Positions 1-38,726 of a stretch of 38,726 nucleotides of DNA are shown here, one piece after another. A program made the translations under genes and the position numbers. The stretch lies in the NCBI GenBank assembly GCA_038213805.1, contig JBBQSO010000049.1, positions 1 through 38,726 on the forward strand. The letters run 5' to 3'. The notes beneath the pieces were generated by a model, which saw only the letters and a program-made list of their open reading frames with translations, was not told where the DNA came from and searched no databases. Source of the stretch: Planctomycetota bacterium. GTDB lineage: Bacteria > Planctomycetota > UBA11346. Position 1 is the first letter of the stretch. The number at the start of each line of letters is the position of its first letter.

Positions 1-1
1 C

Positions 2-2326
2 GCGCGCCACGCCGCCCAGGTGGCGAGCCACGAGGCGCGCCTGCGCGACCTCGAGGCCGCCCTGGTCCGCGCCCAGCAGGAGCTGGCGGCGACCAATGCG
101 CGCATGCACACGCGCCACGAGACCGAGCGCCAGATCGCCGATCAGCTGGTGCGCGCCGCCGAGGGCGACGAGCAGCTGGCCAATGCCGCCGCCGACCTGG
201 CGATGGGCCTCGACGATCTCACCGACGGCGCGACCGACGTGCGCGACCAGCAGGTGGTCGAGACCGTCACCCTGCTCGCACAGCGCAAGAAGGACCTCAG
301 CGAAGAGGTCGACCGCCTCAAGGCCGACGGCTGGGTGCAGCAGCGCGAGCTCAAGGAGCTGCGCGAGCAGGCCACCTCGCTCGAGAGCGAGCGCGACGAG
401 ATGGCTGCGAGCGGCAAGGAGATCATCAACCTCCTGACTCAGCAGAAGGAACGCACCGTGCAGGAGCTGGAGGCGATCCGCGCCCAGCAGGAAGCCACCG
501 AGGCTTCCCTCGCACGCTTCGAGCATCGCACCAGCGCCGCCGAAAGCGCCAACCGCCAGCTCGCCGAGGCGCTCTCCGCCCTGGCCAACGCGCAGGCGGG
601 CGGCGCCGGCGTCGAGGACGCGCGCGTCGATCTCGAACTCGCATTGTCGCAGCTGCCGGACGAGGGCGAGGACGCGGTCACCGTACCTGAGGACCTCAGC
701 CTGACCCTGGCCAACAGCGGGCAGAAACTCGCCGCCGCGCTGGCCGCGAACTACCGCATCGCGCACTCCGCGCACCACGAGGCGACGCGCGAGCACGACC
801 GCCTCAAGGCCCAGGTCGAAAGCATGCGCGCCGAGGTCGAGACCGTTCAGAACGGCATGGAGGAGCAGGTCGGCACGCTGCGCAGCAGCCAGGCCGAGGT
901 GCGCGCCGTGCGCCAGGAGATGAACAATCAGGGCCGCGACCTCGCCCAGAAGGTGCAGGAGCTCACCACCCTGCGCGGCGAGATGGCCAGCACCAAGGCC
1001 GAGCTGGCGGTGGCGCAGCAGCGCCTCGAGGACCAGGACCGCCGTTACCACCAGGCCAGCGGCCAGCTCACCGAGGCGCGCCGCGAGCTCGAGCGCCTTG
1101 GCCAGCAGCTTCACCAGGCGCGCGGCCGGGCCGAGGCCGGCGAGCACGCGCAGGGCCAGCTCCTGCAGTCGCTGCGCTCGTTGACCCACCGCCAGGATGC
1201 CTCCCCGGCGCTGACGCGGGCACTCACCGACGCCGACCTCTCCGATCCGCTGAGCGTGGCCGCGCAGAAGCTCGACCTCGCCCAGGGCGCCGGACCCGAC
1301 CAGGTGGTCGCCGCCGGCGCCACCTATGCGAGCGCCCTGCGCGACCGCATCGAGCGCCTCGCCGAGGGTCTCGAAGAGGCGCGTGGCGAACTCGGCGCGA
1401 CCAAAACCAGCGAAAGCGCCATGCAGGGCGAACTCGCCGGCCTGCGCGCCCAGGTGGTCGACCGCGACCACGAGGTCGAAAACCTCAGCAAGGCCATCGA
1501 ACTCGCCAAAGAGGGCCAGGCCGAGCTCCTGACCCAGCTCATGGACCAGCGCCGCACCCACGACGAGACCGCCGCGACGCTCAAGAGCATCAAGGAGCAG
1601 CTGCGCCTCGCCCAGGCCGAGAACGAGGACTACCACGCGCGCGACAACGCCTCGTCGGGCCACTTCAGCAGCGACAACGAACGCCTGCGTGCCGAGCTCG
1701 AAAAGGAGCGCGCCAACCAGAGTCAGATCGACACCCAGCTCAGCGATCTGCGCGAACGCGCCGAGGCCGCCGAGGCCCGCCTGCGCTCACAGCGCGACGA
1801 GCTGACGCGCCGCCTTGAGGAGCGCGACCACGTCATCCAGGCCAAGGACCGCCAGCTCGATCAGCTCGCAGCCCAGCGCAGCGATACCAAGAGTCTGGAG
1901 GCCCAGGTCCAGGTGCTGTCCAAAGACCTCGCCGAGGCCCACGACCGCATCAAGGCGCTTGAGGGTGTGCACGGCGAGAACGCCGGCGTCACGGTGCGCA
2001 GCGGCGACCTGGCGCGCGAGCTGAAGAATCTCCAGCAGGAGCGCGACCAGCTGCGCGAACGCCACCGCACCATCGAGGGCGACCTCGCCGACGCGGTCAG
2101 CCTCTCCGCCCAGCTGCGCACGCAGCTCGACGAGAAGCGCAAGGATGTCGAGGCGACGCGCGAGAAGCTCGCCAAGGAGCTGAACGACGAGCGCGAGCGC
2201 ACCGGCGCGATGCGCGAGGAATTCCGCCGCCTCAAGGAGGAGGTTGTCGGGCTCAAGGCGCGCATCCGCCGCCTTACCGATGGTGGGGGCCCGGTGACGG
2301 GCACCTTCCAGAAGCCCAAGGGCTGA
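2..2326 (+). CDS. Very long coiled-coil protein (SMC/myosin-tail-like composition), 5' truncated by the window edge
   Basis: Frame is open from base 2 through the GTG at 20 to TGA 2324-2326. More than 768 aa of E/Q/R/L/A-rich heptads with GC3-biased codons. No ATPase motif in the visible part. Confidence 0.85.
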   Translation, partial: ARHAAQVASHEARLRDLEAALVRAQQELAATNARMHTRHETERQIADQLVRAAEGDEQLANAAADLAMGLDDLTDGATDVRDQQVVETVTLLAQRKKDLSEEVDRLKADGWVQQRELKELREQATSLESERDEMAASGKEIINLLTQQKERTVQELEAIRAQQEATEASLARFEHRTSAAESANRQLAEALSALANAQAGGAGVEDARVDLELALSQLPDEGEDAVTVPEDLSLTLANSGQKLAAALAANYRIAHSAHHEATREHDRLKAQVESMRAEVETVQNGMEEQVGTLRSSQAEVRAVRQEMNNQGRDLAQKVQELTTLRGEMASTKAELAVAQQRLEDQDRRYHQASGQLTEARRELERLGQQLHQARGRAEAGEHAQGQLLQSLRSLTHRQDASPALTRALTDADLSDPLSVAAQKLDLAQGAGPDQVVAAGATYASALRDRIERLAEGLEEARGELGATKTSESAMQGELAGLRAQVVDRDHEVENLSKAIELAKEGQAELLTQLMDQRRTHDETAATLKSIKEQLRLAQAENEDYHARDNASSGHFSSDNERLRAELEKERANQSQIDTQLSDLRERAEAAEARLRSQRDELTRRLEERDHVIQAKDRQLDQLAAQRSDTKSLEAQVQVLSKDLAEAHDRIKALEGVHGENAGVTVRSGDLARELKNLQQERDQLRERHRTIEGDLADAVSLSAQLRTQLDEKRKDVEATREKLAKELNDERERTGAMREEFRRLKEEVVGLKARIRRLTDGGGPVTGTFQKPKG

Positions 2327-2347
2327 AGCGACTCCGGCCAGACGCCG

Positions 2348-2385
2348 ACCAAGACCCCGGGCAGCCGCCCGGGGTCTTGGTTTTT
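2348..2385 (+). terminator. Rho-independent terminator
   Basis: Perfect 15-bp stem ACCAAGACCCCGGGC (2348-2362) / GCCCGGGGTCTTGGT (2367-2381) with a 4-nt loop and a T-run, 21 bp after the stop codon. Confidence 0.9.
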
Positions 2386-2423
2386 ACGCCTGCCGCGCAG
2401 GCTGCTGACGGGTGGGACCGACC

Positions 2424-3161
2424 ATGGACGACAGCGAGAGCCCCGCATCTGCGCCGCATCCGGCCGCGGCTCCGCTCGGCGCGACGGCGCGGCCCTCCGG
2501 ACGACTCCCGTTCACGGGGTCGGCCGCCGCGGCGACCGCCGGCGCGCCGGACGCCGCGGAACTTGAGACACGCCTACGGGCGCTGATCCGGGCCGATCTC
2601 GACAGCGTGTCGCTGATCTCGACCGGCGTGGCGCTGGCGATGCTGATGGCCAGCGACGCGGTGCGCGGCTTTGCGGTGATGTGCGAGGCGGTAGCGATCT
2701 GGCGCGTGCACGGTCGCAGCCAGGCCGAGATCCGCGACTACCTGGTCATGCGCCTGCAGGTGCCGGCGCAGATGGCCGACTATACATGGCGGTCGACCAT
2801 GCACGTCGCCGCGGTGTGCACGCGCGTCGTGCGTGGCCGGCTCGCCGAAGGCGCGGCAGTCGACCTGCTGTGCCAGGATCCCGGCGCCGAACGACCGGTC
2901 ATCGCGGCGCTGGTGGCGATGATGCTGCGCATCTACCGCGAATCAGGAAAGGACAGCCTCGGCGGGACGGGCGGCAGCCTGCTCGGCGCCATGGGGGTGC
3001 TGGCCGGTGGCGTGATCGGCGCGTGGGCGGGCGTGGGGCTGGGTGGAGGTCACGGCTGGTTCGCATGCGTGCTGCTGGGAGTGATCGGGCTGCCGGCGGG
3101 CATGGTCGGGACCGTGCTGCTGATCGCATTGGGCAGGACGGTCAAGAAGCTGGGGTTGTGA
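2424..3161 (+). CDS. Hypothetical membrane protein with two C-terminal Gly-rich hydrophobic helices
   Basis: ATG 2424, 245 aa. C-terminal segments GSLLGAMGVLAGGVIGAWAGVGLG and WFACVLLGVIGLPAGMVGTVLLIAL. Fills the gap between the terminator and the convergent operon. Confidence 0.7.
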   Translation: MDDSESPASAPHPAAAPLGATARPSGRLPFTGSAAAATAGAPDAAELETRLRALIRADLDSVSLISTGVALAMLMASDAVRGFAVMCEAVAIWRVHGRSQAEIRDYLVMRLQVPAQMADYTWRSTMHVAAVCTRVVRGRLAEGAAVDLLCQDPGAERPVIAALVAMMLRIYRESGKDSLGGTGGSLLGAMGVLAGGVIGAWAGVGLGGGHGWFACVLLGVIGLPAGMVGTVLLIALGRTVKKLGL

Positions 3162-3183
3162 TCTGCTGGTCTGGGCCCAGCGA

Positions 3184-5793
3184 TCACCTGCGGCGTCCAA
3201 CGGCGCCCACGCCCAGGCGCTCAGCGATCCCCAGCACGTTTTCCCAACGCCGGATCGCGAGATCACCCAGGAACAACGCCAGGATCAGCAGCAGCAGCGC
3301 AGGTCGCAGATCACTGACGGCGCCGCTCGCATCCGGCGGCTCGGGCAGGCGCGTGGCGCCATCGGCGAGCACCGTTCCCCCGCTGCATTCGGCCAAGCGG
3401 TTGAGCAGATCGCGGTCGATGTGGCCAGTGGCGGATTCGGCGCCGGGCTGATGGACCAGGCCGGCGGAGACCTGATCAGCACCGCAGCGCGCACGCACCA
3501 GGTAGACCCCGGGCGCATCGGGCCGGAAGGTGCCGCGATATCGGCCGGGACCGTCCTGCTGGAGATCGACTCCGGCCACGGGCCGCATCGCGCCACCCTG
3601 CGCCGGGACGTGGAAGACATCGGCATGGACCAGGGCTCCGTCCTTCCAGGTCCCAGCGTCCTCGCGCACGTCGACCTCGATGCGCGCGCTGCGCCCGCTG
3701 CCATCGATACGCAGATCGAGATGGCGACCCTGCGCCTCGCGGATGGTCTCGCGCACCACCTGGACCCAGAACTGGGCGAAGCCCTGCGGCCAGCGGCCGA
3801 GCCACAGGCCCGACCAGCGGGAGGTCGCGTCGCTGGTGAAAGCGGTGACCTTGCCGGCGCCGAAGCGCCAATTGGCGAGCAGCGGATCGTCGAGATCGGT
3901 GACCAGCGGCACCTGGGCCGTAGCGCGGCGCAGGGTGCGCACATAGCCGAGCAGCTCTGGGGCCAGACGCACATCCCAGCCGGCGAGCATCGGATGGCGC
4001 TCCGCCTGGCGGGGCCTGAACGGCTGCTCGCGCACCAGCTTGCCCAGGTGGGTCATGGTATCCTGGGTGAAGATGCGCGGTATCTGCCGCGGGTCCTCGC
4101 AAAGGTAGAACTTGCCGCCGCCGGCCGCGGCCATCGCCTTGAGCAGTTCCACATCGGCGTCGCCCCCCACCGCCACGGTGGAGACGGTGATGTGCTCGGC
4201 CTTGCATGAGGCGGCCAGTTCGGGATAGCCCGAACCGTTGGTCTGGCCATCGGTCAGGACGATCATGTGCTTGGTCTTGGCCGGAGCGCGGCTGAGCGCG
4301 GTGCGGGCCTCGGACATGCCGGGCCAGATGTTGGTGCCGCCGCCCACGGCGATCGCGCCGATGCGCGCCTGGATCTCACCTTTCGGCGCCAGCCGGCCCA
4401 TCGGTAGCGCCCACTGCGCGTCGCTGTCGAAGACCACCACGCCCAGCCAATCCTTGGCCTGCAGCAGCTGGCTGGTGGCGAGGGCCGCGGACTTGCAGAC
4501 TTCGATCTTCTCGCCCGACATCGACCCCGATCGGTCGATGACCAGGGCGAGACCAACCGCGGCCTTCTCTTCGTTGTCCTGCGCCTGCATCTTCACCGGC
4601 AGCAGTTCTTCGATGGGCGTGCGGAACCAGCCGCCCACGCCATACGAGCTGGTGCCACCGATCACCAGCAGGCCGCCGCCGAACTCCTCGACGTAGATCT
4701 TGAGTGCCGTCATCGCCCGCTCCGACATCAGGCGCGCGGGCAGGTCGGCGAGGATGACCCCGTCATAGGCGTTCAGTTCCTGGACGGTATCGGGCATGAC
4801 GGCGGGTGGACGATCGTCGAGGCGGATGCCTTCGGCGGCGAGCGCGTCGCTCAGATAGTGCGATTCCGCCGCATCGCCCGCCACCACCAGCAGGCGCGGA
4901 CGGCCATCGACATCGACCAGGGCAAGGGCCTGGTTGTTGCCGGGTACGCTGTCGCCGGCGAAGCCGTCGGCTTCGACGCGGTAGGTGTAGAGGTTGCGTT
5001 CCGTCGGCGTGCGGCGGAATTCGCAGCGCTGCGCCGGCCCGGCCGTCACGCTGATGGTCCGCGTTTCGACCTCGAAGCCGTTCTCGAACAGCCGCAACCG
5101 GCCGCTGGCGGCGATGCTTGATTCGATCTCGGCGGTCAGGGTCAGCGCGGCGCCCTCATGGGAGCGCACGCGGTTGGCGGTCAGGCTCGACACGCGCACA
5201 TCGCCGCGCAGCGGACCGGCCACCGGCGCGACGATGATCGGTACGCCGGCCAAAGCGGCCTCGCGCGCGGAGGCCAGTACGTCGCCACGGGTCTGCACGC
5301 CATCGCTGATCAGCACCAGTTGCCGGCGCGCGGCGGGCGGGAACAGCCCGCGCGCCAGGTCCAGCGCCGCGGCAAGATCGGTGTCCTGCCCGTCGGACGC
5401 GGTCAGCGCCGGGTCGGCCACCAGCGTGGGCGCGCCCACGGCGGGGGTGCGGGCCACCTGCGGCGTAGAGCCGGCCGAAACCACCGCCATCCAGGTGCCG
5501 GCGGGCAGGTCGGCGGCGATCGCCTGCATGCGCGCGATCGCTACCGTGCCGCCGTCCGCGCCCATGCTTTGCGAATGGTCGATGGCGAAGACCACCGCAC
5601 GGACCGCCCCACCGCCATGCCATTCCGGAACGCACAGCGTGAGGATGACCAGGGCGATGGCAGCTGCGCGCAGCAGCGACGCCGCCACATGCCGCCACCG
5701 CGGCAGTCCCAGGCGCGACGCGCGCTGCGCCCACCACAGCAGGGCCAGGGCCGGCGGGATGAGCAGCAGCAACCACGGCGCGCCCAGGCTCAT
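3184..5793 (-). CDS. Membrane-anchored double-VWA protein with an Ig-like and a GATase1-like region
   Basis: ATG 5793 overlaps the upstream TGA (ATGA). N-terminal double TM (PWLLLLIPPALALLWW...LLRAAAIALVILTL), MIDAS motifs IDHSQSM and IDRSGSM, LISDG/VLTDG, GGGLLVIGG...SYGVGGW..TPIEELLPV, C-terminal TM. 869 aa. Confidence 0.85.
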   Translation of the reverse strand: MSLGAPWLLLLIPPALALLWWAQRASRLGLPRWRHVAASLLRAAAIALVILTLCVPEWHGGGAVRAVVFAIDHSQSMGADGGTVAIARMQAIAADLPAGTWMAVVSAGSTPQVARTPAVGAPTLVADPALTASDGQDTDLAAALDLARGLFPPAARRQLVLISDGVQTRGDVLASAREAALAGVPIIVAPVAGPLRGDVRVSSLTANRVRSHEGAALTLTAEIESSIAASGRLRLFENGFEVETRTISVTAGPAQRCEFRRTPTERNLYTYRVEADGFAGDSVPGNNQALALVDVDGRPRLLVVAGDAAESHYLSDALAAEGIRLDDRPPAVMPDTVQELNAYDGVILADLPARLMSERAMTALKIYVEEFGGGLLVIGGTSSYGVGGWFRTPIEELLPVKMQAQDNEEKAAVGLALVIDRSGSMSGEKIEVCKSAALATSQLLQAKDWLGVVVFDSDAQWALPMGRLAPKGEIQARIGAIAVGGGTNIWPGMSEARTALSRAPAKTKHMIVLTDGQTNGSGYPELAASCKAEHITVSTVAVGGDADVELLKAMAAAGGGKFYLCEDPRQIPRIFTQDTMTHLGKLVREQPFRPRQAERHPMLAGWDVRLAPELLGYVRTLRRATAQVPLVTDLDDPLLANWRFGAGKVTAFTSDATSRWSGLWLGRWPQGFAQFWVQVVRETIREAQGRHLDLRIDGSGRSARIEVDVREDAGTWKDGALVHADVFHVPAQGGAMRPVAGVDLQQDGPGRYRGTFRPDAPGVYLVRARCGADQVSAGLVHQPGAESATGHIDRDLLNRLAECSGGTVLADGATRLPEPPDASGAVSDLRPALLLLILALFLGDLAIRRWENVLGIAERLGVGAVGRRR

Positions 5794-7637
5794 GCGACCC
5801 CCAGGCGATGATTCAGCCAAGCTTCGAGCAGCAGCAGGCCGAGCAGCAGGGAAAGCAGCAGCGGCATCAGATCGCCGCGCCACCACGCCGTCGCCGCCTG
5901 GTCGCCGTGCGCCGGCGGGGCCGCGGACAGCACGGTCTCGCCGCTATCGAGCAGTGCGGCACTGCCGGTCTCACCGGCCTCGGTGCGCCAGGCGCCGAGC
6001 CGATCGAGCTCCACCAGATGGCTGGCGCTGCGCAGCGTGGTGCCGTCGCTCCAGGTCAGCTGCGCGCCTTTCAGTGTCAGCACTGTGCCAGTGTGGTGGC
6101 GTTCGCCGCCCTGGCGGTCGCGCTCGGGCTGGGTGCACCACAGCAACGCGTTGCCGATCAGCAGTGGCCACACGCTGGTCAGGGCCAGGCGTTCGCTGCG
6201 ATCCACCGCCGCCGCCAGCGCAACCAGCCGTGCGCCCTGGATCTCGCCCGCCGCGAGGAACGGCCCGGCGGGAGAGGACCACAACGGGGTCAGTGGCCCC
6301 GCGCTGGGCAGCACCGCGGTCTGGAGGGCGGCAACGCGCGCGCTGGCCACGCCGTAGAGCAGCGCATGGCCAGGATCGGCGAGGCGCGGCGAATCCACCG
6401 CCAGGCCGCCAGCGATGGCCAGCGCGCCGAGCGGCGCGCGACCCGCCGGCGGATCGATCACCAGCGCCGGCCGCGCGCTCCACTCCGGCGGCAGCCAGCC
6501 GACGAAGATCACCACATCGGCCGCCAGGTCGGCGCGCCAGGCGGTGGGTGCGATGCTCGCGACGCTGATCGCCCCGGCCTCGGCCAGGCCGGCCATGGCG
6601 ATGCTCACGAACGGATCGGGCCTGTCGCCGACCAGCAGGACGTGCAGGCGTTCCTGGCGCGGCAGCAGCAGCTCGACGCGGTCATCCAGATCCAGCACGT
6701 CGCCCGGCAGGCGCAGGGCCAGGCTGAGCAACGTGCCGACCGGGCGATCCAGCGGGATGGAGAGGCGCTGCACGGGGCAATGCCCGGTAGCGTCCGCGCT
6801 GAAACTCAGGGCGCGCAGGGTCACGGTGGTGCCGTCGAGCGCCGCGGTCAGTTCGGCGGCGGCGGTGGTGTCCGGCGGCAGCACCGCTTCGACCTGGACG
6901 AACACCTCGATCTGGCTGGGTTCCAGCGGGCGACGCCGCAGATCCGCGGCCGTGATGCCGGCGTTCAGCGCGCTGGACAGTGCCACGTTGCGCCCGCTCA
7001 GGGTCACGCCGGCGGGCAGCTGGCGGTCGGTGCCGGGCAGCGCCGGGTGGTCGCTGGCGTCCCACACCTGGGCCGGGACCGCGCTCGCCGCCAGCTGTCC
7101 GGCCAGGGCCAGGGCCGCCGCGCGCGCCGCCGGGTCGCCGGCCACCGGGCGCACGGCCACAGCGGACAGGGCGCGCAGCGCCGCGCCGTGGTCGACGGTC
7201 GGGGCGCAGACGATGTCGGCGCGCACATCGTGGGCGACCACGGCGACGGCGGTGCCGGCGGGCAGTGCGGCGAGCCGCGCCCGCGCATCGCCAAGGGCGA
7301 CGGCGAGCCGGCTGCGGCCGTCGCTGCCGCGCGCCGCCATCGAAGCGGAACGATCCACCAGGATAACCACGCTGCGCGCCGCTGCGCTGGGCGGCGCCAG
7401 GATCGGTCGCGCCAGCGCCGCGATGGTCAGCGCCACCGCCAGCAGGCTGAGGAGCAGCGCCAGCAGCCGCTTGAGCAGACGCAGCCACGGCGCATCGCGG
7501 GTGGTGCGGTGCAGGGCCGCGAAGAACGCCAGGGTGGTGGTGCGCAGCGTGCGCGGTCGTGGCCGCACCAGGTGGAGGAGCGCCGGCACGATGAGCAGCA
7601 GCAGGCCCCACAGCGCATGCGCGGTGAGGAAGATCAT
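5790..7637 (-). CDS. BatA-domain / VWA protein
   Basis: Start MIFLTAHALWGLLLLIVPALLHLVRPRPR (BatA-type N-terminus), second TM ending LARP, MIDAS-like VDRSASM, C-terminal TM ending LLEAWL. 615 aa. Confidence 0.85.
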   Translation of the reverse strand: MIFLTAHALWGLLLLIVPALLHLVRPRPRTLRTTTLAFFAALHRTTRDAPWLRLLKRLLALLLSLLAVALTIAALARPILAPPSAAARSVVILVDRSASMAARGSDGRSRLAVALGDARARLAALPAGTAVAVVAHDVRADIVCAPTVDHGAALRALSAVAVRPVAGDPAARAAALALAGQLAASAVPAQVWDASDHPALPGTDRQLPAGVTLSGRNVALSSALNAGITAADLRRRPLEPSQIEVFVQVEAVLPPDTTAAAELTAALDGTTVTLRALSFSADATGHCPVQRLSIPLDRPVGTLLSLALRLPGDVLDLDDRVELLLPRQERLHVLLVGDRPDPFVSIAMAGLAEAGAISVASIAPTAWRADLAADVVIFVGWLPPEWSARPALVIDPPAGRAPLGALAIAGGLAVDSPRLADPGHALLYGVASARVAALQTAVLPSAGPLTPLWSSPAGPFLAAGEIQGARLVALAAAVDRSERLALTSVWPLLIGNALLWCTQPERDRQGGERHHTGTVLTLKGAQLTWSDGTTLRSASHLVELDRLGAWRTEAGETGSAALLDSGETVLSAAPPAHGDQAATAWWRGDLMPLLLSLLLGLLLLEAWLNHRLGVA

Positions 7638-7690
7638 GACGCGCGCCGTCCCGGCACGGCGCCGAGCGCCAGCTCGCGAGGGATGCGGCC

Positions 7691-7816
7691 GATCGAACAG
7701 GAGGCGCGGAGACGCGGAGACCGGAGGAGGACGAGCGGAATGGCTCGTGAGCGGCTGGGCGGCGACAGCGAGTCCCACTCCTCTTGCCTCCGCGTCTCCG
7801 CGCCTCCTGTTCGATC
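7691..7816. repeat. REP/MITE-like element with a perfect 29-bp inverted repeat
   Basis: GATCGAACAGGAGGCGCGGAGACGCGGAG (7691-7719) is the exact reverse complement of 7788-7816. The 68-nt spacer contains smaller hairpins. Confidence 0.85.
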
Positions 7817-7848
7817 CGTTGTCGGTCGTCGCTTGGCGGTGGCCGCCA

Positions 7849-8751
7849 TCACGCCCCCGCCAGCGCGCAGCCGCGTTCGAGCCAGATGGTGAACTGCTCG
7901 GCGAAGGGCCGGTCGGTATGCCACGGCATGTGGTCGATCTCCCAGCCGGCACAGGCACGCGCGAGCTCGTCGCGCCAGGCGCCGAAAGCGGCGCGGTAGT
8001 GGGCCAGATCGTCGCGGGTCAACCACAGCCGCTGCACGGCGCCGCTCTCGACGCACTCCAGGCGCAGCTCGCCGTCCTGGGTGGGAGCCACCTCGGCCGG
8101 ATCGACTACATGCAGGACATGGGCCTCGGCCGGCCAGGCGCGCATCTGGCGCAGCGCGGGCAGGGCTTCGCCTGGGGAGCGCCCCAGGCAATCGGAGATC
8201 AGGAACACCAAGCCGCGCCGATCGCCGCCGCCCGCGAACCGGGCGAGGTCGGCGCCCAGCTCGCCGCTGCCGGAGAACGCCAGGCTGCGCAGCTTGGCGG
8301 CCAGGCCGTGGACGTGGCCCGGGCCCTTGAGCGGCGGCAATTCGCGGCGGCAGCCGCCGCCGATGGTGTGCAGCGACAGGCGGTGGCCGCCGGTCAGCGC
8401 CATGTAGCCCAGGGCCATGGCCAGGCGCAGCGCCTCGCGCCGCTTGGCCGGATGCGGTTCGGCCATCGAGGTGCTGCGGTCGATGATGAGGTGGACGTGG
8501 TATTCCTGCACCTCCTCGAAGACCCGCACGAACATGCGGTCGAGACGCGCGAAGGCGCGCCAGTCGATGGTGCGGAAATCGTCGCCGCGACTGTAGTGGC
8601 GGCGATCCTTGAACTCGCGGGTGTGGCCTGCCGCGGGCGTCTGCACCGGACCCTGTTTGCGCTGGCGGCGCCGGCGCCGCACCATCAACGCCAGCACGCG
8701 CAGCCGGGCGATGAAATCCGGATCGAGCAGGTCGTCGCGCTCAGCGTCCAT
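7849..8751 (-). CDS. DUF58 domain-containing protein (MoxR-associated)
   Basis: EFKDRRHYSRGDDFRTIDWRAFAR..RMFVRVFEEV, LIIDRSTSM and FLISD are typical DUF58 motifs. 300 aa. Start overlaps the upstream stop. Confidence 0.92.
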   Translation of the reverse strand: MDAERDDLLDPDFIARLRVLALMVRRRRRQRKQGPVQTPAAGHTREFKDRRHYSRGDDFRTIDWRAFARLDRMFVRVFEEVQEYHVHLIIDRSTSMAEPHPAKRREALRLAMALGYMALTGGHRLSLHTIGGGCRRELPPLKGPGHVHGLAAKLRSLAFSGSGELGADLARFAGGGDRRGLVFLISDCLGRSPGEALPALRQMRAWPAEAHVLHVVDPAEVAPTQDGELRLECVESGAVQRLWLTRDDLAHYRAAFGAWRDELARACAGWEIDHMPWHTDRPFAEQFTIWLERGCALAGA

Positions 8752-11700
8752 GGCCGGTCCCTGACGCATCCTGCGCCGGCTGAGCCATCAGGGCCACCAA
8801 CCGGCGGGTGCCGGCCGGCAGCACCACCAGCCCGTCGTCCGCTGCGCCGCTCTCGCCGATGCGCAGCTGCGGGCTGTCGCCGAACTGGACGCCGGCAGGC
8901 GAGCGCTGCATGGCCGGCACCTTGCCAGCCAGCGCCTCGACCCCCACAGGCCAGGCGGTTTGTACAGCGATGACACCACGCTCGATGTCGATAGCGAGCA
9001 CGCCGCCAGGGCCGGAGAGCCAGGCCAGGCGACCGGCGCAGGACCCGGACAGCCACGGCGTGGTCGCTGTCGCGCCGAACACATTTTCCGTGTCCGGGGC
9101 GTCTGAAGTCGGCGGCGCAGCACCCAGCAGCGCGCAATCCACGGCGGCGATCACTTCCCCGGACCTGGTGAGGTCGACGATGCTGACGGTGGTGCCGTTG
9201 ATGATCACCAGACGCGCTCCGCATGCGCCAAGAACGCTGCCGGTCGGCAGGCTGGTAGAACGCAATGGCATGGCCAAGGGCACGGCCAGCGATCCGCTGC
9301 CGTCACCCACCACCAGATGCCCAGCCGCCAGGATGGCGGTGGCCTGGGGAGAGCGCAACCGCCCAATCGCCACGTGGTACCAGGCATCGCTGCCAGCCGA
9401 TACGGCGGGTTGGCCGTAGAAGCCCCGGTTTCCGTAGCCAACGAAGTATCCCCGTCTGCCATTCCAGCCGGAATTCCTGACGACTAGCGGCGTCGGCGTT
9501 GCCGCCTTGGTCAGCGCCGGGCGGCGTGCGGTCAGCTGCGCGGTGGTGAACTCCCAGCGCACGGCACCGCTGGCACCATCGAGCAGCGCGGCATGCCGGC
9601 CCATGGCCAGAACCGTGTCGCCGTCGACCCTCAGCGCGCTGGCGGCGTGCTGGTGGTCGAATTCGGGCACCGCGCGGCGCCAGCGCAGACGCCCGTCATT
9701 GACAGCGAAGCCCATGGCGATGCCGCTGCGGTCATCCCAGGCCACCACCAGCCCCGCGCAGGCCACCACGTGCTGCGCAGCGATCAGCGTGGATGACCAC
9801 AGGAGGGCGCCATCGCCAACCCGGAAGGCGTCGAGCCGATCACCGCGGCACAGCACGACCACGCCGTCCTGCACGGCCGGGCGCACGGCGCAACGGAACT
9901 GGCCCTCGCTCTGCTCCTGCTCATTGAACATCGACTGGCTGATGGTGCGACCGGCCAGCACCCAGCGGCGGCGTCCGCTCGCACGCTCGATGCCCACGAC
10001 TTCGCCATCGGCGCACGCCACCACCACGATGTCGCCGGACAGCCACACGCCGTCGAGCGCGGCGCTGAATCCGGCGCTCCAGGCGATCGTCCAGGGCGGG
10101 AGCGGTGAGCGCCCTGCCGCAGCCGGCTGGAGGTGCGGCAGTGGCTGGGCGAAGCGCGCGCGCACCGCCGCGACGGTGGTCTTCAGGCCATCCGGAAACA
10201 CCACCTCGTCAGGATCGGGGGCGACGGCGGTGCTGGCGGTGCTGGCGGTGCTGGCAGCGGGCGCCGCGTCGGCAGCCGGCGCCGTGCGGTCGACCTGCAT
10301 ATGGGCGAGCTCCTCCAGCACCTGGTCGCGCGCGGCATCGCGGCCGAGCTGGTGCAGGGCCATGGCGCGGGCCACCGCTGACCAGCGCCGCGCGGCACCA
10401 TCCATGGTGACGGTCTCGGCCTGGTCGAGCAGCCCAAGCATGCCCGGCCAGTCGCCGGCGGCGGCCAACGCGCTTGCCGAGCGCCAGCACGAATCGGCCA
10501 GCCGCCGGCCGAGATCGCTGCGTACCGCGGGCGCCAGTTCGAGGTTCTCGACGCCCGCGAGCAGGTGGCGGATGGCATTGCGCAGGGCGTCCTCGTCGCC
10601 ACTCGCGGCGAGCCCCTCCAGCCAATCCTCCCAATGCAGCGCGACGGCCGGCTCCAGCGCGGTCAGCCGTTGCAGGCAGGCGAGCAGGCGTTCCTGGTCG
10701 CCGGCGGACTGGAAGACCTTGCGCATGCGTTCGACCAGGGCCGCGTCAGCGACCTGGTCGACCTGGACGTTCGCCAGGGCCCGGGCCACGCCCGCGGCGT
10801 CGAAACCGCGCTGGCTGTCGGGCTCGACGCCCTGCAGCGCTGCGCGCGCGCGGCATTCGTCAGCCAGCGCGGGATCCTCGACGGCAAGCAGGCGCAGCTG
10901 TTCGGGGATGCGCTCGCGCGCGTCTGGCAGCCGTTCGCTGAGGGCCACCAGGCGGCGGCGCAGCGCAGCGCGCGCGCTGGCCGGCAGCTGCGGGTCGGCC
11001 AGTGTGGCGCTCAGGGCCTGCACGGCGGGTGCCGCGCGATCACGGGTGGCGCAGGTCTCGGCGAAGGCCAGCAGGCGTTCGCCCTTGAGCGGCGTCCACG
11101 CGCCGGCCGCGCCGCCCTCATCCTTCTGCAGGCGCTGCCGCTCGGCGTCCAGCCACGCCGCGTCGCGTTCGCTGCCGGCGGCCTCGACGGCGGCCTCGAG
11201 CCACAGCCGGTAGCGCGCCGGGGTGTCGGTCAGGGCGCGCGCCGCATCGGCGTGGCGCGCGGCCGCCGCGACGTCGCCAGCACGCGCCTCGAGGTTGATG
11301 GCCTGGACGCGCAGTTCGAAGAAGCCCGGATCCACGGCGAGACGCGCCGCGATGGCGCGCTCCGCGGCGCGGTACTGACGCTCGCGCATCATCAACTGCA
11401 CCGCCTCAAGGACCTGCTCCGGCGCAGCGCCGGCGGGCAGGTCCCGGTCGAGCAGTTCCTCGGCGCGGCCACGGTTGCCCGCAGCCAACCAGGTCTCGGC
11501 CAGCTCACGCAGCAGCTCGACGCGCCCCGGTGCGGCGGCCACCAGGAGCTCGAGCACCTGGGCCGCGTCGCCGCTGCGGCCGTCACGGCGCAGGTCGCGG
11601 GCCAGGGCGAGCAGGCGCTCGGCGCGCTCACCGGCCGGCAGCGCCGCGCTGGTGCGTTCGCGCAGTGCGCGCGCCTCGTCGCCCTTGCCCAGCTCGAACA

Positions 11701-12837
11701 GCGTGCGCACCCTGCGCATGGCCAGGTCCGCGCGTGACGGATCGGCGGTAAGGGCTGCGGCCAGCCAGGCGTCGAGGCCCTGGGGATCGTGCAGCCGCGC
11801 GTGCAGGGCGAGCACCTCCTGCTCGATGCGCGGACTGCGGCCGGCCGTGGACAGCACGCCAAGCGCCTCGCGCCGCCGATCCGCGACCAGCAGCAGACGC
11901 GCATAATCCAGCACCGCGCCCTCATCGTCGGGTGCGGCCACATGGCGCAGGCGCGCGCCTTCGATGAGCGCAAGGCGCTCGTGCTCGTCGCCGGCCAGTT
12001 CCAGGCGCCGGCGCGTGAGTTCGGCGCGGCGCCAGTGCTCGACGCCAAGCCGCGCGAGCAGCGCATCGAGACGCTGCGCGGCAGCCTCGCGCCGCCCCAG
12101 TCCCGCTTCGACCGCGGCGGCCTCGACCTGGACGTCGACCGCGACGTCGGGCGGTGGATTGGCCGCGGCGGCTGCGGTGAGGGTCTGCAAGGCGATCTCG
12201 GCGAGCCCGGCCTGGGCCTGGCGCCGGGCGATCGTCAGCTTGCCGGCGGCGCTGGCCTCGGCTGCCGCCGCGTGCACCAGCAGGTTCTCGGCGAGGTCGC
12301 GGCGACCGCTCTTCAGCGCCTCGGTCACCAATCGCTCGGCCCATTGATTGTGGCGCCAGGTCACGGTCTCGAGCGCCACCGCCTGGGCCAGCGCGTCCAC
12401 CGCTTGGGCGTCGTGGCGTTCGCTGAGCGCCTGGAACAACAGCCAGTGCAGGTACGCATGATCGGGGAAGCCCTGCACCGCCTGGCGGGCCGCGGCCAGC
12501 GCGCCGGGATCGCGCACCGCCAGCAGCAGGCGCACCAGCACGACCGTCGCCGAAGCGTCCTGCGGATAGCTGGCGAGATGGGCGCGGTAGATACCGACCA
12601 GCTCGGCGGCGTGGTTGTCGCGCCGGAACGCTTCCACGAGCTGGGTGAGCGGCGCCTCCAGGGTCGGATCTTCGTGCAGGGCGCTGCGCTGGGGCAAGGT
12701 CGACTGCAACAGATCCTCGGCGGCGAGCGGCCGGGCGAGCGCGCCGAGCAGCGCCGGGACGATCAGCAGGGCGAGCGCCACGCGAGGGCGGCCGACGCGA
12801 TTCCGCGCGGCGCATGATCCAACGCTGCGCGAACGGT

Positions 12838-12841
<4 letters not shown>
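8741..12841 (-). CDS. Large secreted TPR-repeat protein with a C-terminal PQQ-like beta-propeller
   Basis: ATG 12841 overlaps the MoxR stop (ATGA). Signal-peptide-like ALALLIVPALLGALARPLAA, ~1000 aa of TPR-like helical repeats, then propeller motifs (IERASGRRRW, RVGDGALLW, AVNDGRLRW, LDGASGAVRW). 1366 aa. Confidence 0.8.
10226..10255. repeat. In-frame 9-bp tandem repeat (GGCGGTGCT x3) encoding a Ser-Thr-Ala linker
   Basis: ggcggtgct ggcggtgct ggcggtgct ggc, giving PAASTASTASTAVAP between the TPR and propeller regions. Confidence 0.85.
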
Positions 12842-13902
<1,061 letters not shown>

Positions 13903-13912
13903 GGTGATCTCG

Positions 13913-15610
13913 TCAATGTTCGAGTTGGCGGCGGAGCAGGGAGAAGTAGGCCTTCACCTGCTCGCGGCGGGCGGCAGGCAGCGGATCGGCGTCTAGGGCG
14001 CGCTCCTCGGCGTCGACCAGGGCGAGCGGCGTGGCCTCAGCGGCGAGCGCCGAGCCTTCCTGGTGAGCCTGCCCGGCGACCTGGCGCTGCTCGCTCTCAC
14101 CGTTGCCCTTCGCGGCGTCCACGGTGCTGGTCGCGGTGGCGGCGCGCGCGGTGGTGGGCGCCTGGTTGGCATCGCTGTGGCCGTGGCCCGCGCGCGAGCC
14201 GCCGGGAACACTGGCCAGGGCCAACCCGGCGGCGGCCATGCCTGTACCGGGCACCGGGATCCCGCCATCGGCTCCGCTGGCGCCGGCGGCGCCGGCGGCG
14301 CCCGCCGCAGGAGCGCTCCCGGGCACCGGGATGTTGGCGGCGTGCCCACCTGGCGGTGGGTTGCCGACGGCCCGGCGCGCCACGCCACCGGGTGGCGGTT
14401 GCTGACCGGCGCGGGCGGACGGCGGGATGCGGAGCGGTGGCAGATTGGAAAGGGTCAGTGTGCGCGCATCGCCCGGCGCGGCCGGGGCCAGCATGCGGCC
14501 ACCGCTGGCGCGCAGGCGATCGGCGAGCGCTCCGACCTGGCGTCCCGCGAGCTGGCGCTGGCCGGCGCGCGCGAGCTGGGCGCCAAGCTTCTGGAAGCTG
14601 GCGCCCGCTGCGCGGTGATCATTCGCCTGCAGCGCGGCGTTGGCCGCGGCGATCGCCTGCCCGGTCGGCGAACGGTCGCCGCTGGCCGCGGCGCGCTCCA
14701 GCGCCTGGGCGAGGCGGCGCTGCTCATCCAGGGTGAGGTCCTGGCGATCGAGCTGCTTGGCCAGGGCATCGGCCTCCGTAGCGGCCTTGATCAGGTCGGC
14801 GGCCTTCAGCGCGGCGGCGAGTTCGGCGGTGTCGGCGTGCCGCTCGAGCTCGGCGAGCAGGGCGGCGGAGGCGGCCTGGGTGTCATTGAGCAACGCGGCC
14901 AGTTCCTCGGCGCGCCGCGCCAGCTGATCAAGTTCGCGCAGCGCCTCGGGTCGGCCGAGGCCCTCCTCCTTGGCTTTCTCCTGGGCCTCGCGGATGCGCT
15001 TGCGCAACTCCTCGAGCTTGGCCTTTTCGGCCTGATCAAGTGCCGCGTCCGGTAAGCGCTCGGCGGCGCGCGCGACCTCGGCGGCCTGCGCGGCGAGGCG
15101 TTCGCGCGCTGCCCGGTCGAGTGGCACCCCGCCCGCAACCGGCGTCAGCGTGCCCGAACCGACCAGCAGCAGCGCGGCGAGCGGCGCGATCAGGCCCAGT
15201 GGTGGCACGCGCAGCGGCAGGATGCGCGACAGCTCGGCCCGCCATGCCGGCATCTGGGCGAGGGTCAGGTCGAGGTGGGCGCGGGCAAAACGGCCGGCGT
15301 CATCCCGCTGGCTGAAATCCCAGGCATTGAGCAGCGCGTCGTCGAGCCCCGCTGCGCGATCCCACGCGGCGAGCGCCGCCGCCAGCGAGGGCCGTCCGCG
15401 CCACACCCAGATCGCGGAGCCGAGCAGCCATCCCCCCACGGCCCACGCCACCCACGCCGGAACGCCCACGCCGGCGCAGCGCACCAGCACGGCCAGCGCC
15501 ACGGCGGCGAGGATCCACCAGGTGGCGGCCCGCTGCAGGCGCAGCCAGGCGCCGATCAGCAGCCTGCGCTGCGCGGCGAACGCCGCGGCACGAAGCGGGG
15601 TAGCGCCCAC
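13913..15610 (-). CDS. Membrane-anchored coiled-coil protein with a Gly/Ala-rich tail (MoxR-cluster accessory, DUF4175-like architecture)
   Basis: GTG 15610. Two N-terminal TMs, AAWDRAAGLDDALLNAWDF, a third TM, coiled coil, G/A/P-rich region and C-terminal LPAARREQVKAYFSLL. Confidence 0.75.
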   Translation of the reverse strand: MGATPLRAAAFAAQRRLLIGAWLRLQRAATWWILAAVALAVLVRCAGVGVPAWVAWAVGGWLLGSAIWVWRGRPSLAAALAAWDRAAGLDDALLNAWDFSQRDDAGRFARAHLDLTLAQMPAWRAELSRILPLRVPPLGLIAPLAALLLVGSGTLTPVAGGVPLDRAARERLAAQAAEVARAAERLPDAALDQAEKAKLEELRKRIREAQEKAKEEGLGRPEALRELDQLARRAEELAALLNDTQAASAALLAELERHADTAELAAALKAADLIKAATEADALAKQLDRQDLTLDEQRRLAQALERAAASGDRSPTGQAIAAANAALQANDHRAAGASFQKLGAQLARAGQRQLAGRQVGALADRLRASGGRMLAPAAPGDARTLTLSNLPPLRIPPSARAGQQPPPGGVARRAVGNPPPGGHAANIPVPGSAPAAGAAGAAGASGADGGIPVPGTGMAAAGLALASVPGGSRAGHGHSDANQAPTTARAATATSTVDAAKGNGESEQRQVAGQAHQEGSALAAEATPLALVDAEERALDADPLPAARREQVKAYFSLLRRQLEH

Positions 15611-15649
15611 GTCAGCGCCGCCACGCCTGTGGAAGACCAGCGTGGCGGC

Positions 15650-17659
15650 TCATTTCAGCTCCTGCATCACTTGTTCGAGGCGCGCCTTGATCTCGGGATC
15701 GGTGGCGGTGCGCAGCGCCTCGTCGACATCCAGGCGGACGACCTCGCCGAGGTGGACCAGGGATTTGACCGCGCCCTCGCGCTTCGCCCAGTCGCGCTCG
15801 CCGAGCAGCGCCACCAGTTCGGCGATGCGTGCGCGCGTGGCCGGCGCGATCACCGGCGTCGGCACCTGCGCCTCGATCAGGTCCGAAGCTGGCACCAGCA
15901 GCCGGCCGCCAGCGCTGCGCAACGGGATCAGCACCTCCTCGATCAGGCCTTCGACCACGTCTCCGGTCCACAGTTCGAGGCGCACGCGCGGCTGGCGCGG
16001 CTGCCAGCCCTCGACCTCGTCGATGAGATTGGTCAGGCGGCGGATCTGCGCAGGCGGCACCGGTAGGCGGTTGCCTTCGAGACGCAGGTGCAGCTCGGGC
16101 AGGTCGATGGTGCCCGCCAGCACCTGCCCACCGATCAGCTGCAGCCAGGGAGCGCGCTGGATCTCGGGTTCGCGGGTCTCGTCGGCGCTCGCCTTGCGCT
16201 CGCCGAGGAGACCCATGACCGACGCCATCTCGATGTGGCGCGTGCCGGTCAAGCGAGTCTCGATCGCAATCGTGCCGCCGCTGCAGAAGGCGGTGAAGTG
16301 GCTGCCGTCGCGTAAGCTGATCTGGCTGCCGCCGCTTTCGGCCGGGGCCAGGGTGGCGATGTCCTCCAGGCGCAGTTCGAGGCTGCCCCACACCATGGCG
16401 CAGTGCAGGCGGCTGCTGCCGGGGCGGCCGACCAGGCGCTGATGATCGGCGGTCTCAACCAGCACCTCGCCCGGCGGCAGGCCTTCGCCGGCCTGGGGAC
16501 GGCGCAGCAGCCAGCCGACGCGCCCCGCATTCAGGGAGATGGTCTGACCGGTGGCGAGCGCGAAGGTGCAGGCCGCTTCGGGATCAACGCCGGTTAAGAC
16601 CGCGCCATCGCGCAGGAAGACGCGCGGTGCGGCACCACCGGCCAGCGCCATGACCTCATTCCACGGGATGCGGTGGCGCTGCTCGGCCACCTTCACCGAA
16701 AGATCGCCGCTGGCGGCGTCGCCGCGCAGGCGCGTGCCCGCACCCAGGGCCAGGAGGTCGCTGTCGTCGCCGCGCGCTTCGACCAGGGCCTCGGGAATGG
16801 CCGAAGCCAGTCCAGCGTCGTCGCTGCTGGGTGCGGCCCCACCAGCACCACCGGTGTTGGCGATCAGGTGGCGCAGGCCGGGCGCCAGATCAGCGACGAA
16901 CGCGGCCTGGCGCCACGGCTTGAGGACATTGCGCAGGGCGGCGGGGGTGGTCACCCCGGAGCGTTCGCTCATGCAGTGGACCAGCGCCAGCGCCCGTCCC
17001 GCCGGGATGGTCAGCGTCCAGGTCACCATCACCTGGTTGTTGTTGACCATGACGGTCGGCTTGAGTTTGCTGCGCGGCGAGCACAGCCCGAGTACGACGT
17101 CGCGACCTCCGCTATTCGGTTGGCCCAGGATCACCACCGCGCCATCCTTCGCACCGAGTGGCCCCGGCACGAAGGGGCCATTCTCGCCGACGAGCTGCAA
17201 CGCGCCCGAATTGAACTAGGAGCGATAGGTCAGGATGGTCGACACCGGCGCTGTGCCGGTATTGTGCACGATGTCGACCCACCGCACCGCGCCGGCTTTG
17301 GGCATGCTGCGCGCGCGCCGGATGACGGTGAAGCCGCCGGTGCCGTTGCCGGACTGGACCACGCTGGTCAGCACCAGTTCACTGCCGTCGGCGCTCTGCT
17401 GAGCCTGCGCCTGGGCGTTGAACTGGCTGCGCTGATCGATGATCATCATATTGAGATTGTTGAAGGTGTTGCCATCGATGGCGCCGGAATTATCGAACTG
17501 CCAAGAGCCGCCTTGGCCATCGGTCAGGGCGTTGTTGGTGGCGGGCACCAGCTTGGCAGGCAGGAAGTCGGCCGGCTTGACCGCCTCACCGGCGATGATC
17601 ACGCCGGAGACGAGCAGGAGCAGGATTAGCGGGAATGGCAAGCGGCAGCGCGGCATCAC
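15650..17659 (-). pseudogene. Secreted protein paralogous to the upstream gene, interrupted by a single in-frame TAG at 17216-17218 (nonsense allele, read-through or sequencing error)
   Basis: ORFs 17216-17659 and 15650-17200 share one frame: ...TILTYRS*FNSGALQLVGENG.... Signal peptide at the N-terminus, similarity to 17656-19731 continuing across the stop, and a HEAT-like C-terminus (LGERDWAKREGAVKSL). Confidence 0.75.
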
Positions 17660-19731
17660 TTGGGCTCCAGGACTTTTTCGACTTCGCCCGCGTCTTCGCC
17701 TTTCAGTTGGACCTCTTCATCGGCGGCCGGCGTCGCATCGGCGGCCGGCGTCGCATCGACGGCCGGCGTCGCATCGACGGCCGGGAAGCCGTTGCCGGTC
17801 GGCCCGGCGGGGTCAATAGGAGCGCCAGGCGCGGCCGGCGTCCCCGCTGCTGGCGGGTCACCAAACGTCTGGGAATGGGCCGGCCGTTTCCCGGATGCGG
17901 GTGGCGTTTTCCCTGGGGCCTCGGACTCGGGCTTGGTTTCGGGTTCGATCTCGGGTGGGGCCTTGATCTTCCACGACAGGATGCGCTCTGCCGGCACGCG
18001 GAAGGTCCAGCCACCAGCCACGAAACCTACCGTGCCGTCGGCCGGCAGGCCGACCAGGCGGCTGCCATCCTTCAGCACCAGCGCCAGGCCGGGGCCGTCT
18101 TCCGGCCGTTCGATGGCGGCGATGCGCTCACACGGCACGGCGCTGTCCTTGCCGCCGGCGCGCAGCACCAGGGTCGCCCCGGCCAGGCCGCCGGCCAGGC
18201 GGTCGCCATTGGCGAGCTGCGCCCCATCGTCGGGCGGGTCATCGCTCGACAGCTTGGTGACGGCCCGGCGATACGAGATCAAGGTACCCACCGCCACCGG
18301 GATGGTGCCGAAACGGCTGGTCAGCACCTGCAGCTCGCTGGTTTCCGGCACCGCGCGCAGGCTCGAGCCATCGTCGCAGGTCACCAACCATGCCGGGGTC
18401 GGCTCGACCACGCGGGTGATGTGCGCGATACGCGCGAGCGGCAATTCGACGTGGCCCCACACGCAGGTCAGGGCCAGGGGTGCCGCCAGGCCGGTGACAC
18501 CCAGGCGCGTGCCGTCGACTTCTTCGAGGATGCCGACCAGCCCGGCCGGTGGCACCAGATCGGCGCGGCGCGGACGGGTCGCCATCCACAGCATGTGCAC
18601 GGGATCCACCGGCAGCGATACTCCGGCCTCGGAATCCAGGGCGAGGCTGCCGGCGATGCGCGTTGCCGCCAGGCTCTCACCGCTGCGCAGGTGCAGGATC
18701 GCGGTCGGATCGCCGCCTTCGCCGCCGGCGAGCTCGTCGACCGTCACCGTCACCGCGCCCTGGGGCGTGGTCACGGTCAGCGGCCCGCCGCTCAGCTGGC
18801 CGCGCATGCGTTCGGCCTCGGAGCGACCGACCCCGACCAGGTCCATGGCGCCGGCGTCATCGACGCCGGCGCGTTCCAGCAGCTGGGCGATGGCGGGCAG
18901 GCGGGTGAGCTCGTCGTCCTCGTCCACGCCGGCGACCGCGCCGACGGAGTGGAAGTTCACCACCTGGCGCATCAGCGCCGGCGCCAGCTCGGGCTTGATC
19001 AGACTGGCCTTCCACAACGTCTTCACCGCATCAGCCACCTGGGTCGCCTGCATGCCGCTGCGCTGCAGGACGTAGTGGTAGATGACGCGGGTCTGTTTTG
19101 GCGCCAGGTTGACCGACCAGGTGACCTGGTAGGTGCGATTCTGCTGGACGGAGATCTGCGGTGGGCTGGCCGACTTGGCCTCGCCAAGGATCCAGATCAC
19201 CGTCGGGCGCTGCGGATTCTGGATGGCGGCGATGCCGACGCAGCCCTTGGGCAGGGCGGCCCCGTTGCATGGCTTGCCGTCGCTCCACACCGTCCCCTGG
19301 CAGTTGTTACCGAGGTTGCTGGTCATCAAGAGGGTGACGCTCTGCTTGGTCGCCCCGGTGTTGACGAGCACCTCGGCGTAGCGCAGCGCATTGCGGGCCA
19401 CCATGCGGATCCGCCGCGTCACCGACACGTTCTCCTGCGGCTGGCAGGTGATCACCCATTCGGCGTTGTCCGCGGTCTTCATGAACCCTTGCGGTCCGAA
19501 GGGGCGACCATTGACCTGCAGCACTTCGCCGCTGTCGAAGCAGTCGTTGGTGCCGTCGGCGACTTGGCCGTCGCGCTGCACATCCCACCTCATGCCCAGA
19601 CTGTCGGTGGCCGGATTGTTGTTGGCCGGGATCAGCTTTTCTTCGGCGGCGCCCAAAGGCCCACATCCCAGGCAGACTAGCACCAGCCCGGCCAGGGAGC
19701 GGCGAACGGTACAACAGGATACCATGCTCAT
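17656..19731 (-). CDS. Secreted hypothetical protein, first gene of the MoxR/VWA operon
   Basis: ATG 19731 (or 19725). Signal-peptide-like RRSLAGLVLVCLGCGPLGA, repeated LxxGxxLxG beta modules and a Pro/Ala/Asp-rich tail. Stop overlaps the next start. About 691 aa. Confidence 0.8.
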   Translation of the reverse strand: MSMVSCCTVRRSLAGLVLVCLGCGPLGAAEEKLIPANNNPATDSLGMRWDVQRDGQVADGTNDCFDSGEVLQVNGRPFGPQGFMKTADNAEWVITCQPQENVSVTRRIRMVARNALRYAEVLVNTGATKQSVTLLMTSNLGNNCQGTVWSDGKPCNGAALPKGCVGIAAIQNPQRPTVIWILGEAKSASPPQISVQQNRTYQVTWSVNLAPKQTRVIYHYVLQRSGMQATQVADAVKTLWKASLIKPELAPALMRQVVNFHSVGAVAGVDEDDELTRLPAIAQLLERAGVDDAGAMDLVGVGRSEAERMRGQLSGGPLTVTTPQGAVTVTVDELAGGEGGDPTAILHLRSGESLAATRIAGSLALDSEAGVSLPVDPVHMLWMATRPRRADLVPPAGLVGILEEVDGTRLGVTGLAAPLALTCVWGHVELPLARIAHITRVVEPTPAWLVTCDDGSSLRAVPETSELQVLTSRFGTIPVAVGTLISYRRAVTKLSSDDPPDDGAQLANGDRLAGGLAGATLVLRAGGKDSAVPCERIAAIERPEDGPGLALVLKDGSRLVGLPADGTVGFVAGGWTFRVPAERILSWKIKAPPEIEPETKPESEAPGKTPPASGKRPAHSQTFGDPPAAGTPAAPGAPIDPAGPTGNGFPAVDATPAVDATPAADATPAADEEVQLKGEDAGEVEKVLEPK
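17718..17784. repeat. In-frame 18-bp tandem repeat (~3.7 copies) encoding PA(V/A)DAT
   Basis: catcggcggccggcgtcg x2, catcgacggccggcgtcg, catcgacggccgg. Confidence 0.9.
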
Positions 19732-19799
19732 GACGAACCGTCCGCTGGTGGGATGAACGTGTGTGTGCCCGGTTAACGCAGGGTCCGAGCCGCGGTGCG

Positions 19800-19828
19800 A
19801 AGGTAATCGATCCGCCGCCGCACGCCAA
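19800..19828 (-). promoter_or_regulatory. Candidate sigma70-type promoter for the MoxR/VWA operon
   Basis: Minus strand TTGGCG-N17-TACCTT, about 70 bp upstream of ATG 19731. Confidence 0.4.
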
Positions 19829-20188
19829 TTCCTAATCACCCCTGCGTCAGCCCCGGCGAGTGCGACGCCGCCGGGAGGGACGGGAAGGGGCGGGAAGGCG
19901 GCACCGGGGCGCTTGCGGCCAGGACCCGGACCGGCGCGACCCCACTAGACACTGCCACCGCCCGTCAGCTGATACGTGCTGCCGCGGATGCAGCTCGACC
20001 ACCTGCGGCGCAAACTGGCAGGCTGGACGACCTCACCAGCACCCTTCAGACTTGCCCCGCATGAAAGCCAAGGCTGATCAGCGCCTGTCAGGAGCTCGGC
20101 ACCAGTCGCCGAGAGCCGGAACACGCTGGACTCGCTGAACCAACCCGCTGTGCGGGCGCTGGCCAGGCGAACGTCACGTCAAAACAAC

Positions 20189-21246
20189 GGGGCATCTGGG
20201 TTTCAGGTGAGTCGAGTAGCTCGCACCGGGCCGATTTTCTGGCATGATCGGTCATGCGCGATCGCGCACTGTACCCAAAAACCTCGGCCATTCGTCCCCA
20301 TGGAAGGTCGCCGACATCCGTTTGTGCCTTGCCGACCGTCAGGTAGTCGTGGTGGTGGGGCATGAGCCCGGCACGCCGCCCTCCTGCTTTCGCCGCTTAC
20401 AAAGGTTGGCGATCACCACGAAATGGCGCCCATAGGAATACCTGACGACGACGACGCGACCTGCACCTTACTGCGACAAGAGCCGCCCGATCTTCAAGCG
20501 CAATTCAAGCAGTCTGGTGGGATCCTGCTCGTAACTCGTGATGCCGGTCACCAGCGTTGTGACCGCCTTGATCCTCCCCCGATTCTGCGTACGGGTGGTT
20601 GAGCGGCTTTGGTCCGCTGGAGTTTAAAGTCCATCGGCCTGAAATTACCGATGGAGGTGTGGTCGAGAGTCTTGTTGTAGAAGACTATGATGTGCTTGAA
20701 AATGGCGTTCTAGGCTTCAGTGGGTGTCTGGAAATTCTGTCGATGGATCACCCTTGCCCGGGGTGATGCTGATTGGGACGGGGGCTTCGTCAGCGCGTAC
20801 TCTCGTGTACCTTATGTGGTAGGCATCCGCCAACGCCTTCCTGGAACGGATCCCAAATACCGACCGGAAAATCTGCTGCGAAGGGATCCACATCGCCTGC
20901 TATTTTGGCAAGCCTGTCGATGATGTCCGCATCCACGAGCACACCGCGCTGCCCGCCCCTGACTGAAGCTGCATCCGCACCCATACCAAGCACCACTGGC
21001 TGCGAAAATCCGCAGGTCGCCGCCACCAGCAAGAACCCCCTCTGGGGCTTTCTCAATGCCGTGGTCACTGCCCCAACCAACGCCATCGGAGAGTCGCTCA
21101 ACACTCGCATCCGGAAGATCAAGGCCATGGCCTGCGCGTCTCGGAACCGTGAATGGTTCCGTCGAGCCATCCTCTTCCATCTCGGGGGACTCGACCTCCT
21201 GCCGACCGATGCGAGCTACCCGACCCACACGAATCCCTGATGCCCC
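20189..21246 (+). mobile_element. Decayed ISL3-family insertion sequence (transposase pseudogene)
   Basis: Imperfect ~41-bp terminal IRs: GGGGCATCTGGGTTTCAGGTGAGTCGAGTAGCTCGCACCGG vs the reverse complement of the right end, GGGGCATCAGGGATTCGTGTGGGTCGGGTAGCTCGCATCGG. Flanks AAAACAAC / CAAACCAC match 6/8 (degenerate TSD). Frameshifted ISL3 fragments: MRDRALY..LG..SPWKVADIRL (from 20254), [45 protein letters not shown]...[16 protein letters not shown]. Confidence 0.85.
20569..20751 (-). mobile_element. IS3-family remnant (right IR plus OrfB C-terminal fragment) nested in the ISL3
   Basis: Minus strand reads IHRQNFQTPTEA*NAIFKHIIVFYNKTLDHTSIGNFRPMDF, matching the IS3 pattern 'FxTRxEAxxAIFEYIEVFYNxxRxHSxIGYxSP'. 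It ends in ...CGTACGCAGAATCGGGGGAGGATCA, the TG...CA-type terminus. Confidence 0.75.
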
Positions 21247-21256
21247 CAAACCACTT

Positions 21257-22756
21257 TCACCGCGGCCCGCTCGCCGCCTTCGCCTCCGGCGTCGTCGCGC
21301 GCGTGAAGAACCACTCCCGCCACTTCAGTAACGGTCCCTTCCTCTCCACCGCGGCCGCTGCCGGGTCGTAGCCCAGTCCGTCCTTCTGCACCTCGTGCAA
21401 CGGCGCGAATGCGGCGGCGCGTCGCGACTGGTCGTCGTCACCCAGGGCCTCAAGCAGGCCCTGGAAGAGGGCGACGTCGTCGTCGAAGTTGCCAAGCAGC
21501 GGCAGCGCCGCCGCGCTGGCCAGGCCAGCAACCGCGCTGCCGCGCTCATCGGCGGGCGCCTTCGGCCGGGCGGCGGCGCGGGCTAGCGCCAGCTGCGCCT
21601 GGTCGTCGTGCCAGTCGGCGATGACGGCCAGCGCCTTGAGCGCGGCGAGGCGCACGGTCGGCGCCTTGTCCTGGAGCAGCTTGACCAGCGCCGGCACGGT
21701 CAGCTCCTGGTCGAACATGGCGTGGGTGCAGGCGGTGGCCGCGGCGGCGCGCACCGCGGCGCTGTCCGAGGTGAAGGCCTTGGCCAGCACCGCCGCACCC
21801 TGTGGACCGGCGATGCGCAGCAGCTCGTCCCAGGCCGGGTTGCTGGCAAACAGTTCGACGGCCTTCTTCGGTGCGGCGTACTGCCTGATGAATTTCTCCT
21901 CGTCAGGGGCCAGCGGCTGCTGCTTGTGGCGGCGCGCGTCGATCCAGCGCACGAAGTCGGCGCGCACCGGCAGCACCCCGACGATGTTAAGGTGGTCGTG
22001 CCCGTCGAGCTCACGGTAGACGGCGCGGTAGTGCTTCTGCTGGAGGATGGTGCGCAGCTTGCGGGAGTTGCCGACGTCGTTGTCCTTGTCCTCGTCACCG
22101 TGCACCAGGTAGAACTCGGACTGCTCCGGCGCATCCTTGACGTCGGGCAGGCGGTCGCCGTAGCCCGCGTAGCGCACGTCGCCGGCGAACAGTTCGAGAT
22201 GGCGGCTGGTCATGGTGAAACCCATCCACGAGCCGTTGGAATGGCCGACGATGAAGATGCGGCGCCGGTCGATGGGGTAGACCGAGGTCAGCCAGTCGAC
22301 GGTCTTCAGCACCGGCTCCTCATCGACGTCGGCCCAGGCCTTGCCCGAGGATTTCAGGCCGATGACGATGTACTTGTCGGCCAGCCCCTCGACCTTGACC
22401 GATTCGTGCACCCACGGCGCGATGTGCTCGGGCACGCCGCCGCTGCCGTGGAAGGCGAGGATCAGGCCCAGCGTGCGGTGCTCCGGCAGCTTCGGCGGCA
22501 CCCAGATGTGGTAGTGCATGATCATCTCATCGGCCTTCGGATCGCCCTCCTTGGGCACCTTGGCGCGCATCCACTTGAGGTCGTCCTGGAATTCGCCGAG
22601 GCGCGCCGGTGGCTGGGTGCTCCAGTCCAGGTGCGGGACGATCAGGCCGCCATAGGGATTGAGCGTCGCGGCCGGGGCATTGGCCGCGCTCGCGGGCCCG
22701 ACGCAGGCCAGCGCCAGCGCGGCGCAGCAGATCAGGAAACGGGGATGCGCGGGCAT
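21257..22756 (-). CDS. Secreted alpha/beta-hydrolase (esterase/peptidase-like) with C-terminal HEAT repeats
   Basis: ATG 22756 with a GGAG RBS (alternative start 22774). Signal peptide ...ALACVGPASA, AFHGSGG, IDRRRIFIVGHSNG (nucleophile Ser), LVHGDED (Asp), LDGHDH (His), HEAT repeat LLQDKAPTVRLAALKAL. Confidence 0.85.
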   Translation of the reverse strand: MPAHPRFLICCAALALACVGPASAANAPAATLNPYGGLIVPHLDWSTQPPARLGEFQDDLKWMRAKVPKEGDPKADEMIMHYHIWVPPKLPEHRTLGLILAFHGSGGVPEHIAPWVHESVKVEGLADKYIVIGLKSSGKAWADVDEEPVLKTVDWLTSVYPIDRRRIFIVGHSNGSWMGFTMTSRHLELFAGDVRYAGYGDRLPDVKDAPEQSEFYLVHGDEDKDNDVGNSRKLRTILQQKHYRAVYRELDGHDHLNIVGVLPVRADFVRWIDARRHKQQPLAPDEEKFIRQYAAPKKAVELFASNPAWDELLRIAGPQGAAVLAKAFTSDSAAVRAAAATACTHAMFDQELTVPALVKLLQDKAPTVRLAALKALAVIADWHDDQAQLALARAAARPKAPADERGSAVAGLASAAALPLLGNFDDDVALFQGLLEALGDDDQSRRAAAFAPLHEVQKDGLGYDPAAAAVERKGPLLKWREWFFTRATTPEAKAASGPR

Positions 22757-22796
22757 GGCCACTCCAGTTGTCATCGGGACCCTGAGGAGGAACCGC

Positions 22797-24746
22797 TCAG
22801 GGATTCGTGGGGAAACGCTTCATGTACCAGCGGCGCCAGGCCTGCACGGCGTCGCGGCGCGCGGCGGGCACGCCGTCGAGCGGAAAGCCGGGCCCGTCGG
22901 AGGCCCCGCGCGCGAGCGCCGCCGCGCCAGCCTGGCGCAGCACCGGGTCCTCGTCCTCGAGCAGGTGGATGCAGGTCTCGAAGACCGGCGCGTCCTCGCT
23001 GAAGTGCGCGCAGCGGGTGAAGGCGATGCCGCCGGTGAGCCTGGCGAGGACTTCCAGGCGCTCCTCGCGGGCGTGGCCGCGCGTGCCCGTGAACAGGCAC
23101 AGCGCGACCAGCGCGTCAGCGTCGCCGCGCTCGGCGGCGCCGGCCAGCCCGGCCACCGCCGCGTGGCGCAGGCCCGCGTCCTTGTCCTCGAGCAGGCCCG
23201 CCAGCGACGCGGTCACCGCGCCCGAGAAGTCGGAGCGCGCGGTCAGGGTCGCCGCGGCCAAGCGGATCGCCGGCGGATGCTGGTGCATGGCCCGCGCCAC
23301 CACCAGGCCGGCTTGCGGCCCGCCGATGCGCACCAGTTCGCCGAGCGCGGCGGGATCGGCCCACAGCCGGTCCTGCTCGGACTCGCGCGCGAAGCGCGCC
23401 AGCAGCTTGCGCTCGTCATCCGTCGGGGGCAGCGGCTTGACGCGCACGCCGTCGATCCAGTGCGCGAGGTCGGCGCGCACGTCGGGATCCTCCCACGGGG
23501 CGCCGTGCGCCAGGCCGGGCAGCTCGCGGTAGACATAGCGGTAGCCGAGCGTGCGCAGCTGGTCGCGCACCACGCGCGAGGCCTTGACCGGGACATCGAT
23601 ATCGGCATCGCCATGCGCGAGGTAGTACTCGATGCCGTTCTCGGCCGCGTTCGCGACCTTCTTCAGGTCGGTGGTGCCGCCGCCGAACAGCGCGGCGATG
23701 CCGGCCACCGCCTCGGGATGGTGGCTGGCGAGATGCTGCGCCATCCACCCACCGTTAGAGACGCCGATCACCACGATGCGCCGCGCATCAATGGGGTAGG
23801 TGCGGTGCAGCCACACCAGTAAGGCGAGCAGCGGCCCCTCGTCCGCGGGTTCCCAGTTGCGGCCCTGGGACTTCGGGCCGACGACCACGTAGTCCCCGGC
23901 GCTGCCGCGCGCTGCAATCAGCTCGGCCAGCGAGTTGCCGGGCCAGTGCTCGTTGCCACCCGCGCCGTGCAGGGCCACCAGCAGGCCCAGGCGCGGCGTG
24001 GCCGGCAGCGTGTGGGGCAGGTGCAGGGCATAGCGCACTGACGGCAGCTCCGGCCCCTCGCTGAAGACCCCGTCCCGGGCGTCGAAGCGCGGACGCGCGC
24101 TCGCGAGCACCGGGCCATCCGCGCGCGGCACCGGGCGCGCACCCGCCATGGTGACGACGCGCGCCTCGTCCGCGCCGGTTTTCGCCGCGGTGAGCGCCTC
24201 AGGAGCCTGGGCCGGAAGCGGCGCCGCGGCCAGAGCAGGCGCTGACGCGGCATCCCCGGGGACCAGTGCGGGCACGGGCGCTGCGCTCGCCACCAGCGGC
24301 GCGGCAATCGTGGTGCGGGCCGGCTGGGCCGGCGGCGGCAGCGGGACGCGCAGCGGCTGGCTGCCCATCTGCGCATGGACGGCATCCGTCGGCTGGGCCT
24401 GTGGACGCGGTCCGGCGACCAGCCACCAGGTGAGGATCCCGACCAGCGCGGCGGCGGCGGCGGCGAAGCGCAGCAGCGCGCGGTGCGCGCGCGCCGGCGC
24501 CACGCGCAGGCTGGCCGTGCGCACCGCGCGGCGCTCGCGCGCCGTCCGCTCCGGCGCGCTCTCGGCCGCGGCGGGCACCATGGTCGTTCCGGCGAGGGCT
24601 TCGTACATCTCGCACTCGGCGAGCGCGGCGGCGTAGAGCTGCGCGACCAGCGCCGGCTCCGTGGCGATGCGCGCACGCAGAGCCGCGACCTCCTCAGGGG
24701 TCGCCGTGCCGGAGCAGCAGCGCGCGATGAGCCGGTCGTCAGACAT
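22797..24746 (-). CDS. Putative anti-sigma factor fused to an alpha/beta-hydrolase + HEAT module
   Basis: ATG 24746 overlaps the sigma stop by 8 nt. N-terminus DRLIARCCSGTATPEEVAALRARI is anti-sigma-like, followed by a single TM (LLRFAAAAAALVGILTWWLVAG), a Pro/Ala linker, GVSNGG / HGDAD / GLAH and HEAT repeats. 649 aa. Confidence 0.8.
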   Translation of the reverse strand: MSDDRLIARCCSGTATPEEVAALRARIATEPALVAQLYAAALAECEMYEALAGTTMVPAAAESAPERTARERRAVRTASLRVAPARAHRALLRFAAAAAALVGILTWWLVAGPRPQAQPTDAVHAQMGSQPLRVPLPPPAQPARTTIAAPLVASAAPVPALVPGDAASAPALAAAPLPAQAPEALTAAKTGADEARVVTMAGARPVPRADGPVLASARPRFDARDGVFSEGPELPSVRYALHLPHTLPATPRLGLLVALHGAGGNEHWPGNSLAELIAARGSAGDYVVVGPKSQGRNWEPADEGPLLALLVWLHRTYPIDARRIVVIGVSNGGWMAQHLASHHPEAVAGIAALFGGGTTDLKKVANAAENGIEYYLAHGDADIDVPVKASRVVRDQLRTLGYRYVYRELPGLAHGAPWEDPDVRADLAHWIDGVRVKPLPPTDDERKLLARFARESEQDRLWADPAALGELVRIGGPQAGLVVARAMHQHPPAIRLAAATLTARSDFSGAVTASLAGLLEDKDAGLRHAAVAGLAGAAERGDADALVALCLFTGTRGHAREERLEVLARLTGGIAFTRCAHFSEDAPVFETCIHLLEDEDPVLRQAGAAALARGASDGPGFPLDGVPAARRDAVQAWRRWYMKRFPTNP

Positions 24747-25314
24747 CCCCGAGGCCCTCGCACGGCTCGGCGCTCTGCAGCCGCCGACCGATGCACGTTT
24801 CGAGCGCGCGGCGCGAACGGCTGATGGCCACGTCGACGGCATTGACGCGCATCCCCAGGCGCTCGCCGATGGCCTGCGAGGTCAAGCGCTCGCCATACTT
24901 CCCGGCGAGCAGCGCACGGGCGCGCTCGCTGAGCTTCTCCAGACAGGCGCGCAGGGCCGCGAGACGACGCCCGCGGTGGTCGGGGTCGATGAGCTGCCGT
25001 TCGGCGCGCTCCGCCTGGCGGTCGAGCTGGTCAAGGATCCCGTCGTCAAGCGGGATCAGGGCGCCGCCGGGCCGCGCCTGGCGGCGATAGTGCTGGAAGA
25101 GCATGTGCCGGGCGATGCCGCGCAGCCAGGCGCCGAAGGGCCGCGTCGGATCGTAGCTGTCCTGGCTCTCGAGGGCCGCGCGGAAGACCTCTTGGACGAG
25201 ATCGTCGGCGGTACTGCGGTCGCCGGTGCTGGCCACGAAGTAGGCGGTCAGCCAGCGCTGGTTCTGCTCGACGATTGCGCGCGTCCACAGGTCATGGGGG
25301 GAGGAGGGCGCCAT
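24739..25314 (-). CDS. ECF RNA polymerase sigma factor
   Basis: Region 2 ADDLVQEVF...YDPTRPFGAWLRGIAR and region 4 LRACLEKLSERARALL..KY.ERLTSQAIGERLGMRVNAVDVAISRSRRALETCI. 191 aa. Confidence 0.95.
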   Translation of the reverse strand: MAPSSPHDLWTRAIVEQNQRWLTAYFVASTGDRSTADDLVQEVFRAALESQDSYDPTRPFGAWLRGIARHMLFQHYRRQARPGGALIPLDDGILDQLDRQAERAERQLIDPDHRGRRLAALRACLEKLSERARALLAGKYGERLTSQAIGERLGMRVNAVDVAISRSRRALETCIGRRLQSAEPCEGLGDV

Positions 25315-25325
25315 CGCCGGGAATT

Positions 25326-25350
25326 TGACACCCGATGCCCGGGCCTGACA
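25326..25350 (-). promoter_or_regulatory. Candidate ECF-type (autoregulatory) promoter
   Basis: Minus strand TGTCA-N15-TGTCA, ending 11 nt before the sigma ATG. No RBS is evident. Confidence 0.4.
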
Positions 25351-25468
25351 GGGGAAATGGGCAGGCTGTGACGGGCTGTCCGGTGGGGCGGGTCGCGTGA
25401 CAGCGCTTCAGGTTACGATTGTGGACCCGATCACCCCAGGGGCGGATTCCGCGCGTTTGTGAAGGAAG

Positions 25469-25625
25469 CTAGACCCTAGACCCTAGGTATCGTGATTCGT
25501 GGATCGGCTGGCATCCGGGCACTGCGCTCCGCGGCCATGCGAGCCCAGGGCGCTGCAGTCGATCCCCGCATCACGTCAACCGCTCGAACGCGCTTCCGAC
25601 CTGCCTTCCCTAGGGTCTAGGGTCT
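25469..25625. repeat. Nested inverted-repeat element with heptamer (CTAGACC) arms, immediately downstream of frr
   Basis: AGACCCTAGACCCTAGG (25471-25487) pairs perfectly with CCTAGGGTCTAGGGTCT (25609-25625). An inner IR at 25491-25510 / 25556-25575 matches 17/20. Confidence 0.8.
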
Positions 25626-25633
25626 GAGTTCTC

Positions 25634-26194
25634 TCAGAAGGTCAGGATCGCCTCGGTCTTCTCCTTCAGCAGGGTCTCGCCCTTGGCCTCGTACTGCTTG
25701 AGCAGCTCGCCGACCTTCTCGGTGGTCTTCTTGGTCAGGTCCTCGGGAAGCTTGTCGGCCTTGCCCTTGGTCTCGATGTGCTTGATGGCGTCGCGGCGCA
25801 GGTTGCGCATCGCCACCTTGGCCTTCTCGGTCGACTCCTTGGCCTGGCCGGCGAGCTGCTTGCGGCGCTCGCTCGAGAGCGGCGGCAGGTTGAGGCGGAT
25901 GACCGTGCCATCGCTCATCGGGGTCATGCCGAGCTGGGCCTCGCCAAGCGCCTTCTCGATGTGCTTGAGCAGGGCCTTGTCCCACGGCTTGACCAGGATC
26001 TGCGCGGGCTCGGGGACGCTGATCGACGCGCACTGGCTGATCGGCATCGAGCTGCCATAGGCTTCGACCTGCACATGCTCGATCATCGCGGTCGAGGCGC
26101 GCCCGGTGCGGATGTGCTTGAAATCGTGGGCGAGAGCGGCAAGCGCCTTCTCGAACTTGGCCTTGGTGTCGGCGAGGTCGGCTTCAAAGCTCAT
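25634..26194 (-). CDS. frr: Ribosome recycling factor
   Basis: IRTGRAS, VEAYGS, ILVKPWDK, IRLNLPPLSSERRKQL, AKVAMRNLRRDA. Confidence 0.97.
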   Translation of the reverse strand: MSFEADLADTKAKFEKALAALAHDFKHIRTGRASTAMIEHVQVEAYGSSMPISQCASISVPEPAQILVKPWDKALLKHIEKALGEAQLGMTPMSDGTVIRLNLPPLSSERRKQLAGQAKESTEKAKVAMRNLRRDAIKHIETKGKADKLPEDLTKKTTEKVGELLKQYEAKGETLLKEKTEAILTF

Positions 26195-26236
26195 GCGTGC
26201 TCCGGTGGTCGGTGGAAGAATCGTGGCGCGGACGCG

Positions 26237-26959
26237 TCAGGGCCCATCGCCGACGATGGTCCCGGGCGGATTGGGGCCAAGGGCCGCGGCGATCGCGCCC
26301 GGCGCGGTCATGTCAAAGACGCGGATGGCGATGCGGTGCTCGCGGCACAGCGCGAAGGCAGCGAGATCCATGACGCCATAGCGCCCGGCGATGGCCTCAT
26401 CAAAGGTCAGGCGCGCGAAGCGCGTGGCGGTCGGGTCCTTCTTCGGGTCGGCATTGTAGATGCCGTCCACCTTGCTGCCCTTGAGCACCTCCTCGGCACC
26501 GATCTCGGCGGCGCGCAGCGCGGCGGCCGTGTCGGTGGTAAAGAAGGGGTGGCCGGTGCCGCCGCCAAAGACCACCACCACTCCCTGCTGGAGCAGGCCG
26601 GTGACCAGGGCGCGATCGTATTGGCGGGCGACGTTGGGCACGACGTGCGGCGCGAAGACCTCGCAGCGGCCGCCGGCGCGCTCAATGGCGTCGCGCAGCG
26701 CGAGGCTGTTGATCAGGGTCGCGAGCATGCCCATGTAATCGCCGCGCGTCGGGTCGTTGGACCGGCCCTTGAGCTCGGCCCCGCGCAGGATGTTGCCGCC
26801 GCCGACCACGATCGCGACCGGCGCCCCCCCGCGGCTGCCGTCCACCACTTCAGTGGCCACCCGGTCGAGGGCGGCGAAGTCATAGGTCTCGCTGGAGGCG
26901 CCCGCGAGCGCCTCGCCCGAGAGTTTGAGGAGGCGAGGGCGGAGGGTCGGGCGCTGCAT
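26237..26959 (-). CDS. pyrH: UMP kinase
   Basis: LLKLSGEAL, VVGGGNILRG, DYMGMLATLINSLAL, GGTGHPFFTTDTAAALRAAEI, VDGIYNADP. Adjacent to frr. Confidence 0.97.
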   Translation of the reverse strand: MQRPTLRPRLLKLSGEALAGASSETYDFAALDRVATEVVDGSRGGAPVAIVVGGGNILRGAELKGRSNDPTRGDYMGMLATLINSLALRDAIERAGGRCEVFAPHVVPNVARQYDRALVTGLLQQGVVVVFGGGTGHPFFTTDTAAALRAAEIGAEEVLKGSKVDGIYNADPKKDPTATRFARLTFDEAIAGRYGVMDLAAFALCREHRIAIRVFDMTAPGAIAAALGPNPPGTIVGDGP

Positions 26960-26970
26960 GGGGTTGGGCG

Positions 26971-26997
26971 ATCATAAATCAGCCGCCCCGAGCGCAA
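26971..26997 (-). promoter_or_regulatory. Candidate promoter for pyrH-frr (near-leaderless)
   Basis: Minus strand TTGCGC-N15-TATGAT, with the -10 ending 11 nt before the ATG. The spacer is shorter than canonical. Confidence 0.35.
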
Positions 26998-27076
26998 GAT
27001 GGGGTGCGTCGGGCCGGCAATGGCGACCTGCGACAGCCGAAACAGCAGGAATCCCCGGTCACCTGCCGCATAACCT

Positions 27077-28015
27077 TCAAAAGTTGACCAGCGCCTCGCC
27101 CGGTGCGCTCACCTGCGCCTTGACCACCACGCCGTCAGCGCGGCGGATGCGGATGACCTCGCCGTGCTGGCCGTCGCTGAGCGCCTCGCCCGCAGCGCTC
27201 AGGGCGAAACCGTCGCGCACGAAGCGCAGGGTGACGGCGCTGCCGCTGCGCACCTCGGGCACCTCGCCGACCAGGGCCGGGTTGACCGGTGCCCCAGCCT
27301 GGATCTCGCCGTGCGCCGCCTTGCCGATGAGATCGGCGGCGCCGAACACCAGGTTGCCGGTCGCGCGGGTGATGGGGATGGCCTCGTCGCGCAGGTCGCC
27401 GGCGCCGATCACCTCGCCGCGCTTGATGGTGCGCGCAGCGACGATCTGCACGCGCGTGCGCGCCAGGCGCAGGGTGACGAGCGCGCGGGCGAGTTCGAGG
27501 TCGCCATGCAGGACGCGCACGCGGAAGGGCACATCGCCGCCCTTGGAATTGTCGAGCGCGTCGGCCACCAGGGTCGGGGCGACACCCTCGTCGGGCACCA
27601 CCAGCGCACCGCTGGTGCGCAGCACGCTGATCTCGCCGGTGGCGCCCGGCAAGTCGGCCGCCGCGCGCGCCATGGCCGCCGCGCCGAGCGCGTCGACGCT
27701 GATCAGGCGCGGTCTGCGGGTGATGGTGCAGGTGCCGGTGACCAGCAGCTGCCCCTTGCCCGCGGCCGCGCCCACCGCCATGCGCACCATGGCCGCCTCG
27801 AGGGTCACCGGCGCCATGCCGCTGAGCGCCTGCACCGACAGCGGCGCAAGGATGGCGATCAGCCCTGGATCGCCGCTGAGCTCGGCCACGTCTGCCAGGG
27901 TGGCGGACGTCGCGGCCAGGGAGATCGCCGGGCGCAGCCGCGCACGCACCTCGCCCGCACCCGCGGGGATGGCGAGCAGGGCGAGCAACGCGAAAAGGAC
28001 CGCGGCGCGCAGCAT
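27077..28015 (-). CDS. flgA: Flagellar basal-body P-ring formation chaperone FlgA
   Basis: Signal peptide, SAF-like VAARTIKRGEVIGAGDL, VRSGSAVTL...GEALSDGQHGEVIRIR. Directly after flgG. Confidence 0.9.
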   Translation of the reverse strand: MLRAAVLFALLALLAIPAGAGEVRARLRPAISLAATSATLADVAELSGDPGLIAILAPLSVQALSGMAPVTLEAAMVRMAVGAAAGKGQLLVTGTCTITRRPRLISVDALGAAAMARAAADLPGATGEISVLRTSGALVVPDEGVAPTLVADALDNSKGGDVPFRVRVLHGDLELARALVTLRLARTRVQIVAARTIKRGEVIGAGDLRDEAIPITRATGNLVFGAADLIGKAAHGEIQAGAPVNPALVGEVPEVRSGSAVTLRFVRDGFALSAAGEALSDGQHGEVIRIRRADGVVVKAQVSAPGEALVNF

Positions 28016-28018
28016 GGT

Positions 28019-28807
28019 TCAGCGCACGAGTTCGTTGGCGGTCTGCAGCATCTGGTCAGAGGTCTTGATGCTCTTCGAGTTCATCTCGAAGGCGCGCTGG
28101 GCGACGATCATGTTGACCAGCTCGGTGACCACCTCGACGTTGGAGTTCTCGAGCGAACCACCGACGACGGTGCCGAAGCCGATCTTGCCCGGGTTGCCGG
28201 TCTCGGGCGAGCCCGAGGCCGCGGACTCCTGGAAGAGATTGCGACCGATCGAGACCAAGCCCGGCGGATTGAGGAACTTGGCGAGCGTGACCTGGCCGAT
28301 GACCTGCGGCGTGACGCTGCCGGGCAGTAGCGCGGTGATCTCGCCGAGCGTGGTGACGCTGACATTGGTCGCCTGTTGCGGAATGATGATGCTCGGGTTG
28401 ATGAAGAATCCGTCCGGCGTGACCAGGCGACCGTCGGCGTCAGGGCGGAAATCGCCCGCCCGCGAGTAGGAACTGGTGCCGTCAGGCATCGTCACCTGGA
28501 AGAAGCCCTCCCCCGCGATCGCCATGTCGGTCGACACGCCGGTGGGCGCGATGGTGCCGGCCGAGAAGATGCGCGGTGTCGAGCTCAACTTCACGCCGGT
28601 ACCGATCTGCGTGCCGGTGGGATTGCGGCCGAGGTCGCCGGCGCGCTGGCCGGGCGACTCGGCGATGTCATAGAAGAGGTCCTGGAAGTTGGTGCGCTGC
28701 TTCTTGAAGCCGGTGGTGTTGACGTTGGCGATGTTGTTGGCAATGACATCGACGTTGGTCTGCTGGGCGACCATGCCGCTGGCGCCGGTCCAGAGTGAGC
28801 GTGGCAT
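28019..28807 (-). CDS. flgG: Flagellar basal-body rod protein FlgG
   Basis: SLWTGASGMVAQQTNVDVIANNIANVNTTGFKK..FQDL, GEGFFQV, LENSNVEVVTELVNMIVAQRAFEMNSK. 262 aa. Confidence 0.97.
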   Translation of the reverse strand: MPRSLWTGASGMVAQQTNVDVIANNIANVNTTGFKKQRTNFQDLFYDIAESPGQRAGDLGRNPTGTQIGTGVKLSSTPRIFSAGTIAPTGVSTDMAIAGEGFFQVTMPDGTSSYSRAGDFRPDADGRLVTPDGFFINPSIIIPQQATNVSVTTLGEITALLPGSVTPQVIGQVTLAKFLNPPGLVSIGRNLFQESAASGSPETGNPGKIGFGTVVGGSLENSNVEVVTELVNMIVAQRAFEMNSKSIKTSDQMLQTANELVR

Positions 28808-28832
28808 GTGGGGATCCTCGTTTCTTCAGGGT

Positions 28833-29609
28833 TCAGGCGGGGCCGCGGAGCAGATCGCTAAGATTGCCACCGAGATTGGCCTGCTCGCGCAGCGCGCGCT
28901 GCGCGGCGTCGTAGCGGCGCTGCACCGCGATCATGTCGACCATCTCGTGGATCGGGTCGATGTTAGCGCGCTCGAGCTGGCCCTGGCGCACCTCGTAGGT
29001 CTTGGAATCGGTCTGGGCCTGGTCGCCAGGCTCGAAATACTGGCCATTCTCCGCGCGCATGCGCTCCGGATGGTCGACCGTGACGATGCGCAACTGGTCG
29101 AGAATGACCTGTTCGACCTTGCCGCCGTCGCCACCGCCGACTTCGATCGAGACGCGGCCGGTATGGTCGACGATCACCTTGTTGGCATTCTTGGGGATGA
29201 CGATCGGACCACCCTGGCCCTCGACCGCCCAGCCCTGCGGCGTCACCAGCTTGCCTTCGGGGTCGACCGTGAAGTGCGCGGCGCGCGTCAGCAGGTCCTT
29301 GCCCTCGGCGGCCCGCACGCGGTAGAAGGCGTCGCCGTGCAGCGCCAGGTCGAGCGGCGCGCCGGTCGGATCAGTCTGCCCGTCGTTGAAATGGTAAAAG
29401 CCGCCGGCATCCAGCACGCCCGCACCGCCGTCACCGTCCAGACCGCCGCTGCGACCCTGGTGCTTGAGCACCTCCGCGAACGAGGTGCGCACCGCGGTCT
29501 GGCGCCGGTACCCGTCGGTCTGACTGTTGGCCAGGTTGCGGGCGATCAGATCCTGCGTGCGGGTCTCGACGACCATGGCGCTGGCAGCGGCGTAGATCCC
29601 CTTGGGCAT
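28833..29609 (-). CDS. flgF: Flagellar basal-body rod protein FlgF
   Basis: ATG 29609 with a GGAG RBS. GIYAAASAM...ARNLANSQTDGYRR, TGAPLDLAL.GDAF, LERANIDPIHEMVDMI..QRRY. Upstream of flgG. Confidence 0.9.
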   Translation of the reverse strand: MPKGIYAAASAMVVETRTQDLIARNLANSQTDGYRRQTAVRTSFAEVLKHQGRSGGLDGDGGAGVLDAGGFYHFNDGQTDPTGAPLDLALHGDAFYRVRAAEGKDLLTRAAHFTVDPEGKLVTPQGWAVEGQGGPIVIPKNANKVIVDHTGRVSIEVGGGDGGKVEQVILDQLRIVTVDHPERMRAENGQYFEPGDQAQTDSKTYEVRQGQLERANIDPIHEMVDMIAVQRRYDAAQRALREQANLGGNLSDLLRGPA

Positions 29610-29680
29610 GGCGTCTCCGGTGACTGGGGCGTGCAGAAACTGCACACCAGGGCGGGGGAGGAGGTCCCCGGAGTAGGGAT

Positions 29681-29696
29681 CGCACATGGGATGCCA
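29681..29696 (-). promoter_or_regulatory. Candidate sigma54 (-24/-12) promoter of flgFGA
   Basis: Minus strand TGGCATCCCATGTGCG has GG and GC at the canonical -24/-12 spacing, about 70 bp upstream of flgF. Confidence 0.5.
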
Positions 29697-29706
29697 AGCG
29701 GGGGAG

Positions 29707-29746
29707 AGTCCGGATATCCGGAAGTTCGGAAGTCCGGAAGTCCTGT
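29707..29746. repeat. Octamer tandem repeat (AGTCCGGA-like, ~5 copies)
   Basis: agtccgga tatccgga agttcgga agtccgga agtcctgt. Same unit as at 35637-35770. Confidence 0.8.
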
Positions 29747-29973
29747 GCAGGAGACGATGTGCATCGATTTCGATGCCCAGGATCGGAACTGCGCTCGCTA
29801 ACCGGACCCGAGATTTCACTGAACCCACCCACCAGCGCCGGGTCCTTCCCTGTGACCGCGCCACGATTACGTGGATTGTCCCCCTGCGCGCCAGCGGCGC
29901 GCGTTACCAGGCAGGTCCCGGTCACATCTGCCAAGCCCTGACGTCGACCCGCCGTCCTCTGGAATGCGACTTC

Positions 29974-30648
29974 TCAATGTTCGGTGATGATCGCGTGCAC
30001 CATTGGTGCGGCCAGTTCCGCCCATCGCACATAGAGCCCAGCCGATGGGTGCAGGCCGTCGCCCGCGAGCAGCGTCCGATCGCGCGCCGCCGCGCGCGAA
30101 CTCGCAGTGACGTCGATATACCGGGCCCCACTCCGGCGCGCCGCTGCACGCCCCACCGCATTGAATGCATCGATCGCCGCCGCGATCCCAGCGCGATCCT
30201 GCCCTGCCGCGAACGGCGTCACTCCCCAGTCAGGAATCGACAGCATCAGCACATGGTCGGCGCGACCACCGGCGAACCCGACCGCCACCGCGAGCAGTTC
30301 TGTCAGGTCCGCCTGGTACGCATCGAGACCTCCGCCCCGGAACTGGTCGTTCACTCCGATCTGAACCGTCACCAGCGCATAAGGACCCTGGACATGACGA
30401 GCAGCGATCCCGGCGAGCAGCTCACGCGTGGTCCAACCGCTGGTTGCGAGGATCTCGGGCGCCGCGAGCGCGAGGCCGTCAGCAGCGAGTCGAAGCGCCA
30501 GAACGACTGGCCAGCGCGCGTCTGCGGGGACGCCCTCACCGCTGGTATAGGAATCACCAAGGGCAAGGAACCGCGCCTCGCCGGCACTCACCGCAGCGTT
30601 CCACCAGGCCATGGCCACAACCAGCAGCAGGCGCCCAGACATGTTCAT
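29974..30648 (-). CDS. SGNH/GDSL hydrolase (lysophospholipase L1-like), secreted
   Basis: Block I LALGDSYT, SGWTT, IGVNDQ, DGLHPS and a signal-peptide-like N-terminus. Start 30648 or 30642. Confidence 0.92.
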   Translation of the reverse strand: MNMSGRLLLVVAMAWWNAAVSAGEARFLALGDSYTSGEGVPADARWPVVLALRLAADGLALAAPEILATSGWTTRELLAGIAARHVQGPYALVTVQIGVNDQFRGGGLDAYQADLTELLAVAVGFAGGRADHVLMLSIPDWGVTPFAAGQDRAGIAAAIDAFNAVGRAAARRSGARYIDVTASSRAAARDRTLLAGDGLHPSAGLYVRWAELAAPMVHAIITEH

Positions 30649-30741
30649 GCCTGGTTTACGTGGATGCTGAACAGCTGGATGCAGCGACGACCCGTACATC
30701 GTCTGACGCCTGCATCCAAGGAGCAAATCAGGCCACCGCGG

Positions 30742-30780
30742 AAAACAGAAACACCATCGAGACCAGGTCCCGATGGCGTC
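30742..30780 (-). terminator. Rho-independent terminator after rpsI
   Basis: Minus strand GACGCCATCGGGAC-CTG-GTCTCGATGGTGTT stem (with G-U pairs) followed by TCTGTTTT. Confidence 0.7.
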
Positions 30781-30804
30781 CGTGAGGCAATCGTCTGCGA
30801 CGGT

Positions 30805-31200
30805 TCAGCGCTTGCTGAACTGGCAGCCGCGGCGGGCCTTGCGCAGGCCGTACTTCTTGCGCTCGACCATGCGGCTGTCGCGGGTCATCAGGCCGTGGCG
30901 GCGCAGGGCGGCTTCCGAAGCGGGTTCGGCCTTGATCAGGGCGCGGGCGATGCCGAGGGCCATCGCGCCGACCTGGCCGGTCACGCCACCGCCATCTACA
31001 TTGACGAAGATGTCGAAGCGACCGGCGGTCTCGCTGACCTCGAGCGGCTTCTGGGCGAGCTTCTGCAGGCGCTCGACCGGGAAGTATTCCGCGAGCTTGC
31101 GGTTGTTGACCAAGATCTCACCAGCGCCCGGGGCGATGCGCACGCGCGCGACGCTGGTCTTGCGGCGACCGAGACCCCAAATGAATTCCTTGCCAGCCAT
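30805..31200 (-). CDS. rpsI: 30S ribosomal protein S9
   Basis: GLGRRKTSVARVR, VDGGGVTGQVGA..LGIARAL, MTRDSRMVERKKYGLRKARRGCQFSKR. GGAG RBS upstream. 131 aa. Confidence 0.98.
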   Translation of the reverse strand: MAGKEFIWGLGRRKTSVARVRIAPGAGEILVNNRKLAEYFPVERLQKLAQKPLEVSETAGRFDIFVNVDGGGVTGQVGAMALGIARALIKAEPASEAALRRHGLMTRDSRMVERKKYGLRKARRGCQFSKR

Positions 31201-31271
31201 GTCAGATCGTCTCCGGAGAGTGAGGTACCGAGATAAAAGGTCCGCGGGACAGCCGTCCGCGGGGAGGGAGC

Positions 31272-31298
31272 ACCATATGAACCGCCCACTTGCGTCAA
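31272..31298 (-). promoter_or_regulatory. Candidate promoter for rpsI
   Basis: Minus strand TTGACG-N15-TATGGT in the 133-bp gap upstream of rpsI. Confidence 0.35.
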
Positions 31299-31333
31299 GG
31301 GCGGATTCTCGGGTCCTGATTAGCTCGGATGGG

Positions 31334-32224
31334 TCACGGATTCCAAGAAAATGACCAGGCGCTGCTGCTGCCGCCACCGTTGGCATTGACCGAGAGGCCG
31401 CTGCGCGGGTGCGGATAGAGTGGCGGCCGCGGTGTGCCCGGGAAGCCACCGCCCGGATAGCCGCCGACCGGGTAGCCGCCGGGCGGATAGATCACGACCG
31501 GATAACCGGGATACCCCGGATAGGAGTTCCCATACCCCGACCAGTAATAGGACCTGTAGGGCCGGGTATAGCCCAGGTCGGTCTCAGGATAGAGGTCGGC
31601 AGGGGCCCGCGCGATGGCGTCGGCGCGGCGCTGGTCCGCCCGCTCTTTACGCGCGATTTCCAGCTCCTGGTGGCGCCTGGCCTCGTCGGCGAGGGTGCGT
31701 TCGCGCTCGGCCCAACTCACGAAACCACCGCGGAACGCCACTTCCCCGCGCGCGGTCGCCGCCTCACCGGGGCGCATCCACACGCCGCGGTAGCGCACCA
31801 TGCCGAGCACCTTCCGCGCTTCTTCGTGATCGCGATCGCGGGCGACCGTCTCATTGGCAAGGTCGCGCGCCAACACCTGGTCACCTATGGCCTTGGCACG
31901 TTCAGCGAGCCGCCACCACGTAGCTGCGTCGGCTTCGGGACCAAGCTTGGCGCGGTCGGCGAGCAGGTCTTCGGTAGCGCGCTGGCGCGCGCTCTTGCCA
32001 TAGGTGACGCGCGTCACCTTGTCTTGGTCGAAGTGCTGCACCGCCACCATGCCGGCAGCGCTGACCTTGAGATCGAGGTAAGGCGCACCGGGGGGCGACA
32101 CCACCTCACCTTCGAGCACGCGCCCGTCCTTGAGGTAGACCTCATCCGCGGACAACGCCGTCCCGAAACCGACCACCAGGACGGCAGCGATCATTAGGTA
32201 CGGGAGATGACTGCGCATACCCAT
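31334..32224 (-). CDS. Secreted hypothetical protein with a Gly/Tyr/Pro-rich tail
   Basis: ATG 32224 with a GAGG RBS. Signal peptide, DEVYLKDGRVLEGEVV, DRDHEEARKVLG..RYRGVW and YPGYPGYP repeats. Architecture resembles planctomycete secreted hypotheticals. Confidence 0.8.
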   Translation of the reverse strand: MGMRSHLPYLMIAAVLVVGFGTALSADEVYLKDGRVLEGEVVSPPGAPYLDLKVSAAGMVAVQHFDQDKVTRVTYGKSARQRATEDLLADRAKLGPEADAATWWRLAERAKAIGDQVLARDLANETVARDRDHEEARKVLGMVRYRGVWMRPGEAATARGEVAFRGGFVSWAERERTLADEARRHQELEIARKERADQRRADAIARAPADLYPETDLGYTRPYRSYYWSGYGNSYPGYPGYPVVIYPPGGYPVGGYPGGGFPGTPRPPLYPHPRSGLSVNANGGGSSSAWSFSWNP

Positions 32225-32568
32225 GGACGCCTCTGTTGCTGGCGAGTTGAGCAGTCGGAACTGCAAGAACAAGGGGAAATGGTGCATAATGTGCGCATGT
32301 TCCGCCCGATCTGCCAGCGCGCCACCGCCGTGTGTGAAGGGGGATAGGGTGGCAGGAATTTGAAGGGCCAGGTTAGAGGGAATGAGAAGGGACGTGGGGA
32401 CGGAAAGACGCGTCGCATGACGCCCTGGAAATCACACCCCACGCACATCCGCGCCGTACCTCCCAACTTCACGCTTCTGGGCGTCGCCTTTGCCCCTCCT
32501 GCCAACCCATTCATTGCCTTTCTCATCAGTCCCCGCCAAGCACCAGGAGAAAACAACCGTGACCGCGC

Positions 32569-32597
32569 TTGACGTCCATCCTCTATGGGCTTAGGGT
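32569..32597 (+). promoter_or_regulatory. Candidate sigma70 promoter
   Basis: TTGACG-N17-TAGGGT, 19 nt before ATG 32617. Confidence 0.55.
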
Positions 32598-32616
32598 GGT
32601 CGGCTGACTCACGAAC

Positions 32617-34140
32617 ATGCCACCTCCCGCGTTCTTCCTTGGTATCGATGTCGCCCGTTCAGGACTGGGTCTGGTGGTCCTGTCGGGTGACGGAACCCAG
32701 CTGGCGGCGCTGCGGCGCGCCTATGGCAACGCCCCGGCCAATGCCCACGACCCGCAGGACTGGTGGCGCGCCGCGCGCACCGGCATCAAAGAGATCCTGC
32801 GCCGTGCCAACCTCCGTCCTGAGCAGATCCGCTGCATCGGCGTAAGCGGCGACAGCGATGGCATGGTCGCGCTGGGCAAGGACGGCAAGGTGTTGTGCCC
32901 GACCGCGATGGGCGCGGACCAGCGCGCCGAGCCGCAAATTGACCTGCTCAACCGTGCGGTCGGCGCGCGCAACCTGCTCAACCTCGCCAGCGGCACCGCC
33001 CAATCCAGCGCCGCCGCGGTCAAGCTGCTGTGGCTGCGCGAGAACGAGAAGCGTGTCTGGCACGACCTCGCGGTGGTGCTGGCCCCCAAGGACTTCCTGC
33101 GCTACCGCCTGTGCGAAACGCTGGTCACCGACGCCAACGACGCTTCTGCCTCGCTGCTGTTCAACCCCAAGACGCGCTCGTGGTCGAAGCAGCTCATCAC
33201 CCTGCTCGACTTCAACCCAGGCTGGCTGCCGGCCCTCAGCAGCGGCCAGCTCATCGCCGGGCGCGTCACGGCGACCGCGGCGCGAGAGGCTGGCCTGCAG
33301 GTTGGCACCCCGGTGGTCACCGGCGGCGGCCATGCCGCGGCCACCGCCATCACTGCCGGGGTGCTCTCCCAGGGCACCGCGCTGATCGAACTCGGTGGTG
33401 CTGGCGGGCTGTTCGCGCCCACCGCAGAGGCCCTGCGCGACCCCAGCGGCCGCCTCGCCACCACCTGCCATTGCCTGGCCGGCACCTGGGCGCTCAGCGC
33501 CGGCGACCTCGCCGGAACTGAGGCCATGGAGTGGCTGCAGGAGAACGTCTTCGCCAGCGAAGTGGTGCACGCGCGGCGCATCGGTCGCGATCCGCTCGAG
33601 CCGCTCACCGAACTCGCCGCCGAGGTCCCGCCGGGCGCCGATGGCCTGGTCTACCTCGCGCCGACCGCGGGCGCCCCACGCGCCGGCGGCTTCATCGGCC
33701 TGGGCCGCCGCCACGGTCGCGGCCACCTGGTGCGTGCGGTCCTGGAATCGGGCGCGATCGCTGCACGCGCCGCGCTCACCGCGCTCGCGGACCTCAAGCA
33801 CGCTCCCGACGAGATCCTCGCGGCCGGCCCCGGGTCGGGCAATACCCTGTGGTGCCAGATCCTGGCCGACGCTCTCGACCGGCCGATCCACGCCGTGACC
33901 ACGCCCGAGAGCGCGGCCACCGGTGCAGCGATCCTGGCTGGTTCTGCGGTCGGATTGTACAAGACCGTGCAGGAAGCCTGCGCGAAGATGGTCCGTTCCG
34001 CCGTCACCTACCAGCCGCGCAAGGCCGCCACCGAGGTCTACCTCGCGCTGGCCCCGACCGTGGCGCGCCTGCCCGCCGCGGTCGCCGGCGCGCTGTCCGA
34101 CCCCCTGCCCCCGACCGCCGCACTCGAAGCCAACGCATGA
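32617..34140 (+). CDS. FGGY-family (xylulokinase-like) protein with degenerate catalytic motifs
   Basis: LGID, DPQDWW, KLLWLRENE, PKDFLRYRL..TDANDAS, VPPGADGLVYL, HLVRAVLE, WCQILADAL, GAAILA. GGGD is replaced by GGGH and DxGT by DVAR. Confidence 0.85.
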   Translation: MPPPAFFLGIDVARSGLGLVVLSGDGTQLAALRRAYGNAPANAHDPQDWWRAARTGIKEILRRANLRPEQIRCIGVSGDSDGMVALGKDGKVLCPTAMGADQRAEPQIDLLNRAVGARNLLNLASGTAQSSAAAVKLLWLRENEKRVWHDLAVVLAPKDFLRYRLCETLVTDANDASASLLFNPKTRSWSKQLITLLDFNPGWLPALSSGQLIAGRVTATAAREAGLQVGTPVVTGGGHAAATAITAGVLSQGTALIELGGAGGLFAPTAEALRDPSGRLATTCHCLAGTWALSAGDLAGTEAMEWLQENVFASEVVHARRIGRDPLEPLTELAAEVPPGADGLVYLAPTAGAPRAGGFIGLGRRHGRGHLVRAVLESGAIAARAALTALADLKHAPDEILAAGPGSGNTLWCQILADALDRPIHAVTTPESAATGAAILAGSAVGLYKTVQEACAKMVRSAVTYQPRKAATEVYLALAPTVARLPAAVAGALSDPLPPTAALEANA

Positions 34141-34451
34141 GCCTTGCCCGTGGCCCATTGCTCGCCCTGCACACCATTTTCGCCACCCTGGTGGTGATTG
34201 CTTTGCTGCTCCATCTCGGCGAGCGCGAGCGCGAGGTTGCCAAGGTGCGCGGTGTCGCCTCGCTGGAGCATGCCGAGACCGTCCGCAGCGAGCAGGACAT
34301 CGCCCAGCAGAAGGCGTTGCTCGACGGCCTAGCGAACAAGGATCCCTACGTGGTCGAGCTGCTCGTGCGCGACAAGCTCCAGTTCACCGGTCCGGGCGAG
34401 ATCACGCCGCCGCCACTGCCCGCCGTTGACAAGGCCCCGGCACGTCGTTAA
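34137..34451 (+). CDS. FtsB/DivIC-like (septum formation initiator family) bitopic coiled-coil protein
   Basis: ATGA overlap with the upstream gene. One TM, a coiled coil, then DPYVVELLVRDKLQFTGPGE, resembling the DivIC 'DPxxIExxARxxLxxxxPGE' motif. 104 aa. Confidence 0.7.
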   Translation: MSLARGPLLALHTIFATLVVIALLLHLGEREREVAKVRGVASLEHAETVRSEQDIAQQKALLDGLANKDPYVVELLVRDKLQFTGPGEITPPPLPAVDKAPARR

Positions 34452-34535
34452 CAAGTCACTCCCGTTTTTGACGGGAGATCAGTCGTCCGCGTGCGCAGTC
34501 CGGGTCTTCTTCCCGCCGGACCGCCACCACCAGAT

Positions 34536-34613
34536 CGGGGCGTAGCTCAGCTTGGCTAGAGCGTTGCGTTCGGGACGCAGAGGTCGCAGGTTCAAATCCT
34601 GTCGCCCCGACCA
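34536..34613 (+). tRNA. tRNA-Pro (anticodon CGG)
   Basis: Acceptor stem CGGGGCG/CGCCCCG, anticodon arm TTGCG-TT CGG GA-CGCAG, T-loop GGTTCAAATCC, encoded CCA. Confidence 0.97.
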
Positions 34614-34631
34614 GAAGAATATCGGCTTCAC

Positions 34632-34672
34632 GACGACTCCGGCGCATGACCTGCGCCGGAGTCGTCTTTGTT
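34632..34672 (+). terminator. Rho-independent terminator after tRNA-Pro
   Basis: 15-bp stem GACGACTCCGGCGCA / TGCGCCGGAGTCGTC with a 5-nt loop, followed by TTTGTT. Confidence 0.8.
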
Positions 34673-34965
34673 ACGGACGCCAGCCATTGCGGTGCACACG
34701 TGATCGCGGCAGCCTTGAATACTGCGCGATTGCGGGGTACGACCTGAACGTGGCAACGACTTCCAGATCCTCCAGGTGCACACGCCCGGACAGGCCCGAC
34801 AACAGCGCCTGCAACCCAGGGTTGACGATTCGTGCGCGGCTGGGACAGTCGCCATCGTGCCCCATGCCCGCCGGGCGAGCCGTGGGGATGATCGATGGCA
34901 TCCGTCCAGTCCCATTGGCCGGAGCACGCATCGTGAAGGCGTTCTCTGGTGACCTTCCTTCCCAT

Positions 34966-35039
34966 GCGGGTGTAGCTCAATGGTAGAGCGTCGGCTTCCC
35001 AAGCCGAACACGGGGGTTCGATTCCCCTCACCCGCTCCA
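34966..35039 (+). tRNA. tRNA-Gly (anticodon CCC)
   Basis: Acceptor stem GCGGGTG/CACCCGC, anticodon arm TCGGC-TT CCC AA-GCCGA, T-loop GGTTCGATTCC, encoded CCA. Confidence 0.97.
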
Positions 35040-35064
35040 TTTTCATGGCGCGGCCTGGACTGAG

Positions 35065-35628
35065 ATGCCGCTCTACGAGATCCCCGTCGTCATCCCATAC
35101 CGGCTCGACCGGGATCCGTCCGCGGCGCTCTACGGGCTTCAGGTCAACACCATCGCCAGCAAAGCGGTCGCCGCGATCGCGGTCGCCCAGGTGCTGGCCC
35201 AGGCGCTGGCCCGCCTGCACCATCCTGGCCGCACCTGCACGGTGCTGACCGAGCGCGCCAAGGCCGGCACCACCGGTCGCATGATCGATGGGCCGTACGC
35301 CTACATCATGGGCCACGGCAACCACATCCACCACCTCGCCTTTCCACGCCGCATCGACCACCACGGGCGCAATCCGCTCGGCGAGGCGTTCGATGGGCTG
35401 GATCCCGCCAAGCTTCACGGACTGGTGCTGGACTGCGCGAACATGCAGTACATCAACTCGACCGGACTGGCCGCCCTGGCCGCGCACAGTGACCGCCTGC
35501 GCATCCACCTGTTCCGCATCGGCGAGCCGCTGCGCAAGGTCTTCGACCTGGTCGGGCTGACGCACCTCATGCAGTTCCACGACAGCCTGCAGCTGGCGCT
35601 CGAGGCGCTGGTCGCGCGCAGCCGGTAG
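35065..35628 (+). CDS. STAS-domain (anti-sigma antagonist-like) protein with an N-terminal extension
   Basis: LVLDCANMQYINSTGLAAL...LRKVFDLVGL..LMQFHDSLQLAL in the C-terminal half. Ends TAG-TAA. Confidence 0.85.
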   Translation: MPLYEIPVVIPYRLDRDPSAALYGLQVNTIASKAVAAIAVAQVLAQALARLHHPGRTCTVLTERAKAGTTGRMIDGPYAYIMGHGNHIHHLAFPRRIDHHGRNPLGEAFDGLDPAKLHGLVLDCANMQYINSTGLAALAAHSDRLRIHLFRIGEPLRKVFDLVGLTHLMQFHDSLQLALEALVARSR

Positions 35629-35636
35629 TAAGGGGG

Positions 35637-35770
35637 AGTCCGGAAGTCCGGGGTCCGGAAGTCTCGTGGGACCTGGGCAGGACGCGACCAAGAGCCGGGA
35701 CCTGCTGCGCTCGCCTGACGCGCCGGAACACGGGAGCTCCGGACTTCCGGACCTGCGGATCTGCGGACCC
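35637..35770. repeat. Inverted-repeat element with octamer (GTCCGGAA) arms between convergent genes
   Basis: GTCCGGAAGTCCGG (35638-35651) pairs perfectly with CCGGACTTCCGGAC (35739-35752). Further degenerate octamers occur on both arms. Confidence 0.75.
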
Positions 35771-35771
35771 G

Positions 35772-37343
35772 TCAGATGCGCTCGACCTCGCCATCCTGAT
35801 CGAGCGCCGCGAGCATGCGCCCGCGCGCGACCTTGAGCGACGGGGTGAGCAGGCCGTTCTCGACGCTCGGCCGTGCGCGCAGCAGGAAGGCCGCGGCGAT
35901 GCGTTCGTAGGGGATGGTGCAGATGGCGTTGACCGCGGCCACGGCGCGGCGCGCGGGCGCAGCGCCGGCCGGGCAGTCGAGCACCGCGACCAGCTCGCGT
36001 GCCACGCCCACCACCGCGTGCGCGATGCCGGGCTGGGCGAGCAGCGCGCGCTCGAGGGCGGCGGCGCAGACCTTCTCGCCGTTGGGCAGCTTGAGCTGGT
36101 GGTCGGCGCGCCCCGTCAGGCGCAGGCCGTCGGGGGCCCAGGCGCCGAGGTCGCCGCTGTCGAGCACGCCGTCAACCAGGCAGGGCGCTTCCTGGCGGAA
36201 ATAGCCGCGCATAACGCCCGGGCCGCGCACCAGGATGCGGCCGTCGGCGCGGCGCACCCCGACGCTTACCCCAGGAATGGGCGGGCCGACCATGCCGGCG
36301 CCGTGCGGGCCGCCGAGCGGGGTGATGGTGCAGCTCGGACTGGCCTCGGTCAGGCCCCAGCCCTCAAGCAGCGGGATGCCGCGTTCACGGTACCAGGCGG
36401 CGAGCCCGGGTGCGAGCGGTGCGCCGGCGGTGAAGGCCCAGCGCAGTCCACCCGGCGCGAAGGCCTGCGCGGCGATCGCCAGGTCGTGGATCTTGGGCAC
36501 GCTCATGAACACCGTCGGCCGCACCGCGCGGATGGTGGCGAGCAGGACGTCATGATCGCGGCCGCCACCCGGCACGACAGTGAGCTGCGCGCCGCGCGTC
36601 AGGGCCCACAGCCGCTCCGCCAGGCCGCCGAAGCTGTGGTGCCAGGGCAGGTAGGCGGCGAGGCGGTCCCCGGGGCCGACCTCGGGCCAGAGCAGGGCGA
36701 AGGCCGCCTGCTGGCTGCACAGGTTGTCGTGGCTGAGCACCACGCCGCGCGGCGCACCGGTGCTGCCGCTGGTGAATTGGATGAGGCAGGGGTCGTCGGG
36801 AGCGACCACGCGTTCGCACACCGGCCCGGGGGTGCGAGCTGCCACAAGCAGCTCGTCAGAGGTCAAAGTCGCGGCGGTTTCCGGCGTCCCCATCAGCGGC
36901 GCGGCGGCCAGCAGGAGTCGCGGCGCGACCAGGGCGAGGAGTTCGGCCAGGCGGGCCGCACCGAAGCCGGCGCAGAGTGGCACGGCGATCGCACCCAGAC
37001 GCCAGGCGGCGAGCTCGGTGAGCAGGTGCGCCAGGCCGTTCGGCGCGATGATGGCGATGCGGTCGCCAGGCGCGACGCGAGCGGCCCAAATTGCGGCAAG
37101 GCGCCCCGACCAGGCGTCGAGCTCTGGCCATGTGGCCGTCAGGTCGCCATCGACCAGGACGATGGCCGATCCGGCGCGCGCACGGGCGGCGGCGATCAGC
37201 TCGGGCAGGGTCCGCGGCCGCCCGGCCGGCAGGGGCGCACCCTGGCGCCACTCTACGCCATCAGCAGGGTCGGCGATCGGCCCCTGGCGCGCCGGGCGGG
37301 GCGCAGCGGGAGGCAGCAGGGATGAGGGGTGGGACCGGCTCAT
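35772..37343 (-). CDS. AMP-dependent synthetase/ligase (long-chain acyl-CoA/ACP ligase-like)
   Basis: LIQFTSGSTGAPRGV, YLPWHHSFG, EGWGLTEAS, RGPGVMRGY, DSGDLG, GRADHQLKLPNGEKV. ATG 37343, 523 aa. Confidence 0.9.
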   Translation of the reverse strand: MSRSHPSSLLPPAAPRPARQGPIADPADGVEWRQGAPLPAGRPRTLPELIAAARARAGSAIVLVDGDLTATWPELDAWSGRLAAIWAARVAPGDRIAIIAPNGLAHLLTELAAWRLGAIAVPLCAGFGAARLAELLALVAPRLLLAAAPLMGTPETAATLTSDELLVAARTPGPVCERVVAPDDPCLIQFTSGSTGAPRGVVLSHDNLCSQQAAFALLWPEVGPGDRLAAYLPWHHSFGGLAERLWALTRGAQLTVVPGGGRDHDVLLATIRAVRPTVFMSVPKIHDLAIAAQAFAPGGLRWAFTAGAPLAPGLAAWYRERGIPLLEGWGLTEASPSCTITPLGGPHGAGMVGPPIPGVSVGVRRADGRILVRGPGVMRGYFRQEAPCLVDGVLDSGDLGAWAPDGLRLTGRADHQLKLPNGEKVCAAALERALLAQPGIAHAVVGVARELVAVLDCPAGAAPARRAVAAVNAICTIPYERIAAAFLLRARPSVENGLLTPSLKVARGRMLAALDQDGEVERI

Positions 37344-37434
37344 GACGGGGCGGGCATCCTTCCGCGGGACGCGGCGACCGCACCCGATTTCCGGTGCCGG
37401 CTTGCTGGACGCTGCGGCGCGCCCAACCTCCTGC

Positions 37435-38726
37435 ATGCCTCGACTCGCCGGACATGCCCTCCTCACCCCGTTCGGCGACCTCGACGCCAGCTTCGCCGCG
37501 TTGTTGGCCGGGCGCAGCGCGCCCGGGGAACTCGCGGGGCCGCTGCTCGACCTCGCGGAGGGCGTAGCGCGTGCAGCGCTGGGCGGGGTACCGGTCGATC
37601 TGGTGATTCTGGCGACCACCAAGGGGGATGCGGGACGCTGGTGCGCGGGGCTGCTGACGGAGGAGGCAGGCTACCCGGGTGGTCCGGCCTGGCTGGCCGC
37701 GGCGCTGGGCGAGCGCCTCGCGGCGCCGGGCTTCGCGGTCAGCGGCGCCTGCGCCAGCGGCCCCCTTGCCTGCGGGGTGGCGGCGCGCTGGCTGCGCGCC
37801 GGACGCGCGCGCCGCGTGGTGGTGGTCGGCGCCGACCGCATCGGGGATTTTGTGCGCGCCGGATTCGCCGCGCTGCGTGCCATCGCCAGCGAGGCGTGCC
37901 GGCCCTTCGATGCGGGGCGCGACGGCCTGGTGCTGGGCGAGACCCTGGCGGCGGTGGTGCTCGAGGCGGATGACGCGCCAGGGCTGCACCTGGCGGGGTG
38001 GGGCGCGACCCTCGACGCCTGCCACCTCACCGCGCCGGCGCGCGATGGCGCCGGCCTGCGCCGGGCCGTGCAGGCGGCCGCGGGCGGCGCGCCCACGGCT
38101 GGCGCGCTGCTGGTCGCGCACGGCACCGGCACGCGCTTCAACGACGATGCGGAGGCCCACGCCTACGCGGGCCTCGGAATCAGCGCGGTGACCGCATTCA
38201 AGGGTGCCTTCGGACACAGCCTGGGCGCGTGCGGCATCGCCGAACTGGCGCTCGCCGCCGAGATCCTGCGCCAGGGTCGCGTGCCCGGTGTGATCGGGCT
38301 GAGCTCGCCCGGCTGCGCGGCGCCGCTGCCGCTGCTGTCAACCGGCGCGCACGCGCTGACCGCACCGCGCGTGCTGCTCGCCAACGCCGGCTTCGGCGGA
38401 GTGAATGGCGCGCTGCTGCTTGACCGCGCGCCAGCGCCGGCGGCGCCACCTCGCGGCGCCCGGCTGGTCGCCGCCGCCGAGCTGGTCGAGGCGGGTTGGC
38501 GGCGCTGGCGAGCCACCACGGGCGCCACGGCGGCGGTAACGACGACCGGCCTGGGCGCGGCGGAGGACGGCCGCTGGTCCGGGCCGCCTGCATCCGAGGC
38601 GGTCCCCCTGCTCAGCGCGCGCGCCGTGCTTGACCGCGTCGACGCCACCTGGGGGCGCATGGACCTGGCCTGCCGCGCGCTCGTCGCGCTCGGCACCCTG
38701 CTCGGGCCGCATCCTTCCGGCACCGG
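37435..38726 (+). CDS. Beta-ketoacyl synthase (FabF-like) with a C-terminal extension, 3' truncated by the window edge (absent from the ORF track)
   Basis: Manual translation from ATG 37435: LLTPFG, LATTKG, VSGACASG (Cys), CRPFDAGRDGLVLGE, DACHLTAP, AHGTGTRFND (His), KGAFGHSLGA (His), AGFGGVNGALLL. The frame stays open through WGRMDLACRAL to the end of the window. Confidence 0.9.
   Translation, partial: MPRLAGHALLTPFGDLDASFAALLAGRSAPGELAGPLLDLAEGVARAALGGVPVDLVILATTKGDAGRWCAGLLTEEAGYPGGPAWLAAALGERLAAPGFAVSGACASGPLACGVAARWLRAGRARRVVVVGADRIGDFVRAGFAALRAIASEACRPFDAGRDGLVLGETLAAVVLEADDAPGLHLAGWGATLDACHLTAPARDGAGLRRAVQAAAGGAPTAGALLVAHGTGTRFNDDAEAHAYAGLGISAVTAFKGAFGHSLGACGIAELALAAEILRQGRVPGVIGLSSPGCAAPLPLLSTGAHALTAPRVLLANAGFGGVNGALLLDRAPAPAAPPRGARLVAAAELVEAGWRRWRATTGATAAVTTTGLGAAEDGRWSGPPASEAVPLLSARAVLDRVDATWGRMDLACRALVALGTLLGPHPSGT

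Follow-up and report, generated by a model that had tools for sequence, protein, structure and literature searches.

Three genes follow one another on the minus strand of the window, the 38,726-nucleotide stretch of Planctomycetota DNA analysed here. The first (24739-25314) encodes an ECF sigma factor of 191 aa. The second (22797-24746), which we call the fused gene, encodes a 649-aa single-pass protein resembling an anti-sigma factor. Directly after it lies the gene for a secreted paralogue of 505 aa (21257-22774), hereafter called the twin. The preliminary description of this DNA had proposed just this series, an ECF sigma gene overlapped by a 649-aa gene with a further hydrolase and HEAT-repeat gene behind it, and all three genes are present. 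The open frame of the fused gene runs from 22797 to 24842 (681 aa), and all homologues share the start at 24746 (649 aa, MSDD...). At that position the start codon overlaps the stop of the sigma gene (ATGTCTGA; gap -8), and 23 nt separate the fused gene from the twin. The window is part of a 180-contig draft genome, and the remnant of an ISL3 element lies immediately downstream.

The sigma factor matches Pfam Sigma70_r2 (7.8e-15) and r4_2 (1e-9). It scores above the cut-off for TIGR02937 (77.2 bits) and slightly below that for TIGR02989 (118.8 bits, cut-off 124.55). These profiles point to a FecI-like factor of the TIGR02989-like type, within the PVC expansion of such proteins. Compared with the locus of its closest relative (genome G401, locus L008), the sigma gene has a dN/dS of 0.064.

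A FecR-type N-terminus, a membrane helix and a tether

The first 53 residues of the 649-aa protein (24588..24746, minus strand) form a three-helix domain that would lie on the cytoplasmic side of the membrane. In the AF2 model the helices span residues 3-11, 17-29 and 32-52, with pLDDT 77-95. These residues are kept across the 22 fused homologues, at 35% overall identity. No Pfam anti-sigma model matched the domain: DUF4880, zf-HC2 and RskA were absent from the 25 of 26 families listed in a scan of the 22 fused members at E<=1. Profile comparison shows homology between this N-terminus and its counterparts in the FecR-type anti-sigma factors of the same genome (hhalign Prob 96.3%, E 1.9e-9). 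There, 18 of the 20 tested partners of TIGR02989-like sigmas carry a FecR domain behind an N-terminus of this kind, and their genes mostly overlap the sigma gene by 4 or 8 nt. In the place equivalent to that of the esterase-HEAT module, the paralogous anti-sigmas have ligand-binding modules (LamG_3, PA14, NPCBM and GH5-like).

The domain had been proposed to bind the sigma factor, and co-folding predicts that it does. Residues 1-62 and the sigma gave an ipSAE of 0.75 (runs 0.75, 0.69 and 0.79), and the best of three controls gave 0.00. Of 157 solved complexes, 116 reach the mark used, as do 2 of 215 mismatched pairs. The runs share at least 77% of their contacts, partner pLDDT is at least 78, and the predicted contacts fall on sigma2 (residues 20-33) and sigma4 (134-172). 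Sigma/anti-sigma complexes are common among solved structures, and such a pass may reflect likeness to them, not binding by this particular copy.

Could the N-terminus be a mere membrane anchor, lying next to a sigma gene without regulatory meaning? The lack of a Pfam anti-sigma match speaks for this. However, a transmembrane helix would suffice for anchoring, whereas here the helix is preceded by 53 conserved residues that are homologous to the corresponding region of the FecR-type partners. Moreover, the fused gene starts before the sigma gene has ended, the sigma gene lies directly before the fused gene in 5/5 complete loci, and the co-fold passes where its controls fail. We therefore consider an anchor alone very improbable.

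The transmembrane helix, taken from the AF2 model, covers residues 84-111 (24414..24497, minus strand) and follows an Arg-rich stretch; the top Kyte-Doolittle window spans residues 94-112. Seven Lys and Arg residues occur in the 30 positions before the helix and two in the 30 after. We infer an N-in/C-out topology, which would place the esterase and HEAT repeats outside the membrane. Beyond the helix is a Pro/Ala-rich disordered tether (residues 116-216; 24099..24401, minus strand; pLDDT <50 in the AF2 model) composed of 29% Ala and 18% Pro.

The esterase-HEAT module, tethered and free

From residue ~220 to 644 the AF2 model is confident again (pLDDT >90), describing an alpha/beta fold and then helical repeats. 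The carboxylesterase-fold domain (residues ~220-435; 23442..24089, minus strand) is related to LC-Est1C (PDB: 3wyd) both by phmmer (E 7e-18, with GxSxG, HGDxD and the His aligned) and by Foldseek (TM(target) 0.86, 29% identity). Its triad consists of Ser330 (23757-23759), Asp382 (23601-23603) and His414 (23505-23507), all on the minus strand. The HEAT-repeat solenoid follows (residues ~443-649; 22797..23420, minus strand, stop codon included), modelled as all-helical repeats over residues 443-644 (pLDDT >90). At 17.2 bits, the HEAT match of this copy is under the Pfam cut-off; we nevertheless assign it because its relatives (HEAT or HEAT_2 matched in 20-21 of the 22 fused members) and the AF2 model support the assignment.

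The twin carries the same module in free form. Its N-terminus is hydrophobic and signal-like, ending PASA/AN, with Met7 as an alternative start, and its HEAT (41 bits) and HEAT_2 (33.1) matches exceed the Pfam cut-offs. The tethered and free modules are collinear, as had been claimed, with 36% identity over 412 aa (BLASTP, E 7e-58), far above chance. Both have the Ser-Asp-His triad ascribed to them, that of the twin being Ser179/Asp229/His261. The triad is kept in all 22 fused proteins, and Ser and His are lost in 4 of 38 free proteins. Judged on these residues, the tethered esterase appears to be catalytically intact.

Selection is purifying on all parts, with the tether nearly neutral. The dN/dS values are 0.155 for the fused esterase, 0.14 for the twin and 0.76 for the tether; for the HEAT repeats they are 0.25 in the fused copy and 0.13 in the twin.

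Conservation of the triplet and a candidate regulon

The fused protein has 16 full-length homologues at 35-80% identity and 5 further cluster representatives. The complete triplet of sigma, fused gene and twin occurs in five genomes (G000, G401, G288 with locus L009, G402 with L010 and G142 with L016), and a partial contig (L011) holds the fused gene and the twin. The flanks vary, with frr/pyrH in the window and ribosomal protein genes at other loci, so that the three genes move together as one block. The distribution is narrow: a stricter first look at 401 sampled Planctomycetota genomes found the full-length form in no more than 3, all of one genus. A local fusion accident, an assembly chimera or a decaying gene might be suspected in a draft genome with an insertion-sequence remnant just downstream. 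This explanation is refuted by 22 fused sequences from independent sources, by the recurrence of the triplet and by purifying selection on all domains; its probability is negligible.

In the tree, all 22 fused modules fall into a single clade (SH-aLRT 99), whose sister (93) contains the five operon twins. A second, separate clade holds fusions that contain a FecR domain (P0018, P0023). This branching shows that these fusions recruited the esterase-HEAT module independently; the module was attached to proteins of the anti-sigma type on two occasions or more.

That the fused copies and twins are co-inherited sister clades, with the twin directly after the fused gene in 6/6 loci, also fits sensing of a partner. 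The twin, free or loaded with substrate, would bind its tethered counterpart by way of the HEAT solenoids or through dimerization of the esterases. The signal would then be the twin's own state, acting as feedback or much as FecA does on FecR. HEAT repeats commonly serve as surfaces for interaction between proteins. Yet a shared substrate explains the co-inheritance equally well, and the fused HEAT repeats evolve faster than those of the twin, with no sign of tight co-evolution. We think partner sensing unlikely.

A putative ECF promoter, TGTCAGG-N14-GTCAAA (25324..25350, minus strand), ends 9 nt before the sigma ATG. Exact matches to TGTCAGG-N14-GNCAAW lie upstream of the sigma gene in 5/5 genomes, with the same 9-nt spacing in each, and the reversed control pattern gave 0 matches. 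The preliminary description had seen TGTCA-N15-TGTCA here; that sequence is present, but it is not a conserved direct repeat, since what the relatives keep is its first half, as TGTCAGG, together with a GNCAA box, and not the second TGTCA. We infer that the conserved motif acts as a promoter and that the operon probably regulates its own expression. No separate promoter serves the twin, which follows after a 23-nt gap. The induction earlier suggested for it is therefore simply that of the third gene in a probably autoregulated operon.

Five other exact matches were found. The motif is short, and ~0.5 chance matches are expected per genome, as estimated from base composition. Two of these precede orthologous secreted, lectin-like proteins in G000 and G402 (74% identical), and a motif with one mismatch precedes orthologues in G288 and G142. 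In G142 this mismatched motif is ~280 nt upstream of the gene. No close orthologue of the lectin-like protein is encoded in G401, the closest relative, where the best match is 35% identical. For 28 other paralogous sigma genes listed, inspection of the 70 upstream bases by eye showed no such motif. The presence of the motif before an unlinked secreted protein in four genomes suggests a small regulon; its shortness and chance rate, its position and mismatch in G142 and the situation in G401 speak against one. The candidate member has a ConA-like fold (pLDDT 89.9) with a beta-glucanase, CBM66 and lectins as best PDB matches; it is DUF1080-related, and PF06439 is recorded on 3 of its 49 homologues. 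A further free esterase-HEAT gene, in G288, has a relaxed match (cGTCAGG-N14-GGCAAT) upstream.

Proposed mechanism and known systems

We propose a conserved, self-contained three-gene ECF module with an esterase-HEAT anti-sigma factor, found in one genus-level clade of uncultured Planctomycetota, and with the following mechanism included we hold this reading to be moderately probable. The 53-residue, three-helix N-terminus would hold the sigma on the inner side of the membrane. A tether of ~100 residues, a carboxylesterase of the LC-Est1/EstA type and ~200 residues of HEAT repeats stand where the paralogues have FecR and a carbohydrate-binding module. The tethered copy would recognize the ester on which the free enzyme acts, probably a polyester or an esterified glycan, and occupancy would alter exposure of the tether to proteases. 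A site-2 protease of the RseP type (Peptidase_M50 genes are present in the genome) would then free the sigma, possibly still with an N-terminal fragment, as in FecR. From TGTCAGG-N14-GNCAAW the freed sigma would transcribe its own operon, including the co-transcribed secreted twin, as well as the unlinked, DUF1080-related concanavalin-like protein. The sensor thus seems to be made from a sister copy of the enzyme that it controls.

The protein might instead be a surface-tethered esterase first, its N-terminus sequestering sigma until release is brought about not by substrate but by a general envelope signal, for instance misfolding or the activity of a protease. An intact triad under purifying selection is what a working enzyme would have, and a long flexible tether would let it reach substrates far from the membrane. 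Three observations make this improbable: two or more separate fusions have brought the module into proteins of the anti-sigma type, ligand-binding modules in the equivalent place of paralogous anti-sigmas fit a sensor position, and an output that includes the sister enzyme follows the logic of substrate-induced expression.

The closest architecture to that of our preferred substrate-sensing module is found in the FecI/FecR-type pairs (the TIGR02989 'Rhodopirellula/Verrucomicrobium' expansion), of which the same genome has ~30. In these too, an ECF sigma gene is followed by an overlapping gene for a single-pass protein whose short cytoplasmic N-terminus is helical and leads into basic residues and a transmembrane helix. 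By contrast, the 649-aa protein has no FecR domain (PF04773 is absent), a disordered tether and esterase-HEAT module being there instead, and the locus has no TonB-dependent transducer. One FecR-type anti-sigma of this genome ends in a GH5-like domain.

For the esterase part, the closest solved relatives are the C-terminal domain of LC-Est1 (3wyd) and Thermotoga EstA (3doh). ESTHER places LC-Est1 and TmEstA under 'Abhydrolase_5', substrate class 'undefined' (PMC12103068). Both differ from the 649-aa protein in being soluble and in having no HEAT repeats, membrane anchor or sigma-binding domain.

The preliminary description had drawn an analogy to BlaR1. BlaR1 and MecR1 are membrane sensors whose outer part is a serine-nucleophile, enzyme-like fold related to resistance enzymes, and they signal through proteolysis. 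BlaR1 is not an anti-sigma factor: its sensor is a penicillin-binding fold, and a cytoplasmic zinc-protease domain cleaves the repressor. Neither domain is matched by Pfam in the 649-aa protein, for which acylation-based sensing would be a purely hypothetical analogy.

A precedent in concept is SigI6/RsgI6 of Clostridium thermocellum. As reported, the GH10 module of RsgI6 is 57% identical to the regulated xylanase Xyn10D, its activity is very low and the sigma is autoregulated (PMC4711584); other papers describe signalling by proteolysis ending with RseP (PMC10328401, PMC12203970). In both systems, the sensor of the anti-sigma factor outside the membrane, a putative one here, has the fold of an enzyme and a paralogue among the enzymes of the regulon. 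The differences are that SigI is not an ECF sigma and that RsgI6 has an RsgI_N N-domain, another enzyme fold and a host in another phylum. In contrast to RsgI6, the triad is fully conserved here, and the paralogue lies within the same operon. The locus had been put forward as a candidate for an undescribed system; its arrangement is real and conserved, and the enzyme-sensor concept has its precedent in RsgI6. We take the system to be real and, with binding of the N-terminus to sigma predicted by co-folding, probably a variant of the enzyme-sensor anti-sigma factor.

Three genes of one operon

Three minus-strand genes lie within 21257-25350, in the layout first described: an ECF sigma gene, a fused gene for a 649-aa anti-sigma-like membrane protein carrying an esterase and HEAT repeats, and a gene for a secreted paralogue of the esterase-HEAT module (the twin). 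The sigma gene (24739-25314) encodes 191 residues, and its stop is overlapped by the start of the fused gene (ATGTCTGA). The open frame of the fused gene runs from 24842; the ATG at 24746 (MSDD...), which is the start common to all homologues, gives the 649-aa protein. The twin (21257-22774; 505 aa) begins 23 nt past the end of the fused gene.

The sigma factor has sigma2 and sigma4 domains only (Pfam Sigma70_r2, 7.8e-15; Sigma70_r4_2, 1e-9), as expected of an ECF (group 4) sigma-70 factor, and it scores 77.2 bits against NCBIfam TIGR02937 (cut-off 42.9). Its top-scoring subfamily is TIGR02989 (Sig-70_gvs1, Rhodopirellula/Verrucomicrobium), whose cut-off it narrowly misses (118.8 versus 124.55 bits) and eight paralogues in its own genome pass; on these scores it is best described as TIGR02989-like. 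Of the FecI-like groups ECF239-243, groups ECF239, 240, 242 and 243 have FecR-like anti-sigmas (PMC7826278).

The AlphaFold2 model of the 649-aa protein (60-sequence alignment, mean pLDDT 81.5) comprises three N-terminal helices (residues 3-11, 17-29 and 32-52), one long hydrophobic helix (84-111), an unstructured tether (116-216; 29% Ala, 18% Pro), an alpha/beta domain (~220-435) and thirteen consecutive stacked helices (443-644), the last two regions with pLDDT >90. Seven Arg/Lys residues are found in the 30 positions before the hydrophobic helix and two in the 30 after it. Because of this bias, and because the free twin opens with a signal-peptide-like sequence, we infer an N-in, C-out topology. 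We identify the stacked helices as HEAT repeats from three lines of evidence: the Pfam scores of the twin (HEAT 41 bits, cut-off 23.5; HEAT_2 33.1, cut-off 27.7), the HEAT-model matches of 20-21 of the 22 fused members, and the helical model of the window's fused copy, which itself scores 17.2 bits, under the cut-off. FecR (PF04773) has no Pfam match in the 649-aa protein at E<=0.1, and neither FecR nor DUF4880 is among the best 25 of the 26 families that the 22 fused members match at E<=1.

The tethered module and the twin had been called collinear, each with a Ser-Asp-His triad, and so they are: they share 36% identity over 412 residues (BLASTP, E 7e-58), the motifs quoted for them are present, and the triads are Ser330/Asp382/His414 in the fused protein and Ser179/Asp229/His261 in the twin. 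phmmer (E 7e-18) identifies the C-terminal esterase domain of LC-Est1 (PDB 3wyd) as a homologue of the alpha/beta domain; the nucleophile elbow GVS330NG, the acid HGDAD382 and H414 all align between the two. Foldseek likewise matches it to 3wyd (TM(target) 0.86, 29% identity, rmsd 2.5 Å), followed by the Thermotoga esterase 3doh and then by cutinases/PETases and CE1 acetyl-xylan and feruloyl esterases. With GxSxG, acid and His in canonical order on an alpha/beta fold, the domain has the features of an LC-Est1/EstA-type serine esterase. LC-Est1 and TmEstA are assigned to the ESTHER family 'Abhydrolase_5', substrate undefined (PMC12103068). We also considered the PHB-depolymerase families; the matches are partial and, because the scores are far below both cut-offs (TIGR01840, 25.4 versus 107.85 bits; NF050058, 54 versus 150), the domain is placed outside them.

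The triad is retained in 22/22 fused proteins and in 34 of 38 free ones. The four free proteins without Ser and His (P0043, P0066, P0070 and P0071) cluster with two tandem esterase-HEAT paralogues on contig C9 of the window's own genome (G000:C9:72211-75077), which are probably pseudoenzymes. Comparison of the window with its closest relative, L008, gives dN/dS values of 0.155 for the tethered esterase, 0.25 for the tethered HEAT repeats, 0.136 and 0.129 for the esterase and HEAT repeats of the twin, 0.064 for the sigma, 0.23 for the N-terminus of the fused protein and 0.76 for the tether. By this measure both esterase-HEAT copies are under purifying selection and the tether alone drifts; both copies are putative enzymes.

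The N-terminus as a predicted anti-sigma domain

No Pfam anti-sigma model matches the N-terminus of the window's protein (E<=0.1), and none is among the best 25 of the 26 families of the 22 fused members. A single-sequence search with residues 1-110 recovered only the two closest relatives because the region is too short and divergent. Its genomic setting is informative. The window's own genome has about 30 TIGR02989-like sigma genes. The next gene after most of them, usually overlapping by 4 or 8 nt, encodes a protein of 360-730 aa whose helical N-terminus is short and precedes a basic stretch and a TM helix. A FecR domain is present in 18 of the 20 partners scanned, often trailed by Laminin_G_3, PA14 or NPCBM, and in one by a GH5 cellulase-like domain. 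That one (L047, G000:C1:104509-106395) has an N-terminus matching DUF4880, then FecR, then the cellulase-like domain (E 1.3e-4, slightly under cut-off); in this protein, too, an enzyme fold occupies the sensor position. A profile of 17 fused N-termini aligns by hhalign with one of 26 partner N-termini (Prob 96.3%, E 1.9e-9, 49 columns). Though it lacks a Pfam model, the N-terminus would by genomic context be an anti-sigma domain.

Binding of the N-terminus to the sigma, on which the preliminary description depended, is also predicted by co-folding. The sigma (alignment of 5) and residues 1-62 (alignment of 22) gave an ipSAE of 0.75 (runs 0.75, 0.69 and 0.79), against 0.00 for the best of three controls; the runs share at least 77% of contacts, with partner pLDDT at least 78. 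The contacts fall on sigma residues 20-33 (sigma2) and 134-172 (sigma4), so that the N-terminus is predicted to bind its cognate sigma across both domains. The co-fold mark is attained by 116 of 157 solved complexes and by 2 of 215 mismatched pairs. Since solved structures of sigma/anti-sigma complexes exist, passing this mark may reflect likeness to them and is not proof for this copy.

Distribution, ancestry and putative promoter motif

A search of 5.8 billion proteins returned 16 further proteins of 634-646 aa (98-100% query coverage, 35-80% identity) and one 807-aa protein in which a FecR domain stands ahead of the same esterase-HEAT module. Among 1.84 billion cluster representatives, a profile search gave 91 clusters at E<=1e-30. 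Full-length fused forms account for six of these and free forms of 430-500 aa for most of the remainder; we know of no characterised member of this family. The order sigma, fused gene, twin occurs in five genomes: G000 (the window's own), G401 (L008), G288 (L009, the same locus as L017), G402 (L010) and G142 (L016). A sixth contig, L011, begins inside the fused gene and continues into the twin. The recurrence of the triplet in five genomes, together with the 16 further full-length proteins, argues against a local fusion accident. The window and L008 have frr, pyrH and flgA as flanking genes, and L009 and L010 have ribosomal protein genes; since the flanks vary between loci, the three genes move as a unit. 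Among 401 evenly sampled Planctomycetota genomes, searched with a stricter first look so that counts are a floor, the full-length form was found in at least three, all with the same genus code; another genome from this genus, 89% complete, had no match to it. Two larger open frames considered as possible anti-sigma fusions (G388:C111 and G245:C36) proved to be, in one case, a free secreted form and, in the other, two adjacent genes.

We placed 72 esterase-HEAT modules in a maximum likelihood tree (quick IQ-TREE, LG+G4), with the fused rows trimmed to residue 201 onwards and the FecR-containing fusions P0018 and P0023 to residue 331 onwards. All 22 directly fused sequences group in a single clade (SH-aLRT 99), sister (support 93) to a nine-member clade (99) made up of the five operon twins, three free proteins and a paralogue on contig C17 of the window's own genome. 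The sensor/twin duplication therefore predates the split of these lineages and, on this tree, sensor and twin have been co-inherited since. P0018 and P0023, which carry a FecR domain, stand apart from the 22 in a different, well supported region (98), and thus the module has joined membrane signalling proteins at least twice. FecR-containing fusions (P0018; alignment A6) had no match in two metagenome contig scans. We conclude that the triplet is real and forms a conserved signalling module of narrow distribution.

At 20773-21240 (plus strand) the window has a C-terminal remnant of an ISL3-family transposase (PF01610, E 2.6e-4), in a lower-GC stretch within 20001-21000 (0.59 versus ~0.70); L008 is without ~1 kb there, the gap from twin to next gene being ~370 nt against ~1400 nt in the window. 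Two inverted runs of a CTAGGGT heptamer, ~130 nt apart, lie between frr and the sigma promoter (25469-25630), and L008 has four tandem copies in the same place. An 18-mer of this repeat occurs 87 times in the window's own genome (overlapping counts), mostly as paired runs, and the runs look like a dispersed intergenic repeat. Two large minus-strand paralogues of 727 aa (17656-19839) and 516 aa (15650-17200) are 24% identical and have no Pfam match; the 727-aa protein has a signal-like start, and L008 is the only relative that has it conserved behind the operon.

The sigma promoter had been proposed to carry TGTCA-N15-TGTCA. This sequence is present at 25324-25350, but its second TGTCA is not kept when the five upstream regions are aligned; what is kept is TGTCAGG and, 14 nt on, a G-N-C-A-A box that ends exactly 9 nt from the sigma ATG in 5/5 genomes. 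No Shine-Dalgarno-like sequence lies between box and ATG in any of the five, and the sigma mRNA leader may be short or absent; the transcript is predicted to start 0-3 nt ahead of the ATG and so to be leaderless. The resulting putative promoter motif, TGTCAGG-N14-GNCAAW, has 10 exact matches in the five genomes, of which five are the sigma promoters (reversed control, 0).

Two of the other five exact matches lie upstream, on the correct strand, of orthologous genes (74% identity) in G000 (contig C25) and G402. The G000 gene (G000:C25:14498-15333; loci L068 and L075) encodes a secreted protein of ~235 aa and has TGTCAGG-N14-GGCAAA upstream. Upstream of the orthologues in G288 and G142 the motif occurs with one mismatch (CGTCAGG-N14-GCCAAA and, at a distance of ~280 nt, TGTCAGG-N14-TGCAAT, respectively), and G401 has no close orthologue. 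This gene is probably a second target of the sigma. A second free esterase-HEAT gene in G288 has cGTCAGG-N14-GGCAAT 74 nt ahead of its ATG. By eye, the motif is absent from the 70 bases upstream of the start of 28 other paralogous sigma genes. No TGTCAGG-type motif lies within 700 nt upstream of the G000 esterase-HEAT paralogues C17, C11, C5, C9a and C9b; C5 has one GTCAGG, with the second box missing. A relaxed motif, GTCAGG-N16-CAAW, gives 2-21 matches per genome (control, 0-2), and the regulon may be larger than the targets named here. One relaxed match in the window, GTCAGG-N14-GGCAAA at 15264-15289 (plus strand), is apparently inside overlapping open frames.

The ~235-aa protein itself has no Pfam match, and PF06439 is found on 3 of 49 homologues. 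Its model is a concanavalin-like beta-sandwich (pLDDT 89.9) with 1,3-1,4-beta-glucanase, CBM66, GH16 enzymes and lectins as top PDB matches (TM 0.5-0.69, 8-16% identity). In L010 alone, a CE4 polysaccharide deacetylase gene (7476-8450, plus strand; PF01522, 9.9e-22) follows right after the twin. The lectin-like fold, the CE1-type neighbours of the esterase and this deacetylase gene together give a hint, which remains weak, of a glycan context.

Proposed mechanism and relation to known systems

In the mechanism that we propose, the N-terminal helices would hold the sigma and the tethered esterase-HEAT module would report the presence of the secreted enzyme's substrate. Cleavage in or near the tether, followed by a site-2 protease (Peptidase_M50 genes are present in the genome), would release the sigma. 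The freed sigma would raise transcription of its own operon, including the twin, a gene that lacks a separate promoter, and of the lectin-like protein gene. In FecR, the N-terminal fragment stays bound and is needed for sigma activity; because the sigma is FecI-like, such a fragment might here too remain on it and be required for activity.

Since the sensor has kept its triad intact, one may ask whether signalling reads out catalysis itself. The tethered esterase would then be acylated by its substrate or turn it over, and the acyl-enzyme or product-bound state would license tether cleavage and sigma release. We consider such a dependence on catalysis unlikely; the strict triad of the 22 fused proteins, which some free paralogues have lost, would fit it, as would the independent second fusion to a FecR-type protein. 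If true, the gate of this ECF pathway would be the chemistry of a copy of its output enzyme, an arrangement comparable to BlaR1, yet built on an anti-sigma.

ECF sigma factors rank with the most abundant signalling devices of bacteria, and for most of them the signal is unknown. Here, with the tethered module as a reporter of substrate, the likely ligand can be guessed from the output of the operon, because the sensor is a sister copy of the secreted enzyme encoded in it, and the conserved promoter motif points to a second target. The module is therefore unusually easy to test, with a single sigma and anti-sigma, a single motif and a single enzyme family.

By descent the system appears to be a FecI/FecR-like ECF pair that has lost its FecR domain. 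It is not a member of BlaR1/MecR1, as neither Peptidase_M56 nor a penicillin-binding sensor domain is among the Pfam matches at E<=0.1. Nor does it belong to SigI/RsgI, the sigma being ECF by Pfam and NCBIfam and the 649-aa protein having no RsgI_N at E<=0.1. A full-text literature search, judged by titles and abstracts, returned no paper describing an anti-sigma that bears an esterase, hydrolase or HEAT domain, and the words 'hydrolase' and 'esterase' are absent from the main text of the ECF reclassification paper (PMC7826278). The closest case in design is SigI6/RsgI6 of Clostridium thermocellum. RsgI6 is an anti-sigma ending in a GH10 module that binds xylan, has very low activity and is 57% identical to the xylanase Xyn10D, whose predicted promoter is activated by SigI6; SigI6 is also autoregulated (PMC4711584). 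The present module would extend this design from Firmicutes, a sensor copied from the regulated enzyme, to the ECF sigmas of Planctomycetota and to an alpha/beta-hydrolase fold.
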